A stretch of 64,000 nt of DNA from Gemmatimonadota bacterium (GTDB lineage Bacteria > Gemmatimonadota > Gemmatimonadetes > Palauibacterales > KS3-K002), in contig JBDHGH010000002.1 in assembly GCA_039589995.1 (NCBI GenBank), forward strand, positions 1,014 through 65,013. The letters run 5' to 3'. The translations under genes were made by a program, and so were the position numbers. Positions 1 through 64,000 of this stretch are shown here, piece after piece. The notes below the pieces were generated by a model. The model had not been told where the DNA came from, made no database searches, and worked only from the letters and a program-made list of their open reading frames with translations. Position 1 is the stretch's first letter. Each line of letters opens with the position of its first letter.

Positions 1-215
1 CCCTCCACGCGGAAGTGCTCGCCCCGGAAGGTTATCAGTTGTTCGTCGCGCGCCCCACGAAACGACCGGAATATCTCGAGGTAGTAGACAGCCTCTAGAA
101 AGTTGGTCTTGCCCTGACCGTTGTCGCCGACCAGTGCTGCACCACCCTCTGGAAGCTCTACGACCTCGTTGTCAAAATTCCGAAAATTCCTGAGACTCAA
201 CTTCTGGAGAAACAC
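1..215 (-). CDS. recF: DNA replication/repair protein RecF, N-terminal part (gene continues past the window start)
   Basis: Not in the ORF track. My minus-strand translation from GTG (215..213) gives VFLQKLSLRNFRNFDNEVVELPEGGAALVGDNGQGKTNFLEAVYYLEIFRSFRG. This is the typical RecF N-terminus with a Walker A motif (GxNGxGKTN) and the LEA(I/V)YYL motif. Confidence 0.8.
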   Translation of the reverse strand, partial: MFLQKLSLRNFRNFDNEVVELPEGGAALVGDNGQGKTNFLEAVYYLEIFRSFRGARDEQLITFRGEHFRVE

Positions 216-281
216 CTAGAAAATATAGAGAATATAGCGGTTTTTTCAAGATCGTCCGCCCTCCGTCGAGCGGTCAATTTC

Positions 282-800
282 CTAGTTTTTTGGGGGTTGC
301 CGGACACGAACGGACAAGCTGAAATCACCCCCTGGCAGGTCCCGGCAGTCGTCGGGAAACTGGTTGCAGTCGACGACCAGAACGACCACGGGCTCGGAGA
401 AGACCAGCTCTTCGTCCCGGTCCAGGGCAGCAGCGTAAAGCGATAGGTTGGCGCCGGTTTCCAGGTTCGGGAAACGTATGTCGAAACTGACTTCCGCTAC
501 ATCGAGGATGTTCCCCACGCTTCTCTGCTCTCGGAAGAATGTGTCCGGCGCCGTGGTTCTGATCAGGATTAGCTCCACAGCCGAAAGACGACCCCGAGCC
601 TCGACAGTGACGCGTCTGATCGAGTCTGCTGCCACCAGATCGCCGGTCCTTGGCGTTAGGATCGTGACGCTCTCGACCGTCGACACGTCCACGGGCCCGG
701 TCGGCCGGTCGCGAGGAGAGCCACAGCCGGCAAGGGTCGATCCTGCCATGACAAGCAGAAGGACCAGGACTACAGCAGGAGCGCGCCGAGGACGTGACAT
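282..800 (-). CDS. hypothetical lipoprotein
   Basis: ORF 282..851. The internal ATG at 800 gives MSRPRRAPAVVLVLLLVMAGSTLAGC, a signal peptide plus lipobox Cys. No recognisable domain. Confidence 0.55.
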   Translation of the reverse strand: MSRPRRAPAVVLVLLLVMAGSTLAGCGSPRDRPTGPVDVSTVESVTILTPRTGDLVAADSIRRVTVEARGRLSAVELILIRTTAPDTFFREQRSVGNILDVAEVSFDIRFPNLETGANLSLYAAALDRDEELVFSEPVVVLVVDCNQFPDDCRDLPGGDFSLSVRVRQPPKN

Positions 801-971
801 GATGAAAACTGGCCCCATACTCGATGAACAGCGAAGCCCGAGGGTCAACACCCCCGATCAAGCGGTCTTAGGACACTCAAATATAAGACACCGTAGGCAG
901 CCGAAAGAGCCGCCCTTCGTATCTCCTAACAACCTCAACCCGCCCACGGGTCCCTGCGCCGGAGTATAACG

Positions 972-1772
972 CTACTTCAGCAAGTCCCTCCACGCCGGCC
1001 TGGGCGGTTCCAGAGGCTCGTCGTGCTCGACCCGATCCAGCAGACCATCCAGGACCAGGCGCAACTTCCCGACCGCTTTCTGATATCCGGACCTAGCAAG
1101 CGCCATACTCGCGACGACAAAAGCAGGCGAAAGAGCAGTCAGCGCATTCGGTATGTCCAAGCTACCCGCGATGACCGCGGTGGTGCCGAAAGCCAACGGC
1201 ACACCGGCACCGATTCCAAGCCCCCAGAACCAGCCGGCGCGCTGGCTGCGGAAGTCCGTGGTCAGTGAAACGTGGCATGACTCCTCGCCAAGCGGCACGA
1301 CATCGAGCTCGATCGCCTGAGTCTTCTTCGCCAGTTGATATCCCCGACCAGAAAAGTCCAGGCCCCGCAGCAGGGATGAGACGAGTCCGCGGTCGGGTTC
1401 CCACAGAGATGTCCCGCGAGTCCTTCTGATCAGTCGCAGGCTCTCGTTCGACTGGAAGTGGTTCTCCAATTCCAGTCTGACCTCCTCGGCAGGACGGGGA
1501 ACCTCGCGAGTGGCCTTCACGAGACTTGAGCCGACGACCTTCGTCAGCCAGCCGTGATCCGCCAGCAGTTCTCCGCCACCGCCCCGATACTCCGCCAGAG
1601 CTCGCCGGATGCTTCCTTCCGACAAGCCTACGTCGCTGGCAATTCTGACGACATCGGTTTCGCTGAGCTCCGGGACTTTTCCGGTCTCGCTGTCGAGTTC
1701 GGACGCCCGTTGTATCAACGCCTCTAGATCCTGGCGCGTCAGGTAATGCCCTCCGCCCGCGTCATCCGCCAT
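972..1772 (-). CDS. hypothetical membrane protein with N-terminal HTH-like segment and C-terminal TM helices
   Basis: 266-aa ORF starting 4 nt after the SPFH gene stop. C-terminal hydrophobic stretch WFWGLGIGAGVPLAFGTTAVIAG...FVVASMALA. N-terminal LSETDVVRIASDVGLSEGSIRRALAEY resembles a helix-turn-helix. Confidence 0.6.
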   Translation of the reverse strand: MADDAGGGHYLTRQDLEALIQRASELDSETGKVPELSETDVVRIASDVGLSEGSIRRALAEYRGGGGELLADHGWLTKVVGSSLVKATREVPRPAEEVRLELENHFQSNESLRLIRRTRGTSLWEPDRGLVSSLLRGLDFSGRGYQLAKKTQAIELDVVPLGEESCHVSLTTDFRSQRAGWFWGLGIGAGVPLAFGTTAVIAGSLDIPNALTALSPAFVVASMALARSGYQKAVGKLRLVLDGLLDRVEHDEPLEPPRPAWRDLLK

Positions 1773-1775
1773 GCA

Positions 1776-2678
1776 TCAATCGCTCTTCTTCTTCTCCGCC
1801 GGTACGGGCTCGCCCGACGCGAGTCGACCCGGAATGCCCTCGGGCGCCGGAAGCTCCGGTGTCTCCTCTTCGATCGATTCGTCCTCTTCGATCAACTTCT
1901 CCTGTTCGTCGACCTCCTCGGGTGACAGTCCGCTCTTAGGTCGAAGCAGTGGACCAATAAGATCGATGGGTATCGGGAACAGCGTCGTCGAGTTGTTCTC
2001 GGCAGCGATCTCCGAAACCGTCTGCAGGAATCGCAGTTGGAGAGACGCGGGATCTCCGCTCATGATCTTGGCCGCCGAGACCAGTTTGCGAGAGGCCTGG
2101 TACTCGCCCAAAGCGTTGACGACCTTGGCCCGTCGTTCGCGCTCCGCTTCGGCCTGCCGGGCCATCGCGCGCTTCATCTCCTGTGGCAGGTCGATATCCT
2201 TGACCTCGACTGCGGTGACTTCGATGCCCCAGACATCGGTCTGCTCGTCGATGATCGTTCGAAGCATGTCGTTGTACTTCTCGCGCTCCGCCAGCAGATC
2301 ATCCAACTCCGCCTGCCCGATCACCGAGCGAAGCGTAGTTTGTGCCAGCTGAGATGTGGCAAACAAGTAATCTTCGACCTCGACGACCGCCTTCACGGGA
2401 ACGTTCACGCGGAAATAGAGAACCGCGTTGACCTTCACTGACACGTTGTCCCGGGTGATGACGTCCTGCGGCGGTATATCCATCGCGACGATCCGCAGGC
2501 TGACCCGTTGCATGCGCTCGACGCCGAAGGGCACAAGAAAGATCAGTCCCGGCCCCCGAGCCTTCCGCAAGCGGCCCAGCCGAAAGACCACCGCCCGTTC
2601 GTATTCCCACAGGACTCTAAGACTGGTGGCCAGGGCTGTGGCACCGGCCACGGCTATAGAAGCGAGTAGTATCTCCAA
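1776..2678 (-). CDS. SPFH/band 7 (stomatin-like) membrane protein
   Basis: N-terminal TM helix followed by VFRLGR...[10 protein letters not shown]...[16 protein letters not shown]...[14 protein letters not shown]...[15 protein letters not shown]...[16 protein letters not shown]. This is the canonical stomatin/prohibitin signature. Confidence 0.9.
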
Positions 2679-2923
2679 TTAAACCTCCCGGAAAATGTCG
2701 CCTGCCCACCGCCGGTGCATGCGCGACCGGTGCTGACAAAGTTAGCCGTCGCGATGAAGTCGCGCGACCATCGCCGCACTGACGCACGGCTGCGACGGAG
2801 GGGAGCCAAGGGCCGGGATGCAACGAGCCCCGGCAAGCGCTTCGGCCGACACGACAGGATTTTTCACCTGCTGTATCGACCAGCTCTCGCCGAGGCTCTC
2901 GGTCAAGCCGGCTGCGACTCGTA

Positions 2924-3400
2924 CTACTTGCCTAGAGTATAGACATAAGCGGCGACGGCCTTGACCTGATCGTCCGTGATGCTGGACCCACCCTTCGGGG
3001 GCATCACGATACCGGTCGTGGACTTCTCCGTGTCTACGCCGGACGTCACAACCTTGACAATGCTCTCGTACGTACCGTCGGCCTGGATCCACTCGTCGTC
3101 GGTCAGGTTCGCGCCCATACCTGGCATTCCCGTACCATCACCACCGTGACACACATAGCAGAGACCCACGCCCGCGTAAATCTCTTTGCCTTGAGCAACC
3201 ATCTCAGGCGTCACACCCTCCGGCAGCGCTTCGTCCTGCGTCGCTCCATGCCCATCGGCCATAGCTGTCGAACCCGACGCGGTCGCCGAAGTCTCGTCTT
3301 TCCCTGAGGCCGCCTGGCCCGCCTCGCTTCCACTGCATGCCACCATGGCAACAAGACCGAGCGCGAGTGCGACTGCTGTCAGATTACGAATCCGAAACAT
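2924..3400 (-). CDS. class I c-type cytochrome, lipoprotein
   Basis: Signal peptide plus lipobox (LVAMVACSG), a single CYVCH haem-binding motif, and a distal Met (GIVMPPKG). Confidence 0.85.
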   Translation of the reverse strand: MFRIRNLTAVALALGLVAMVACSGSEAGQAASGKDETSATASGSTAMADGHGATQDEALPEGVTPEMVAQGKEIYAGVGLCYVCHGGDGTGMPGMGANLTDDEWIQADGTYESIVKVVTSGVDTEKSTTGIVMPPKGGSSITDDQVKAVAAYVYTLGK

Positions 3401-3571
3401 CTCTTTCCTCCAGTGTGGTTACCAAGCAGCCTGCCGTAAGAGACGTACACCGACGGGGCTGACCGGTTCGCTTCCAAGTCAGACGGTCGGGGCGCTGTGA
3501 TCTAGCTGGATGCCTGATCAAATATGCTAGGTGGATACGGCGCCAGATTATACCCGGGACCCAAACCCGCG

Positions 3572-4375
3572 TCAAGCTGGGTCGGCGCTTCTCCCAGGTC
3601 TCGGAGCACCGCACGCGGCGCAAAAAAGCCAGGCTGACTCCAACTCGGCGCCGCAAGCCTCGCAGCTTTGGGGCGATAGCCGCGTTCCGCAGAACGGACA
3701 GAAAGCGGCCGCCACCGGTGAATCGGTGCCACAACTCGGGCACACCTCGGATTCCGCCCCTGGATCCGCCACCACCGACGGCTCTGGAACGCCTGCCTCT
3801 TCCTCGGTAAGCTCGGAGTCCTGCACCGGTTCTAGCGGCCCCGGGTCGAAGCCTGGCGTTTCATCTTCCAGAACGACGTCGTCTAGCTCGGCCTCCTCAA
3901 TGTATTCCTCCTCTTCGACCCGATCCTCGACTACAGACGCCTTTTCGGGTTGCGAATCGGGTAAGGCCGCGTCGGCTTCTACTGAAGGCGCAGACCACTC
4001 GACCCGCTCACGCATCTCGGGCGGCGCGTAGCGGGTGTGACCCGGTGGAGGAACCTCGTCGGGGTTGAGCCGGACACGGGCATCGGGAAACGCGCGGTAG
4101 CGTCGGATGTCGGGTAGCGTTTCCTCGAGACCTGCGCGCAGTTCATCCTGCATGTTTCCGTCGCTGAGAAGATAGCCACGTTCGCCGGCTAGCATCCGCG
4201 AGAGTGCAAGTTCGTAATCATCATTCGATCGCAAATCAGCAGGGTCGCGAACGCGCCGATACGGTATCAGTTCGTCGTGTAGCTCGAGGACGGTCAAAGG
4301 CTCGGCCATCGCCCCGCCTCGCTCACGGCGAGCGACCTCCACGAACTCGAAATACAGGCGATCGAGATCGTCCAT
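3572..4375 (-). CDS. double zinc-ribbon domain protein, acidic linker
   Basis: ORF 3572..4453. The ATG at 4375 (MDDLDRLYF) avoids overlap with the upstream gene, which ends at 4386. The C-terminus CPSCG...CPFCG...CEACG...CAACG gives two CxxC-pair zinc ribbons. Confidence 0.65.
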   Translation of the reverse strand: MDDLDRLYFEFVEVARRERGGAMAEPLTVLELHDELIPYRRVRDPADLRSNDDYELALSRMLAGERGYLLSDGNMQDELRAGLEETLPDIRRYRAFPDARVRLNPDEVPPPGHTRYAPPEMRERVEWSAPSVEADAALPDSQPEKASVVEDRVEEEEYIEEAELDDVVLEDETPGFDPGPLEPVQDSELTEEEAGVPEPSVVADPGAESEVCPSCGTDSPVAAAFCPFCGTRLSPQSCEACGAELESAWLFCAACGAPRPGRSADPA

Positions 4376-4385
4376 CTTGCCCCGC

Positions 4386-5483
4386 TTATTCTTTCCGTTC
4401 GAACAGATACGCGCTGTCCTGGCGCCGATTGCCTTCGGCGTCGAACACGGCATGTTGCCTGCCCGACCAGATCGCAGCCGCGCCGTGTTCGCCTACCTTG
4501 TTCACCGCATAGAAGTTCACATTGAAGTTGGGCCTGCCATCCTCGTCGAGAAGCCGCTCCTCGACCGTGAAATGCACGATTCGACGCAGCGCATCGAGAC
4601 AAGCATCTGTAGGCGACAGACCGCGCCGCATATGCTCGACGACCAACATCGAGCCGCATGACTTGATTACGGCTTCCCCGCGTCCCGTCGATCCCGCCGC
4701 ACCGACATCGTTGTCCACGTACAGGCCGGCCCCAACGATGGGGCTGTCCCCCACCCGACCCGGGACCTTGAAAGCCAACCCGGACGTCGTGGTGACGCCC
4801 GAGAGGTCTCCCACCGCATTCAGCGCACAACAGTTGATCGTACCGTGGTGGCGCTCGCCTTCCCAAGCATCGATCAGTCCGAAACCGCCATCACCCTTCT
4901 CGGTCTCTTTGGGGGGGAGGTAGTCATCGTCCGGACTCAAGTTCGCACGCCAACGCAGCCACGCTTCTCGAGCCCTGTCCGTTAGGAGGTCTTCCTTCTT
5001 GAAGCCCATCTCCCAAGCGAAACGGGCGGCGCCCTCGCCAACGAGGAGCACGTGATCGGTGGATTTCATTACCGCCCGCGCTACTTGCGCCGGGTGCATG
5101 AAACCCTCGAGGGCACCCACCGCCCCGGCGCCACGAGTAGGCCCGTGCATCACCGAGGAGTCCAGCTGTACCACCCCATCCGCGTTCGGCAGACCGCCAT
5201 AGCCGACGCTGGTGTCCTCGGGGTCGGCCTCGACAATCGCCACACCCTCCACCGCGGCGTCGAGCGTGTCCACGCCGGCCCGCAGCAATTCCATGGCTCG
5301 TTCGGTGGCTTCCAGCCCATTGGCACTAGAGATGACGACCGGTCCGCCGCGGCCCTGCCGCCGGCGCCCTGCGTCTGGCGTGGTCCCTGCCAGGGGTCGA
5401 GCGATGGCGAGATCGCCGCTCAATGCACCCAGCCCTACAACTGCCCCAGTCTTCAAGAAATCGCGGCGCGTTGGCCGGCCCAT
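4386..5483 (-). CDS. Ntn-hydrolase of the glycosylasparaginase / isoaspartyl peptidase family, Tat-exported
   Basis: Twin-arginine signal MGRPTRRDFLKTGAVVGLGA. The HGTINCCAL autoprocessing-site region and GRVGDSPIVGAGLYVDNDVGAAGSTGRGE are typical of asparaginase-2 family proteins. Confidence 0.85.
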   Translation of the reverse strand: MGRPTRRDFLKTGAVVGLGALSGDLAIARPLAGTTPDAGRRRQGRGGPVVISSANGLEATERAMELLRAGVDTLDAAVEGVAIVEADPEDTSVGYGGLPNADGVVQLDSSVMHGPTRGAGAVGALEGFMHPAQVARAVMKSTDHVLLVGEGAARFAWEMGFKKEDLLTDRAREAWLRWRANLSPDDDYLPPKETEKGDGGFGLIDAWEGERHHGTINCCALNAVGDLSGVTTTSGLAFKVPGRVGDSPIVGAGLYVDNDVGAAGSTGRGEAVIKSCGSMLVVEHMRRGLSPTDACLDALRRIVHFTVEERLLDEDGRPNFNVNFYAVNKVGEHGAAAIWSGRQHAVFDAEGNRRQDSAYLFERKE

Positions 5484-5503
5484 GGATCCTCCTCCTGATA
5501 GTC

Positions 5504-6487
5504 CTATGATCGAGAACTGCCTAGGCGAAACGCGGGCGGCACGGGGAACCCCTCCGATCGTGCCGACATGAAGGCCCGTACGACGGATTCATCAAACTGC
5601 GAGCCGCTGCCACGCTCGAGCTCGGTTACCGCTTCGGTCTCGCTCAGTGCGTCGCGGTAGGGTCGCACACCGAGCATGGATGCGAAAGCACCCGCAACAG
5701 CGACGATGCGGCCCTCGATGGATATTTCTTCGCCGCGCAAACCCGCTGGATAGCCCCCTCCGTCCGGCCGCTCGTGGTGATGCAGTATGCCTCTCAGTGC
5801 AGGCTCCAGGTACTCGACACCCGAAACGATCCTGGCACCTTCATCCGGATGTCGCCGTACAAGATCCCAATCCTCCGCAGAAAGAGAACTCGGTTTCTTC
5901 AACACGGTCTCCGGCACTTTGAGCATGCCAACATCGTGAAGAATCGAAGCGAGCCACACGACCCGCAGCGCGTCGTCCTCGAGATCGAGCCGGGTGCTCG
6001 CGGATAGAGCGTACTTCACTACGCTGCTCAGATGCGACTCGGCATGGCCATCGCGAGAGTCGGCCGCCGATGCCAACGCCGCCACCGCTTGTCGGCCCAG
6101 ACTCTCGGCGTCGTCGACTGGAATCGATCGCCGTTCCAATGAGCGGGCGACGCTGAGGCTGAGATCATGCAGGTTGAAGGGCTTGAGGAGGAAGTCGTCG
6201 GCGCGACTGCGGAGAGCCTCGATGGCGAAGTTAATGTCGGTATAGGCCGACATGACGATGACCGGAATACCGGGATCGTGGAATTTGACCTGCTTGAGTA
6301 ACTCGATCCCACTCATCCCCGGCATTCTCACATCTGTGATGACGAGGTCGAGATGCTCTCCACCCAAACGGCCCAACGCCTCCTCACCCGAGCTAGCGGT
6401 CAGGCACTCGTAACCATCACGCCGGAGTTTCTTGGCTAGCGCGATCGTGATCGCAGGCTCGTCATCGACGACAAGAATCATCGCCAC
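5504..6487 (-). CDS. response regulator with HD-GYP phosphodiesterase output domain
   Basis: REC domain (ILVVDDEP...DLVITDVRMPGMSG...VIVMSAY...LLKPF), then HDVGM...HHERPDGGGYP, the HD-GYP signature. Confidence 0.9.
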   Translation of the reverse strand: MAMILVVDDEPAITIALAKKLRRDGYECLTASSGEEALGRLGGEHLDLVITDVRMPGMSGIELLKQVKFHDPGIPVIVMSAYTDINFAIEALRSRADDFLLKPFNLHDLSLSVARSLERRSIPVDDAESLGRQAVAALASAADSRDGHAESHLSSVVKYALSASTRLDLEDDALRVVWLASILHDVGMLKVPETVLKKPSSLSAEDWDLVRRHPDEGARIVSGVEYLEPALRGILHHHERPDGGGYPAGLRGEEISIEGRIVAVAGAFASMLGVRPYRDALSETEAVTELERGSGSQFDESVVRAFMSARSEGFPVPPAFRLGSSRS

Positions 6488-6519
6488 AGTCGCTGCTCAC
6501 TCCATCATGATTGGGGTGG

Positions 6520-7128
6520 CTAGCTCATACCATCCGTGTCCAGTTCCCTCAATCGGACACACAGATCACGTATGCGACTGGCCATTTCGGCGATGGTCGC
6601 CAGACTTCTCTTCTGCTCCGTCGATAGCCGGTCACCATCCATGAGCAACAGATCGGTCTCGGCCATCACTGCCGTCAGCGGACTGTTGATCTCATGCCGG
6701 ACACTACGAACGACATCGAACACGTGATCGAGTCGCTTCACTCGTTCGCTGTCACGGGCGGTGCTCTCCTTAAGCCGCTGAACGTTCGCTAGCCGTTCCA
6801 CCGCCTCGACCAGTGCAGCATCATCCGTCGAGTACGGAATCTGAACGAGCGCGCCGTATACGAGCAACTCCGGCTGGACCTGTGAAACCCACAACACAGC
6901 TCGATCCAGGTCGCCCAGAGCGCCGATTAGTCCGGTCACGGCATCGTGCTCGAGTGCATAGTCGATCAGTGCCACCGTCGGGGGTCCGAGCGATATCTCG
7001 TCCAGCGCCGGACTGATTCCATCGGCTTGGAGCACCTTAGCCGTCTTCTCCAACGCAGTTGCTGCACGCGCTCGCCGTTCAGCGTCGGGGCTGACGACCA
7101 GAATGGTGAAACTCGATGGCACGTTCAC
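6520..7128 (-). CDS. receiver-like plus HisKA (DHp) domain protein lacking a kinase ATPase domain
   Basis: ORF 6520..7191. A GTG at 7128 starts 8 nt after the upstream stop, while the 7191 start would overlap it by 56 nt. H-box VRHEINSPLTAV followed by a second helix, then the protein ends. There is no N/G1/G2 ATP-lid sequence. Confidence 0.6.
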   Translation of the reverse strand: MNVPSSFTILVVSPDAERRARAATALEKTAKVLQADGISPALDEISLGPPTVALIDYALEHDAVTGLIGALGDLDRAVLWVSQVQPELLVYGALVQIPYSTDDAALVEAVERLANVQRLKESTARDSERVKRLDHVFDVVRSVRHEINSPLTAVMAETDLLLMDGDRLSTEQKRSLATIAEMASRIRDLCVRLRELDTDGMS

Positions 7129-7135
7129 CTTCGGG

Positions 7136-8491
7136 CTAACCCTCCTTCCCTTCCCCTCTATCATCCGCAGACGCCGGGCCGTCCGACGCAAGGTCCCTCT
7201 TCAGCACGCGAACCAGCCGAACACGACGCTCATCGACCCTCTCCACGATGAGTTCGGCGCCCGCCACCTGCACAGTGTCGCCCGGCTGTGGGACGTGCCC
7301 CAGTTCACCGAGTATGAAACCACCCAGCGTGTCGTAGTCATCCTGAGGCAGCTTCAGGTCTAACTGCTCATTCACTTCATCGAGAGGCACTCCGCCATCG
7401 ATTAGCGGCTCACCTCCCGGTGACCTTTGAAACAGAGGGCGCGCGACATCGTGCTCGTCATAGATCTCGCCTACGATCTCCTCGATCAGATCCTCGAGAG
7501 TGACCAATCCATCGGTCCCGCCGAACTCGTCCACAACGATCGCCATGTGGATCTTCTTGCGGCGAAACTCTGCGAGTAGATCGTCCACCGACTTGGTGTC
7601 CGGCACGAAGTACGGCTCGCGTATGATCTGTGACACTTCGAAATCGGCTACGTCGCCAGTCGCCGCGCGGGTCAGCAAGTCCTTTACGAGAATGATCCCA
7701 ACGACGTTGTCCAGGCTCTCCCTGTAAACCGGCAATCGCGAGTGCCCCGAGCGCCCCGTCGTTGCGATCAGATCGTCAAAACTCACGTCTTCGGGCACCG
7801 CCACGATGTCAGGCCTCGGTGTCATCACTTCCCGGGCAACCGTGCGCGTCAGCTCGAACACGCCCGATATCATCGCCTGCTCGTCGTGCTCCACCTTGCC
7901 CATCGCCCGACTGCGCCGCACCAGCATCATGATCTCTTGAGGGGTGTGGACACGCTCATCTTCACTGGGGAGCCGCACACCCAAGACCCGCAACAGACCG
8001 TTGGCAGACTCGTTGATCCCCCAGATAAGCGGACCGCCAAGGCGCGTGAAAATTCTGAGCGGGGTAACGAGCCAGCGCGCGACCTGCTCCGGATGGAATA
8101 TCGCCAGAGCCTTGGGCGCGACCTCTCCCAAGACCACGTGCAAAAACGTTATGATCGTAAACGCGATCACGACGGCGACGCTGTGGCGCGCCACCCAATC
8201 GATTGGACTGGGGAGACCATCGAAAACGGTGACGAGCGTCTGCGCGATCGCGGGCTCGCCGATCCATCCCAGGCCGAGTGATGCCAGGGTGATCCCTATC
8301 TGACAGGATGAGAGATTGAGATTGAGCTGCTTTTGGGCGGCAATGACGGCTCGTGACAACCGATCGCCACTTGCGGCGAGCCTCGTGCCGTCAGCGCTGA
8401 CGAGAGCGAACTCGGCAGCAACGAAGAAGCCGTTAGCGGCAACCAGAACTAGTACCGCTAACAGCCTCCCAGCGATTTCGACCATGGTCAT
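7136..8491 (-). CDS. hemolysin-family / CNNM (DUF21-CBS pair-CorC_HlyC) membrane protein
   Basis: N-terminal four-TM DUF21 (NGFFVAAEFALVS), a CBS pair (REVMTPRPDIV...SRLPVY...VGIILVKDLL), and a C-terminal CorC/HlyC transporter-associated domain. Confidence 0.9.
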   Translation of the reverse strand: MTMVEIAGRLLAVLVLVAANGFFVAAEFALVSADGTRLAASGDRLSRAVIAAQKQLNLNLSSCQIGITLASLGLGWIGEPAIAQTLVTVFDGLPSPIDWVARHSVAVVIAFTIITFLHVVLGEVAPKALAIFHPEQVARWLVTPLRIFTRLGGPLIWGINESANGLLRVLGVRLPSEDERVHTPQEIMMLVRRSRAMGKVEHDEQAMISGVFELTRTVAREVMTPRPDIVAVPEDVSFDDLIATTGRSGHSRLPVYRESLDNVVGIILVKDLLTRAATGDVADFEVSQIIREPYFVPDTKSVDDLLAEFRRKKIHMAIVVDEFGGTDGLVTLEDLIEEIVGEIYDEHDVARPLFQRSPGGEPLIDGGVPLDEVNEQLDLKLPQDDYDTLGGFILGELGHVPQPGDTVQVAGAELIVERVDERRVRLVRVLKRDLASDGPASADDRGEGKEG

Positions 8492-8558
8492 CTAGGAATG
8501 GAGTAGCAAGAAAAAAGGCCCCACCAAACTGACCAGGGCGATATAATGTCGCGTGCGC

Positions 8559-8834
8559 TCAGCTACTACCCTCGGCAAGCTGAGCACTCTGTACGCCATG
8601 GCTCCTGACCGGCTCGCAGAAGCGACGCCCCAGCTCGTTCAATTCCGACAACTGATCCTTCGTCACTCCAGGATACCGCTTCGCCATGTACTCCATTGTG
8701 TCTTTGAACCAAACGTCCTTCTGGTCCTCCGTGGCCTGCAATACACCACAATGCTTGATCTGACTGAACAACTCGTTACGTGCCCGATCGAACAAGGAAG
8801 GTGTCTGTTTGACCTCCTTCTTACGTTTGCCCAA
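8559..8834 (-). CDS. hypothetical small protein
   Basis: 91-aa ORF with protein-like composition (MGKRKKEVKQTPSLFDRARNELFSQIKHCG...), directly upstream of the CNNM gene on the same strand. No domain recognised. Confidence 0.45.
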   Translation of the reverse strand: MGKRKKEVKQTPSLFDRARNELFSQIKHCGVLQATEDQKDVWFKDTMEYMAKRYPGVTKDQLSELNELGRRFCEPVRSHGVQSAQLAEGSS

Positions 8835-8941
8835 CGTGGCCTCCTCTACCTACAATTACAGCGCCCAGGCGGGCCCTCCTGACGAAGCACGAGATCTTGC
8901 CGGTTGGACGACCGACATAATAATACTGGCCGGCCCACAAC

Positions 8942-10549
8942 ATGCAATCGCCCATGAACGATCAGACCATGCTCATCGACCCCATACGCCTCGAGGTGTA
9001 CCGTTCGCTTCTGCTAGCCATCGCCGATGAGATGGGCGCCGCGCTTCGACGCAGCGCCTACTCGCCCAACATCAAGGAGCGGCGTGACTATAGCTGTGCG
9101 ATCTGCGACTCTCGCGCTCAGCCCGTAGCCCTGGGCGACCACATGCCGGTCCACCTGGGCGCCATGCCCCAAAGCGTCGTAGCCGCCCTGGCGCACCGGA
9201 CACTCGCCGACGGTGACATAGTCGTCTTGAACGATCCGTTCCACGGCGGCACTCACCTTCCAGATATCACAACGGTACGCGGTGTTTGGGTAGCCGGCTC
9301 GGACGAGCCCATCGCCTACGTCGCGTCGCGTGCCCACCACGCCGACGTGGGCGGCGCCACACCGGGGTCGATGCCACTCTCCAAAGAGATCTTCCAGGAA
9401 GGAATTCGGATTCCACCGGTCTTTCTCGCTCGGAACGGCATAATTCAGCCCGATATCTGGGAGTTACTACTTGCCAACGTGCGTACGCCCACCGAGCGCG
9501 AAGGCGACATGCACGCCCAACTGGCCGCGCTCGATGTCGGAGTCCGAAGGCTGCAGGAATTGGCGAGTCGTAACGGCGTCGAATCGCTGCAAGCCGCGTT
9601 CACGGCCCTCTCATCCTATGCCGATCGACTGCTGCGAGCGGTCATCGAACAGATCCCTGACGGTGAGTACCGAGCGGAGGATTTCATGGATGATGATGGA
9701 GCCGGTTCGGGACCGATACGCATCCACGTAGCGATCGGGGTCAACGGTCAGACCATGAGCGTCGATTTCACTGGGACGGATCCCCAGTGCGCGGGGAATA
9801 TCAACGCGGTGTCTGCCATCACCGAATCGGCTGTGCGCTATGTCCTTCGCTGCGTTGCCGAAGCCGTGCTCGGCACCCCGCTACCGGCCGGCGGTGGCGG
9901 CCTCGAAGCGGTCACCATCGAGACGCCATCGGGAACCGTGATTAACGCCTGCCCGCCCGCCGCTGTAGCCGCTGGCAACGTCGAGACCTCCCAACGGATC
10001 GTGGACGTTGTTTTCCGGGCCATGGGTCAGGCCATGCCGACCCTTATCCCCGCGTGCTCCAGCGGTACGATGAACAACTTCACCGTGGGTGGGCTCGATC
10101 CAACGACAGCCCGGTCATTTGCATATTACGAGACCGTAGCCGGCGGGATGGGTGCCGGGCACAATCGCGACGGACTGTCCGGCGTGCACACCCACATGAC
10201 AAACTCGCTCAACACACCGATCGAGGCTCTCGAGCACGCAATACCGGTGCGAGTCCGACACTATTCGCTCCGCCCGCAATCTGGGGGCGGGGGAAAGCAT
10301 CGCGGGGGAAACGGGCTCCGACGAGACGTGCAGTTGTTGACCGCTGCCAGCGTTTGCGTCCTGTCCGACCGCCGCCGCAACCCACCTTGTGGTGCAGCCG
10401 GTGGATCTCCAGGTTCGCCCGGCGAGAACTGGCTGTGTAGAGGAAGTCAGTGGAGCGAGCTGCCTGGCAAGTTCGCGATCGACGCCGAGGCTGGCGACAC
10501 CATCAGCATCCGGACCCCGGGAGGCGGCGGTTGGGGAAACGAATCCTAA
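8942..10549 (+). CDS. hydantoinase B / oxoprolinase family protein
   Basis: 535 aa with DPIRLEVYRSLLLAIADEMGAALRRSAYSPNIKERRDYSCAI...NDPFHGGTHLPD...GNVETSQRIVDV...THMTNSLNTPIEALE...GGGG, which is diagnostic for HyuB/OplaH-B. Confidence 0.9.
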   Translation: MQSPMNDQTMLIDPIRLEVYRSLLLAIADEMGAALRRSAYSPNIKERRDYSCAICDSRAQPVALGDHMPVHLGAMPQSVVAALAHRTLADGDIVVLNDPFHGGTHLPDITTVRGVWVAGSDEPIAYVASRAHHADVGGATPGSMPLSKEIFQEGIRIPPVFLARNGIIQPDIWELLLANVRTPTEREGDMHAQLAALDVGVRRLQELASRNGVESLQAAFTALSSYADRLLRAVIEQIPDGEYRAEDFMDDDGAGSGPIRIHVAIGVNGQTMSVDFTGTDPQCAGNINAVSAITESAVRYVLRCVAEAVLGTPLPAGGGGLEAVTIETPSGTVINACPPAAVAAGNVETSQRIVDVVFRAMGQAMPTLIPACSSGTMNNFTVGGLDPTTARSFAYYETVAGGMGAGHNRDGLSGVHTHMTNSLNTPIEALEHAIPVRVRHYSLRPQSGGGGKHRGGNGLRRDVQLLTAASVCVLSDRRRNPPCGAAGGSPGSPGENWLCRGSQWSELPGKFAIDAEAGDTISIRTPGGGGWGNES

Positions 10550-10593
10550 AGGCCAAGGGTCCGCAGCAGGGGCTGCAGACCACACGTGTAGTC

Positions 10594-11337
10594 GTGACGC
10601 GCGACCTACAGTTAACCCATCAACGGGTGTCGTACTCCGAGGGTGGCGTTGGCGCCCCGATCATTCTCATACACGGCCTGGGCGGTTCCAGTCGCTGGTG
10701 GTTCCCACTCTTCCCCGAACTCACGTCAGCCCAACTAAGGATCATCGCACCAGATTTGCCGGGGTTTGGCCGGACCCCCGGCCCGACTCTCTCAATTAAA
10801 GATGCGGCAAGAGTCGTCGTGGAACTGGCGGATCACCACAAGTTGGGCCACTTCTTTCTCGCCGGCCACTCGATGGGGGGTGCCATCGCCGCCGAAATAG
10901 CCGCCGACTACGGTGGGCGCGTACGCCGCCTGATACTCGTCGACAGCGCCGGCATACCGCACCGTCTTTCGGGCCGTTGGGTCGGGCGAGTGATAAGGCC
11001 CTGGACCTGGTGTCCACTCGGCTTCTATAGAACGCTTCTGGGTGACGTCATTCGCTCCGGTCCGGGCAATATGCGCGCAGGCATCCGAATAGTCCGGCGC
11101 TATGACATCCGGCCGCTGCTCGGCCGCATCGACATCCCCACCCTCCTGCTCTGGGGCGAGAAAGACAGCCTGACCCCAGTCGAAAACGGACACACCATCG
11201 CGAAGGGACTGGCACACGGCCGCCTCGAGGTCATCGCCAAGGCTCGACATCTGCCGATGGTGAGTGACCCCAGCGCGACGTCACGATTGATTCTGGAGTT
11301 CTTGAAGGAAGAGCTCGAAGCGGTCAGTGGCGGCTAA
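10594..11337 (+). CDS. alpha/beta hydrolase
   Basis: ORF 10450..11337. The upstream part overlaps hyuB and is Arg-rich junk, and a GTG at 10594 gives VTRDLQLTHQRVSYSEGG. It has HGLGGSSRWW and the nucleophile elbow GHSMGG. Confidence 0.85.
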   Translation: MTRDLQLTHQRVSYSEGGVGAPIILIHGLGGSSRWWFPLFPELTSAQLRIIAPDLPGFGRTPGPTLSIKDAARVVVELADHHKLGHFFLAGHSMGGAIAAEIAADYGGRVRRLILVDSAGIPHRLSGRWVGRVIRPWTWCPLGFYRTLLGDVIRSGPGNMRAGIRIVRRYDIRPLLGRIDIPTLLLWGEKDSLTPVENGHTIAKGLAHGRLEVIAKARHLPMVSDPSATSRLILEFLKEELEAVSGG

Positions 11338-12128
11338 TCGGCACTTAACATCTCGGCGGTTAGCTGTGTGCCTGGCACGTACTCGGTAAGCTCAAGGATC
11401 ACCGATCCGACTTTCAGCTTGGTCACGATCTTTACCGGCATGCGCCTCTCATCATCCGTGAGGTAAATCTCCGCCTCCCCACTCTCGGAGAAAATTCCCT
11501 TCGCTTTGATGATGGGACGAACAACAATGGTCGAGAACTTACCGGCGGGCACCTTGATGTCCTCACGACGCAGGACTTTGATGATCACGGGGTTGCGATC
11601 CCAGCGGAAATAGTTGTTCCATTCGTACGTCTCGCCGACCTCCAAGCGCCTCGAGCGTACAAAGTAGACAAACGACGCATCATCGAGCGGGTTGGCCGGG
11701 ACCGAATCGCTCTCCCCATCGTTCCTCTTATAGGTGCCATTCTCGAGGTCGAATCGATAATCCCAGTATCGTTCGTAACTGCCTTGATGGGTATCCTGGA
11801 CGTAGCGACGACTGGACAAGACATACACGTCGAGCCACGACTCTTGTAGGTCCTCGAGCTTGTAGAATGGCGTGGATCCCTTGATCAGCGACTTAACGTG
11901 ATAGGTCGGATAGCCGGCGATTGTGTCGATCCCGGCAACTTGCATATAGGCCTGTCCGACTTTCAGCGGGCCAAACTTGACCTTGTAGTCGAGGCGTTCC
12001 CCCACTCCGAACGGAACGGAGGCCAACGCCGGCTGTTCCACCGCTTCGGTCGATGAGACCGCCTGACCGAACACGTAGGCAGGTGCGAAAGCGATGAACA
12101 GAAGCGTGGCCGCCAGAGTCTTCATCAT
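11334..12128 (-). CDS. DUF3108-like secreted protein
   Basis: Signal peptide MMKTLAATLLFIAFAPAYVFGQ. GERLDYKVKFGPLKVGQAYMQV... and the overall beta-rich pattern resemble DUF3108. Family recalled by eye only. Confidence 0.6.
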   Translation of the reverse strand: MMKTLAATLLFIAFAPAYVFGQAVSSTEAVEQPALASVPFGVGERLDYKVKFGPLKVGQAYMQVAGIDTIAGYPTYHVKSLIKGSTPFYKLEDLQESWLDVYVLSSRRYVQDTHQGSYERYWDYRFDLENGTYKRNDGESDSVPANPLDDASFVYFVRSRRLEVGETYEWNNYFRWDRNPVIIKVLRREDIKVPAGKFSTIVVRPIIKAKGIFSESGEAEIYLTDDERRMPVKIVTKLKVGSVILELTEYVPGTQLTAEMLSAD

Positions 12129-12844
12129 CCCCTCAGCAACCCGACATAGTCACGTGCTGCGCGCCAGACAGACTGTCGGCTGGGACGGACTCGTCGATCG
12201 TATCGAGCTTCGGCTTCCGTTTCTTCGACTCGCCGCGTGTGCGGTGCCACAGCCAGGAGTAGCTCCAGGCTCGCGGCCCAACCGTCGCGCCTGACGACCC
12301 GGGCTTCATCTTGATCTCTAAGCGCCTTTCTCAGCAGGCCTACCCGATAAGCGCGAAGTCCTGAGATCGGATCGCTGACGCCCTCGGGCAGTTCCAGCTT
12401 CCGCTCCAACCACGGCAACCCTCTGCGCACCCAACGGACGGCACGCGGTGCGGACCTTCCATTGGGCGGTTGAGCGGCAACGACGAGGTCGGCTCCGCCT
12501 TCGACCCGCCTCACCATCCCGGGAATCGCGTGCGGCTCCTCGGTGAAGTCGGCCTGTAGCGTTACCACGACGTCTCGACGTGGGTACGAAGCCCGGGAGA
12601 TCGCTTCCCGGAGAAGTCTCTCCAGAGCAGCGCCGTGGCCCTGGCGATGCTCGTTGCGCAAGATCTCCAAAGGAAGCACTTGCGTGTAAGGCGAGACAAC
12701 CTCCGCGGTGCGATCGGTTGACCCGTCGTCGAGGAAGAAGATTTGATAATCACGCCCAAACTCCGACATGACCTGTCGGATTTTCCAGAGAAGAACGCCC
12801 GCCGTATTCTCTTCGTTATGGGCCGGAATGCAGATATAGATCAC
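12125..12844 (-). CDS. family 2 glycosyltransferase
   Basis: MIYICIPAHNEE...IFFLDDGSTDRT, the GT2 N-terminal DxD-type signature. It overlaps the next gene by 4 nt. Confidence 0.85.
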   Translation of the reverse strand: MIYICIPAHNEENTAGVLLWKIRQVMSEFGRDYQIFFLDDGSTDRTAEVVSPYTQVLPLEILRNEHRQGHGAALERLLREAISRASYPRRDVVVTLQADFTEEPHAIPGMVRRVEGGADLVVAAQPPNGRSAPRAVRWVRRGLPWLERKLELPEGVSDPISGLRAYRVGLLRKALRDQDEARVVRRDGWAASLELLLAVAPHTRRVEETEAEARYDRRVRPSRQSVWRAARDYVGLLRG

Positions 12845-12913
12845 AGTTGAGACGACTCTTACGTGTATATGTTCTTCGGTGCTACACTGCCGCGCTCGGC
12901 AAGCAGGGCCCCG

Positions 12914-13672
12914 CTAATCCCCAGTAGTACTACCAACCGGGGCCAGGTCGGTTCCCGGCGGCGACGTTTTCCACCTCTTATGATGCCAGAAATACTGGTC
13001 CGGGTAAAGCCGTACACGCCTTTCCAGTTCCTCTACCCACTTCTTTGTAAGCTCGAGAACTCGTTCCTTGATGTCACCACCCTCCGGGTGTTCGAGCCTG
13101 ACAAGCCAGCCGTGGTACTCACGCGGACCCACACGTTGCACCCCACCAACGAGGACTGGCACGCCCGTACGCAGCGCCAGAAGAGCCGGCACCCGATGGG
13201 TTGAAGCGGGTCGTCCGAACCAGGGGACGAACACTCCTTCCTTTCTGGCATCCTGATCCGCGACGAACGCGACCAGTCTCCCGGCAGCCAAGCTTTCCTT
13301 GAAGCGGCCCCAGGGATTCGCTCGATCGATCAGACCCATCCCGAGATTTCGCCTGTACCGCTCCACCAGCGGGGTGATCAGCGGGTTTCGCATCCCTTGC
13401 ATGACAGCATCGACAGGATAGCCCAAGGCTGCCAACGCCGATCCGGCCAAATCCCAATTGCCGAAGTGTCCACTGACGATGACGGCGCCCCGACCTTCCG
13501 CATATGCAGCCTTCAGTGCGTCGCGCCCCTCGATCTCGATGACACGCCGGCGTACCTCTTCGAGCCCGCGACGCGAGACATAGGGCGTGCTCAGCCACTC
13601 CCTACCGGCGTGACGGAACGCGGACCTGGCGGCACTCGTCACCCATTCCTCGGATTTCCCTGGGAAGGCCAA
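12914..13672 (-). CDS. lysophospholipid / lipid A (LpxL/HtrB-family) acyltransferase
   Basis: HFGNWDLAG (HX4D-type acyltransferase motif), VAFVADQD, VPWFGRPASTHRVPALLALRTGVPV. The family-like sequence continues upstream of the TTG at 13672 (see finding). Confidence 0.85.
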   Translation of the reverse strand: MAFPGKSEEWVTSAARSAFRHAGREWLSTPYVSRRGLEEVRRRVIEIEGRDALKAAYAEGRGAVIVSGHFGNWDLAGSALAALGYPVDAVMQGMRNPLITPLVERYRRNLGMGLIDRANPWGRFKESLAAGRLVAFVADQDARKEGVFVPWFGRPASTHRVPALLALRTGVPVLVGGVQRVGPREYHGWLVRLEHPEGGDIKERVLELTKKWVEELERRVRLYPDQYFWHHKRWKTSPPGTDLAPVGSTTGD

Positions 13673-13830
13673 GGCGAGATGATCCTCGACAACCTGACTG
13701 CGCCAGCCGAGCCTGTAGGCTAAGCCGCCAAGCCCCTCGCCCAGCCGCTCGCCAACGGCTGGAGGTGTACGAGCCAGTACTCCGAGGACCGCGCGCGACG
13801 CTCCATACTCGAGGACGTAGCGAAGGCGAG

Positions 13831-15660
13831 TCAGCGGACCGTCACTCCTCCCTGGGGCGCTCCTTCTGGCATCGCAAACTGGAGGTCGTAGAGGCGCCGA
13901 TAAACACCGTTTCGCTCGAGGAGGTCCTGGTGCCGCCCCGACTCCACTATCCGTCCGTCCTCCAGCACGACGATATGGTGCGCTCCCTGGATCGTCGACA
14001 AGCGATGCGCCACGACTATGACAGTGCGGTTAGCCATCAGTCTGTCGATCGCCTGTTGGACCAAGCGCTCGGACTCGGTATCGAGCGACGAAGTGGCTTC
14101 ATCGAATATCAGCAACGGTGGATCTCGAAGTATTGCCCGCGCGATGGCGACCCGCTGACGCTGGCCGCCCGAAAGACGTACGCCGCGATCTCCGAGCACC
14201 GTCTCGTAGCCCTCGGGGAGCTGAGAGATGAACTGGTGAGCGTTCGCCGCTGTCGCCGCGGCCTCGATCTCGTCTTGCGTGTATCGGTCGGGTTCGCCGT
14301 AAGCGATGTTCGCGCGAACCGTGTCATGGAAGATCACTGTCTCCTGGGAAACGACACCGAGCAGATCTCGCAGTGAATCGAGTCGAACCTCGTCGATCTC
14401 TACACCGTCGATCATGATCCGCCCGCTGGACACTTTGTAGAACCGCGGCAGAAGATCGACGATGGTGCTTTTGCCCGCCCCGGAGGGACCTACCAGTGCT
14501 ACGACTTCACCGCACCGCACCTCGAAGTTCACCCCCGTGAGCACTTCCTCTTCGCCGTCGTAGGCAAAGTGCACGTCCTCGTAAGTGACCGCCTGCTCGA
14601 ATTGTTCGATCCTTCGACCACTCTCCTGATCATCCTCGACGTCGGTATCGAGTATTTCGACGAAACGGTCGGCTGCAGCCAGCGACGTCTGCGCGCGCGC
14701 CGGCAGTGTTGTCAGAGCCTTGATCGGCGATTGGACCCTTAGCGAGATCGTCAGGAAAGTGAGGAACGCCTCGGCCGTCATCTCACCGCTGAACACAAGC
14801 TGAGCGCCCAGCCAAACCAGGACCAAGGTCACGATGGTGCCCAGGACCTCGGAGATTGGCGAGCTCAGTAGCCGCAACCGCTCGGTACGAACGAAAGTCT
14901 TGAAGTACCTTTGGTTCGTACGCCTGAAGCGCTCGGACTCGTAGCCCTCTGCACCGTAGGCTTTGACGAGCCGCGTACCCGATGCCGACTCCTGCAGCAA
15001 GCTGGTCAACTCGCCCTGGGCATCGTACGCTCGGCGGAATCCATGCCGCAGGCGACCGAGCAACGGTTTGATGAATCCCAGAAACAAGGGAGCCGTGACC
15101 AGCACGATCAGCGTAAGCTTCCAAGAGATCAGCACCAACATTGCCACAAACGCGAACAACGACACCACATGCTTGAGCACGTCTGCGACCGTGTACGTGA
15201 TGATGTCTTTCGTTTGGTTGGTGTCGTTGAACACTCGCGCCAGCAGTTGGCCCGCTTTTTGGCGATCGAAGTATCCGAGGGGCAGTCTTTGCAGGTGGGT
15301 GTAAAGTTGGTTACGCATGTCTCGGACGATTCCCTCGCGCACCTTCACGCCCAAGGCTTCCGCTGTATAGAAGAATGCGTTCTTCAGAAGCAGGCCCACC
15401 ATTACCAGGATAACGACGTTGCGTAGGGCCGCACTGGGGCTCGACTGGTCGATGAAGGGTCCGACGGTGGCTTCCAAGAGCTGGTCGATCATCGCCCCAC
15501 CGCCGGGGATCGCCGTCGCCTCTCCGAACAGAGAGCGGAGGAACGGGATGAGCAGGACCATCGTGAAACCATCGAGGAGCGACCCGAGCGCCATCGCCAC
15601 AAGGCTGGCCAAGAACACCATCCGGTAAGGGCTGAGGTACTTGAGCAACCTAGCGTACAT
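13831..15660 (-). CDS. msbA: ABC transporter permease/ATPase, MsbA-like lipid exporter
   Basis: Six-TM exporter domain plus NBD with Walker A GPSGAGKST, signature LSGGQRQRVAIARA and Walker B LLIFDEATSSLD. It lies next to a lipid A acyltransferase homologue. Confidence 0.85.
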   Translation of the reverse strand: MYARLLKYLSPYRMVFLASLVAMALGSLLDGFTMVLLIPFLRSLFGEATAIPGGGAMIDQLLEATVGPFIDQSSPSAALRNVVILVMVGLLLKNAFFYTAEALGVKVREGIVRDMRNQLYTHLQRLPLGYFDRQKAGQLLARVFNDTNQTKDIITYTVADVLKHVVSLFAFVAMLVLISWKLTLIVLVTAPLFLGFIKPLLGRLRHGFRRAYDAQGELTSLLQESASGTRLVKAYGAEGYESERFRRTNQRYFKTFVRTERLRLLSSPISEVLGTIVTLVLVWLGAQLVFSGEMTAEAFLTFLTISLRVQSPIKALTTLPARAQTSLAAADRFVEILDTDVEDDQESGRRIEQFEQAVTYEDVHFAYDGEEEVLTGVNFEVRCGEVVALVGPSGAGKSTIVDLLPRFYKVSSGRIMIDGVEIDEVRLDSLRDLLGVVSQETVIFHDTVRANIAYGEPDRYTQDEIEAAATAANAHQFISQLPEGYETVLGDRGVRLSGGQRQRVAIARAILRDPPLLIFDEATSSLDTESERLVQQAIDRLMANRTVIVVAHRLSTIQGAHHIVVLEDGRIVESGRHQDLLERNGVYRRLYDLQFAMPEGAPQGGVTVR

Positions 15661-17247
15661 CTAGGAAGCCTCACCGCGGGGCTTGAGCAGGGCCACCGGC
15701 AGGATCATCTCGTCCGGGCTTATTCCACCGTGCAAGAAGCTGTCACGATACCGGGATTGGTACTCCCGCAACTTCGTGGGATACACGAAGAAGAAGTCCT
15801 CGCGGGCGACAAGGTAGTTGGTTTTCAGGCCGCCAGCGGGTAGTCGTATCGAGCCCCCGTCGGCGACCGAGAAGACGTTCGAGGGTGTCTCCGCTCGCAG
15901 GTCGTCTCCGTACTTGTAGCGCAGGCTTTGGGTCGCGTCTCGTTTCGCGAACACGGTCGTGGGTCGATGGCAGTGGACAGAGCCGTGGTCGGTGGTGAGC
16001 AGAACGCGTACGCCACGATCCCGCAGGATCTTCAGCGCCTTGCGCAGATCGGATCCTTCGTACCACGTGACGGTCAATCGACGCAGGGCTTCGGTATCGC
16101 GAGCCATATCGAACAGCAGTTGCGACTCACCACGTCCGTGGGTCAGGAGGTCCACAAAATTGAATACGATCCCGATGGCACGCCGCTCGTCCAACAGCGC
16201 AGGCAGTCGTCGGAGCATCGCGTCTCCATCGCTCGCCGTGTTCACCTTCTCGTAGTGCGACGGAACCGCACCATCGGTGAGGCGCCCAATCTGTTCGGCA
16301 AACAGTTCCCCCTCGAACGAGTTCAGGCCGGTCGTCTCGAAGGCCTCCGGCCACCCGGGCCGCGACCGGGCCAACTCGTCCGGAAAGACCCCACTGAATA
16401 TGGCGTTCCTCGAATACGGCGTCGCCGTCGGAAGGATCGAGATATAGAGATCCTCCTCCACTTCGAAGTCCTCGTCGATGATCGATTGAAGAGCTCGCCA
16501 CTGGTCCAATCGCAGGCAATCGATGACAATCAGAACCGAAGGCTCATCTCGGGCCAACAGCGGGAGAAAAAAGCTGGGGACGATGTCCACCGACAGCGAC
16601 GGACGCTCCGCCTGGCCCACCGCGACCCAACTGGCGTAGTTCTCTGCGACGAAATCGGAAAACTGCCGAAGCGCATCGCCCATCAGCGTGCGCAACGACT
16701 CCAGCAGTCCGACCTCGTCGGCTGCGCCGAGAGCCAGTTCCCAGTCTACGAGGTCGGAGTACACATCCGTCCAATCGCGCCACTCGCGAGCGTGATCGAT
16801 CCGCGACAACATATCGGTGTACGCTTGAACGAAGTCGCGAGCCATCTGTTCGTGGCGAAGACCCGGTCCTTCGAGAATGCGCGTCACCACCGAGGCCACT
16901 TGTCGAGGACTCGTCGGCTTGACGATGTAGTCGTCGACCCGCCGAGCGATCGCATCGGTGAGCGTCGTTTCCTCTTCGCTCTTCGTCACCATGACGACGG
17001 CGATCCGCGAATCGACACCCCGGATCTCCCTCAACATTTCGGTTCCGGTTCGGCCAGGCATTTCCTGGTCGAGAAGAACGAGGTCGTAGCTGCGGCGGCG
17101 AAGTTGGCTGAGCGCGTCGTCGCCGTTCGGTGTAGTATCGACTTCGTATCCGCGTTGTTGGAGAACGAGACGGTGCGGCAGGAGCAAGTCTACTTCGTCA
17201 TCGACCCAGAGTATCCGACCCTTCACCTGTCGCGTGACTGGCATCAC
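15661..17247 (-). CDS. PorX-like response regulator: REC domain fused to PglZ / alkaline-phosphatase-superfamily domain
   Basis: REC (ILWVDDEVDLL...DLVLLDQEMPGRTG...VVMVTKS...YIVKP), a helical linker, then a PglZ-like domain (VLIVIDCLRLDQW...PTATPYSRNAIFSG...LLTTDHGSV). The 528-aa length and architecture match T9SS PorX. Confidence 0.8.
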   Translation of the reverse strand: MMPVTRQVKGRILWVDDEVDLLLPHRLVLQQRGYEVDTTPNGDDALSQLRRRSYDLVLLDQEMPGRTGTEMLREIRGVDSRIAVVMVTKSEEETTLTDAIARRVDDYIVKPTSPRQVASVVTRILEGPGLRHEQMARDFVQAYTDMLSRIDHAREWRDWTDVYSDLVDWELALGAADEVGLLESLRTLMGDALRQFSDFVAENYASWVAVGQAERPSLSVDIVPSFFLPLLARDEPSVLIVIDCLRLDQWRALQSIIDEDFEVEEDLYISILPTATPYSRNAIFSGVFPDELARSRPGWPEAFETTGLNSFEGELFAEQIGRLTDGAVPSHYEKVNTASDGDAMLRRLPALLDERRAIGIVFNFVDLLTHGRGESQLLFDMARDTEALRRLTVTWYEGSDLRKALKILRDRGVRVLLTTDHGSVHCHRPTTVFAKRDATQSLRYKYGDDLRAETPSNVFSVADGGSIRLPAGGLKTNYLVAREDFFFVYPTKLREYQSRYRDSFLHGGISPDEMILPVALLKPRGEAS

Positions 17248-17924
17248 AGTTTCCAGGTATAGCTATACCAGGTAGCAACGGCCCGACCGGCACGCTCGGC
17301 CGGTTCGAACACCCAATCGCGGGCTTCTCTCATCAAATCAGAGTTGTACCTGGAATCGGGGGTAGGTGGATCCAGCCGCACGCTGTCCACTGCGCCCGCC
17401 TGGTTGATGAAGACCCAAACCGTCACCTCCTTACCCCGCACGTTGGATGGGCGGTTGAGCGGCGCCATGATCACACCTCGCGGCGTGGGAGGGATCAGTC
17501 GTCTGAGGCCGGACATCGCGTTGCCCTGATCGCCGCGGCCTTCGCCGCCCGGCAACCCCGCCCCGGTCTCCTCGCCCTCGCGGGTACCCTCGCCCGGATC
17601 GCGCAGCTCGATCTCGTTGAACGCCAATACGGGCTCCTCGAGTTGCTCTTCGACCTGCACCGGTTCGATCACAGGTGTCTCGGGCCGGGGTGGAATCTGG
17701 ATTTCGACGGGAGGACGCAACGCGATGGCTCTCATACCGCCACCTCCCGCCGCAGCAACAGGATCGCCGCTACCGGGGCCGGCTGCTGCATACGGAGTCA
17801 ACCGCTCCGCTTCCCTCTGAAAGAAGAAGAATAGTATCAGGTGGAATAGAACCGACAGGAGCAATCCGACGCGCCAGGTCTTACCTTCCCGACGAAGTCG
17901 CTGTTCAACTTGCTCCACAGCCAT
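17244..17924 (-). CDS. TonB-family energy transducer-like protein
   Basis: N-terminal TM anchor (WRVGLLLSVLFHLILFFFF), a Pro/Glu-rich spacer, and a C-terminal TonB-like domain (VTVWVFINQAGAVDSVRLDPPTP...REARDWVFEPAERAGRAV). Confidence 0.7.
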   Translation of the reverse strand: MAVEQVEQRLRREGKTWRVGLLLSVLFHLILFFFFQREAERLTPYAAAGPGSGDPVAAAGGGGMRAIALRPPVEIQIPPRPETPVIEPVQVEEQLEEPVLAFNEIELRDPGEGTREGEETGAGLPGGEGRGDQGNAMSGLRRLIPPTPRGVIMAPLNRPSNVRGKEVTVWVFINQAGAVDSVRLDPPTPDSRYNSDLMREARDWVFEPAERAGRAVATWYSYTWKL

Positions 17925-17945
17925 CGAACCACGTTTCCTTCCCGA

Positions 17946-19187
17946 TTATCGTCTGTCATCTGCATCGTCGGCTGCGTTCGTTACGCCAAAGTCGACGATC
18001 TGCACGAGCTGCCCGTCGCGGTCAAGGATCCATGCCTTGCCCACCCCTGACACCCGTACGTCGGTGGCGAACTCTGTGTGTCGGGCAACGCCGATCACAC
18101 GCGGCTGATCACCGCTAACATCGACCACCGCCACGCCCTCCGTACCCGCGGCGACGTACAGACGGTCGCCCTCGAGGTCGGCGGCGTAGGCGAACCTCAC
18201 CCCTGTATACTGTTGTACCACGCGGGGTGTAGCGGGGTCCGACGCGTCCAGCACGTAGACCCCGTTGGTTCCCGCGGCGATCGCCAACCGATTACCGTGA
18301 CCTCGCACGGTTCGCCCGGCCGCAGGCAGTACGATCTCGCCCACTTTCTCGAGATCCGCGCTATAGGCGGCCAGACGATCCTCGGTCAACACCCAACCGA
18401 CACGCCCGTAGCCGGGGAACGTAATGTCGGTGACGTAGTCCGGCTTCTCGAACCCAGCAACCGTTTCTACGTCATAGTCGTCGCCGTTCCTACGAATTCC
18501 GAGCAGCCGAAGCGAGTCGAGGCCGGCTACGGCCAACCGGGACTGAAAGGCCTCGATCACACCGCCGCCGCGCTCATCGATCACCTGCCCCTGCACTGAG
18601 TCGTCCTCGACCGAAAAGCTGATCAGGTTCGAGTACGTGCTCAAGACCAGAAGGTCGAGAGACGGAATGACGGCCACGTCTTCAATCCCTCGAACGCCGC
18701 TCCCGCGAGCGTGGATCGAGCCATCCTCTCTGATGATTCGCGCACCGCTCGAACCCACCACGGCGGCCCCGCCCGGGAAATAGGTCATGCGGTCGGGTAC
18801 CAAGTCTAACGGAATGTCGCGGAAAGTGTAGTCGAGAGACGGACCCGCGGCCATTCGCCTTGAATAGCTCTTGTCCATCTCCATCCCAACCAGGAACCCG
18901 ATCCCGGCGCCGAGAATTCCCGCCACGAGCCCCACGCAGCCCTGGCTGCTGCAGCCCGACTCGAGCGTATTGTTGTTAGATGTGAATACGTAGGCAGGGA
19001 TCCCTACAAGGAGAAAGCCCCCGACGGCGAGGTAGAATCGCTTGTAGCTCTTGGGCGAATCTTGAGCCGACCCAACGGTAGGCAGGGCAACGACTAAGGC
19101 GATGGCAAGAGCGATAGCTGTCGAGCGCCGCGATCGTGCCGTCCCAAACAGGCCGGCAGATCCGGCACTATTCTTCGTCATTGACAA
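17946..19187 (-). CDS. membrane-anchored beta-propeller protein with LVIVD-like repeats
   Basis: N-terminal signal and TM segments, then repeated motifs (LAVAGLDSLRLLGI, VYVLDASDPATPRVV, LYVAAGTEGVAVVDVS) typical of LVIVD repeats. Confidence 0.6.
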   Translation of the reverse strand: MSMTKNSAGSAGLFGTARSRRSTAIALAIALVVALPTVGSAQDSPKSYKRFYLAVGGFLLVGIPAYVFTSNNNTLESGCSSQGCVGLVAGILGAGIGFLVGMEMDKSYSRRMAAGPSLDYTFRDIPLDLVPDRMTYFPGGAAVVGSSGARIIREDGSIHARGSGVRGIEDVAVIPSLDLLVLSTYSNLISFSVEDDSVQGQVIDERGGGVIEAFQSRLAVAGLDSLRLLGIRRNGDDYDVETVAGFEKPDYVTDITFPGYGRVGWVLTEDRLAAYSADLEKVGEIVLPAAGRTVRGHGNRLAIAAGTNGVYVLDASDPATPRVVQQYTGVRFAYAADLEGDRLYVAAGTEGVAVVDVSGDQPRVIGVARHTEFATDVRVSGVGKAWILDRDGQLVQIVDFGVTNAADDADDRR

Positions 19188-21387
19188 CCTCGAATGTGCG
19201 CAGTTGTCTCCCCATGCGCTCGGCGAGGTTATCCCATATCCTCAGCCTGATTTCGTACTCGCCCGCAGGCACTTCTTGCGGATCCAGTGACAGGTACTCC
19301 GTCACCCGGTCACGTCCATCCATCTTGACCTCTCGGCTGAACTGCAGTTCCAGCCGATCATCGCCGACTATGCTGAATCCCCAGGCGTCGGCAAGATCAC
19401 CGATAATCGCACCGATTCCGCTTCGGGAGATGCTCTTGACCCTGACCTGGATAGAAACTTGGTAAGAGGCGAAGCCCTCCGAATCCTGATCCAAGCCATA
19501 GATCTCATAGTAGATATGTACAGGGTCACCGGAATTGTACTCCAATGCCGCATTAGGCCAGACCTCGTAGTCCGACCGCTTCACCGGCTCTTCCACCAGC
19601 GGCTTGATATAGTCGGCGACCAGTATGTCGCTGACCTTCATCGAATCTTCCGGGTAAGCCTCGACGTCGAAGCTTTCGCGCGTCGCCGCCGATCGCCAAG
19701 TCACTTCGTCGCGCGCCTCGACCGCTGCCACCAACTGTTGGCCCGGCGCGAGAATTAGCCGCCAGCTCCTGTACTCGTCGATGTCCGGCGACTCGTCGTA
19801 CTCCAATGTCTCCGTATTGGTGCGTTGCAACACCTTGTCCCCGGCCGCGTTGATCAAGAACAAGCCCGTCTCTATTTCACCCTCGTCCAGGTCGAGCCCA
19901 CGAGCGAATTCCTCCAGCGGCAACGCCGCGTGGACCTCGAGCGCGACCTCGTCCGGAGTCTCGCCGCGGAATCGTGCCAATTGGATCGGCATTTCCATCA
20001 ATTGTGGAATCGACGGAATATTCACGTACGTCACCGGCTGCAGGTAACGGTAGTTCTCGGCGACGAACTTGTAATCTCCCGCGAAGCGCGCATTCAAGTA
20101 GCCCGGCATCTGTTGGAAGATGAACACCGGACCGTCATAGCCATAGCTCCAAATAATAGACCGCCGCCCAACCGCATACGGATTTCCCGTGACATACGGA
20201 CTCGCCCCAAACGACGCGATCGACATGGGGTGGCCATAGCGAACGAAGATGATCCCCTGATCGGTTTGCCACCCACGCAACCCGGCCTCGGGAGCCGAGA
20301 AACGAAGGTCGGCATATGAGACCCGAGATAGGTGTTCCAATCGCCTCTCGTTCGCATCGGTGAGATACAGCGGGTCGGACAGCAACCAGTACGTCTCATT
20401 GAAATCCTCCCGGCCGTCCTCGTCAAGCCGCATGTACTCCCGGGCCTCATCGCGCCGCATCACCTCGGCCAAGCTCTCGACTTGCCGCCTTTCCTCATCC
20501 GTCAGTCGCTTCAGGCCGTCTTCGAATGCCTCCGATGCCGATTCCTCTCGACCGGCTGCGTGCAACCCAAGTCCCAGGTACAGAAACGGTAGGGGCCGAT
20601 CGGGGTGGGCGGATCGGAGCCGCCGCGCAATCGACAGGTACTCGCCCAGCCTCTGCTCGTCCAGCAGCTGTCCCATCAGCCGCACCGAAGCACCCACGTG
20701 CTCCGGATCGAAGCGCAGCGCCGCCCGATAGTGCTCGATCATCTCGTCCTTGGTCATCTGCCCCGAGCCCTTGATCGGCGTCGTCTGACTCATGTACTCG
20801 TTGCCGTAGCGTACCGGGCCCTGGGTGCCACCAAAGCCATACGTTCCCATCGGATCGAAATCGTCCTGGGGCGGCCCCATGTTCAATGGGTTGAAACGCC
20901 GGTACTCGATCGTCCTATACCACAGCTCCTTGAGATACCCCAGGTTGAAGTGTACTTCGGCCAAGATCGACGGGTCGGACTGCTTCTCGGCTGCCGCCAG
21001 CGCTCGGTCGAACAAGCGGCCCGCGTCCACCTTCATGTGCTGCTTCAAGCGAAGGCGCGCCAACTCCAATAGGTAGCGGGGTTCGCCGGGGCTGATCCGC
21101 AGCGCTTCTAAGAGGAGGTTCTCCGCCTTCCTACGATCTCGCCAATCGGTCTCGATCGCATTGGCACTTTCGGTGTAGATCCGCCCGAGGTAGTAGTAGG
21201 GATCGCTCATCTTGGGGGCGGCTTTGCGGGCCTTTTCAAACTCAGCGAGGGCGCGCGCGGTATCTCCAGATAGGGCGGCATCGAGGCCCACTTGGATGTA
21301 CTCCCGGGCTACATCTTCCTGTGCCGATGCGGTCTGAGCCGACACCAACACAAGAGCCGATAGCAGGACAGAGATGGCGTGCTTCAC
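19168..21387 (-). CDS. TPR plus GWxTD domain protein, secreted
   Basis: Signal peptide MKHAISVLLSALVLVSAQTASAQ, N-terminal TPR-like repeats, and the motif GLRGWQTDQGIIFVRYGHP, which is the GWxTD domain signature. Confidence 0.8.
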   Translation of the reverse strand: MKHAISVLLSALVLVSAQTASAQEDVAREYIQVGLDAALSGDTARALAEFEKARKAAPKMSDPYYYLGRIYTESANAIETDWRDRRKAENLLLEALRISPGEPRYLLELARLRLKQHMKVDAGRLFDRALAAAEKQSDPSILAEVHFNLGYLKELWYRTIEYRRFNPLNMGPPQDDFDPMGTYGFGGTQGPVRYGNEYMSQTTPIKGSGQMTKDEMIEHYRAALRFDPEHVGASVRLMGQLLDEQRLGEYLSIARRLRSAHPDRPLPFLYLGLGLHAAGREESASEAFEDGLKRLTDEERRQVESLAEVMRRDEAREYMRLDEDGREDFNETYWLLSDPLYLTDANERRLEHLSRVSYADLRFSAPEAGLRGWQTDQGIIFVRYGHPMSIASFGASPYVTGNPYAVGRRSIIWSYGYDGPVFIFQQMPGYLNARFAGDYKFVAENYRYLQPVTYVNIPSIPQLMEMPIQLARFRGETPDEVALEVHAALPLEEFARGLDLDEGEIETGLFLINAAGDKVLQRTNTETLEYDESPDIDEYRSWRLILAPGQQLVAAVEARDEVTWRSAATRESFDVEAYPEDSMKVSDILVADYIKPLVEEPVKRSDYEVWPNAALEYNSGDPVHIYYEIYGLDQDSEGFASYQVSIQVRVKSISRSGIGAIIGDLADAWGFSIVGDDRLELQFSREVKMDGRDRVTEYLSLDPQEVPAGEYEIRLRIWDNLAERMGRQLRTFEVVNDEE

Positions 21388-21645
21388 GGCTGAGTCCTTT
21401 GCTTAGAGCTGTCGAGAACCCGCGCATCTAAAACTTACGGGGGGAATCGAGAAAGGAAAAGGGCCGGCGGTCTCAGTGGCTTTTAAGTACATACAAGACA
21501 GGGTTTTGAGAGCTTAGAGCCAGCGAGCTACCGAGCAGTCCCTCCACGCCCCTTGCCGCTTCAGATGCCGCCAGCCAGTTTAGCCACCACTCAGCGAAAC
21601 ACGGACGATTCCTAGCGAGTCGCGACAAAAAGGGAGAGCCAGGCC

Positions 21646-21780
21646 ATGAACGGGCTTGAAGGCGCGATTCTCATTCCCATTCTCATACTGGGATGCACCG
21701 CGATTATCTACTATGGATTGATCTCCGTCCGGGCGCGTCAACTCGAGTCGCGCCGCGACGATGATCCCTCCAGCGACTAA
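21646..21780 (+). CDS. possible 44-aa single-TM micro-protein
   Basis: Not in the ORF track. The ATG at 21646 is preceded by AAAAAGGGAGAG. Translation is MNGLEGAILIPILILGCTAIIYYGLISVRARQLESRRDDDPSSD, one hydrophobic helix plus a charged tail, 30 nt upstream of kbl. Confidence 0.3.
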   Translation: MNGLEGAILIPILILGCTAIIYYGLISVRARQLESRRDDDPSSD

Positions 21781-21810
21781 TCCTCGAGCCCTTACCAGCC
21801 GGGAGGCTAA

Positions 21811-22998
21811 ATGAACGGGCTATTCGACCGCTTGCGGACCGAGCTCGACGAGATGCGGGAGCAGGGGGTGTACAAGGAGCTGATCCACCTAGATTCACCG
21901 CAGGATGCCGTTGTGAGTATCGATGAGCTCGGCCGTGAAGTAATCAACCTGTGCTCTAACAACTACCTGGGTCTCTGCAACACACCCGAGGTCGTCGCTG
22001 CGGGGTCGGCGGCATACGACGAGTTTGGGGCCGGTACATCGTCGGTTCGATTCATCTGCGGAACGTTTACACTGCACCGGCGGCTCGAAGACAGGATCGC
22101 CGAATTCCTCGGCCTCGAATCAGCACTGACTTACGTCTCCTGCTGGAACGCCAACACCGGTTTGACGCCGACGTTCCTGGGCGAGGAGGACGCGCTCATT
22201 TCCGACGAATTGAACCACGCGTCGATCATCGACGGCGTGAGGGCAACGCGAGCGCAGCGCAAGATTTACAAGCACTCGGACATGGACGACCTGGAGCAGG
22301 CACTGAAGGATACCGCCAGCGCAAGAAGCCGGTTCATCATTACCGACGGTGTCTTCTCCATGGAAGGCGACATCTGCAAGCTTCCGGAAATCCTGGATCT
22401 GGCGGAAGAGTACGATGCCACGGTCACCGTTGATGATTCCCACGCGACGGGCGTTCTCGGTGACACCGGACGCGGCACGCCAGAGCACTACGGACTCCAC
22501 GGCAAGGTGCCGGTTATCACCAGCACACTAGGCAAGGCCCTGGGCGGCGCCGCCGGTGGCTTCACCGCGGGCCCCTCCGAACTGACCGACTATCTGACGC
22601 AACGGTCGCGGCCAATGCTCTTCTCCAATGCGCTACCGCCGGCTACCACGGCGCACTCCCTCGCCGCGATCGACTACCTCGACAGTCATCCTGAATTGAT
22701 ACAGAAGCTTCGAAGTAATACGGAGTACTTTCGCGAAAGACTGCTCGAGGCGGGATTCAACCCCATAGAGGGTGCGACACCGATCGTACCCATCATCATC
22801 GGCGAGACCGCTGAAGCCATTAAGATGAGCCGCATGCTGCTCGATGAAGGGGTCTTCGTGATCGGCTTCGGCTTCCCCGTTGTTCCGCACGGCACGGCGC
22901 GCATCCGCTGCCAGGTCTCGGCTGCCCACGAGATCCAGCACCTGGACGCCGTGCTCGACGCCATGAAGAAGGTGGGCACTCAGCTAGGAATAATCTGA
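21811..22998 (+). CDS. kbl: glycine C-acetyltransferase (2-amino-3-ketobutyrate CoA ligase)
   Basis: MNGLFDRLRTELDEMREQGVYKE...NLCSNNYLGL...SVRFICGT...DELNHASIIDG...DDSHATGVLG...STLGKALGG, the class II aminotransferase / Kbl pattern. Confidence 0.9.
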   Translation: MNGLFDRLRTELDEMREQGVYKELIHLDSPQDAVVSIDELGREVINLCSNNYLGLCNTPEVVAAGSAAYDEFGAGTSSVRFICGTFTLHRRLEDRIAEFLGLESALTYVSCWNANTGLTPTFLGEEDALISDELNHASIIDGVRATRAQRKIYKHSDMDDLEQALKDTASARSRFIITDGVFSMEGDICKLPEILDLAEEYDATVTVDDSHATGVLGDTGRGTPEHYGLHGKVPVITSTLGKALGGAAGGFTAGPSELTDYLTQRSRPMLFSNALPPATTAHSLAAIDYLDSHPELIQKLRSNTEYFRERLLEAGFNPIEGATPIVPIIIGETAEAIKMSRMLLDEGVFVIGFGFPVVPHGTARIRCQVSAAHEIQHLDAVLDAMKKVGTQLGII

Positions 22999-23008
22999 GG
23001 CCGAAACG

Positions 23009-23674
23009 ATGGCACTAATAGCTCCGAGCATTCTCAGCGCGGATTTCACGCGCCTCGGTGACCAGATCGCCGAAGCTGAGGCCGGTGGCGCCGACTGGGT
23101 CCACGTCGACGTGATGGACGGCCATTTCGTCCCAAACATCACGATTGGACCCATGATCGTAGAAGCGGCCCGCCGGGCAACCGACATCCCGCTGGATGTT
23201 CACCTGATGATCGAGAACCCCGACCGCTACCTGGAAGATTTCGTGGGTGCCGGAGCGAACTTCCTCACCGTCCACCAGGAGACGTGTCCGCATCTCCACC
23301 GGACCGTGCAGAGGATCCGAGAGCTCGGCGCTCGTCCCGGGGTGTCGATCAATCCATCCACACCGGTGGAGACGCTGGTCGATGCCCTCCCCTTCGTCGA
23401 CCTCGTGCTCATCATGACGGTCAACCCCGGCTTCGGTGGCCAGAAGTTCATCCCGGAGTGCCTACCCAAGATCGCCCGACTGGCACAACGGCTCGAAGCG
23501 ATGGGACGCCAGGACATCGAGATCGAAGTCGATGGCGGAATCGATCTGACGACGGCACCCGCGACAGTGGGAGCCGGAGCGACCGTGTTGGTCGCCGGCT
23601 CGGCCGTGTTTTCCCGTGGCTCGATCGCAGACAACATCCAGGCCCTGCGCCGCAGCCTGGCCGTCGAGGTCTGA
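23009..23674 (+). CDS. rpe: ribulose-phosphate 3-epimerase
   Basis: IAPSILSADF...DWVHVDVMDGHFVPNITIGP...DVHLMI...VHQE...MTVNPGFGGQKF...EVDGGI, the canonical Rpe sequence. Confidence 0.95.
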   Translation: MALIAPSILSADFTRLGDQIAEAEAGGADWVHVDVMDGHFVPNITIGPMIVEAARRATDIPLDVHLMIENPDRYLEDFVGAGANFLTVHQETCPHLHRTVQRIRELGARPGVSINPSTPVETLVDALPFVDLVLIMTVNPGFGGQKFIPECLPKIARLAQRLEAMGRQDIEIEVDGGIDLTTAPATVGAGATVLVAGSAVFSRGSIADNIQALRRSLAVEV

Positions 23675-23880
23675 TCACAGGGAACCGTCCCCGCTCGCTT
23701 GACGTTTTCGTGGTGAAAAGCTCTGAGTTTGCTCCTGGTTCAATCGAGTGAGTGGAAGGGTGAATCCGAACGCTTGCACCTGTGCCAGCTGTACATACCG
23801 ACCGGCCGAGGCCGCGCGGATGCACCGGTACGCGTGAAGCAGGGGGCAAAGGAGATCGAGTCCCACCCAAGCAAGCACCA

Positions 23881-23914
23881 GCCGCCCGCGCCCTTGGACG
23901 CGGGCGGCTTTTTT
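23881..23914 (+). terminator. rho-independent terminator or attenuator hairpin immediately upstream of cysM
   Basis: Perfect 10-bp GC stem GCCGCCCGCG (23881..23890) / CGCGGGCGGC (23899..23908), an 8-nt loop, then TTTTTT (23909..23914). The cysM ATG lies 16 nt downstream. Confidence 0.8.
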
Positions 23915-23929
23915 GTCAGGCGATGGACG

Positions 23930-24886
23930 ATGATAGAAGCAGCAAGAAACTTCGAATTCGGCGGTCCGGTTGAACAGCACCCCTGCAGGGTCACCGCAGC
24001 GGGGCGAGGTCTATTTGACCTCGTCGGCAGCACGCCGCTCGTTCCCATCGCGCTGCCCGGCGTCGCTCCCGGGGTACAGATCCTGGCGAAGGCCGAGTGG
24101 CTCAACCCGGGGGGCTCGGTGAAGGACCGCGCGGCTCGAGCGATCGTGCTGGAGGCCGAGCGGACGGGCGAGCTTGCGAACAAGCGCCTGCTGGACGCCA
24201 GCTCGGGCAACACCGCCATCGCCTACGCCATGCTGGGGGCCGTTCGCGGGTTCGCGGTGACGATCTGCCTGCCCCAAAACGCCAGCGCGGAACGGAAGGC
24301 GACCCTCGCGGCGTACGGCGCCGAGGTGATCGAGACAGACCCACTCGAGGGCACGGACGGAGCGATCCGCCATGCCCGTCGGTTGGCCGCGGAGAAGGCC
24401 GACGATTACTACTATGCCGACCAGTACAACAACCCGGCAAACGTCCGAGCCCACTACGAGACCACGGGTCCGGAGATTTGGCGGCAGACCCTTGGGGGGA
24501 TCACACATCTGGTCGCCGGCCTGGGCACGACCGGGACTCTAGTGGGAACGGGTCGCTACTTGCGAGAGTGCGACGCCGATGTGCATCTCGTTGCTGTCGA
24601 GCCGGACGACGGCTTCCACGGGATCGAAGGGTTGAAGCACATACCCACGTCGATAGTCCCGGGTATCTACGACCGACGGCTGCCGACTCGAACAATTCGT
24701 GTGCATACGGAACAGGCCTACGATATGACCCGGACATTGGCTCGCGAGTTCGGATTGCTTGTGGGGCCATCGTCAGGCGCCGCGGCCGTTGCGGCAGAAG
24801 AAATCGCCTCAGAACTCATCGCGGGCTGCGTTGTCGCCATCTTTCCCGATAGCGCGGCCCGCTACATCAGTCTTGGGCTTTGGTGA
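23930..24886 (+). CDS. cysM: CysM-type cysteine synthase (PLP-dependent, thiocarboxylate/O-phosphoserine type inferred from context)
   Basis: ORF 23729..24886, but its first 67 codons run through the terminator hairpin, so I use the ATG at 23930. It has LVGSTPLVPI, the PLP-Lys motif GGSVKDRAA, SSGNTAIAYA, and GLGTTGTLVGTGRYLRE, closely recalling M. tuberculosis CysM. Confidence 0.85.
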   Translation: MIEAARNFEFGGPVEQHPCRVTAAGRGLFDLVGSTPLVPIALPGVAPGVQILAKAEWLNPGGSVKDRAARAIVLEAERTGELANKRLLDASSGNTAIAYAMLGAVRGFAVTICLPQNASAERKATLAAYGAEVIETDPLEGTDGAIRHARRLAAEKADDYYYADQYNNPANVRAHYETTGPEIWRQTLGGITHLVAGLGTTGTLVGTGRYLRECDADVHLVAVEPDDGFHGIEGLKHIPTSIVPGIYDRRLPTRTIRVHTEQAYDMTRTLAREFGLLVGPSSGAAAVAAEEIASELIAGCVVAIFPDSAARYISLGLW

Positions 24887-24892
24887 CACACC

Positions 24893-25363
24893 ATGATGAG
24901 TGAGGAACGACGTCAGACATCATCGGAGGAGGCCGCACGCCTCGTTCTCGGAGCGGAGAGCCTTGCGAAGATTCGCGAACACCTTCAGCTCTCGTACCCC
25001 GAAGAAGCGTGCGGCGGTCTGCTCGGTCGTATCGCGTATGACAACGTCGTCGTCGTCGAAGAAACCGTATCGCTGGCAAACGCCCGCGTGGCGGAGCGCC
25101 GCCGGCGGTATCTCATCGGTCCGACCGATGTCCTCGAACTGGAACGTCGAGCCGAGGCATCCGGTCTCCAGGTCGTCGGGTATTACCACTCTCACCCGGA
25201 CGCGCCGCCCGTACCTTCGGAATTCGATCGAAAACACGCTTGGCCCTGGTACGCCTACCTAATCGCCAGCGTGGAGAGCGGGAATCTGACGCGATCGCAA
25301 GCCTGGCGACTGTCCGACGACCGCGAGCGCTTTTTGCCGCTGCAGCTGAGCGAAGAGGAGTAA
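24893..25363 (+). CDS. JAMM/MPN+ (Mov34) metalloprotease, Mec-like
   Basis: Catalytic Glu context YPEEACGGLLG and the JAMM motif HSHPDAPPVPSEFD (HxHx7Sx2D). Confidence 0.85.
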   Translation: MMSEERRQTSSEEAARLVLGAESLAKIREHLQLSYPEEACGGLLGRIAYDNVVVVEETVSLANARVAERRRRYLIGPTDVLELERRAEASGLQVVGYYHSHPDAPPVPSEFDRKHAWPWYAYLIASVESGNLTRSQAWRLSDDRERFLPLQLSEEE

Positions 25364-25389
25364 GCCCCAACCCCAAAGGCACCGAGACC

Positions 25390-26847
25390 ATGAGAAGAAT
25401 CTCCATTATTGTACCTACACCCTTGACGCAGTACACCGAGGGCCTGGACACCGTCGAGGTGGACGCTGACACCGTGGACCAGGCGCTCGATGCACTGACG
25501 AACCGTCACTCGGCGCTTAGGCGGCACTTGTACTCAGAAGACGGACACTTGCGGAGTTTCGTCAACATCTACCTAAATGAAGAGGATATCCGCTACCTTG
25601 AAGGTGGAGAGCGCGCCGGCTTGGAAAGCGGGGACGAGATCCGGATCGTCCCTTCCATCGCCGGTGGCAGAGTAGCGACCTTGGAAAAGGACCCAATGGA
25701 GCTCAGCCAGAACGAAGTCCGGCGTTATGCCCGCCATATCATCATGCCCGAGGTGGGGCTCGAAGGCCAGAAAAAGCTCAAGCAGGCCAGAGTTCTGCTG
25801 ATCGGGGCCGGCGGACTGGGCTCGCCATCGTCCCTCTACCTGGCCGCCGCCGGCGTTGGCACTATCGGCCTGGTCGATTTCGATGTGGTGGACGCCAGTA
25901 ATCTGCAGCGCCAGATCATTCACGGCACGCGCGACGTCGGTCGTGCCAAGTTGGACTCTGCCCGCGAGCGTTTGCTCGATGTGAATCCGGAGATAGCAGT
26001 GGAAACCCACGAGGTCCGCCTGCAATCGGACAACGCGCTCGATATACTCGAAGGCTATGACATCGTCGTCGACGGGACGGACAACTTTCCGACGCGTTAC
26101 TTGGTCAACGACGCCTGCGTTCTGCTGGGGAAGCCTAACGTCTACGGATCTATCTTCCGATTCGAAGGACAGGCATCGGTGTTCTACGCCAAGGAAGGCC
26201 CGTGCTATCGCTGCCTCTTCCGCGAACCACCACCTCCCGGGCTCGTACCGTCCTGCGCCGAAGGCGGAGTGCTCGGCGTCCTGCCCGGAATAGTCGGCGC
26301 CCTTCAGGCCAACGAGACCATCAAACTCATTATCGGCGAAGGCGAGCCGCTGATCGGACGGCTGCTCCTCTTCGACGCCCTAGGGATGAGATTTCGGGAG
26401 CTGCGGCTTCGAAAAGACCCGGAGTGCCCGATCTGCGGCGAGAACCCCACCGTCAGTCAGCTAATCGACTACGACGAGTTTTGCGGCGTCACTCAAGCTC
26501 AGCAGGAGCGTCAGGCGGCCCTGAGCCAGGTGCCAGCCATCACGGCCACCGAGTTGAAGGCGCGGCTCGACGCCGGTGCTGCGGTCCGAGTCATCGACGT
26601 ACGAGAGCCGCACGAGTGGAACATCTGCAACCTCGAAGTAGCCGAACTGGTACCGATCGGCTCGTTTCCGGGTCAGTTGAACAGCCTGGGCAACGCGGAG
26701 GAGGTTGTGGTGATCTGCCGGACCGGCCGTCGAAGCGCACACGCGGTTCGGCTGCTGCAGGAGATCGGTTTTCGCAAGGTCTACAATTTGACCGGCGGGC
26801 TTCATGCCTGGTCCGACGAAGTAGATCCTTCTATGCCCAAGTACTGA
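25390..26847 (+). CDS. tri-domain fusion: CysO/ThiS/MoaD-like sulfur carrier (ends ..AGG) plus MoeZ/ThiF-type adenylyltransferase plus rhodanese
   Basis: The ATG at 25390 lies after the JAMM gene stop. Residues 1-93 end IVPSIAGG. Next come RYARHIIMPEVGLEGQKKLKQARVLLIGAGGLGSP...NLQRQIIHG...CYRC...SCAEGGVLG...CPICG (E1-like), then a rhodanese domain with active-site ICRTGRRS. Confidence 0.85.
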   Translation: MRRISIIVPTPLTQYTEGLDTVEVDADTVDQALDALTNRHSALRRHLYSEDGHLRSFVNIYLNEEDIRYLEGGERAGLESGDEIRIVPSIAGGRVATLEKDPMELSQNEVRRYARHIIMPEVGLEGQKKLKQARVLLIGAGGLGSPSSLYLAAAGVGTIGLVDFDVVDASNLQRQIIHGTRDVGRAKLDSARERLLDVNPEIAVETHEVRLQSDNALDILEGYDIVVDGTDNFPTRYLVNDACVLLGKPNVYGSIFRFEGQASVFYAKEGPCYRCLFREPPPPGLVPSCAEGGVLGVLPGIVGALQANETIKLIIGEGEPLIGRLLLFDALGMRFRELRLRKDPECPICGENPTVSQLIDYDEFCGVTQAQQERQAALSQVPAITATELKARLDAGAAVRVIDVREPHEWNICNLEVAELVPIGSFPGQLNSLGNAEEVVVICRTGRRSAHAVRLLQEIGFRKVYNLTGGLHAWSDEVDPSMPKY

Positions 26848-26874
26848 TGCTGTTCTACCCACTCACACAACAGC

Positions 26875-27666
26875 ATGACGCACCCCTATTTCAACCCTGA
26901 GCCGATGGTCTTGGCACACAGGGGTGCCTCCGCCTACGCGCCCGACCACACGCTCGACGCCATGCGCGTCGCCGTCGAACAGGGCGCCGACGCGATCGAG
27001 GCCGATGTGCATCTGACGCGTGACGGCCACGTCGTGTTCCACCACGGTGGTGATCTGTCCGAGAACACCGACGGGCGCGGGCCGTTGAAGCAGTTCACCC
27101 TGGACGAAGTCCGCAACTTCGATGCGGGATTCCAGTGGTCGGCCGACGACGGCGCCACTTTCCCGTTTCGGGGGCAAGGGCAGCGAGTCACCACGCTTCG
27201 AGAAGCGCTCGAGACCTTTCCGGACGTTCGCTTCAACCTCGACATCAAGGAGCGACGTGCCGCCCGTGCTACGCGCCGTTTGATCGACGAGTACGATGCC
27301 AGCGATCGCGTGCTTCTCGCCGCCTTCCACTCGTGGCAGCGAGCCCCCGCGCTACGGGACTACTCAGGCCCCCGCAGTATTACGACCGAGCAGATGGCTG
27401 CCTTCCTGCTCCTTCACTGGTTGAGACTGGACGGCCTGTGGGGGGTGGAGATCGATGCTCTGCAGCTCCCCGAAAGCTACTGGGGCCTTAGGGTGCTGAC
27501 ACCTCGATTGGTCGAACGAGCACATGCGCAGGGTATGCGCGTGCATGTCTGGACCGTGGATAGCGAGGCGGACATGGACCGGTTGCTCGATTGGGGTGTC
27601 GACGGCATCATCACCAAGAAGCCCGACCTGGCCGTGAAGGCCAGGACCCGACACCTTGGTGACTAG
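26875..27666 (+). CDS. glycerophosphodiester phosphodiesterase family protein
   Basis: VLAHRGASAYAPDHTLDAM...GADAIEADVHLTRDGHVVFHH...VHVWTVD, the GDPD signature. Confidence 0.9.
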   Translation: MTHPYFNPEPMVLAHRGASAYAPDHTLDAMRVAVEQGADAIEADVHLTRDGHVVFHHGGDLSENTDGRGPLKQFTLDEVRNFDAGFQWSADDGATFPFRGQGQRVTTLREALETFPDVRFNLDIKERRAARATRRLIDEYDASDRVLLAAFHSWQRAPALRDYSGPRSITTEQMAAFLLLHWLRLDGLWGVEIDALQLPESYWGLRVLTPRLVERAHAQGMRVHVWTVDSEADMDRLLDWGVDGIITKKPDLAVKARTRHLGD

Positions 27667-27702
27667 TCGAAGCCGAGCGCTTGCTCCGAAAACCCTGACT
27701 CG

Positions 27703-28905
27703 ATGAGAACCGTCTCGAAAACGGTGCACAAAAGCACTGCACGTCTCATGCAAGCGGCCGCCATACCCATCCTGGTGACCCTCATGGCTACAGATTCGAT
27801 GGCCCAGAACGAACGGCCGCGCGCTCGAGATATCGGCGTGGCACCCGGGATCTTCCGGCCCGGGACTCACAACGCAATCACAGATGTCGCGGGTGTCCGA
27901 GTCGGCCACACCACGGTCTGGGAGGGCGACTCCATTCGAACCGGCGTCACCGTCATTCTGCCGCACGCCGGCAACCTGTATAGAGAGCGCGTGCCCGGGG
28001 CCGTCTACATCGGCAACGCCTTTGGCAAGTTGATTGGCTCGACGCAGATACAAGAGCTGGGCGAACTGGAAACGCCGATCGCCTTGACCTGCACGCTCTG
28101 CGTCTGGCAAGTCGCCGATGCCATGGTGGATTACCTGCTCGGTCAGCCCGGAATGGAGAACGTCCGCTCGATCAATCCGGTGGTCGGCGAAACCAACGAC
28201 GGATCGCTGAACGACATCCGCGCCCGGCCCATCCGCCCGGAGCACGTCATCAAGGCTCTACAGTCCGCCGAGTCGGGGCCGGTAACAGAAGGCGCGGTCG
28301 GCGCAGGAACGGGAACGCGCGCGTTCGGCTGGAAGGGCGGCATCGGAACGAGCTCTCGTGTCTTGTCGAAGGAGCTGGGCGGCTGGTCGGTGGGGGTGCT
28401 GGTCCAATCCAATTTCGGCGGCACGCTGCAGGTTCTGGGAGCGCCGGTTGGCATCGAGCTTGGCCGGTACATTTATCGCGACATCGTGGACCCCGGCGGG
28501 TCCGGTGAAGCCGAAGATTCTGGTGACGGGTCGATCATGATCGTGGTCGCTACGGACGCGCCCCTTTCCCATCGCAACCTCGAGCGGTTGGCTGCCCGTG
28601 CCATCCTGGGGCTGTCTCGCACCGGTTCTCCCGGGACCAATGGGAGCGGCGACTTCGTGATAGCCTTCTCCACCGCCGAGTCGGTCCGCCGCTTCGCAGG
28701 TTCGAGAGAACCACACACGGTGGACGATCTGCCGAACGAAGGCATGTCGCCACTGTTCCAAGCTGCCGTGGAAGCAACCGAGGAAGCGATCCTCAACTCC
28801 CTGTTCAAGGCGGTCACCGTAAGCGGTCACCGCGGCACGGCGGAGGCGTTGCCTATCGAGGAAACGCTCGAGATTCTAGCCAAGTACGGAGTGGTGAGGA
28901 GGTGA
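27703..28905 (+). CDS. DmpA/S58 (P1) family aminopeptidase, secreted
   Basis: Signal-like N-terminus, then NAITDVAGVRVGHTT...TGVTVILP...VVGETNDGSLND...GAVGAGTGTRAFGWKGGIGTSS. Confidence 0.85.
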   Translation: MRTVSKTVHKSTARLMQAAAIPILVTLMATDSMAQNERPRARDIGVAPGIFRPGTHNAITDVAGVRVGHTTVWEGDSIRTGVTVILPHAGNLYRERVPGAVYIGNAFGKLIGSTQIQELGELETPIALTCTLCVWQVADAMVDYLLGQPGMENVRSINPVVGETNDGSLNDIRARPIRPEHVIKALQSAESGPVTEGAVGAGTGTRAFGWKGGIGTSSRVLSKELGGWSVGVLVQSNFGGTLQVLGAPVGIELGRYIYRDIVDPGGSGEAEDSGDGSIMIVVATDAPLSHRNLERLAARAILGLSRTGSPGTNGSGDFVIAFSTAESVRRFAGSREPHTVDDLPNEGMSPLFQAAVEATEEAILNSLFKAVTVSGHRGTAEALPIEETLEILAKYGVVRR

Positions 28906-29177
28906 ACATGCCCGAGACACCCGGAGATGTGCCGGCAGCCGGCGATCGCCGACGCAACCACGAGCTGAGAGAGCGGCTGGACGAGATCGTCCTGCTATCT
29001 AGGAAGCTCAGCAAGGACGGTTCCTCGATGGTGCGCGACGAGCTCGACGCGACTCGTTCGCGTATCGAGTGGCTCGCGGAAGAAATTTGGTCAGCGGCGG
29101 TCTATGGACCGCTGGAGGAACGCACTCGCGACGACGCTCCCGAGCCCGGCGAGTACGCTACCGAAGAGGAAGACTAG
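28902..29177 (+). CDS. hypothetical acidic small protein
   Basis: 91-aa ORF. GAGGAGG lies just upstream of the ATG at 28908, and a GTG at 28902 overlaps the preceding stop. Predicted helical and charged. No domain recognised. Confidence 0.5.
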   Translation: MNMPETPGDVPAAGDRRRNHELRERLDEIVLLSRKLSKDGSSMVRDELDATRSRIEWLAEEIWSAAVYGPLEERTRDDAPEPGEYATEEED

Positions 29178-29187
29178 AAAGGTCGAA

Positions 29188-30147
29188 TTAGACACCGACC
29201 GCAGGGCGCGAAGCGCTCGTGACCAAAGCGTCGCGCACGGCCTTGCAGATCTCTATTCCCGAGAGCGTTTGAGCCTCATGCGTGGCCGCTCCCAGGTGAG
29301 CGATCGCGATCACGTTGTCGAGGCGCAGCAGCGTGTTGTCGGCCGCGATCGGCTCCTCTTGGAACACATCGAGCGCCGCACCCGCCAACTTCCCACTCCG
29401 CAGACTCTCTTCCAAAGCTGCCTCGTCAACGATGCCGCCGCGAGCCGCGTTGATCAGGTAGGCTGTGGGCTTCATCATCGCTAGCTCGTCGGACCCGACC
29501 AGCCCGCGCGTTTCTGCGGTCATAGGAGCGTGAATCGACACCAGGTCGGCAGCCCGAAAAAGCTCATCCAGCGGAACCAGCTCGGCCCCGATGTCGCGAG
29601 CGCGTTGTTCAGACAGATACGGATCGTGAATGATCACCCGCATCCCGAACGCCAATCCTCTCTTGGCGACCTCGGCGCCGATCCGACCCGCGCCGATCAG
29701 GCCCAGCGTCTTCCCGTTGAGCTCGATGCCCTTGAAACGGTCTCGCTCCCACTCCCCGCGCTTGAGGGACGCTGCAGCTTGAGGAACGTGTCGCACCAAC
29801 GACAGCATGAGCGCCATCGTCAGTTCCGCTGCGGAAACGACGTTGCCACCGGGAGCGTTGAGCACCGTAATGCCACGCTTCTCCGCCGCAACAACATCGA
29901 TGTTGTCGACCCCGACACCTGCGCGTCCTACGACTCTCAGGCGTTGACCAGCCTCGAGGATGCGCGCCGTGACCCGAGTCCGGCTGCGCACGATCAGCGC
30001 ATCGTACTCGCCGACGACCGCTTCGAGTTCGCCGGCATCGATCCCCGCCCTGTCGTCGACCTGTATCCCCGCCGCATCCTCCAACACCCGGACACCCTCG
30101 GGCGCGATCTGATCCGCCAGCAGAACACGAAAGCTGTGATCTGTCAC
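29188..30147 (-). CDS. serA: D-3-phosphoglycerate dehydrogenase-like 2-hydroxyacid dehydrogenase (short form, no ACT domain)
   Basis: RVVGRAGVGVDNIDV, NAD motif GLIGAGRIGAEVA, INAARGGIVDE, and a C-terminal His region. Confidence 0.8.
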   Translation of the reverse strand: MTDHSFRVLLADQIAPEGVRVLEDAAGIQVDDRAGIDAGELEAVVGEYDALIVRSRTRVTARILEAGQRLRVVGRAGVGVDNIDVVAAEKRGITVLNAPGGNVVSAAELTMALMLSLVRHVPQAAASLKRGEWERDRFKGIELNGKTLGLIGAGRIGAEVAKRGLAFGMRVIIHDPYLSEQRARDIGAELVPLDELFRAADLVSIHAPMTAETRGLVGSDELAMMKPTAYLINAARGGIVDEAALEESLRSGKLAGAALDVFQEEPIAADNTLLRLDNVIAIAHLGAATHEAQTLSGIEICKAVRDALVTSASRPAVGV

Positions 30148-31259
30148 GACTGACTGACCTCCTGTGCGCTGACTAACACCGAAGCTAAAACCTCGAGAAG
30201 AGCCTCGAGTTCCCCCATAGTATGATCACCCATGTGGCCGATGCGGAAGGTCCGCTCCTTGAGCTTCCCGTATCCGGAAGCGATGGTATAACCGTGCTCT
30301 TTCATGCCGCGCGCTACTTCGACACCGTTCAACCCGTCTGGCAAGACAACGCATGTGACCGACGCCGATCGCCGCCCCGCTTCCGCAAGGACTTCGACCT
30401 CGATGCCGTGCCGTGCTCGCATTTCGTCGACCCAGCGCCAGGTGCGTTCCGCCATGCTCTGATGTCGAGCCCACCGAGCGTCTAGACCCTCGATCTCGAT
30501 CTCCTGAAGTTGCACGTCCAGTGCATACAGGAGCGAGACGGCCGGCGTGTTCGACGTTTGGCTCCCCGCGACAGCCGCCTCGAACGCCTCGAAGTCGAAG
30601 TAGAGTCCCCGACCCTTCGTCCTCAACGCGCGGTCGTATGCGCGCTGCGACGCCACTCCGAACGCCAGGCCCGGCGGCAGCGCCAACCCCTTCTGCGAGC
30701 CAGCCAGGGCAAAGTCGAGCCCCCACTCGTCGACCTCGACCGGTACGGCCGCAAGAGAAGTCACACAGTCCACCAGCACTTGCGTGCCAGGAGAGGCCTC
30801 ACGGACGGCCGCGACGATCTGTTCTACGGGGTTCACGACCCCGGTCGAAGTCTCGGAATGAACCACCGTAACCGCATCATAGCTGTGCGTCGCGACTGCA
30901 TCCGCCACCTCGTCCGGCTCGTTGGATTTCCCGAGCTCGACATCGAGGCGGTCGGCTTCCTTTCCACAGGACACCGCGATCTTGTGGAATCGCTCGCTGA
31001 AGGCGCCGCATACGAGCGATAGCACTCGGTCCGGAACACAGTTACGGACGGCGGCTTCCATCAGCCCGGTGGCCGACGAAGTCGATACGTAGACCGGACG
31101 CTGTGTGCGAAAAAGCCAGCGGAGTCGCGGCGCGATCCGCTGCATGAGCTCTTCCATCTCCTCGCCGCGATGCGCGATGACCGGACGCACCATCGCGTCG
31201 AGGACCTCGGGCCTGACTTCTGTCGGGCCCGGGAGAAAGTACTTGCCGAAATCGACCAA
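30144..31259 (-). CDS. class V aminotransferase (serine-glyoxylate / phosphoserine aminotransferase type)
   Basis: FLPGPTEVRPEVL...HRGEE...VVHSETSTGV...GSQKGLALPPGL...FRIGHMG. It overlaps serA-like by 4 nt. Confidence 0.85.
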   Translation of the reverse strand: MVDFGKYFLPGPTEVRPEVLDAMVRPVIAHRGEEMEELMQRIAPRLRWLFRTQRPVYVSTSSATGLMEAAVRNCVPDRVLSLVCGAFSERFHKIAVSCGKEADRLDVELGKSNEPDEVADAVATHSYDAVTVVHSETSTGVVNPVEQIVAAVREASPGTQVLVDCVTSLAAVPVEVDEWGLDFALAGSQKGLALPPGLAFGVASQRAYDRALRTKGRGLYFDFEAFEAAVAGSQTSNTPAVSLLYALDVQLQEIEIEGLDARWARHQSMAERTWRWVDEMRARHGIEVEVLAEAGRRSASVTCVVLPDGLNGVEVARGMKEHGYTIASGYGKLKERTFRIGHMGDHTMGELEALLEVLASVLVSAQEVSQS

Positions 31260-31381
31260 GGGTGTGGTGTGAATATCCTAGAGTATTGGGGTGAAACGCC
31301 TGAATTCGCCCTTCCCCGCCAACAGGGCTACGGGTAGATTATCGCGCGTTCCTCTAACAACGCAACTCCGGCGCTGTAGGC

Positions 31382-32143
31382 GTGACTACAATGAACAAGA
31401 AACAGGCAAAGAAACCAGCCACCAAGCCGATCCCCTGCCCCAGCTGCGGAGCGCCGAGCCAGGCCGACGACCGCTTCTGCAGTAAGTGCGGAACGGCACT
31501 GTCCCCCGATGCCAAAGCAAACGGCGGGTTGCGTGGGCTGATAGGGCTACGCGCCCTCGGCTTGGCGATCATCGTCCTCGCGGTTTCCTACGCCGCTCTG
31601 AACTACGGCAAAGGCGGGGATTCGAGCTCCAATTCGGTCCCGACACAGAGGATCGGCTTTGGAGACATAGGGTCTGGAACTGCGCCAGCGGCCGCAACTG
31701 AGAGCATGACGCCGCGGCAGGCCGCAGACGCGCTCTTCGACCGGGCTATGTACGCTCACGAGACCGGCGACGCGGCTACTGCCTTACAGTTCGTTCCCAT
31801 GGCGATCCAAGCGTACGAAGGTTTGCCGATCCTCGACCCCGATGCCCGCTACCATCTGGCGCTCCTGCAATTGGCAGGCAATCAACCGGAAGCCGCGTTG
31901 GAGGAAACCGAGATCCTGTTGACCGATGTTCCCAATCACCTTCTCGGCTTGAGTGCAACGGCCCGCGCCTACGAGCAAATGGGCCGTGAAGACATGGCGG
32001 TGGAATACTACCAGCGGTTCCTCGACAATCACACACCTGACGTAGCGACGTCCAGGCAGGAGTACATTGCGCACGCCAATGCTCTGGCAGCCCGACTGAC
32101 CGCGGCGCGCGCGTACCTGGCTGAGCACGGCGGTGCCCGGTAG
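31382..32143 (+). CDS. zinc-ribbon / single-TM / TPR-like protein
   Basis: N-terminal CPSCG...CSKCG zinc ribbon, a TM helix LGLAIIVLAVSYAAL, and a helical repeat C-terminus. Confidence 0.6.
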   Translation: MTTMNKKQAKKPATKPIPCPSCGAPSQADDRFCSKCGTALSPDAKANGGLRGLIGLRALGLAIIVLAVSYAALNYGKGGDSSSNSVPTQRIGFGDIGSGTAPAAATESMTPRQAADALFDRAMYAHETGDAATALQFVPMAIQAYEGLPILDPDARYHLALLQLAGNQPEAALEETEILLTDVPNHLLGLSATARAYEQMGREDMAVEYYQRFLDNHTPDVATSRQEYIAHANALAARLTAARAYLAEHGGAR

Positions 32144-32188
32144 ACTCTGGACGGAATGAAGCCAAAGCAGAAGACACGCGAGGATAAA

Positions 32189-32623
32189 ATGAACTCTCAT
32201 ACGGCGTACAAGAGTTTCCAGACCCAGAAGCCTCAAGAGATCATTCACATCACTGCCTGGGTACAGGACGAACTGAAGGAGAGCGGAATCAGAGAAGGCT
32301 TCTGTCTTGTCAGCGCCATGCACATTACAGCATCCGTGTTTGTCAACGACAACGAACCCGGCCTGCATCAGGACATCCTGGATTGGCTGGAAGGCGACCT
32401 TGCTCCCTGGAAGAGCCATCCGGGACGCGGTGACGACTATCTGCACAACAGGACCGGCGAAGATAACGGCGCCGCGCACCTTCGTAACTTGACCATGGGC
32501 CACGAAGTCATCATTCCGGTGACCGCCGGCGACCTTGACCTCGGCCCTTGGCAGAGAGTGTTCTACGGAGAGTGGGACGGACGACGTCCCAAACGCGTGG
32601 TCGTGAAGATCATCGGCGAGTAG
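32189..32623 (+). CDS. YjbQ/UPF0047 family (secondary thiamine-phosphate synthase) protein
   Basis: The ATG at 32189 has GAGGA upstream. [16 protein letters not shown]...[22 protein letters not shown] is typical YjbQ. Confidence 0.9.
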
Positions 32624-32696
32624 TCCACATCAAATCGCGTGATTCGGGCTGTACGGCCTGTCGCATTAGCCGTACCCGCCCTACATTCACGACAAC

Positions 32697-32939
32697 ATGA
32701 TTAGAGATCGCATCAACGTGAGTGCCGTCATGCTGCGCGACTGGCTTTACCCCGAGCGAATCGCTCCGGGCCATCGCGTTCGATGCCAGCTTCCAGGCTG
32801 CCACGCCGTCCTGGGTCGCAGCGGCCACCACCTGCGGTTTCGTTCACTCCGCAGAAACGACGCCGCGTTGCCGCCCGAATGGGTCGGCTGGCATTGTAAC
32901 CGCTGCGGTCATCTGAACGTCTACTGTCCGGCCAGCTAG
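32697..32939 (+). CDS. possible small Cys-pair (CX4C...CX2C) protein
   Basis: 80-aa ORF in an otherwise gene-free 470-nt gap. Cys pairs are CQLPGC and CNRCGH. The composition is Arg-rich and there is no obvious RBS, so support is weak. Confidence 0.25.
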   Translation: MIRDRINVSAVMLRDWLYPERIAPGHRVRCQLPGCHAVLGRSGHHLRFRSLRRNDAALPPEWVGWHCNRCGHLNVYCPAS

Positions 32940-33100
32940 CCGAGGCCGGCACGACTCGAACCCCCTGCAGCGATGTCGGGCGAGCGAACCCGATCACTCG
33001 GTTCCTCGGTGCAGTTCGCCACTTAGCATTCGTGCACAGCGATAGACAGCCGAGCCATAGCATGCGTGTACCATCCAATCTTCAGGCCTCGACGCAGCCA

Positions 33101-35245
33101 ATGCGCTGCTTCGCCCTCCTCGCTCTCGCATTCGCAGGATTGTTGGCAGCCAATACCGATGCACTCGCCCAAGCCCTGCGTCCGATCCAGGCGAACGATC
33201 TTTACAGGATCCGAACCGCGAGTAGCGTAGCTCTTTCTCCGGACGGACAACGTCTGGCTTACGTGGTCACACAGATCGACTCTACCGACAACGCCTACTA
33301 CAGCCATATCTGGTTGGCCGATTTGGGTGTCGGGACCACGCGTCAGCAAACTCGAGGCAAAGTCCGCGACAGAAATCCTGTTTGGTCGCCCGACGGTTCG
33401 ATGATAGCCTTCGTTTCGAATCGCGGAGGCCAAGGCCCGCAGATATACATCTTGCCTGTGAACGGCGGTGAGGCTTGGGCGCTCACCGATATGGAGAACG
33501 GCGCCTACGGACCCGTCTGGTCGCCCGACGGCGACGGACTGCTCTTCGGCTCCGAGTTGACGACCCGAGAGTTACTGGAGGAGAATCAGATCGCCGGCAC
33601 CGAGGCGGGCCCACCTGCGGATACCGCGATGTGGGGATCGATGGCGGCGATTAGGAACTGGCTCGATAGAAACGCCGAGAAGGAAGAGCCTGCGGTCATC
33701 ACGCGACTGAACTTCCAGGCCGAACGAGAGCTAGCCCCCATACAGAGCTGGTCGCACATATACGTCATCGGCCTCGCGGATAAGACTCCGCGTCGTCTTA
33801 CCGACGGGCCCTTCGATCACTTCGACCCCAGCTACGCGCCCGACGGGCAGAGTATCGCCTTCGTCGCAAACATCCCCATGGGCGTTCCGCCCGACTTCTC
33901 AGTAAAGAACGACCTCTATGTCATGGGGCTGGACGGTGGAACGCCTCAAAAACTCGAGATTCCCAGACGATCCATCGTCGAACCCTCCTGGTCGCCCGAC
34001 GGCAGCAGTATCGCTTTCGCGGCGCGCGACACGGCGGACCGATCAGCGGCGCACACGGAAATCGGAGTCATCGAGTTCCCGAGCACCGAGGGATCCATCG
34101 AAGTATCCTGGCTGACCCGAGGCTTGGACCGCAGTGCGCGCGACTATTCCTGGTCACCCGATGGGGCCGCGATCTACTTCACCGCGGGAGTGCACGGCAC
34201 GGTCCCGATCTACCGAGTCCGACTGAGCGACGGCGAGATCAGGCAAATGGTATCGGGCGAGCGTGGCATTCTCGATTTCGATCTCGGGAGCGAAAGCCTG
34301 GCCTATGTGGTGACGGAGCCGGCCAACCCATCGGAGATCTACACCGCCGATCCCGCCGGCATCGACGAGCGACGCATCACCGAACTGAACTCCGGTTGGC
34401 TGGCGGGCGTGCATGTGCAGCCGCACCGTGGTTTTTACTACCGGAGTTTTGACGGCCGCCGCGTTCAGGGGTGGCTTATCGATCCGATAGACTTCGATAC
34501 GACTAGCCAACATCCCCTGGTCCTGGAAATACACGGCGGCCCGCACGCCATGTGGGGGCCCGGCGAGCGCTCCATGTGGCACGAATTCCAACTGTTGGCG
34601 GCCAACGGCTACCTCGTGCTGTATACGAACCCCCGCGGCAGCGGTGGTTACGGCCTGGATTTCAAGTTGGCCATCCAGCGCGCCTGGGGTGACGGCCCGA
34701 TGAGGGATGTCCTGACCGCCGTGGATACAGTGGTTCAGCGCCACCTGGTGGATGTGGATCGGATGGTCGTAACCGGCGGCAGCTATGCCGGGTACCTCAC
34801 CGCCTATCTCGTCGGCCACGACCATCGCTTCAAGGCCGCCGTAGCTCAGCGTGGCGTCTACGATCTGGCCACGTTCTTTGGTGAGGGTAACGCCTGGCGT
34901 CTCGTCCCCTGGGAGTTCGATGCCTATCCCTGGGAGGACAACGAGATACTGCGAGCCGAGTCGCCGATCACCTACGCGCATCGGGTCCAGACGCCGCTAC
35001 TGATCATGCACTCCAGCCGGGACCTTCGCACTGGAGTATCGCAGTCCGAGATGCTGTACCGCACGCTGAAAGTTCTTCAGAAACCCGTCGAGTATGTGCG
35101 TTACCCGCGCGAAGGCCACGACCTGTCGCGGGGCGGCGAGCCACTCTTGCGGATTGATCGATTGCTGCGGATTCTCGAGTTCTTCGACCGGTACCTGTCC
35201 TCGGCGCAGGTGCAGCAGGCCAGGGGCGGGAATATCGAGCAATAG
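33101..35245 (+). CDS. S9 family serine peptidase (TolB-like propeller plus prolyl-oligopeptidase catalytic domain), secreted
   Basis: The ATG at 33101 gives the signal MRCFALLALAFAGLLAANTDALAQ. Repeated SPDG propeller motifs, catalytic GGSYAGYL, and a late His in REGHDL. Confidence 0.9.
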   Translation: MRCFALLALAFAGLLAANTDALAQALRPIQANDLYRIRTASSVALSPDGQRLAYVVTQIDSTDNAYYSHIWLADLGVGTTRQQTRGKVRDRNPVWSPDGSMIAFVSNRGGQGPQIYILPVNGGEAWALTDMENGAYGPVWSPDGDGLLFGSELTTRELLEENQIAGTEAGPPADTAMWGSMAAIRNWLDRNAEKEEPAVITRLNFQAERELAPIQSWSHIYVIGLADKTPRRLTDGPFDHFDPSYAPDGQSIAFVANIPMGVPPDFSVKNDLYVMGLDGGTPQKLEIPRRSIVEPSWSPDGSSIAFAARDTADRSAAHTEIGVIEFPSTEGSIEVSWLTRGLDRSARDYSWSPDGAAIYFTAGVHGTVPIYRVRLSDGEIRQMVSGERGILDFDLGSESLAYVVTEPANPSEIYTADPAGIDERRITELNSGWLAGVHVQPHRGFYYRSFDGRRVQGWLIDPIDFDTTSQHPLVLEIHGGPHAMWGPGERSMWHEFQLLAANGYLVLYTNPRGSGGYGLDFKLAIQRAWGDGPMRDVLTAVDTVVQRHLVDVDRMVVTGGSYAGYLTAYLVGHDHRFKAAVAQRGVYDLATFFGEGNAWRLVPWEFDAYPWEDNEILRAESPITYAHRVQTPLLIMHSSRDLRTGVSQSEMLYRTLKVLQKPVEYVRYPREGHDLSRGGEPLLRIDRLLRILEFFDRYLSSAQVQQARGGNIEQ

Positions 35246-35268
35246 AGCATTAGAACATTAGAGCATTC

Positions 35269-35304
35269 GAAGTTGAAGTGAGCACTCCTCAAAACTTCAA
35301 CTTC
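35269..35304. terminator. hairpin between convergent genes (possible bidirectional terminator)
   Basis: Perfect 11-bp stem GAAGTTGAAGT (35269..35279) / ACTTCAACTTC (35294..35304) with a 14-nt loop, in an unusually AT-rich 85-nt spacer. There is no clean U-tract. Confidence 0.45.
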
Positions 35305-35330
35305 AGATGTTCTATTCCTCTATGTTTCAA

Positions 35331-36083
35331 TTAGTCTGGGTTCCCAACTTCGAGACCGTGCTCCGCCAGGTACGCCTTGATTCCCCCGACGGTAGCGCCC
35401 CCTGAATGAAGCAGCTCCCCCACAACAACTCCGTCTGCGTTCCCGATCATCAAAGCATCGAACAGGTCCTCAACGCGATCGGCAGCACCGCAAGCGATGA
35501 CGGGGATCGCCACACCCGACTTCACGGATGCCAGCAAATCGAGATCGAAGGGCGACGGGGTCTCGCGCTGTGAAACGGATTCCACGAAAAGGCTGCCGGC
35601 ACCCTGAGTCTCGATGACCCGCGCCCACGTAACCGCGTGCCATTCCGTCTCCGCGCCTTCTGTCGCTTCGAGAACGCGCCAGCCATTCGTCGCGCTCGAG
35701 GCCAGCACTTTCACCGCAATGCGTTCGGAGCCAAAGCCACCCGCCAGAGCCGCTATGAAGTCCGGGTCCCGCAGTGCCGCAACGCGGATGACTATGCGGG
35801 ATGCACCGGCATCGAGAAGGGCGCCGACTCGATCAGGATCCGTCGTGTCCACCTCCACGCTATGGGGAACGCCTAAAGAGGAGGAGGCCCGTCTGGATAG
35901 TGTGGTCAGCATTTCAACCGAGGGGGCGATTCCGCGGAACAGAATCTCGTCGGCCCCTTCATCCGCATAGGCCGAGGCGGCATCGGCGGGACCCGCGGCG
36001 TGTGCTACCGAGGTGATGCTAACCTTCTCAAGTAGATTGCCGTCCCCTCCAACGGACAGCCCGGCAATGATCTGCCTCTTCAC
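35331..36083 (-). CDS. HisA/HisF-family (beta/alpha)8 barrel protein, divergent
   Basis: MKRQIIAGLSV..., GADEILF, DAGASRIVI, FGSERIAV, GAGSLFVESV, and IPVIACGAA align by eye with HisF strands. The catalytic Asp positions appear substituted (see finding). Confidence 0.7.
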   Translation of the reverse strand: MKRQIIAGLSVGGDGNLLEKVSITSVAHAAGPADAASAYADEGADEILFRGIAPSVEMLTTLSRRASSSLGVPHSVEVDTTDPDRVGALLDAGASRIVIRVAALRDPDFIAALAGGFGSERIAVKVLASSATNGWRVLEATEGAETEWHAVTWARVIETQGAGSLFVESVSQRETPSPFDLDLLASVKSGVAIPVIACGAADRVEDLFDALMIGNADGVVVGELLHSGGATVGGIKAYLAEHGLEVGNPD

Positions 36084-36091
36084 TGCCCTCG

Positions 36092-36943
36092 CTACTCCCC
36101 GTCCGTCGACTCTTCCTCGATCGGGACGTTCTTGCGAATGCGGTGGCTGAACAATGTGATCTCGGAGAAGCCGGCGCGACGCAACAGCAGATCGCCAACC
36201 TCCCAGCCCTGCTCGAAGCTGGTCGGTACGTGGCTATCGGTGCCGATGGTCACGGTCGCAACATGAGCCTCTTTCGCCCATTTCAGGATATTCAGACCCG
36301 GATACGGTTCCGCCGGCGCCTGGACCACCCCCGAAGTGTTGACCTCGAGGCCCAGCCCCGCAGCCACCATCTTGTCGAGGATGCCGCGAACCTGCGACTC
36401 GAACGGAGCGGCATCGAATGGCCCGTAGTACTTGGCCCCGAACCGCTTCACCAGGTCGAGATGGCCCACGACGTCGAAGCCGCCCCAGTCCAGCATCTCT
36501 TCCACCATCTCGAAGTAGCGGCCGTACGTGTCAGAAATGTCCCGGTCCTTGAAGTAGCCTCCGACAGAACCGCCCGATACCTGGTGACCGTCCACCACGT
36601 GGACCGAACCGATGACCATGTCGAAGTCCACGGAATCGGTCAACGCGTCCAGCGTTTCGACCCACTCCGGCCGGTACTCGTACTCGGCCCCCAACAGCAT
36701 ACGCAGCTCGGGGTACTCGGGCTGCAGTCGCTCGATCTCGTGCTGCTGGTGCTCGAACCTGTCCCGAGCCTCGACCAGATCGACAGTCCATTCGCCCGAC
36801 TGAAGGTCGAGCACTTCCACGTGGTTCGTGAAACAGATCTCGTCGAACCCTAGACCGATGGCGGAGTGGATCGTCTCTTCGGTGCTGCCGCGTCCGTCCG
36901 CGGAATACTGGTTGTGTAGATGGTAGTTGATGCGCAAAGCCAC
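36092..36943 (-). CDS. PHP-domain histidinol-phosphatase family (HisJ/HisK-like) phosphoesterase
   Basis: NYHLHNQYSADG (HxH), FTNHVE, GAEYEY, GSVHVV, GHLDL and GTDSH are the PHP metal-ligand motifs, in order. Confidence 0.85.
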   Translation of the reverse strand: MALRINYHLHNQYSADGRGSTEETIHSAIGLGFDEICFTNHVEVLDLQSGEWTVDLVEARDRFEHQQHEIERLQPEYPELRMLLGAEYEYRPEWVETLDALTDSVDFDMVIGSVHVVDGHQVSGGSVGGYFKDRDISDTYGRYFEMVEEMLDWGGFDVVGHLDLVKRFGAKYYGPFDAAPFESQVRGILDKMVAAGLGLEVNTSGVVQAPAEPYPGLNILKWAKEAHVATVTIGTDSHVPTSFEQGWEVGDLLLRRAGFSEITLFSHRIRKNVPIEEESTDGE

Positions 36944-36946
36944 GCC

Positions 36947-37591
36947 TCAGTTCATGAGTGCAATCGCCACACCGTCTCGAGAGGGGACGACAATCGAAGT
37001 AAACCTCGGGTCGTTGGCAAGCCGACGATTGAATTCCTGGATACCCCGTACGCCTGCGTCCGAAGCACTGCTATCCAGCACGGCTCCGCTCTTGAAGGCG
37101 TTGTCGCCGATCACCAAGCCACCGGACCGAACGTTAGACGCGCACCAATCCAGGTAGGCAGGATAGTTCTCCTTGTCGGCATCGATGAACACGGCGTCGT
37201 ACGGTCCGTCCCCAGCGAGAGCCTCAAGCAACTCCAGGGCCACACCCACACGGACCTCCACGCGATCCTCAAGACCGGCGCGTTCGAGGAAACGCCGCGC
37301 CAGATCGGCACGCTCCGACTCCAACTCCAAAGTGATCAGTCGACCGTCAGACGGGAGGGCGCGAGCCATCCAAATCGCGCTGTACCCACCCAGGGTGCCA
37401 AGCTCGATGACCTTTCGGGCTCGGATGGCGCCCAGCAGGACCTGCAGTAACCGGCCCTCTGCCGCGTCGATATGGATCAGGGGAAGGCCCGCCTGCACGA
37501 TCTCTTCGCGAAGGTCGGTGAGAACCTCATCTTCCGTGGCGAACAACTCCGTCACGTAGCGGGCGCAGGCTTCCCTAAGTTTCTCGTCCAC
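36947..37591 (-). CDS. class I SAM-dependent O-methyltransferase (family 3, caffeoyl-CoA OMT-like)
   Basis: ORF 36947..37729. A GTG at 37591 begins 4 nt after the upstream stop (37596). It has VIELGTLGGYSAIWMA, ITLE, AVFIDADKENY and GGLVIGDN. Confidence 0.85.
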   Translation of the reverse strand: MDEKLREACARYVTELFATEDEVLTDLREEIVQAGLPLIHIDAAEGRLLQVLLGAIRARKVIELGTLGGYSAIWMARALPSDGRLITLELESERADLARRFLERAGLEDRVEVRVGVALELLEALAGDGPYDAVFIDADKENYPAYLDWCASNVRSGGLVIGDNAFKSGAVLDSSASDAGVRGIQEFNRRLANDPRFTSIVVPSRDGVAIALMN

Positions 37592-37595
37592 AGCG

Positions 37596-38942
37596 CTACT
37601 CGGCTGTCGCCCGGCGGGCCGCGCCGACCCATACCCGGATCTTCGGAGGCGTGGCGGCTCGCGGTCTTGGGGTGCGCCCGCGGAGATCAGCACCCAACGC
37701 GTCGGGCTCGGCTGCCGCGAGGTCTGCAAGCGACTGGATGCCTGCTTCCCACAGCAGCCGGGCGTTCACCGTGCCTATGCCGCGCAACGTGGAGAGCTGC
37801 GAAGCCGAGACCCACTCCTCTGCCGAGGACGAAGACGTCCCCGCGGCTTCGGCGACCTCGCCAGGTTCCGCATCCGCCAGGACGAACAGGTCGCGATAAG
37901 GAGTCGGCTCCAGACGTTGTTGTTGGGCCGGACTTATTAACCACAAGCCTGGCAGAGTAGGTCTCAACGAGTCTGTGTTCCAGCGATCCATCCCGAATAG
38001 CACGGCCAACGAGAAGGCCGCCGCCGCCACCGCGGCCACGGCCGTGCGTCCCGGTCTCAATTTCACATCGGTCGCTCGAATGGTCTCCGGCACCGCCACA
38101 CCGGCCAGCAACAGCGACTGGTAGACCACGAAACAATCGAGAGCGAACACGGGGAATCCAAAGAAGCCCAGCAGCGGCATCTCGAACAGCTTAAAGTTCT
38201 CCAGCCCGGGGACCGTGTAGATCCACTTGCTGAGCGATTCGATGTTGTACATCTCCCAAAGGAAACCGATGGCCATCCCGCCGACGAGGAATCGCAGCAG
38301 TCGGCCCGGGCGCCCGGAAGAAAGATCACCCAGCAGCGAGCGTTTCGGATCGCGGCTGTAGTTCCACGGCTCGAGCAGCAACGTGAGCGCGCCCCAGATC
38401 ATCGGGAAGAAGTACTTAGGCCACGCCAAGCTGAGCGCCGAGAAGGCAACCCCGATAAGGACGAGGGTGACCAGCGTGCGGCTCTTCACGCTGAACGTCG
38501 GCCAACGAACTCCATCGAACGCTCCTCGACCGGCAAGCCAACGCTCGGCCAGGAAGATGGCAGGGAAAACCGTCGCGAACGATATCGTGGTCCCCAGCCA
38601 ACGAAACGAACGGTCGGGCGGTAGGAATACGTAGTACCAGTTAGAGACCCGAAAGTTGACCAACTCGAAGAAGAACCAAAGCACAGCGGACCAACCCAGC
38701 AGCGAAATCGCGAAGCCGGGGCGAGTTAGCACGTAGTACTTGCCGCTGCGCCACGCCTGAGCTGCATCCAGAATCAGAATCGTGGGATACCAGGCCGACA
38801 TGTAGTAGTAGTACATGAACGGCTCGGTTCGCCGGAGCATCAGCACTGTCGCGACGGCAAGGAAAGCGAAAGCGGGCAGCGCTACGGCCCACGGCGGCGG
38901 CCGTAGAGCCGCACCCGATCTCGCTGTCGGGGCCTCACTCAT
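37596..38942 (-). CDS. polytopic membrane protein with C-terminal helix-hairpin-helix region
   Basis: At least 8 hydrophobic segments by eye. The C-terminal LSTLRGIGTVNARLLWEAGIQSLADLA is HhH-like. Its start overlaps the upstream stop (ATGA). Confidence 0.65.
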   Translation of the reverse strand: MSEAPTARSGAALRPPPWAVALPAFAFLAVATVLMLRRTEPFMYYYYMSAWYPTILILDAAQAWRSGKYYVLTRPGFAISLLGWSAVLWFFFELVNFRVSNWYYVFLPPDRSFRWLGTTISFATVFPAIFLAERWLAGRGAFDGVRWPTFSVKSRTLVTLVLIGVAFSALSLAWPKYFFPMIWGALTLLLEPWNYSRDPKRSLLGDLSSGRPGRLLRFLVGGMAIGFLWEMYNIESLSKWIYTVPGLENFKLFEMPLLGFFGFPVFALDCFVVYQSLLLAGVAVPETIRATDVKLRPGRTAVAAVAAAAFSLAVLFGMDRWNTDSLRPTLPGLWLISPAQQQRLEPTPYRDLFVLADAEPGEVAEAAGTSSSSAEEWVSASQLSTLRGIGTVNARLLWEAGIQSLADLAAAEPDALGADLRGRTPRPRAATPPKIRVWVGAARRATAE

Positions 38943-40783
38943 CTGACCGCCGTCAACTGGATCTGCTCCTGGTACCCTGCCAATTCGGGCGATGCATAGA
39001 CCATGCGCCCCCCTACGATCGTCGCGAGCACTCTTACGTCCTTGATCTCGCTGGGATCGATGGCCAGTAAATCGCGGTCAAGCACGGTGAAGTCCGCCAG
39101 CTTGCCCACCTTGATACTCCCTTTCAGATCTTCTTCGCGGGCGGCGAATGCGTTGTTGATCGTGTAGGCACGGATCGCGGTCTCCACGTCCACTCGCTCC
39201 TCTGGGAACCAGCCCTCCGGTGGCTCGCCGTCCAGCGTCTGGCGCGTCACCGCCGCGTAAATGCCGAGGAGAGGCTTGGCGGGATACCATGCCGCGTTGG
39301 TACCCGGCCAATCGGAGCCGAAGGAAAGGACCGCCCCACCCTCCAAGAGCGACTTGAAGGCGTACGCGCCTTTGCAGCGCTCGTGCCCAATCCGCTCTTC
39401 CATCCAGCGCATGTCGTCGATGGCGTGGTACGGCTGGACTTCAGCGATCACGCCAAGCTCGCCGAAACGCGCGAAGTCATCCTCCTCGACGACCTGCGCG
39501 TGGATCATTCGGAAGCGATGGTCGCCGGGCCCGTTCCTCTCTATCGCCGCCTCGAACCAATCGAGCAACGTGTCCACCGCCAGGTCGCCGATCGCGTGGA
39601 CTTGCGGGATAAGCCCCACCGAGTCAGCTCCACGGATCAATTCCGCCATGCCCGGAGGCTCTCGCACCATCGTGCGCCAGCTACCGCTATTGTCGGGCTG
39701 GTGGTCGTAGGGCTGACGAAACATCGCGCTGGAGTTCCCCATGATGCCATCGACGAAACCCTTCAGCCCGCCAACCTTAAGGTACTCGTCACCGAAGCCC
39801 GAGTGGATTCCCACCGCCGAGAGGTGCGGCCACATATCCAGCGTCGGGCGTGCGTAAACGCGAACCGTCAGCTCGTCTCTATCACGAAGGTTCTCGAACA
39901 CGCGCATCTGATGCGCGCGAGTGATGTCGTGAATACCGGTCACCCCGTTCTCGGCCAGACGCTTCAAACCGACGCGTGCCTCGAGTAGCCGCTGCTCGAA
40001 CGGTTTTGCGGGTATGACGCGTTGTACCATTTCCACGGCTGTGCCCGTGAGGATGCCCGAAGGCTCGCCGGTACCCGAATCCCGCTCGATCGTCCCACGC
40101 GCCGGGTCGCGCGTCGAACGACTGATCCCGGCCAGCTCGAGCGCCACTCCATTTGCCAAGTACTCGCTACGATCCCAGCGGCTCAGCAACACCGGCGTCT
40201 CGCGCGTCAGATCGTCGATCATGCTACGGTGGGGCCTGAATCGTTCGTCAGCTGCTTCTCCCTCGCGTCCCGTCGACCCCATCGCCCACTCTTCGTAGGC
40301 GCCCCAGTCTCCGCCGGTTATCCAGGCGCCATCGGGCAAACGCTCGCGCGCACCTTCCACCCGCTCAGCCAGAGCTTCAGCGTCTGCGACGTCGAGCAGA
40401 TTGATTCCGAGGAGAAGTTGCGCGGCGTAGTCGAAGTGTGTGTGATTGTCGATGAAGCCCGGCACCACGAAGGCACCATCCAGGTCTACTACCACGGTGT
40501 TCGGACCTCGATAACTCGACACCTCGCTCTCACGACCCACCGCCACGATCCGACCATCGCGGACCGCGACACCTTCGGCCCGAGGTTGATCCGCCTCGAC
40601 CGTGTAGATCTCGCCACCCAGGAGTATCATGTCGGCGGCGGCCTGGTTCGGGCCCGACCTCATCGTCCACACCGCGACCACCACCGCAGCAGCAGCCACG
40701 GCCATCAACAACAGAGAGCTACGCATGGGTCGTATCCTGTGAAGGGTTGTAGGCGCGTGAACTGGCAGGTAATGTAGGGCCAA
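38939..40783 (-). CDS. amidohydrolase family (Amidohydro_3-like) metal-dependent hydrolase, exported
   Basis: N-terminal signal or anchor, then VVPGFIDNHTHF (HxH metal motif). Also HAIGD and FGSDWP. Confidence 0.85.
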   Translation of the reverse strand: MALHYLPVHAPTTLHRIRPMRSSLLLMAVAAAAVVVAVWTMRSGPNQAAADMILLGGEIYTVEADQPRAEGVAVRDGRIVAVGRESEVSSYRGPNTVVVDLDGAFVVPGFIDNHTHFDYAAQLLLGINLLDVADAEALAERVEGARERLPDGAWITGGDWGAYEEWAMGSTGREGEAADERFRPHRSMIDDLTRETPVLLSRWDRSEYLANGVALELAGISRSTRDPARGTIERDSGTGEPSGILTGTAVEMVQRVIPAKPFEQRLLEARVGLKRLAENGVTGIHDITRAHQMRVFENLRDRDELTVRVYARPTLDMWPHLSAVGIHSGFGDEYLKVGGLKGFVDGIMGNSSAMFRQPYDHQPDNSGSWRTMVREPPGMAELIRGADSVGLIPQVHAIGDLAVDTLLDWFEAAIERNGPGDHRFRMIHAQVVEEDDFARFGELGVIAEVQPYHAIDDMRWMEERIGHERCKGAYAFKSLLEGGAVLSFGSDWPGTNAAWYPAKPLLGIYAAVTRQTLDGEPPEGWFPEERVDVETAIRAYTINNAFAAREEDLKGSIKVGKLADFTVLDRDLLAIDPSEIKDVRVLATIVGGRMVYASPELAGYQEQIQLTAVR

Positions 40784-40808
40784 ATCCGACTCTCAAAAGG
40801 GCGGCAAG

Positions 40809-42023
40809 ATGAGACGACGCGACTTCCTCAAATACGCAGGCGCGGCCGGCGCGACCTCGGTAATCCCAGGTTTCCAGCGCGAGACGCTGGCCGACTCGCT
40901 GTTTGGACCCTCGGCCGACCAGGGGATCGACCCGCTGCCGGAATCCGTCTACCGGGACAGGCTCGACCGAGCGCTGGAACTCATGCAGCAGTACGGATTC
41001 GCCGCGTTGTTCAGTGAGCCTGCGACCAACTTCGCCTATCTCCAGAGCGCAGACTTCTGGCGCAGTGAACGACTGATAGCGCTGGTCCTTCCCGACAGCG
41101 GTCAACCGCTGATCGTCGCACCGGCCTTCGAGGTCGAGCGCGTCGAGCGGGCGGTTGGATCGCTGGCCGATGTTCGGGGCTGGGAGGAGGACGAGGACCC
41201 CTACGTCATCGTGTACAATGCGCTTTGGAGCCTGGGATCGGGACGAATCGGGATCGAGCCGAGCACGCGCTACGGCACCGTGGTACAGCTTCAGAAGATT
41301 CTGAAGGACTGGCGATTCGACGATGCCGGAGACCTGTTCACCTCCCTGCGCATCATCAAGTCCGAGGAAGAGATCTCACTGATCCGCCGGGCCATCTCGA
41401 TCACCGAGACGTCGATCGCGGCCACGTTCGCCAGCCTGGAAGCGGGCGTGAGCGAGCACGAGGTTGCCTCCCATCTCAGCGGAGAGATGAAGCAACGTGG
41501 GGCCAGCGGAGGTGGTTTGGTACAGTTCGGACCCGACAGTTCCCTTCCCCACGGTGGACCGACTGGAATGACCCTCGAGCGAGGCATGCCGGTCCTCATC
41601 GATGGCGGCTGCCGGGTCCACGGCTACACCTCCGACATTACGAGGATGCACTTCTTCGGCGACGATCCTTCGCCACAGTATCGGGAGGTGTTCAATACGG
41701 TCCTGGCGGCCCAGTCCGCCGCGTACGAAGCGGGCCAACCCGGCATGGAATGCCAGCAACTGGATCACATCGCCAGGACCGTGATCACACAGGCCGGCTA
41801 CGGTGAGTACTTCACCCATCGCTTGGGGCACGGGATGGGGATGGATGGCCACGAACACCCTTACCTGGTGAACGGGAACACTCGGCAGCTCGAGCCCGGG
41901 ATGGTCTTCACTATCGAGCCGGGCATCTACTTGCCGGATCAGTGGGGTGTGAGAATCGAGGATGACTTCGTCGTCCGAGAGGACGGACTGGAGGTTCTGA
42001 GCAGTCGGGTGTCACAGATCTGA
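40809..42023 (+). CDS. M24 family Xaa-Pro peptidase, Tat signal
   Basis: MRRRDFLKYAGAAGA twin-arginine signal. M24B metal ligands are in order: DGGCRVHGYTSDITR, HRLGHGMG, FTIEPGIY, GVRIED. Confidence 0.9.
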   Translation: MRRRDFLKYAGAAGATSVIPGFQRETLADSLFGPSADQGIDPLPESVYRDRLDRALELMQQYGFAALFSEPATNFAYLQSADFWRSERLIALVLPDSGQPLIVAPAFEVERVERAVGSLADVRGWEEDEDPYVIVYNALWSLGSGRIGIEPSTRYGTVVQLQKILKDWRFDDAGDLFTSLRIIKSEEEISLIRRAISITETSIAATFASLEAGVSEHEVASHLSGEMKQRGASGGGLVQFGPDSSLPHGGPTGMTLERGMPVLIDGGCRVHGYTSDITRMHFFGDDPSPQYREVFNTVLAAQSAAYEAGQPGMECQQLDHIARTVITQAGYGEYFTHRLGHGMGMDGHEHPYLVNGNTRQLEPGMVFTIEPGIYLPDQWGVRIEDDFVVREDGLEVLSSRVSQI

Positions 42024-42108
42024 GTCGCCAACGTTCTTGACGTTTTCACCTTCGATCGAGATATTCGCCCGCGTCCCCTGAAAACCAGAAACGAGGTTTG
42101 AGACAGCG

Positions 42109-42369
42109 ATGAAGTTCGAGCTTGCCACTCATCTATCACCGGAAGAAGTGATTCAGAGGGCCGAGGATTACTACCGCGAGAACACAGGGCTGGAGATACA
42201 GGGCCGGGGCGACAACCGCCTCGAATACTCCGGAGCTATCGGTATCGCGGTGATCTCCGCCTACCGGGATCACGGCCACACCGCCGTTCACGTCGAGACC
42301 GACCGCGGCGTCGGGTTCGACGTCACCGACGTGACGCTCAGGTTCATGTACACGATTCCACACGTATGA
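42109..42369 (+). CDS. hypothetical small protein
   Basis: 86-aa ORF with balanced composition. Its stop overlaps the next gene's start (ATGA). Confidence 0.5.
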   Translation: MKFELATHLSPEEVIQRAEDYYRENTGLEIQGRGDNRLEYSGAIGIAVISAYRDHGHTAVHVETDRGVGFDVTDVTLRFMYTIPHV

Positions 42370-42677
42370 CGCACGACACGAACGAGAATAGGACGATGGC
42401 TGGAGATATGTTGAAAATCCGTGTGACCGTCCCCGACCTGTGGCGCGAGAGCAAGATGGAGTTCGCGCCGGGCACGAGCGTTGGAGCGATCAAGGAACAG
42501 GCGCTGCCCCAGCTGTTGGCGACGAGCGAGGTCGACCCGTCGTCGTATTACGTGGAGTACTTCGAAAAAGAAGTGCTGGACGAATCACGCACCCTTGCAG
42601 ACCTCGAGGTGCCCGAGAACGGTGTGATCTCGCTGCGTCCCTACGACATCGGTCACCCACCACCGTTCAAGGGCTAG
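42366..42677 (+). CDS. small protein with ubiquitin-like (beta-grasp) sequence pattern
   Basis: LKIRVTVPD...KMEFAPGTSVGAIKEQAL...YVEYFEKEVLDESRTLADLEVPENGVISLRP parallels by eye the ubiquitin pattern ...[26 protein letters not shown]. It ends PPPFKG, with no GG. Confidence 0.5.
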   Translation: MTHDTNENRTMAGDMLKIRVTVPDLWRESKMEFAPGTSVGAIKEQALPQLLATSEVDPSSYYVEYFEKEVLDESRTLADLEVPENGVISLRPYDIGHPPPFKG

Positions 42678-42693
42678 AAGCCACGCAGTCGAC

Positions 42694-43416
42694 TTAGGCA
42701 CGTCGCCCCTGCACCCAAGAGGCGGCGCGGTACGGTAGTAGCTTCATCACCCACCCCATCAACCGCCAACGCTTTGTGACGTACACATGTCGTTTCCGTT
42801 TGCGTATCGCATCGTAGATCTGCTGTGCGGCTTTTTCCGCCGGAGCGACCCAAAACATGTTCGAGCGGCCCTCGGTCATCGGGGTGTCAACAAATCCTGG
42901 CTTCACATCCGTCACCCGCACGTCTACGCCCAAACGGTCCGCTTGGAACTGCAGGCCCTCCAGGTATGTCGAGTCGAAGGCTTTCGTGCTGCTGTAGGCC
43001 GTCGCCACGCCACGCAGGGCCGAGATCGATGAGATCCCCACGATGTGCCCGCTGCCGCGCTCCGCGAAGTATTCCAGGGCCAACCTCGCCATGGCCGCGA
43101 AACCCGTGACGTTCACCGCAAGCATCTGGACCTCTTCGTCCCAAGTGGGCTCGTGACCTCCAACCCCTGAGTTGATGACGATCAGATCCACGCCACCCAT
43201 CTCGTCGATCAGCTCCCGCAGTCCACTCCGGGATTCCTCTACCTGCGCGAGATCCATCGCCTTCACGTGCGTTCCAGTCGGAATTTCGCGACGCAGCTCT
43301 TCCATCAACTCGACCTTGCGGCCGGTGAGTCCCACCTCGTACCCGTTCTCCCCGAGCACCTTGGACAATGCTCGCCCAATCCCCGTGCTCGAACCAATTA
43401 CGATTGCCTTTTTCAT
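42694..43416 (-). CDS. SDR family oxidoreductase
   Basis: MKKAIVIGSSTGIGRAL (TGxxxGxG), INSGVG (NNAG-like), and the YSSTK catalytic YxxxK. Confidence 0.9.
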   Translation of the reverse strand: MKKAIVIGSSTGIGRALSKVLGENGYEVGLTGRKVELMEELRREIPTGTHVKAMDLAQVEESRSGLRELIDEMGGVDLIVINSGVGGHEPTWDEEVQMLAVNVTGFAAMARLALEYFAERGSGHIVGISSISALRGVATAYSSTKAFDSTYLEGLQFQADRLGVDVRVTDVKPGFVDTPMTEGRSNMFWVAPAEKAAQQIYDAIRKRKRHVYVTKRWRLMGWVMKLLPYRAASWVQGRRA

Positions 43417-43550
43417 ACGGCGATCTTAGAGGGTCGCGAACTACCCAGTCAACTCCGCCGCACTTCGCACGTGTCCCGACTTCGATTGAACTGCAGACTC
43501 TGAAACGTTCTAATGTTCAATTGCTCGCAATTCCCATTACATTACCTGCC

Positions 43551-44990
43551 ATGAACACATTCCAAGACTTGAAGCTGGACACCGGCTTGATCCAGTTCCT
43601 GAGCCAGCACGGCTACGTCCGCCCAACGGCCCTTCAGCGCGAGGCCGTCCCCGTAATCGCCCGTGGAACCACAGCCGTCGGTATGGCATCCTCCGGGAGC
43701 GGCAAAACCCTGGCCTATGGCCTGGGCCTCGCGTCGCGCCTGGAAACGGCGACTCCTGGTCTCCAGGCGTTCATCCTTCGCCCCACCGACGACCGGGCTG
43801 CCGCCACGGCCGACGCCCTTCTGGGCCCGATGAAGGCCCGGGGTCTAACCGTTGCCCTGGCCCAATCGCGCCCTGCGACGACCGCTAACCTGGTGGTCGC
43901 CAGCCCAAGCAGCGCCATGGCGGCCCTCGAGCATTCGGCGATCAAGCTGGATACGCTGAAAGCCCTGGTCGTGGACGGTGCGTCCCTCATGGCTGACCTG
44001 GGTACATCAGAATTACTGGAGACCCTCGTCGCACAAACGCCCAAGGACGCACAACGCGTATTCCTGACCTCCCAGATGACTCAGGAGATCGAGGACTGGT
44101 TCGAGCGGCACGCCCGACGCGCTCGCCAGCTGACGTGGATCCCAGCTGAAGCGCAGCGACTGGACAACGTGACGGTGGAATACTGGACGGCGCCCAAAGA
44201 GCTTTGGCTGCCCGTCTTGACTCGCCTCCTGGAATCTCTGACGCAGAAAAGCGGCAGCCGCGTCACGGTGCGCTGTCGACTGGAACGTCAGGCTGCAACT
44301 TTGGCGGATCAGCTGATCGTCCGCGGCCTCGACGCTGGCGACGATCAAGCCTGCATCCAGATAACCGCTGGTCACGAGACCGAGAACGGAGAGGGGGCGT
44401 CATCTGTATCCTGGGGCAGCCCGCCGGATCTGGACGGCTTCCGAACGCTCGCCGAGAAGGCGAGCCGCTGCGTTGTATTCTTGTCACCGAGCGAGCTAGG
44501 CCATCTTCAGCAGTTGGCCGCCTCGCTCCAAGTGCGACTCAAGACCCTGAAGACGACACCTGAGGGGGATGCTCTCCGCTCGGTGCAGGGGACGCGAGAG
44601 CAGCTGAGCGAGGCCGCCGCCGGTCGCGACCTCGAGCCCTACATGCTGCTGCTGGAACCACTCTTCGATGAGTACACGCCGGTCCAACTGGCCGCGGCCG
44701 CCACCGCGCTGTTCAGAGAGAGTTCGCCGGTGCAAACAGACCAGCCACTACCGGCCTGGACGCGCCTCTACTTCGGTGTGGGACGCCGCGACGGGATTCG
44801 GCCTTCGGACCTCGTCGGCGCCATAACCGGCGAAGCACCGATCGGCGGCGACCGCATCGGCCGTATAGAAATCAGAGACACTTTTACATCTGTGGAGGTC
44901 GCCGCCTCGGTCGCCGATAAAGTGATCAAGAGTCTGGCGACTGCGACGATAAGGGGGCGGCCCGCCAACGTGCGGGTCTTTAGAGAGTAG
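43551..44990 (+). CDS. DEAD-box-helicase-like protein with DbpA-type C-terminal RNA-binding domain; catalytic motifs degenerate
   Basis: ATG at 43551 (MNTFQDLKL). Q-motif region and motif I SSGSGKT are present. DEAD is replaced by VVDGAS, SAT by TSQ, and no HRxGRxGR is seen. The C-terminal RLYFGVGRRDGIRPSDLVGAI...IGRIEI...VEV... is DbpA-like. Confidence 0.75.
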   Translation: MNTFQDLKLDTGLIQFLSQHGYVRPTALQREAVPVIARGTTAVGMASSGSGKTLAYGLGLASRLETATPGLQAFILRPTDDRAAATADALLGPMKARGLTVALAQSRPATTANLVVASPSSAMAALEHSAIKLDTLKALVVDGASLMADLGTSELLETLVAQTPKDAQRVFLTSQMTQEIEDWFERHARRARQLTWIPAEAQRLDNVTVEYWTAPKELWLPVLTRLLESLTQKSGSRVTVRCRLERQAATLADQLIVRGLDAGDDQACIQITAGHETENGEGASSVSWGSPPDLDGFRTLAEKASRCVVFLSPSELGHLQQLAASLQVRLKTLKTTPEGDALRSVQGTREQLSEAAAGRDLEPYMLLLEPLFDEYTPVQLAAAATALFRESSPVQTDQPLPAWTRLYFGVGRRDGIRPSDLVGAITGEAPIGGDRIGRIEIRDTFTSVEVAASVADKVIKSLATATIRGRPANVRVFRE

Positions 44991-44995
44991 GATCA

Positions 44996-45030
44996 GGGGG
45001 GTGGAAGCCCGGTCGGGCCTCCCTCCCCCC
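44996..45030. terminator. GC-rich hairpin between convergent helicase-like and HU genes
   Basis: GGGGGGTGGAAGCCC-GGTC-GGGCCTCCCTCCCCC folds by eye into about 13 pairs with 2 mismatches. It fills most of the 50-nt spacer. There is no U-tract. Confidence 0.4.
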
Positions 45031-45040
45031 AAGTCCAAGT

Positions 45041-45328
45041 TTACGGCTTCACGCCGTCCTTCAATCCCTTTCCAGCGCGGAACGCCGGCGAGACCGACGC
45101 CGGAATCTGAATCCGGTCGCCAGTTCGGGGGTTACGGCCCATGCGCGCACCCCGCTGCCGGGTCTCAAACGTCCCGAACCCGGTGATCTGGACCTTGCTG
45201 CCGCCCTTGAGCGCGCCAGCGATGATGCCCTTGTTCACGTCGAACAGGGCGTCCACGGCTCGGCCCGCATCCGCCTTGCTGAGGCTTGTCGCACCGGCAA
45301 GCTGGTCGATGAGGTCAGTCTTGTTCAC
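45041..45328 (-). CDS. hup: HU family DNA-binding protein
   Basis: MNKTDLIDQLA....SKADAGRAVDALF....GFGTFETRQRGARMGRNPRTGDRIQIPASVSPAFRAGK, the canonical HU sequence. Confidence 0.95.
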   Translation of the reverse strand: MNKTDLIDQLAGATSLSKADAGRAVDALFDVNKGIIAGALKGGSKVQITGFGTFETRQRGARMGRNPRTGDRIQIPASVSPAFRAGKGLKDGVKP

Positions 45329-45651
45329 CCAGGACTCCTTTCGGAAGGTGGTTGGAACCTATCTGGGAAAGGGCGAAGTCGGGTCTACTGTATAGTGGGT
45401 ACCATCGAATCGTCAAGGAGAAAAGCTAGGTAGGAAGCGGGTTCTGACGGTTTTCGGCTTTCCGCGGCCGCTCTTCTTGCCGGGCCGGCAGTTGTGCTCG
45501 CAGAACTCTAACCGGTTACTACATTGGATGTTACGACGTTTTAATGTGATCACGCTAGAAGTTCAGATGTAATATGCAATACCCCAACACCCCGAAAGGG
45601 CGCTATCTAGCTTACTTTGCCGATTTCCGGCGTTCAGCGGCGCTGGCCGGT

Positions 45652-46803
45652 CTACGGCACCCTCAGGGTTCCCGAGGCCGGGGCGAGCGTTGAGGTGCCC
45701 CCAAGCGGATTCGACAGAATGATCGCTTCGGCGAGCAGAGTGTAGTCGGCCGGCGTCGCGGCCGCGCTCAGGGTGATCCAGAGTGTCAGAATCGCGCTCT
45801 TGCCGGGCACCAGAACGTCGCCGTTCGAATCGAAAAGAACGGCCCTGACTCGCCCTGGACTCGTCTGGTTGAAGTCGATTCCATCGAACGCAGACGCCCG
45901 ATCCCTGACGGTCACCGAGTCCACCGAGGAGATCGTCGCCGAAGCGAAAACAAAGTCGAACTGAACTCCGGCGACCGAGTCGCCGTTGGATAGCCCGATA
46001 ATCACCGGGACGCCGGTGGCGCCGGCGCCTCCCTCGGAATCGCCCACGATAAGTCGGTCCGGATCGGCGGTTACGTTGAATGCAACCACGCCCGGAGAGG
46101 ATTCGTTGCCCACGCGATCGCTGATACTCGCCAACATCTGGTTTGGGCCCGCAGTAAAAGCGGCGCTATCGGGCACGGTCCAGCTGCCGCCGCTTTCTGT
46201 CACAGCATCAAACAGCGGTGTGAGGTCCGAACCGGCGGGGTAGAGGGTCGATGTCGTACCATCCTGCAGGAGCACGCCGCCAACAGGCTGACTGTTTGTG
46301 ATCTCGAAAGTCTCGGAATCGACCCCGCTGAAATACTCGAGGCCTGTCGTCTCCTCGGAAAAACCCAACTCGATCGTGAATCCCGACTGCCCGAGTGTCG
46401 AGCTACCACCCGCCGGCGACACAAAACCGGCGGTCGGGGCCTCGCTGTCCTGTTCTATATCGAGGGTATCGGCAGCCTGATTTCCGGCCTGGTCAACAGC
46501 CAGAACGGAAAACTCACTGATCGCATTCGCCAGCAAAGAGACCGTAAACGAGAACGCGCCATCCGTATCGGCGTCTTGCGACAACGTGTCCTGTGGCCCT
46601 TCCAGAGAGACGGTCGCGCCCGGATCCGTCGTCCCCGTGATGAGCGATGTCAATTCGTTCGTCGGGCTGGCCACCGAATCCACCGCCAACTCGATCGTCG
46701 TATCGCTGGGACCCGAGGAATCGGAACAGCCGGCCAAGGCCACTACCCCCAGGATCACCAATGAAGATCTTCTCACCACGAGCATCTCGTATGGCCTTTC
46801 CAC
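45652..46803 (-). CDS. surface lipoprotein with Ig-like domains and a C-terminal cohesin-like domain
   Basis: Lipobox VVALAGCSD. An Ig-like segment (GTTDPGATVSLEG...DTDGAFSFTVSL...VLAVDQAGN). The C-terminus GVPVIIGLSNGDSVAGVQFDFVF...RVRAVLFDSNGDVLVPGKSAILTLWITL resembles cohesin modules. Confidence 0.7.
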   Translation of the reverse strand: MERPYEMLVVRRSSLVILGVVALAGCSDSSGPSDTTIELAVDSVASPTNELTSLITGTTDPGATVSLEGPQDTLSQDADTDGAFSFTVSLLANAISEFSVLAVDQAGNQAADTLDIEQDSEAPTAGFVSPAGGSSTLGQSGFTIELGFSEETTGLEYFSGVDSETFEITNSQPVGGVLLQDGTTSTLYPAGSDLTPLFDAVTESGGSWTVPDSAAFTAGPNQMLASISDRVGNESSPGVVAFNVTADPDRLIVGDSEGGAGATGVPVIIGLSNGDSVAGVQFDFVFASATISSVDSVTVRDRASAFDGIDFNQTSPGRVRAVLFDSNGDVLVPGKSAILTLWITLSAAATPADYTLLAEAIILSNPLGGTSTLAPASGTLRVP

Positions 46804-46881
46804 TTCAATCCCATCGTGCCCAGACGGTCCCGACGACGTCGACGTCGCGTCCGCGTCCTCGCCCGCGCCCCGCGCCCGCGA

Positions 46882-47865
46882 CTAGAACATCGCACTGAGC
46901 GAAAGATGCGTCTCGTCACCCAGCTGATTCACCCCCAACTCCCTCGCCAAATCAAACCGAAACGCCCCCAAACCAACCCCCAACCCCACCGTCGTTCCCG
47001 TATTTGTCTCTATCAACGTTTCCGCGATGAAACCGCCACGCAGAAACAGAATCTCCCGGACCCCCAACTCCACCCCGAAATACTGGCTCCCCGTCTCAAG
47101 ATTCCGGATTGCGTGCTCGAGATCCAACGCCAACAACAACTGGATTCCCTTACCCGGCAACAGATGACTCAGAGCGTCGTAGGCGACTCCGAATCGGGCG
47201 CGCGCGGGCAACGGCTGAGCCTCGGCACCCGGCCGGTCGTCGAAACGGAGATCGGGGCCCAAATTCAGAGCACTCACACCCAGCTGAAGCGGAACGTTCG
47301 CCAGTGGCAGCCAATGCAACCCGGCATCGAAGCCGAAGGTGCTCCCCTTCAGCTGGCCCACCAGCTCGCTGCGGATCAGCTTCGCCGCCACGCCGAAAGA
47401 GAGCCTTTGGACGAGTCGGCGGCCGAAACCGAGGCTGACAACCAGGTTGTTCGGCGAGAGCTGGCCAATCGGTGTGTCGGGTGAATCCAGACCTGTCAAC
47501 GGAATGTCGCCGAAGCTTTGAACCTCGGCCGAGAGCGCCAGCACACCGAAATCAGAAATAGGCACCGCGGCTGCAAACTCGGTGACCACGAAATCGAGCG
47601 GCCCGTCATAGCTCGACACTAGCGGGTTAACAGCGTCGAGCGCGCCCAGAGAGGCTGGGTTCCACCGAACGTTCTGCAAGTCGCCGGCGATCGCCGTCGC
47701 CGCGCGTCCCATCCCCACGGGTCGAGCACCCGTCGGAATCAACAGGAACGCCGATTCGCGGTCGAAATCCTGCGCTTCCGCAACGTTCGACCCCGACATG
47801 GCGAGAGCCGCCAACGCGAACAGAATCCGCGGCTCGAGAAACAACGGGCGCTGTCGCCGAGTCAC
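46882..47865 (-). CDS. PorV/PorQ-family outer-membrane beta-barrel (T9SS-associated)
   Basis: Signal peptide, then FLLIPTGARPVGMGRAATAIAGDLQNVRWNPASLGAL and a C-terminal ...LSLSAMF beta-barrel terminus, typical of PorV/LptO-like proteins. Confidence 0.75.
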   Translation of the reverse strand: MTRRQRPLFLEPRILFALAALAMSGSNVAEAQDFDRESAFLLIPTGARPVGMGRAATAIAGDLQNVRWNPASLGALDAVNPLVSSYDGPLDFVVTEFAAAVPISDFGVLALSAEVQSFGDIPLTGLDSPDTPIGQLSPNNLVVSLGFGRRLVQRLSFGVAAKLIRSELVGQLKGSTFGFDAGLHWLPLANVPLQLGVSALNLGPDLRFDDRPGAEAQPLPARARFGVAYDALSHLLPGKGIQLLLALDLEHAIRNLETGSQYFGVELGVREILFLRGGFIAETLIETNTGTTVGLGVGLGAFRFDLARELGVNQLGDETHLSLSAMF

Positions 47866-47874
47866 GTTAGGTAC

Positions 47875-49269
47875 CTACCTTCCGGGTACGATCAGCTTCC
47901 GCGTCGCGCCAAACGACCCCGCCTGCAAGCGGAGCACGTACAGTCCCGTTCCGACTGACTCGCCTCGATCGTTCCGTCCGTCCCATTCGAGAGTGTGACT
48001 TCCGGGCATGAGATAGATGTCCATCAGGCGCCGTATCCTCTGACCCCGGACGTTGTACACGTCCGCGACAACCCTCACAGCGCCGCTCGCCTGACGACTA
48101 CTCCCCCCAGACAGTTCGGGCCCGAGTGCCTCCGGTATCTCGAGATCCAACTTCGTTCCCCTGCCCGTGACCAGGGGGTTGGGGTACGCGTTGCTCAGCC
48201 GGAACTCCAGCGGAAGCGTGGTGAGGTTGCTGCGGACCAACTTGGCCGGCACAACCGCGCCGCCTTTGAACGCGAACAGCACCTCTCGAAGTTCTAGCCC
48301 GAGGTCCTCATCTTGACGAAACGAACCGACGAGACGAACCGGTAGCTTCACAATCGCTCCGTCGCCGCCAGCCAGCGCCTGACCCGAAGCATCGTAGACC
48401 AGCAGCACCAACTCGTCCCCATCGTCCCGGTAGACGAGGTTGAAGCCCGTTGCCCGCGGCCCCAGCTCGGGCGTCCCCAGGCGGACACGCCCCGGATCGT
48501 AGGCGAGCCGCGCCTGCACACCTGCGACTCCAGACCCGACTTCGGCCTCGAGGAGAACGGTGCGCTCTTCGGGAGCCGAGCCGGAGCTTTCGAGGCCCAA
48601 CCTGGCCGCGCCGACGCGTTGGCCTGCCGCCGGCGTCAGCGAAGCGACGAGCGTGGACGAGCTGCCACCGAGAATCACATCGACCTGGCAAACGACGTCT
48701 CCGATGTCCAGCGCGTTATCTCTGTTGCAGTCTGATATCGCGGCGGTCACAGGATCTGGAGTCACTCGCTCCAGGATGATGTCGACGAGCGCCACGACAT
48801 CACCCACGTTCACGTCTCCGTCGTCGTTCACATCACCTTGGTCCCGGGCGATTATCTCGCCGAACCATGTGCCCCAAGTATTCGCCGGGGACGATGCGTA
48901 CTCGGAGTACATCCACGTCCGGGTCGGGTTGGCAGGGTCGATGGCCACTCCGCTGTAGTCACCCCACCGGTTCCGGCCGCTGTCGAAGTCCTTCACGTAG
49001 TTGGCTTCGCCGGCCTTCAGTGTAGCGCTGGGACGCAGTTCGCTGTCGCTGGGTCTGCGACCCGTGTAGCGGATGTCTATGTAGGAGTCCAGGCAAGACT
49101 GGTTGTAGACCATCGACATGTTGCCGTTGGCGTCAGCGGTGATGGCCGGATAGTAAAGCCAGGTCGATTCGCACGTAGCGCGCCCTGGCGTACTGCCCGG
49201 TTGCGTCTGCGACGCTGTGCGCCGTCCACACTGAGCCGTTCCGGTACACCAGGTTTCTGACCCTCGCAC
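47875..49269 (-). CDS. C-terminal fragment of a frameshift-split secreted protein: dockerin-like repeats, cohesin-like domain, T9SS/FlgD-Ig-type C-terminal sorting domain
   Basis: DVNDDGDVNVGDVVALVDIIL and DCNRDNALDIGDVVCQVDVIL are dockerin-type Ca-loop pairs. VAGVQARLAYDPGRV...LVLLVYDASGQALAGGDGAIVKLPV is cohesin-like. The tail is SNAYPNPL...VADVYNVRGQRIRRL...GSHTLEWDGRNDRGESVGTGLYVLRL. The first ~35 codons of this ORF look non-coding. Confidence 0.7.
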   Translation of the reverse strand: MRGSETWCTGTAQCGRRTASQTQPGSTPGRATCESTWLYYPAITADANGNMSMVYNQSCLDSYIDIRYTGRRPSDSELRPSATLKAGEANYVKDFDSGRNRWGDYSGVAIDPANPTRTWMYSEYASSPANTWGTWFGEIIARDQGDVNDDGDVNVGDVVALVDIILERVTPDPVTAAISDCNRDNALDIGDVVCQVDVILGGSSSTLVASLTPAAGQRVGAARLGLESSGSAPEERTVLLEAEVGSGVAGVQARLAYDPGRVRLGTPELGPRATGFNLVYRDDGDELVLLVYDASGQALAGGDGAIVKLPVRLVGSFRQDEDLGLELREVLFAFKGGAVVPAKLVRSNLTTLPLEFRLSNAYPNPLVTGRGTKLDLEIPEALGPELSGGSSRQASGAVRVVADVYNVRGQRIRRLMDIYLMPGSHTLEWDGRNDRGESVGTGLYVLRLQAGSFGATRKLIVPGR

Positions 49270-50404
49270 CGCCGACCTCGATGAGGATCGACGATCCGCC
49301 CAGCTGGTTCGCGTTCGGTGGCGATAACCGCGTCGTGACCGGTACGTTGGCCGCTGTCAGCGTGGGAGTCGGGCTCAACGGATTCGTCAACGACCACAGC
49401 GTCATGGTCGTGCCAGTGGTGAAACGCGAGTCGTTGATCAGGTACTCGACGCCCGGCGTCCCGAACGTGACCGCGGGTCTGACTGTGAGAACCGGGACGC
49501 CCGGGTTGTCGGGGTCGCGCAGATCCCAGAAGTCGGTGTAAGTAACGGCAGGACACGTTTGATCGTACAGGTCCGCCTTCGGAAGTATGCGCACTTTGAC
49601 GTGGACGGATCCGCTTTGATACGGAAACTGGTTTGGCACGACGTAGACAGCGTCCTCATCGAACCCAAGCCCCTGATAGTCCGACCAGAACCCCGTCGGC
49701 GTGGATCCATTCAGGTCGCCGCGCGTGGCGAAATTGCACCACGTGCCATTCGGGTCGGAGTCGTCCGACACTGAGACCAGGATGTGAGACGTCGGGTTGA
49801 GCGTGTCTCGATCCACCGCCAGCCAGACCATCACCCAGCGGTCGTCGAAATGATCGTAAATCACTTTCGGATCGAAGGCGTTGTTGCCCGGCGCGACGTT
49901 GTTGAACCACATCGGACCGTTGATCTGCTGAAGGTTCGAACCGTCCTTGGTGAAGATGGCGAAGAAGCGATTCACCAACGCCATCAGGTGATTGGGACCC
50001 GCTGCCAAGATGGGGTCCGGCGGAATGTTGGTCGTCTGAAGGATCCCCTCGAAACTCCTCAGAAGGCCCGGAGGTGCTGCCACGCGGGCCGGCCCGAAGA
50101 ATCGGCTCGGATCATCCTGCTCGTTGGAACCCACCGGCGCCAGCGGCGGCCGCAGCCCAAACGGATCCGGCAGCAGAGAGACCGCATGCTCTGCCGGAAA
50201 CTCGAATCTGTCCAGTCCTGCCGGCGGGAAGGGCGGGAAAGCAGGCGTCGACACCGACTGGCCGGGCGCCGTTGTGCCCTGCGCCGGTCCCTGGTACAGC
50301 TGGGCGACCAGAGGCGACGTCAGCCCAAGGGTGAGCGCCGAGACGACGAGGCCCACGATCAGCACCTGCGCTCTCTTCCCCATCTGAATCTCCAGGAGTG
50401 TCAT
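49133..50404 (-). CDS. N-terminal fragment of the same frameshift-split secreted protein
   Basis: Signal peptide (MGKRAQVLIVGLVVSALTLGLTSPLVAQ), then a beta-rich domain of unknown family. Protein-like sequence switches frame near 49155..49170 into ORF 47875..49269. Confidence 0.7.
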   Translation of the reverse strand: MTLLEIQMGKRAQVLIVGLVVSALTLGLTSPLVAQLYQGPAQGTTAPGQSVSTPAFPPFPPAGLDRFEFPAEHAVSLLPDPFGLRPPLAPVGSNEQDDPSRFFGPARVAAPPGLLRSFEGILQTTNIPPDPILAAGPNHLMALVNRFFAIFTKDGSNLQQINGPMWFNNVAPGNNAFDPKVIYDHFDDRWVMVWLAVDRDTLNPTSHILVSVSDDSDPNGTWCNFATRGDLNGSTPTGFWSDYQGLGFDEDAVYVVPNQFPYQSGSVHVKVRILPKADLYDQTCPAVTYTDFWDLRDPDNPGVPVLTVRPAVTFGTPGVEYLINDSRFTTGTTMTLWSLTNPLSPTPTLTAANVPVTTRLSPPNANQLGGSSILIEVGGARVRNLVYRNGSVWTAHSVADATGQYARARYVRIDLALLSGHHR

Positions 50405-50407
50405 TTC

Positions 50408-50920
50408 TCAACGGATGCCTGAATCGAAACGCAGCGTCACCTCGGTGTATCGACCCGCCTCGACATCGATCGTCATCTTCTCGGCCCGCGGCTCGTCAAC
50501 CAGCAACGGCTCGCCAGGATCGAGGACATAGCGGCCCGGCGGAAGCTCCACGCGGAACCGGCCATCCACCGCACTGGTGAATGTTGCGACCACCCGACCC
50601 GAATTCTCATCCAGCACGGCTATCTCGGCCTGGTACGGGCGATCGGGACATGGCACGCCCTCTTCCAGCACCGGACATTGCGGCCCGATAGTGACCCGGC
50701 CCTCTAAGCCCGAACGCTCTGCCATGGAGGGTTCTCCGCTCTCCGATTCCACCATCTCGCGCGGCTCGCCGCCACCGACCGCCAGCGTGTCTTCGGAAAC
50801 CGATGCCGCCGGCTGTTGTTCTGTGGATGGTCGGCGGTTGCGCTCTCCGCTGTCGCCGCAGCCTCCAGCGAAGATCGAAAAAGCAGTCAGAAGAACGTAG
50901 CCGAGTCGAGGTTCGGGCAT
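50408..50920 (-). CDS. hypothetical lipoprotein with carboxypeptidase-regulatory-like beta-sandwich
   Basis: The ATG at 50920 gives MPEPRLGYVLLTAFSIFAGGCGD (lipobox). The C-terminus GRVVATFTSAVDGRFRVELPPGRYVL resembles CarboxypepD_reg-type domains. Confidence 0.55.
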   Translation of the reverse strand: MPEPRLGYVLLTAFSIFAGGCGDSGERNRRPSTEQQPAASVSEDTLAVGGGEPREMVESESGEPSMAERSGLEGRVTIGPQCPVLEEGVPCPDRPYQAEIAVLDENSGRVVATFTSAVDGRFRVELPPGRYVLDPGEPLLVDEPRAEKMTIDVEAGRYTEVTLRFDSGIR

Positions 50921-51237
50921 TCGAATCACGCTGGGTGGAGGGGCCAAGTGAATGCCGAAATATAGGGCGACGGCGAGCGGAACGGCCACCGGAGCCTATC
51001 AATCTGCAGCTAAAGAACTTGACTCCGGGCAACCGGGACTGTTTATTGATTTCGATGTTTCCCCGGTTTCCGCCGTATCATCAAGTAGAAACAGACTGAT
51101 CCGGCTCTCTTTCCCGTTACCAACGTCGAGCTGCTGTAGCGCGGCACCGGCTTCTATATAGCATCACGTCTGCTAACCGGCAGACTCTACGACTGACCGT
51201 CATGCTCCAACACAAACGCCGATTTGAGGAGGCGGTT

Positions 51238-53679
51238 ATGAGAGCGTTAGCCCCACTCACGTTGTTCGCAGGCTTGATCGTGGCCACGGCAGCACCTCCA
51301 GACCTTGTGGCACAAGACGTGGAGGAGCTTGGTCGCAAGCACGGGGTCAGACCACCGCCGGGCTATTACGAGGTCCTGGCTGCCGATCCCACGGCTTACC
51401 AGTTCAACGAAGTCTGGAGGGAGATCGCCCGCCAAGTGAGCGAGCAACGACGTGCTCTCGCCCGCGCGGGCGACTGGGCCGGGCTGAACGCGCACCTCGC
51501 TGACGGGCCGTCGAGGGCCGCGGCTACCGCGGCTGGAATCGCAGTTACTGGAACGTTCCGTTTCCCAGTGATCACCGGCATGTTCTCGGACAGCACGCAT
51601 GCCCTCCTTCCGGACACCGCCGGCTTGAATGCCAAACTCTTTACTACAGGAGCTGCACCGCCCTACTCGATCACGAAGTACTACGACGAGGTGTCCAACA
51701 CATTGCTGACCGTTACCGGTGACGTCGTCGGTTGGTTCACGGTGGACAGTGCCGCAGCGTGGTACGCGGGTACCAACAATGGGTTGAACCCCGGAACCGA
51801 CCGCCTCGGTGACTACATTCAAGAGCTGCTGAACCAAGCCGACCCGTTGATCGACTTCAGCCAATACGACAACGACAATAACGGCACCGTCGATCTGATC
51901 GCGATACTGCATCCTCTGGTGGGCGGAGAGTGCGGTACATCGAACATCTGGGCACACCGCTGGGTCTACAGGGTTTGGAAGGGTGCGCCTTACACAACCG
52001 CCGATGGCGTGACGGTGGACGACTATGTCGTCCAGGCGGCGGTCGGTGGCACCGGCGGGTGCACGGCCTCCGATACCATGGAAATCGGCACGATGACCCA
52101 CGAACTGGGTCACGGCATACTCAATATCCCCGACCTGTACGACACGGGCGGCAACTCGGAAGGCATCGGCGAATGGGGACTCATGGGCTCCGGGAATTGG
52201 AATGTCCAGAACAGTCCTGCCCATCTCGGGGCGTGGTCCAAGGATGAGGTTGGTTGGATCGCGATCGACACGGTAGACGCGTCACAGGGCACCGGCTCCC
52301 AGACGCTTAGCTCCGTCGTGCCGAATGACACCGCGATGAGGGTCGATATCAGCGGTACCAACGAGTACTTCCTTCTCGAGAACCGTCAGGGTAACGGCTC
52401 GGAAACGGGAAATCTGAACGGTCCGGGCCTGCTCATCTGGCACATCGACCCCGATCGGATCGCCGCGCGACGGAACGCGAACCAGGTGAACGCCATCGTA
52501 CCACACGGAGTCGACCTCGAGCAGGCCGATGGATCGGATCACCTCGGCAACAACGTCAATCGCGGTGATACGGGCGACCCCTGGCCAGGCTCAAGCAACA
52601 ATACAGTCTTCGGACCGTCGACGACGCCGAACTCCGAGCTGAACGACAACTCGAACTCGGCGCTTCGGGTCGACAGCATCACCCAGAACGGCGACGGTAG
52701 CGTCGGCTTCCGGGTGAACTTCAACGTCGTGAACGAGCGGGTCACCACCAGCATAGGTGTAGGGACCGAGGTGATCGTCGACGGGTCGAACGAAAACGCG
52801 CCCCACGACGTCGTCTGGGCGTTCCCGAGCAATCACAGCATCTCCGTCGATTCGATACAGGGCGACACGCTGATGCGCTACGTCTTTCAATCGTGGAGCG
52901 ACGGCGGTGCACGTTCGCACAACGTCGCAGCCGACGCCACGCCCGATACCTTCATCGCCAACCTGGATACCGAGCACCGGTTGAAGGCGACGACGGATAT
53001 TCAGGGCAACATCACTAGCTCGGAGACGCTCGACGCAAGCGGAGTCGCCTGGGTGGCGCCGACACAAAACGTCAGCCTGAAGGCGACACCTGCGACCTCG
53101 GGTTTCTTTTTCGTCGAGTGGACCGGCGACGTGTCCTCGACCAACGACTCCATCGAGGTGAACATGGCGCAGCCCCAGCAGGTGCACGCCGAGTTCGGCA
53201 CGGCCGTAGCCATCTCCACCACCGCACTGACCGCCGGCGTTATTGGCGCCGCTTACGTTGACACACTGATGGCGACGGGCGGCTCGGGCAACTTCACCTG
53301 GACTCAGGTGGGAGGCGACGCGCTGCCGGCCGGACTCAACATGAACGCCCAAGGTGTAATCACAGGCGCACCCGAGGAAGACGGCTCGTTCGCGATGGTC
53401 TTCCAAGCCGTATCGGGCGCGTTGTCCAGCACACAGGACACGGTGACGATGTCCGTGACCACGCCGACCCTGGCTCTGAGCAACGTGGTCAATCATCTGC
53501 TGGGCCCGATTCCAGTGCTGTCGGACGATGAAGAGAACTACCTCGACATCATCGGCAATAACAACGGACGCTTCGATGTCGGTGACTTCCGGGCCTACCT
53601 ACAGGATACCGGCGTCGTCACCGACGTTGTACCCGCGACGACGAAGGACCAGCCGGCGCATAAGGAGGAAGGACGATGA
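51238..53679 (+). CDS. M6-family (immune inhibitor A-like) zinc metalloprotease with Ig-like domains and a C-terminal dockerin-like loop
   Basis: The ATG at 51238 is preceded by GAGGAGG. Signal MRALAPLTLFAGLIVATAAPPDLVAQ. Zinc site MTHELGHGILNIPDLYD. A putative-Ig segment (TGGSGNFTWTQVGGDALPAGLNMNAQGVITGAP). Tail LDIIGNNNGRFDVGDFRAYL. Confidence 0.85.
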   Translation: MRALAPLTLFAGLIVATAAPPDLVAQDVEELGRKHGVRPPPGYYEVLAADPTAYQFNEVWREIARQVSEQRRALARAGDWAGLNAHLADGPSRAAATAAGIAVTGTFRFPVITGMFSDSTHALLPDTAGLNAKLFTTGAAPPYSITKYYDEVSNTLLTVTGDVVGWFTVDSAAAWYAGTNNGLNPGTDRLGDYIQELLNQADPLIDFSQYDNDNNGTVDLIAILHPLVGGECGTSNIWAHRWVYRVWKGAPYTTADGVTVDDYVVQAAVGGTGGCTASDTMEIGTMTHELGHGILNIPDLYDTGGNSEGIGEWGLMGSGNWNVQNSPAHLGAWSKDEVGWIAIDTVDASQGTGSQTLSSVVPNDTAMRVDISGTNEYFLLENRQGNGSETGNLNGPGLLIWHIDPDRIAARRNANQVNAIVPHGVDLEQADGSDHLGNNVNRGDTGDPWPGSSNNTVFGPSTTPNSELNDNSNSALRVDSITQNGDGSVGFRVNFNVVNERVTTSIGVGTEVIVDGSNENAPHDVVWAFPSNHSISVDSIQGDTLMRYVFQSWSDGGARSHNVAADATPDTFIANLDTEHRLKATTDIQGNITSSETLDASGVAWVAPTQNVSLKATPATSGFFFVEWTGDVSSTNDSIEVNMAQPQQVHAEFGTAVAISTTALTAGVIGAAYVDTLMATGGSGNFTWTQVGGDALPAGLNMNAQGVITGAPEEDGSFAMVFQAVSGALSSTQDTVTMSVTTPTLALSNVVNHLLGPIPVLSDDEENYLDIIGNNNGRFDVGDFRAYLQDTGVVTDVVPATTKDQPAHKEEGR

Positions 53680-54086
53680 ATAACAAGCGGAATTTCTTCG
53701 GATGGGCGCTTTCCATCGTCTGCGCCACTTTCCTGATCGGTTCCTGCGGCGGCGACGACAGCAGCGGGCCACCGCCACCCGAACCGGGTCAGTTGACCGT
53801 CAGCGTGTCGTCGAGCGCCACGGGTGCGGCCTTCAACCTGAGGATCACCGGCGAGGACATCGCCAACCCGGTGCAAGCGGTGGGAAGTCACGAGATCTAT
53901 ACCTTCGCCTCCGGTGACACGTTGAACACGGCGGTCATCGGCCAGGTTTCGTCCGGAGATTTGCTGAGGTTCAGCGTCCCCGATGTGAACCAGGCGGCAA
54001 GCTACCGGGTGACGTTGGTGGAAGTAGCGGGCACCGACAACGCCCTGCTTTCCAACAGCAGCTTCACCGTCAGCATAAGTCAGTAG
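53676..54086 (+). CDS. hypothetical lipoprotein
   Basis: MNNKRNFFGWALSIVCATFLIGSCGGDD (lipobox). Its start overlaps the protease stop (ATGA). Confidence 0.6.
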   Translation: MNNKRNFFGWALSIVCATFLIGSCGGDDSSGPPPPEPGQLTVSVSSSATGAAFNLRITGEDIANPVQAVGSHEIYTFASGDTLNTAVIGQVSSGDLLRFSVPDVNQAASYRVTLVEVAGTDNALLSNSSFTVSISQ

Positions 54087-54152
54087 TCCCGGGTATCCCG
54101 GGCCGCCTCGATCGACGCTGTAGATGCGCGATCGGGGTGGCCCGGACCCCTG

Positions 54153-54515
54153 CTAGCGCATCATGGCGTCGATTCTCGCCACGCGCGGATCGGTACCGAT
54201 AACCTCACCGCCTTCGGGAATCTCCAGCCAGCCCCGCAACGAGGTCTCGCCGAACACCGTGTCGACATGGAAGCCGTTTTCTTTCAGCCACTCGAGGTCC
54301 GTTTCTTGAATTGGCTCGACGAACTCGATGAGCATGAAGTTCTTCGGCTGTTCGGCCTCCGCTGTGCCGGCGTCACTCGAAGCGTCCCCGACGGTCTCGT
54401 TCATCGTGGCGTCCTCCGCATCTGCCGAGCTGTCGGCTTCTTCCCCTGGACGGCATGCCACGAGGCCCAGGACGACGACTACGATCGCGGCCTGCCATAG
54501 TTGTGTCGCTCTCAT
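54153..54515 (-). CDS. hypothetical lipoprotein
   Basis: MRATQLWQAAIVVVVLGLVACRPGEE, then an acidic linker and a small C-terminal domain. Confidence 0.55.
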   Translation of the reverse strand: MRATQLWQAAIVVVVLGLVACRPGEEADSSADAEDATMNETVGDASSDAGTAEAEQPKNFMLIEFVEPIQETDLEWLKENGFHVDTVFGETSLRGWLEIPEGGEVIGTDPRVARIDAMMR

Positions 54516-54546
54516 CGTGTTCCTCCCTGAAGAATCGGCCGTGCGA

Positions 54547-55146
54547 CTAGAACCAGGTGTCGACGGTACCTGTCAACCTATCATACTGCCGGAACTCTCC
54601 GGATTCGATCGTCAGTCGACCCAAGAAATCATGACCGAAGCGGGTTCGGATAAACCGCTCGATCGGCTCGCCAACGTACGCGGCCACCAGACCGGCGATC
54701 ACACCGGCGTGAGTGACCAGCAGGACAGAATCACCCGCGTGCCCGTCTTCTAGACCCAAGACGAAATCGACAGCCCGGGCTTGCACTTCCTGCCACGATT
54801 CGCCGCCGGGGTAGCGAAAATGACCCAGGACGGCATCGCTCGGGAGTCTCTGGTAGACCTGCTGGAAACTCAGCCCCGTGAACTCGCCCGCATCGATTTC
54901 GGCCAGCGCCTCCACAGTCTCCACGGGAATCGGACGGTCCAGGGTCTCGAGCACCAGGTCGGCCGTCCTTTGTGCGCGCGCCATTGGGCTCACGTACAGG
55001 CGATTCAGCTCGCTGCCATCAAGATGCCGGGCCACTTCCACAGGGTGTAGCCAACCCGCCTCCGTGAAAGGCGAGTCCTGCCGACCGAGAAGAACGCTCT
55101 CGACGTTCGCCTCCGTTTCGCCGTGCCGCATTATGTATGCTCGCAA
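54547..55146 (-). CDS. histidine phosphatase (phosphoglycerate mutase-like) family protein
   Basis: IMRHGETEAN (RHG catalytic motif) and a late VTHAGVI (His). Confidence 0.85.
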   Translation of the reverse strand: MRAYIMRHGETEANVESVLLGRQDSPFTEAGWLHPVEVARHLDGSELNRLYVSPMARAQRTADLVLETLDRPIPVETVEALAEIDAGEFTGLSFQQVYQRLPSDAVLGHFRYPGGESWQEVQARAVDFVLGLEDGHAGDSVLLVTHAGVIAGLVAAYVGEPIERFIRTRFGHDFLGRLTIESGEFRQYDRLTGTVDTWF

Positions 55147-55261
55147 ACCATCCTCCCTCCGCCCCTATATAGGCTACACGCACGCTCCTTGCCACCGTTC
55201 TGCCCGACGACTACGTTGGCGCCGCCTTTGGCCCCCCATGACAGAGCTCGGGAGGAACTCT

Positions 55262-56758
55262 ATGAACCTGCTCGTCGCGGTCGTATTCGCCTATCCAATC
55301 GCCCTCATCGCCGTGAGCCTCTGGCGATCTCGTGGTGTGAAGAGCCACGAAGACTTCATGGTCGCCGGACGCAGCGTGCCGGTCCTCCTGCTGGTAGGGA
55401 CGTTAGTCTGCACCTGGATCGGCTCCGGTTCGCTTTTCGGTGGTGCGGGGCTAGCCTACCGGACGGGGATCGCCGAGCTGTGGTTCTCGTTTGGCGCCTG
55501 GATGGGGCTCGTGGTCGCGTATTTCATCGCCGGCCGCGTTCGCCACATCGCGGAATACACCGTGCCAGACTTGCTGGAGAAGCGATACAACGCGGCGGCA
55601 CGCCTGCTGGGCACGCTCGCAATTGTTTTGGCGTACGTGACGATCGCCGCGTACCAGTTCCGCGGAGGTGGCTGGATCCTGAGCATCGTCACCGACGGTG
55701 CGATCTCGCCCGAGATGGGGATGTACATCACCTGCGCGGCGATCGTGTTGTTCACTGCGCTTGCCGGGATGATGTCGATCGTTACCGTCGATATCTTCAA
55801 CGGGACGATCATCACCCTCGGTATTCTCTTCGCTCTTCCCTACATGGTCTTCGAGATGGGAGGTGTCGGCGAAGTGGTCCGCAACCTTCCCGACAACCAC
55901 CTGAAGATCTTCGGCGGCCACAATCTTCTCTGGGTCATCGGCGTGTCGCTCCCGACGTTCCTGCTGCTTCTGGGTGAGAGCGGCATGTACCAGAAATTCT
56001 TCTCCGCCAAAGATGCGAATGCCGCCCGCAGGGCTGTCATCGGTATGGTCCTGGGCGTGGTCGTCCTCGAGACGGCTCTGGCGCTGCTGGCCATCGTTGG
56101 GCGTGCGAAGTATCCCGACCTGATGTCGGAAGTCTCGATCGTCGGGCGTGCCGCTTCCGAGACGATCATTCTCTTCATCGCTCGTTACGGTCTACCGATG
56201 TTGGGAGGCGCGATCCTGCTGGCGGCGAGCGTCGCCATCGTGCTGTCGACAGGGAACACGTTCCTTCTGGTACCTTCGACGAACGTCAGCCGTGACATCT
56301 ACGAGCGCTTCATCAATCCCGCGGCCCAGGAGAAGAAGAAACTTACGGTCCAGCGCGTCTCGGTTGTGGCATTCGGACTGATAGGATTGCTCTTGCTGAC
56401 TCAGTTCGAGACCGTGCTCTCGATGGCGCTGTACGCCTATTCGCTGGTGGGAGCCAGCCTCACACCCGCTCTGCTTGCATGTTTCTTGTGGAAACGCGTC
56501 ACCGCGCAGGGAGGCGTAGCATGCATCGCGGGTGGTATGGGCACGATCGTGGCCATCGGGATACTGAGTCGGCTTGGCGTCGGTTTCAGCATGATGATCG
56601 GTGCCACGGAGTTCGACTTCGCCAGTAGCGAGTACATCGTCATACCTGGCGTTCTAGTGTCGATTGGGCTGTTGATCGTGGTGAGTCTGCTCACGCCACC
56701 GTCTGACGAAAGCGTTTGGAAGCCGTTCTTCGCCGACGAAAGCGAACTGGGGGCCTGA
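55262..56758 (+). CDS. sodium:solute symporter family transporter
   Basis: ORF 54878..56758, but its 5' part overlaps the phosphatase gene and is Arg/Ser-rich. The ATG at 55262 gives MNLLVAVVFAYPIALIAVSLWRSRGVKSHEDFMVAGRS, a typical SSS N-terminus followed by about 13 TM segments. Confidence 0.9.
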   Translation: MNLLVAVVFAYPIALIAVSLWRSRGVKSHEDFMVAGRSVPVLLLVGTLVCTWIGSGSLFGGAGLAYRTGIAELWFSFGAWMGLVVAYFIAGRVRHIAEYTVPDLLEKRYNAAARLLGTLAIVLAYVTIAAYQFRGGGWILSIVTDGAISPEMGMYITCAAIVLFTALAGMMSIVTVDIFNGTIITLGILFALPYMVFEMGGVGEVVRNLPDNHLKIFGGHNLLWVIGVSLPTFLLLLGESGMYQKFFSAKDANAARRAVIGMVLGVVVLETALALLAIVGRAKYPDLMSEVSIVGRAASETIILFIARYGLPMLGGAILLAASVAIVLSTGNTFLLVPSTNVSRDIYERFINPAAQEKKKLTVQRVSVVAFGLIGLLLLTQFETVLSMALYAYSLVGASLTPALLACFLWKRVTAQGGVACIAGGMGTIVAIGILSRLGVGFSMMIGATEFDFASSEYIVIPGVLVSIGLLIVVSLLTPPSDESVWKPFFADESELGA

Positions 56759-57451
56759 CTAGCCGTCCTCTTCCATTTGTCGCTTCAACGCGGCCAACTT
56801 GGAGTCGATCTCGTCGGCCTCTTTCGCCGCCTCGAGTTTTCGTAGTTCGACATCGGCTTCGAGTTCGCGGACCGACGGCGCATCGCCCAGCGCAGCATCG
56901 ACCTCCCGCGACGCTGCGGCGAGGTCTTCGGCCTCCTCGATGTCCTCTTCGGCTCGCTCGAAACGCGCCAATCCGCTCTCGGGACCGCGAAGCATATCGT
57001 CAAGCTTTTGCCCGGTAGTCACCCGACGCGAACGCGCGACCAGAGCGCTGCGGTTCCGCTCGGCGTCCTTGAACTGCTCCATCTTGTCCCGGTACTCGAT
57101 GTTCAGGCGCTCGACCTCCCCGCGCATCTCCACCGCCTGCTCCTGCAGATGCTCGGCGTCGTGAAGCGCCTGCCGGGCAGCATCCATCGCGTTCTGCGCT
57201 TCGTCGTTGCGGCCCGCGGCAGTCGCCTCCTGCGCCTTGTTGTGGGCGAGCTCGGCTAACTGGACCTGCTTCTTCCCCCGCGCCGAGAGCCGCTCGGTTT
57301 CCTTCTCCAGCCTCGGGATACGGGAACGCAGGTCGATGAGCTCGGCTCGCATGCCCCGGAGGATGTCGTCGACCTCGTCGCGGGTCAGCGGGCGCTCGGC
57401 TTCCTTGCGCTCGAGGGCGCGTTCGATCTTCTCGCGAAATCGTTTGAACAT
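56759..57451 (-). CDS. PspA/IM30 family protein
   Basis: An all-helical coiled coil. MFKRFREKIERAL..., ...ARFERAEEDIEEAE... parallels E. coli PspA ARFESFERRIDQMEAEAE. Confidence 0.8.
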   Translation of the reverse strand: MFKRFREKIERALERKEAERPLTRDEVDDILRGMRAELIDLRSRIPRLEKETERLSARGKKQVQLAELAHNKAQEATAAGRNDEAQNAMDAARQALHDAEHLQEQAVEMRGEVERLNIEYRDKMEQFKDAERNRSALVARSRRVTTGQKLDDMLRGPESGLARFERAEEDIEEAEDLAAASREVDAALGDAPSVRELEADVELRKLEAAKEADEIDSKLAALKRQMEEDG

Positions 57452-57539
57452 GCAGCGAAACTAGGTCGTGAAGTGGCGGTAGTCAAAGAGCGGGTCGGGC
57501 TTGCGCGAGCGAGCCAAGCGGGGTACGTTGCATGAACAT

Positions 57540-57944
57540 ATGAGCGATTCTTCATACGTTTCCACCCGCGATCGCACTCCCCGGAACACCGCGCACGGGG
57601 AAGACGACCACATCGTCGACCCGAAGGCCGTCGAGGCAGCTCGGGCCAAGCTCTGCAGCGAGGATGAGCTGACGCTCATCGCCGACACCTTCCAGATCCT
57701 CGCAAACCCCACGCGCCTGCAAATCGTCAGGTCTCTGGCCCGACGCGAGCTCTGTGTGGGTGACCTGGCAGCGGTGGTCGGTGCCAGCCCCTCTGCGGTT
57801 TCCCACCATCTCCGCCAGCTGCGCCAGATGCGCCTGGTACGCCACCGCCGCGACGGCAAGCTGACCTACTACACCCTCGATGACGACCACGTCGCCAAAC
57901 TGTTCGAACTGGGACTGGTGCACGTGAGGGAGGAGCTGGAGTGA
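57540..57944 (+). CDS. ArsR/SmtB family metal-sensing repressor (alpha5-site type)
   Basis: FQILANPTRLQIVRSL...ELCVGDLA...SAVSHHLRQLR...GKLTYYTL wHTH. C-terminal DDHVAKLFELGLVHVRE gives D/H...H..E alpha5 ligands. A TTG at 57501 is an alternative start. Confidence 0.85.
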   Translation: MSDSSYVSTRDRTPRNTAHGEDDHIVDPKAVEAARAKLCSEDELTLIADTFQILANPTRLQIVRSLARRELCVGDLAAVVGASPSAVSHHLRQLRQMRLVRHRRDGKLTYYTLDDDHVAKLFELGLVHVREELE

Positions 57945-60079
57945 GTAAGGTAGCCAGCGATCCGACCTTGGAACGCGATTCCGCGAGTCTGGTGCTGGAG
58001 GTGCCCGACATGGACTGCGCCTCCTGCGCCCAGCGGATATCCGAGCGGCTCGAAAAGCTGGAGGGTGTCGAAAACGTAGATGCGAGAGTCGTCGCGAAGG
58101 ATGTCCGTATCGCCTTCGACCCGGACCTGCTCGATGAGGGTGCCATCGAAGCCGCCGTCCGCTCCCTCGGCTATACCGTGGAGCGCGACGGAATGCAAAG
58201 CCGCCGGGAAGCGCCCCGGCGAAAAAGCGTTTGGCGGAGCCGTGACGCTTCACGATCGTACGCATCGGGAATCGCATTGGCGACCGGCCTGGCGCTGAGA
58301 TTCTCCGGGCTCGACGCTGCAATCTGGACACTGGTAGGCGGACTCAACTTTTTCCCGAAGGGCCTGCGCGCGGCACGAGATCTGCGACTCGACATGAACT
58401 TCCTGATGACCATCGCCATCTTCGGCGCCCTGGGCATCGGCGAGTTTTTCGAAGCCGGCACCATCGCTTTCCTCTTCGGCATCGCGGAGCTTCTCGAGCG
58501 CTATGCCGTCGACCGGGCTCGCGGTTCCATCGAGAAGCTGCTGGACCTGGCGCCAGCTACGGCCCGCGTTCACCGGGACGGCGACGTGGTGACGATACCG
58601 GTCGAGGACGTCGTACTCGGCGAGATCGTTCAGATCCGACCCGGCGAGAAGGTCCCGGTCGACGGCTGGGTGCGAGACGGGGTATCGGCGGTGGACCAGA
58701 GCCCCATCACCGGCGAATCGATGCCGGTGACCAAGCAGCCTTCGGACTACGTCTACGCTGGCTCGATGAACCAGGAGGGCTACCTCGAGGTCGAGGCAGC
58801 CAAACGGGCGGGCGACACCACGCTGGCCCATATCATCCACCTGGTTGAGGAGGCGGAGGCCTCGCGCTCGCCCAGCGAGCGATTCGTGGAGAAGTTCGCC
58901 CGCTACTATACGCCGGCCGTCACCGTTCTGGCGGTGACCATCGCGGTCGTTCCACCACTGGTGATGGGGGCTTCCTTCAGCGTCTGGTTCGTTCGCGGAT
59001 TGACTCTCCTGGTCATCTCCTGTCCTTGCGCCATGGTCATCTCGACACCGGTCGCCGTCGTCAGCGGCATCACCAGCGCGGCCCGCAACGGTGTCCTCAT
59101 CAAGGGAGGCGTACACCTCGAAGCGCTCGCCCGCGTTTCCGCCATCGCCTTCGACAAGACCGGTACGCTCACCGTCGGTGAACCGAGTGTCGTCGAGGTT
59201 AACGTTGCGCCGAGTTCCGGACTGGACCGACAGGATCTTCTCACAATCGCTGCCGCACTCGAGGCGCGTTCCGAGCACCCCATCGGTGCGGCGATTCGAA
59301 GAGCTGCGACCGAAGCCGGCATCGAGGACTCCAACAGCATTAGCGAATTCGAGGCTCTTCCCGGACGGGGAGCTCGGGCACGGGTCGACGGAATAGTGTA
59401 TCAGATCGGCCGTCCGGAGCTGTTCTCCAAAGGGACCGATGCGTGCAAGCCCGAGCTCGAACGGTTGGCTAACCTGGGGTACACTCCGATCTGCGTCGGC
59501 GAGGACTCGCGGGTGCTGGGTGTGCTCGCTCTGGCGGATCGAGAGCGCGACGGCGCCCGGGAGGTGATCGACGCTTTGCGCCACCAGGGTATCACCAGGA
59601 TCGTGATGCTCACTGGGGACCATGAGGCCACTGCTCTTACGATGGCAGAACGCCTCGGAGTCGACGAGGTCTATGCGGGCTTGTTGCCCAACGAGAAAGT
59701 GGACAGGGTTCGCGAACTCATGAGCGAGTCCGGTAGCGTCGCCATGGTCGGCGACGGCGTCAACGACGCCCCCGCCCTGGCTACGGCCACCGTCGGTATC
59801 GCCATGGGCGCGGCTGCAAGTGACGTAGCCCTGGAGACGGCGGATGTTGCACTCATGGCCGACGACCTCACCAGCCTTCCTTATCTGTTCTGGCTGTCGC
59901 GCCGAAGCGCTTCGGTCATCCGCCAGAACATCGCCGCCTCAATCGCGATAAAGCTATCCCTCGCGGCAGGGGTCCCTCTGGGCCTGGTCAGTCTGATTAC
60001 GGCCGTCTTGGTGGGAGATATGGGGGCAAGTCTCGCCGTGACCTCTAACGCTCTGCGGCTGGCTCGGCCGCGGCGCTAG
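57941..60079 (+). CDS. heavy-metal (Zn/Cd/Co-type) P1B-type ATPase
   Basis: HMA domain with DMDCASCAQRI, TGES, the CPC motif (SCPCAMVISTP), DKTGTLT, and GDGVNDAPAL. Its start overlaps the arsR-like stop. Confidence 0.95.
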   Translation: MSKVASDPTLERDSASLVLEVPDMDCASCAQRISERLEKLEGVENVDARVVAKDVRIAFDPDLLDEGAIEAAVRSLGYTVERDGMQSRREAPRRKSVWRSRDASRSYASGIALATGLALRFSGLDAAIWTLVGGLNFFPKGLRAARDLRLDMNFLMTIAIFGALGIGEFFEAGTIAFLFGIAELLERYAVDRARGSIEKLLDLAPATARVHRDGDVVTIPVEDVVLGEIVQIRPGEKVPVDGWVRDGVSAVDQSPITGESMPVTKQPSDYVYAGSMNQEGYLEVEAAKRAGDTTLAHIIHLVEEAEASRSPSERFVEKFARYYTPAVTVLAVTIAVVPPLVMGASFSVWFVRGLTLLVISCPCAMVISTPVAVVSGITSAARNGVLIKGGVHLEALARVSAIAFDKTGTLTVGEPSVVEVNVAPSSGLDRQDLLTIAAALEARSEHPIGAAIRRAATEAGIEDSNSISEFEALPGRGARARVDGIVYQIGRPELFSKGTDACKPELERLANLGYTPICVGEDSRVLGVLALADRERDGAREVIDALRHQGITRIVMLTGDHEATALTMAERLGVDEVYAGLLPNEKVDRVRELMSESGSVAMVGDGVNDAPALATATVGIAMGAAASDVALETADVALMADDLTSLPYLFWLSRRSASVIRQNIAASIAIKLSLAAGVPLGLVSLITAVLVGDMGASLAVTSNALRLARPRR

Positions 60080-60477
60080 CCCAAAAAGAAAAGTCCGGGT
60101 TGCCACCGGTCTCTCGCGCAAATGGCCCCAACCAGCCTCCGGCGGCAAACCCGGACCCGTCTCAAAATGTCCCACCATCCGCTAGCGCCCGGGGTCTACC
60201 CCGACGCACGTCCTGGGTCCGACGCTCTCCTTGAAGGCACAGCGCGTACCAATGCTGAGTGTGGCGCCAAGTCATTATTATTATTAGAGTTAGGTCAGTA
60301 CACGTCCTCACGATCGCGGCCGGACGCGGGCGGATTGTCTCGCGGGGGGACAGGCGGATGGCCACCTTTGGTGTGCGAGCCCGCTTACCGATACAGGGCA
60401 CATGAATTGCACTTTAGCGCGCCGCTTCAGGATAAACCCGCAGCCCACCGTGGGGTGGAAGGGGATCACGAGGGAGG

Positions 60478-63336
60478 ATGCAGAAGCAACTGGGGCAGTC
60501 CCGGTCGGGGGTTAGAACCTCGAGCGCGGGATCCCCGATCGCGCACGCGTCTTTGGCGAGCGCGATCGCGGCAACGGTCCTAGCTCTCGCGGCTTCACTG
60601 GTACCTGCTACCGCCCGCGCCCAGGGGAACGACACGTGCCTGATGTGCCACGAGCAGGAAGCCCTGTTCTCCGGCCAACAGGATCCGTCGAGATACGTAG
60701 TCACGCGCCAGCAACACGACGCCTCGCTGCATGGCCGGGCCGGTGTCCTTTGCACCCAGTGCCACGCTGGGTTGTCTTTCCCACACGGTGACGTAAGACC
60801 GGCTGCGGACTGTACCGCGTGCCACGATGACCAGTCGATCCAGCACGCGGCTTCCCTCCATGGCCAGGCGGCGGCTAATAACGATCCACTCGCCCCCAGC
60901 TGTGCCACGTGCCATGGCATCCATGATATCAAAGCCCACACTGATCCGACATCGCCGACCTATGTCTTCAATATCCCGCTGCTCTGCGGTGAATGTCACC
61001 ACGAGGGGACGCCCGTCTCACGCACGCGCAACATTCCACAGGATCAAATACTAGAGAACTACTCGCTATCGATTCATGGGGCAGGATTGTTCGAGCAGGG
61101 CTTGGCGGTGACGGCGGTCTGCACGTCGTGCCACACCTCTCATTTCATCCTTCCGCACACCGACGAGCGCTCCAGTATCTACAAGGACAACGTCCCGGGT
61201 ACGTGCACCCAGTGCCACGCGTTGATCGAGGAAGTGCATCGACAGGTCATTGAGGGAAGGCTGTGGGAAGAAGAGCCGCACAAGATACCCGTGTGCGTGG
61301 ATTGCCATTCGCCGCACAAGATCCGTCGTGTTTTCTACGATGCGGGTGCGGCGAATGCGGACTGCATGCGCTGTCACTCGGATCCGACCCTGACGATGGA
61401 ACGAGACGGGGAATCGATCTCGCTGTACGTAGATGAAGGGGAGTACGCCACATCGATGCACGGCGGAACCGGATGTGCCCAGTGTCACACCGATGTCACT
61501 CCTTCGCTACTGGAACGACCCTGCGTGACCACCGTGGCCACAAACGTGGACTGCGCGATATGTCACCCCGTGCCGGTAGACGATTACACATCCGGCACGC
61601 ATGGCAGGCTTTCCGCCCAAGGCGTTGCAGACGCTCCTACGTGTAGAGACTGCCACGACTCCCACGCCACGCAAGGACGCCTTACGCCGACGTCCCCGAC
61701 CTTCGCGAGAAACGTCCCCGACCTCTGTTCCCGCTGCCACCGCGACGGTGAGGTGGCGGCGCAGCGGATTCACCACGAAGGCCCGGATATCGTCAACAGC
61801 TACGAGATGTCGATTCACGGCACGGGGCTCATCGAGAGCGGACTCGTAGTAACCGCGGTTTGCTCTAGTTGCCACACGCCCCACAAGGAGCTCCCGCCGG
61901 ACGATCCCGAGTCTTCGATCAACGCGGACAACATCGCCGATACTTGCGGTAGCTGTCACCACGGAATCCAAGTAGCCTACGCGGCCAGCGTGCACGGGCA
62001 GCGCCAGGACGAGGCTCCCGAGGGCAAGGAGTTCCCGACCTGCGAGGAGTGTCACACGTCGCATTCGATCAGTCGCGTCGACCAGGGCGACTTCCGGATG
62101 ACGATGATGAATCAGTGCGGACGTTGCCACGAAGAGGAGTCGGAGAGCTTCTTCGACACGTTCCACGGAAAGGTCTCGCGGCTGGGCGACGCGGGAACGG
62201 CCAAGTGCTACGACTGTCACGGAACGCACAACATCCAGCCGATCACCGACCCCGAGTCAACTCTGAGCCGCAGAAACATCGTCGAGACGTGCGCGCAGTG
62301 CCACCCCGGAGCCAACCGGAAGTTCACGGGCTACCTGACCCACGCTACGCACCACGACGCGGAAAGGTACCCCTGGCTGTTTTGGACTTTCTGGGGCATG
62401 ACAGCGCTGCTGGTAAGCGTGCTCAGCTTCGCCACGATCCACACCCTGGCATGGCTGTTCAGACTGTGGCGCTCGCCAGGTGAGTGGACGCGCCACAAGG
62501 AAGTCGAAGGCGAGGCGCTCTATCGGCGCTTCACGACGTTCGAGCGAACGCTGCACCTCGCGATGCTGATCAGCTTCTTCGTGCTGGCCATAACCGGCAT
62601 GATACTGAAGTTCTCGTACATGGGTTGGGCCCAAGTTGCAGCCAGCCTGGCGGGTGGCTTCGCAACCACCGGCGTGCTGCACAGGCTGGGCGCTGTTGCG
62701 CTCATCACGGTCTTCGCGATCCACCTGTTCGATGTATTTCAGCGCAAACAGATGTCGAAGAAGAGCTGGCGCGCGTTCATCTTCTCCGATAGCTCCTTGA
62801 TGTTCAACCTGACCGACCTGCGCGAGTTCGCCGGGTCGATCAAGTGGTTCATCGGGAGAGGGCCGCGGCCGAAGTACGGACGCTTTACCTACTGGGAGAA
62901 GTTCGACTACTTCGCGGTCTTCTGGGGAATGTTCATCATCGGCTCGACCGGGCTCTTGCTCTGGTTCCCCGAGTTCTTCACGAACCTTCTGCCGGGATGG
63001 ACCGTGAACGTGGCCACGATACTCCACAGCGACGAGGCGTTGCTCGCCGTGGCCTTCATCTTCACGATTCACTTCTTCAACACGCACTTCCGGCCAGACA
63101 AGTTCCCGATGGACCCGGTGATTTTCACCGGACGCGTGCCGCTTGAAGAGCTGAAGCAAGACAAGCCCCGGGAGTACCAGCAGATCGTCGACGGGGGCAA
63201 GCTCGACGAGTACCTGGTACACCCCTATCCGAAGAAGCTACAGAGGCTGTTCAGAGCGTTCGGGTTCGCAGCGTTATTCGTGGGACTGACGTTGATCTTC
63301 CTGATACTCTGGACAATGCTGACTTCGTACTTGTAG
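60478..63336 (+). CDS. multihaem c-type cytochrome (19 CXXCH) fused to a C-terminal multi-His polytopic membrane domain (cytochrome b-like)
   Basis: Signal peptide, then 19 CXXCH motifs counted in the supplied translation. From about nt 62365 there are 5-6 hydrophobic helices with conserved His (TIHTL, TLHLAM, LHRLG, AIHLF, ILHSDEA, TIHFFNTH). Confidence 0.9.
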   Translation: MQKQLGQSRSGVRTSSAGSPIAHASLASAIAATVLALAASLVPATARAQGNDTCLMCHEQEALFSGQQDPSRYVVTRQQHDASLHGRAGVLCTQCHAGLSFPHGDVRPAADCTACHDDQSIQHAASLHGQAAANNDPLAPSCATCHGIHDIKAHTDPTSPTYVFNIPLLCGECHHEGTPVSRTRNIPQDQILENYSLSIHGAGLFEQGLAVTAVCTSCHTSHFILPHTDERSSIYKDNVPGTCTQCHALIEEVHRQVIEGRLWEEEPHKIPVCVDCHSPHKIRRVFYDAGAANADCMRCHSDPTLTMERDGESISLYVDEGEYATSMHGGTGCAQCHTDVTPSLLERPCVTTVATNVDCAICHPVPVDDYTSGTHGRLSAQGVADAPTCRDCHDSHATQGRLTPTSPTFARNVPDLCSRCHRDGEVAAQRIHHEGPDIVNSYEMSIHGTGLIESGLVVTAVCSSCHTPHKELPPDDPESSINADNIADTCGSCHHGIQVAYAASVHGQRQDEAPEGKEFPTCEECHTSHSISRVDQGDFRMTMMNQCGRCHEEESESFFDTFHGKVSRLGDAGTAKCYDCHGTHNIQPITDPESTLSRRNIVETCAQCHPGANRKFTGYLTHATHHDAERYPWLFWTFWGMTALLVSVLSFATIHTLAWLFRLWRSPGEWTRHKEVEGEALYRRFTTFERTLHLAMLISFFVLAITGMILKFSYMGWAQVAASLAGGFATTGVLHRLGAVALITVFAIHLFDVFQRKQMSKKSWRAFIFSDSSLMFNLTDLREFAGSIKWFIGRGPRPKYGRFTYWEKFDYFAVFWGMFIIGSTGLLLWFPEFFTNLLPGWTVNVATILHSDEALLAVAFIFTIHFFNTHFRPDKFPMDPVIFTGRVPLEELKQDKPREYQQIVDGGKLDEYLVHPYPKKLQRLFRAFGFAALFVGLTLIFLILWTMLTSYL

Positions 63337-63371
63337 AAGGCCGACCTAGCCATTCGGTGGGGACCCTCGAA

Positions 63372-64000
63372 CTACTCCGAGGTGAGGGCGTGGGCGACCA
63401 CCGCCTGGCCTAGCGACAGCCCACCATCATCAGGTGGAACCTGACGGTGCGTGAACACCTCGAACTCCACTGCCTTCAACCCGTCCACGAGACGCTGCGT
63501 GAGAAGAGCACTCTTGAAGCAGCCTCCGCTGAGAACCACACGATTCAGTCCGCGAACGTCGCGGATCTGCTCGCAGGTGGTCCGCGTAAATGCCGCCACG
63601 CTGTTATGGAAGGCAGCTGCGATGTACCGCACGGGTCGGCCAGCACGATATTCGCACCAGAGAGCGCGGAGTAGCGCTGCCGGATCGATGATCCAACCGT
63701 CCCCACGTCGGATGACATCGTAAGGATAGACCTCCCCGACTCGCGGATCGGCGATCGCCTCCAACTCCACTGCGGGTTGGCCTTCATATAGCGCCTCTCT
63801 GCACACACCGAGCATGGCCGCCGCCGCGTCGAAAAGTCGGCTGCAAGAAGATGTCAAAGGCGTTTTGTCTCCACCTTCGAGTTGACGCCGAAGCATGATG
63901 CGTTCGCCGATCGGCACCGTCGCCAGGTACGACTCGAATTCGGATTCGCTGGCTGCACACACCGACCAGACATAGGCGGCCGCCATTCGATACGGATGCA
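63372..64000 (-). CDS. hypF: [NiFe]-hydrogenase maturation carbamoyltransferase HypF, C-terminal part (gene continues past the window end)
   Basis: SSCSRLFDAAAAMLG, EGQPAVELE, AAAFHNSVA, VVLSGGCFKSALL, and HRQVPPDDGGLSLGQAVVA are canonical for the HypF Kae1-like C-terminal domain. The frame stays open upstream of the listed ATG to nt 64000. Confidence 0.9.
   Translation of the reverse strand, partial: HPYRMAAAYVWSVCAASESEFESYLATVPIGERIMLRRQLEGGDKTPLTSSCSRLFDAAAAMLGVCREALYEGQPAVELEAIADPRVGEVYPYDVIRRGDGWIIDPAALLRALWCEYRAGRPVRYIAAAFHNSVAAFTRTTCEQIRDVRGLNRVVLSGGCFKSALLTQRLVDGLKAVEFEVFTHRQVPPDDGGLSLGQAVVAHALTSE

Follow-up and report, generated by a model that had tools for sequence, protein, structure and literature searches.

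The gene at positions 60478-63336 of the window, i.e., the whole 64,000-nucleotide stretch of Gemmatimonadota DNA that was analysed, encodes a member of the CbcL/MtoC/MtrH family of fused cytochromes, a well-supported case of an already known type of protein. Its product is probably an inner-membrane quinol/quinone:cytochrome c oxidoreductase that feeds an outer-membrane electron conduit. The new element is apparently its context, since the gene usually lies in Gemmatimonadota beside genes for an unannotated, ~500-aa outer-membrane barrel and a 9-16-haem cytochrome.

The gene and its 19-haem domain

The open reading frame is intact and encodes 952 aa, with 19 CXXCH motifs between aa 54 and 609 (starting at aa 54, 92, 112, 142, 170, 215, 243, 273, 296, 333, 359, 389, 417, 462, 490, 522, 547, 577, and 605). 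These coordinates and this number of motifs, together with a signal peptide, were exactly those given by an earlier, sequence-only reading of the same DNA. Nearly all of the cysteines (38 of 39) fall inside CXXCH motifs, and no CXXCK motif occurs in the protein. At the N-terminus, a hydrophobic segment (aa 19-49) ending in ARA followed by QG reads as a Sec signal peptide, with the probable cleavage site placed by its AXA motif. In the AF2 model, this region has low pLDDT values and a single helix at 26-39. The features of the locus are as follows.

60080..60477, no strand assigned: upstream intergenic region of 398 bp with an AT-rich patch at 60269-60298 (direct reading)
60478..63336, + strand: whole gene, CbcL/MtoC/MtrH-type fused cytochrome with 19 haems c and a dihaem b membrane domain (ORF, motif count, Pfam/NCBIfam matches, full-length homologues)
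60478..60621, + strand: signal peptide region, aa 1-48, with cleavage predicted between ARA and QG (hydrophobic segment, AXA motif)
60628..61332, + strand: first 8-haem module, aa 51-285, CXXCH 1-8 (alignment to aa 293-534)
61354..62079, + strand: second 8-haem module, aa 293-534, CXXCH 9-16 (alignment to aa 51-285)
62080..62370, + strand: membrane-proximal 3-haem segment, aa 535-631, CXXCH 17-19, with the family-invariant H622 (motif count, conservation)
62371..63333, + strand: six-helix membrane domain, aa 632-952 (AF2 helices, hhalign, Foldseek, His conservation)
63372..63986, - strand: convergent neighbour, 3' part of hypF, given for context only (HypF_C_2, 161 bits)

The description of the product as a single polypeptide, in which a multihaem c domain is fused to a membrane domain, also held. 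The frame is continuous and the GC content steady across nt 62360, and 117 of 120 close homologues (63-93% identity) are likewise single polypeptides of ~920-960 aa with 19 motifs. A frameshift or assembly join near this position, by which separate genes for a multihaem cytochrome and a cytochrome b would have been artificially fused, was therefore ruled out as vanishingly improbable: stand-alone b-domain proteins do occur in the family (50 of the best 150 representatives have no motifs, several of these being fragments), but the fused homologues come from independent assemblies, full-length matches in 80 species genomes of several phyla argue against a gene join, and the fused topology needs an additional helix (TM0), which is present in the AF2 model.

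Within the c domain, haems 1-8 duplicate haems 9-16 with 36% identity (E=2e-53); the internal duplication noticed earlier is thus real, and larger than first described. As read from this alignment and the motif count, the domain has an 8+8+3 layout, i.e., two tandem 8-haem modules followed by a 3-haem, membrane-proximal segment. The 11-haem paralogues align to the protein from aa ~288 onward. At least 22 His residues outside the motifs are conserved at ≥90%, enough for bis-His ligation of all 19 haems, and this suggests that every haem may be six-coordinate. Considering also that only one Met (M544, 93%) is conserved at that level, the domain would be an electron-transfer chain rather than an enzyme. 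A catalytic function, as in multihaem enzymes of the HAO or NrfA type, was considered and rejected because of the conserved distal His residues and the lack of a CXXCK motif. In Foldseek, the c domain matched hydroxylamine oxidoreductases weakly (E=0.02, TM 0.15-0.30).

Membrane domain and family membership

The membrane domain, previously placed from about nt 62365 with 5-6 helices, begins at nt 62371 and has six helices in the AF2 model (632-665, 687-711, 728-760, 805-829, 841-870, and 919-951), for which pLDDT was mostly >85 and with which hydropathy concurs. After TM0 (632-665, with H655) come the four helices of an FdnI-like dihaem core (TM1-4) and then a last, C-terminal one (919-951). 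In a profile-profile comparison with hhalign, E. coli FdnI matched the domain with a probability of 97.6% (E=4e-12), and its H18, H57, H155, and H169 aligned with H693, H735, H850, and H865, respectively. These four residues are invariant in 125 orthologues and conserved in 87-89 of 89 sequences across the wider family. As in the FdnI/HydC type, TM1 and TM2 each carry one of them and TM4 carries two. The best PDB match by Foldseek was 1kqf_C (E=8.5e-5, probability 1.00, TM 0.76 on target), with a four-helix bundle fold. An FdnI-type spacing of His residues, as proposed from the letters alone, was thereby borne out. In HMM searches, the NCBIfam FdnI gamma model (TIGR01583) matched with E=2e-9, but its score was below the curated threshold (37.6 bits vs. 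a cutoff of 115.85), as was that of Pfam Ni_hydr_CYTB (PF01292; 22.1 vs. 30.1 bits), a cutoff that the 11-haem paralogue adjoining the gene in relatives passes (58 bits). Judged from the aligned ligands and the modelled fold, the membrane domain is an FdnI-type dihaem b domain, predicted to hold two b haems.

FdnI itself, the gamma subunit of E. coli formate dehydrogenase-N (1KQF chain C), has the same four-helix dihaem b fold and the four equivalent axial His residues, but it is a 217-aa subunit in its own right, docked to an FeS subunit. The domain described here forms one polypeptide with a multihaem c domain, and it has two additional helices and three additional conserved His residues (H655, H749, and H870), which a plain dihaem model does not explain. 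The FdnI loop N110-Q113, which we take to be the quinone-site loop, is aligned with a conserved TYWEKFDY motif (aa 804-811).

A protein with the same order of domains is CbcL of Geobacter sulfurreducens (GSU0274), in which a periplasmic, bis-His multihaem c domain precedes a six-helix, HydC/FdnI-like dihaem b domain. The comparison with CbcL made in the sequence-only reading was therefore apt, down to the six TM helices. The two proteins differ in size (9 haems and 619 aa in CbcL vs. 19 haems and 952 aa here), in the c domain, which here is derived from a tandemly duplicated 8-haem module, in their neighbouring genes, and in their carriers (Desulfuromonadia vs. Gemmatimonadota). MtoC and MtrH (Dechloromonas, Gallionella, and Rhodoferax), as well as the tabulated homologues with 19-23 motifs, belong to the same family and have the same layout. 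Over aa ~350-930, i.e., the last haems and the whole b domain, the protein was 33% identical (E=1e-87) to representatives with the published motif spacing of CbcL and 34% identical (E=2e-100) to a representative with an MtoC-like published spacing, these spacing-matched representatives standing in for the reference sequences themselves. By its cluster, the MtoC-layout protein belongs to Magnetococcales, and one 19-haem protein belongs to Hydrogenedentota.

The expectation that a 19-haem version would be unusual did not survive. CbcL/MtrH/MtoC homologues with 3-23 motifs, sharing 28.6-100% identity within the family, were catalogued by Zhong and Shi (2018; PMC6295460), and their Table S2 includes a 951-aa protein from Gemmatimonadetes (MAF27600.1) with 19 motifs at positions 53 to 603 and six TM helices at 638-948. 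Its inter-motif spacings differ from those of the 952-aa ORF by ≤3 residues. We also found relatives with 21, 22, and 23 motifs. In total, at least 597 species-representative genomes contain relatives, with full-length forms in Gemmatimonadota, Acidobacteriota, Woeseiaceae, and others, many of them from sediment or soil metagenomes. Existing annotation calls them only "cytochrome c3 family protein" or "cytochrome b subunit of formate dehydrogenase".

Genomic context in the window and in relatives

Both flanks of the gene had been named correctly, as domain matches confirmed: it is convergent with hypF and lies downstream of metal-efflux genes, namely an ArsR-type regulator (HTH_5, 70 bits) and a heavy-metal P-type ATPase (HMA + E1-E2_ATPase). 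Since this pairing is kept only in the closest clade (L001) and not elsewhere, the idea that the two genes are functionally tied to the cytochrome was rejected. The 398-bp upstream region probably holds the gene's own promoter; a promoter/terminator scan gave nothing useful on the + strand, where no sigma-70-like site was detected. The window ends 664 bp past the gene and contains no other multihaem gene.

From hypF, it had been supposed that a [NiFe]-hydrogenase cluster might lie just beyond the window. In the syntenic relative L001, a full hypF occupies the same place and precedes a hypB-like gene, hypA, and genes for a Zip transporter and for cytochromes, but no hydrogenase structural genes occur within 10 kb, leaving little to support the supposition. 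For the same reason, and because most relatives of the gene are not beside hyp genes, a role as a hydrogenase-linked cytochrome b (HyaC/HydC) was rejected; the adjacency to hypF is probably incidental. The Palauibacterales paper ties hyaABCD to possible metal respiration and makes no mention of the 19-haem cytochrome.

The partner genes are deduced from the loci of relatives rather than from the window. Of 30 Gemmatimonadota loci, 20-22 have genes for a ~500-aa, haem-free secreted protein and a 9-16-haem cytochrome in the vicinity, and in most of these the two immediately follow the gene. In L001 and L009, the closest relatives of the window, this pair is found 4-7 kb downstream of the gene. 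In loci read gene by gene, the barrel and cytochrome genes overlap by 4 bp. The 11-haem paralogue, too, often adjoins the gene in this phylum. The ~500-aa protein is predicted to form a large beta-barrel (pLDDT 86, pTM 0.79), and its fold matches were to outer-membrane barrels only, MtrB among them, a likeness that is generic. By sequence, nothing was detected between this barrel and MtrB or MtoB, and it had no Pfam match. The combination of a predicted beta-barrel and a multihaem cytochrome resembles that of the porin-cytochrome conduits (MtrAB/MtoAB and OmbB-OmaB-OmcB of Geobacter), the 9-16-haem partner being of MtrA-like size. The mtoC and mtrH genes are likewise linked to an outer-membrane barrel and a multihaem cytochrome, but the barrel partner here, unlike MtrB/MtoB, belongs to an unannotated family, and the gene order is barrel, then cytochrome. 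These partners fit the earlier suggestion of a conduit towards the outer membrane.

Proposed electron path and its alternatives

Following Sec export and haem attachment, ~580 residues with 19 c-type haems lie in the periplasm, and TM0 brings the polypeptide back to the cytoplasmic face. TM1-4 form the FdnI-type bundle, with one b haem near the periplasm (H735/H850) and another near the cytoplasm (H693/H865), as judged by equivalence with FdnI. A quinone site may lie beside the haem on the cytoplasmic side, at the invariant TYWEKFDY motif. Electrons would pass from quinol to the b haems and on to the 19-haem chain, and from there to small periplasmic tetrahaem cytochromes and/or directly to the 9-16-haem cytochrome in its outer-membrane beta-barrel, presumably of ~24 strands. 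The net role would be respiration to extracellular or insoluble acceptors, e.g., Fe(III) or Mn(IV) oxides. There is experimental precedent in CbcL, on which the reduction of low-potential acceptors depends and whose 9-haem domain reduces PpcA.

Electrons could also take this path in reverse, a mode of operation that has been proposed for MtoC in Fe(II) oxidisers. The sequence-only reading had assumed a quinol-oxidising conduit to the periplasm or the exterior; the conduit is consistent with the architecture and with the partner genes of relatives, but sequence does not discriminate the direction. As a quinone reductase, the protein would carry electrons from the periplasm or outer membrane, derived from Fe(II), reduced minerals, H2, or sulfur, to quinone at the cytoplasmic side, and this would build proton-motive force as in FdnI. 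We regard this direction as possible, though clearly the less likely one. FdnI, the homologue of the b domain, works in the quinone-reducing direction, and the protein is as similar to the MtoC-layout as to the CbcL-layout representative. Its carriers include Woeseiaceae and Gemmatimonadota, which are often facultative aerobes or lithotrophs. The family is found in Fe(II) oxidisers and Fe(III) reducers alike, and the 2018 survey reported no feature that separates quinol oxidases from quinone reductases (PMC6295460). However, no donor-specific module is encoded nearby, and the c domain of CbcL, at -194 mV, has a low potential that suits electron export. Bis-His multihaem chains are typically low-potential.

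Somewhat less likely still is a role confined to the periplasm, in which the protein would be a quinol dehydrogenase for periplasmic reductases, or an electron buffer (capacitor), like NrfH/NrfBCD or CymA hubs, and not part of an extracellular conduit. Part of the c domain resembles NrfB (NCBIfam E=2.7e-7; PDB 2ozy E=4e-5), and the gene is the only multihaem gene in the window, both of which fit such a hub. So does the situation in Acidobacteriota and Woeseiaceae, where the barrel/cytochrome pair was not detected beside the gene. The outer-membrane link may therefore be lineage-specific; in these two groups, the conserved adjoining gene encodes a membrane protein of the NapC/NirT type with 5 haems. 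On the other hand, no terminal reductase gene recurs in the conserved clusters of neighbouring genes, which were read out to 7 kb, and the strongest conserved partners in Gemmatimonadota are the outer-membrane barrel and multihaem cytochrome, which argue against a periplasmic hub and for the outer-membrane conduit.

A bolder version of the conduit is that the 8+8+3 chain is long enough to span the periplasm and hands electrons directly to the barrel-held cytochrome without soluble shuttles, and that H655, H749, and H870 might make up either a third redox centre in the membrane domain or a quinone site of an unusual type. We consider this version doubtful. If true, it would amount to a hard-wired, two- or three-protein trans-envelope circuit in Gemmatimonadota, to our knowledge a phylum without characterised extracellular electron transfer.

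Since the family, its variation from 3 to 23 haems, and a 19-motif entry from Gemmatimonadetes were all published in 2018 (PMC6295460), the conceptual gain is small. The value of the finding is practical, in that the high-haem subclass is very widespread yet annotated only in generic terms. Its conserved link to an unannotated barrel family and a 9-16-haem cytochrome provides a concrete and testable candidate path by which Gemmatimonadota might pass electrons out of the cell, and it could help to annotate metagenomic genes for iron and manganese cycling.

The cytochrome gene and its family

The open reading frame at 60478-63336 on the plus strand encodes a protein of 952 aa whose CXXCH motifs number exactly 19, span aa 54-609, and account for 38 of its 39 Cys residues. 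Reading of the frame and the motif count bore out the sequence-only reading, as did the flanking genes that it had described:

Upstream of the gene: ArsR-type regulator and heavy-metal P-type ATPase
Downstream of the gene, convergent: 3' part of hypF

The N-terminus is a hydrophobic segment ending ARA/QG by direct reading, consistent with a predicted Sec signal peptide. The 398-bp intergenic region upstream of the gene (otherwise 62% GC) contains an AT-rich patch, AAGTCATTATTATTATTAGAGTTAGGTCAG (60269-60298, 27% GC), which may be a candidate promoter element; a sigma-70 scan found nothing on the strand of the cytochrome gene. The upstream genes sampled, at about 25-57 kb, were housekeeping genes. 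Elsewhere in the window, a 535-aa ORF (25240-26847, plus strand) contains ThiS, ThiF, and rhodanese domains and would fuse a sulfur-carrier protein with its own activating enzyme, although its TTG start may be over-extended, and genes for PorV-like (type IX secretion), FlgD Ig-like-domain, and bacterial Ig-domain proteins are clustered at 45652-49269 (minus strand), neighbouring an M6 peptidase gene at 51202-53679.

A frameshift or assembly join near nt 62360, also raised by the sequence-only reading, was ruled out by more than 120 full-length homologues (63-93% identity, ~920-960 aa) from independent assemblies, mostly Gemmatimonadota MAGs, exactly 19 motifs being present in 117 of 120, and by GC content, in which no break was seen across nt 62360. 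With each species represented by a single genome, a scan located relatives in at least 597 genomes. The best 80 matches were full length with 51-78% identity and came from Gemmatimonadota, Acidobacteriota (Thermoanaerobaculia, Bryobacteraceae), Woeseiaceae, other Gammaproteobacteria, and a few other groups. The b domain alone, used as query, retrieved 2,421 clusters (50% identity) at E≤1e-3; in the top 150 of these, whole proteins carried 0-22 CXXCH motifs, most often 9 or 11. Over 86 orthologous loci, 61 encoded 19 motifs, and variants with 21 and 23 occurred in Acidobacteriota and others.

A previous survey of "CbcL/MtrH/MtoC homologs" covered 15 phyla and proteins of 416-1034 aa with 3-23 CX2CH motifs, mostly six TM segments, and frequent linkage to mtrAB/mtoAB (Zhong and Shi, 2018; PMC6295460). 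Its Table S2 includes a Gemmatimonadetes protein, MAF27600.1 (951 aa, 19 motifs at 53...603, TM segments 638-948), whose inter-motif spacings and those of the window ORF are within 3 residues of each other, as well as about a dozen more 19-motif entries (Bacteroidetes, Ignavibacteria, Syntrophaceae, Handelsmanbacteria, and others), several 20-motif entries, and one 23-motif protein. Geobacter CbcL has the same architecture, with six helices and two b haems, but nine c haems; since 19-, 20-, and 23-motif proteins were tabulated in 2018, the idea of 19 haems as an unusual number is not supported. Comparison sequences picked by motif spacing matching published entries aligned to aa ~350-930 of the window protein with 33% identity (CbcL spacing, E=1e-87) and 34% identity (MtoC-like spacing, E=2e-100), the same range as CbcL versus MtoC in the survey (PMC6295460). 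Therefore, given the tabulated 19-motif relative and this homology, the gene is a member of a known subclass. What appears to be absent from the available part of the survey is the 8+8+3 duplication of the c domain, the mapping of haem ligands to FdnI together with the extra conserved His, and the outer-membrane partner family (barrel c3 with cytochrome c2) in Gemmatimonadota.

Architecture of the membrane and c domains

The architecture and topology of the window protein are established by computation. Its multihaem region matched Pfam Cytochrome_C7 (84 bits), Paired_CXXCH_1 (80 bits), and Cytochrom_c3_2 (76 bits), while matches of the membrane domain to Ni_hydr_CYTB (aa 616-768; 22.1 bits versus a cutoff of 30.1) and NCBIfam FdnI gamma (TIGR01583; aa 683-871, E=2e-9) lay below the family cutoffs. 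A confident AF2 model (mean pLDDT 83.2) contained six helices (632-665, 687-711, 728-760, 805-829, 841-870, and 919-951), and the best PDB match of the whole model in Foldseek was FdnI, the gamma subunit of E. coli formate dehydrogenase-N (1kqf_C; E=8.5e-5, probability 1.00, TM 0.76 on target), with HyaC (4gd3_A) at TM 0.51. A b-domain profile built from 89 diverse family members and aligned profile-profile to FdnI gave 97.6% probability (E=4e-12) and placed the FdnI haem ligands H18, H57, H155, and H169 at H693, H735, H850, and H865. These four equivalent b-haem ligands are invariant in 125 orthologues and conserved in 87-89 of 89 members of the wider family.

Since FdnI's first helix starts at the cytoplasmic side, the first helix here (TM0) would be required topologically: the c domain is periplasmic, and the polypeptide would have to cross to that side. 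An invariant TYWEKFDY motif (aa 804-811) aligned with FdnI residues 110-117, which we take to be the site of the menaquinone/HQNO pocket; Jormakka and co-workers are said to have placed this pocket, in 2002, next to the cytoplasmic-side haem. This alignment makes a putative cytoplasmic-side quinone site plausible. Additional His residues of the membrane domain (aa 632-952; 62371-63333), H655 in TM0 (87/89), H749 in TM2 (65/89), and H870 (77/89), are all invariant in the 125 orthologues and may mark a third haem or quinone site. H749 lies 14 residues past H735 on the same helix, and 14 residues is the classic two-haem His spacing on one helix.

In the c domain, aa 51-285 (haems 1-8) aligned to aa 293-534 (haems 9-16) with 36% identity (E=2e-53), and the domain thus consists of two tandem 8-haem modules and a 3-haem membrane-proximal segment. 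Since 11-haem, b-domain paralogues adjoining the gene in relatives (644-676 aa) aligned to aa ~290-900 with 30% identity, the 19-haem form looks like an 11-haem form to which an 8-haem module has been added. Across 125 sequences, 22 non-motif His residues but a single Met (M544, 93%) were at least 90% conserved. These His residues would suffice for all 19 haems to be bis-His ligated, and the conservation pattern speaks against a catalytic haem site and for a chain that only transfers electrons. By sequence, the solved structure closest to the c domain (aa 296-426) was PDB 28pb_A, a 278-aa "Cytochrome c" (E=7.6e-6); the spacing of its first five haem motifs somewhat resembles that at the start of the 8-haem module.

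Conserved neighbours in relatives

A syntenic locus (L001, 76% identity) lies on the complete MAG chromosome CP070812.1. Past the gene, on the opposite strand, it carries hypF, a hypB-like gene, hypA, and a Zip transporter, followed by genes for a tetrahaem cytochrome, a 9-haem cytochrome (278 aa), and a haem-free secreted protein (516 aa); L009 has the same arrangement. No hydrogenase structural genes were found within 10 kb in L001. In 20-22 of 30 Gemmatimonadota loci, the ~500-aa protein c3 and the 9-16-haem cytochrome c2 were nearby, in most of those directly after the gene. Mostly c3 precedes c2, and in cases read gene by gene the two overlap by 4 bp.

Genes of the c3 family (about 20 more loci carry one)
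L001: 19387-20937, minus strand
L002: 13034-14533
L003: 12893-14404
L005: 12946-14400

Annotation of the family goes no further than "hypothetical protein"; over 86 loci, it was detected in Gemmatimonadota-type loci only. Its AF2 model (pLDDT 86.4, pTM 0.79) is all-beta, with about 24-26 long antiparallel strands, and all 372 structural matches at E≤1e-3 were outer-membrane barrels, including the FimD usher domain, MOMP, FepA, AlgE, and MtrB (E=3.5e-7). We therefore predict that c3 is an outer-membrane beta-barrel of ~24-26 strands.

Unbiased clustering of neighbour genes over the 86 loci also recovered Rieske/cytochrome b pairs and the following families:

11- (sometimes 9-) haem, cytochrome b paralogue (44/86 loci, several phyla)
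L003: 4931-6865
L005: 7971-10001
~660-aa cytochrome with 18-21 CXXCH and a NapC/NirT-type N-terminal membrane anchor (16 loci)
L003: 2885-4867
L005: 5872-7857
~480-aa, 5-CXXCH NapC/NirT-type protein (21 loci)
L043: 8241-9647
L046: 14953-16359
L033: 12714-14159, minus strand

The paralogue is usually adjacent and on the same strand, suggesting a pair of quinol:cytochrome modules that act in parallel or together. The ~660-aa protein (anchor 28 bits in Pfam, above cutoff) adds to the same gene islands a further haem chain that is very long and anchored in the membrane. In Acidobacteriota and Woeseiaceae, the ~480-aa protein (NapC/NirT domain, 31.5 bits) replaces the barrel pair; it apparently has three N-terminal TM helices, read from its sequence, and resembles ImcH in layout. 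These multi-pathway "cytochrome islands" are reminiscent of those of Geobacter.

Direction of electron flow

The sequence-only reading of the gene as an electron conduit is partly supported. Quinol would be oxidised at the putative cytoplasmic-side site. From the b haems, electrons would run along the 19 c haems to the tetrahaem cytochrome, the barrel-embedded cytochrome, or both, and would finally reach an external acceptor. Reversed flow, by MtoC-like reduction of quinone, deserves serious consideration as an alternative, if an unlikely one; the survey reported no sequence feature distinguishing quinol oxidases from quinone reductases (PMC6295460). A purely periplasmic hub role, compatible with a window in which no second multihaem gene was found over 64 kb, seems improbable beside the predicted barrel of the relatives. 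We likewise give a low probability to a circuit hard-wired across the periplasm, whether or not the membrane domain has a third redox centre. With a quinone site placed, as in FdnI, on the cytoplasmic side, membrane potential would be dissipated by outward electron flow, which would fit the role of CbcL with low-potential acceptors.
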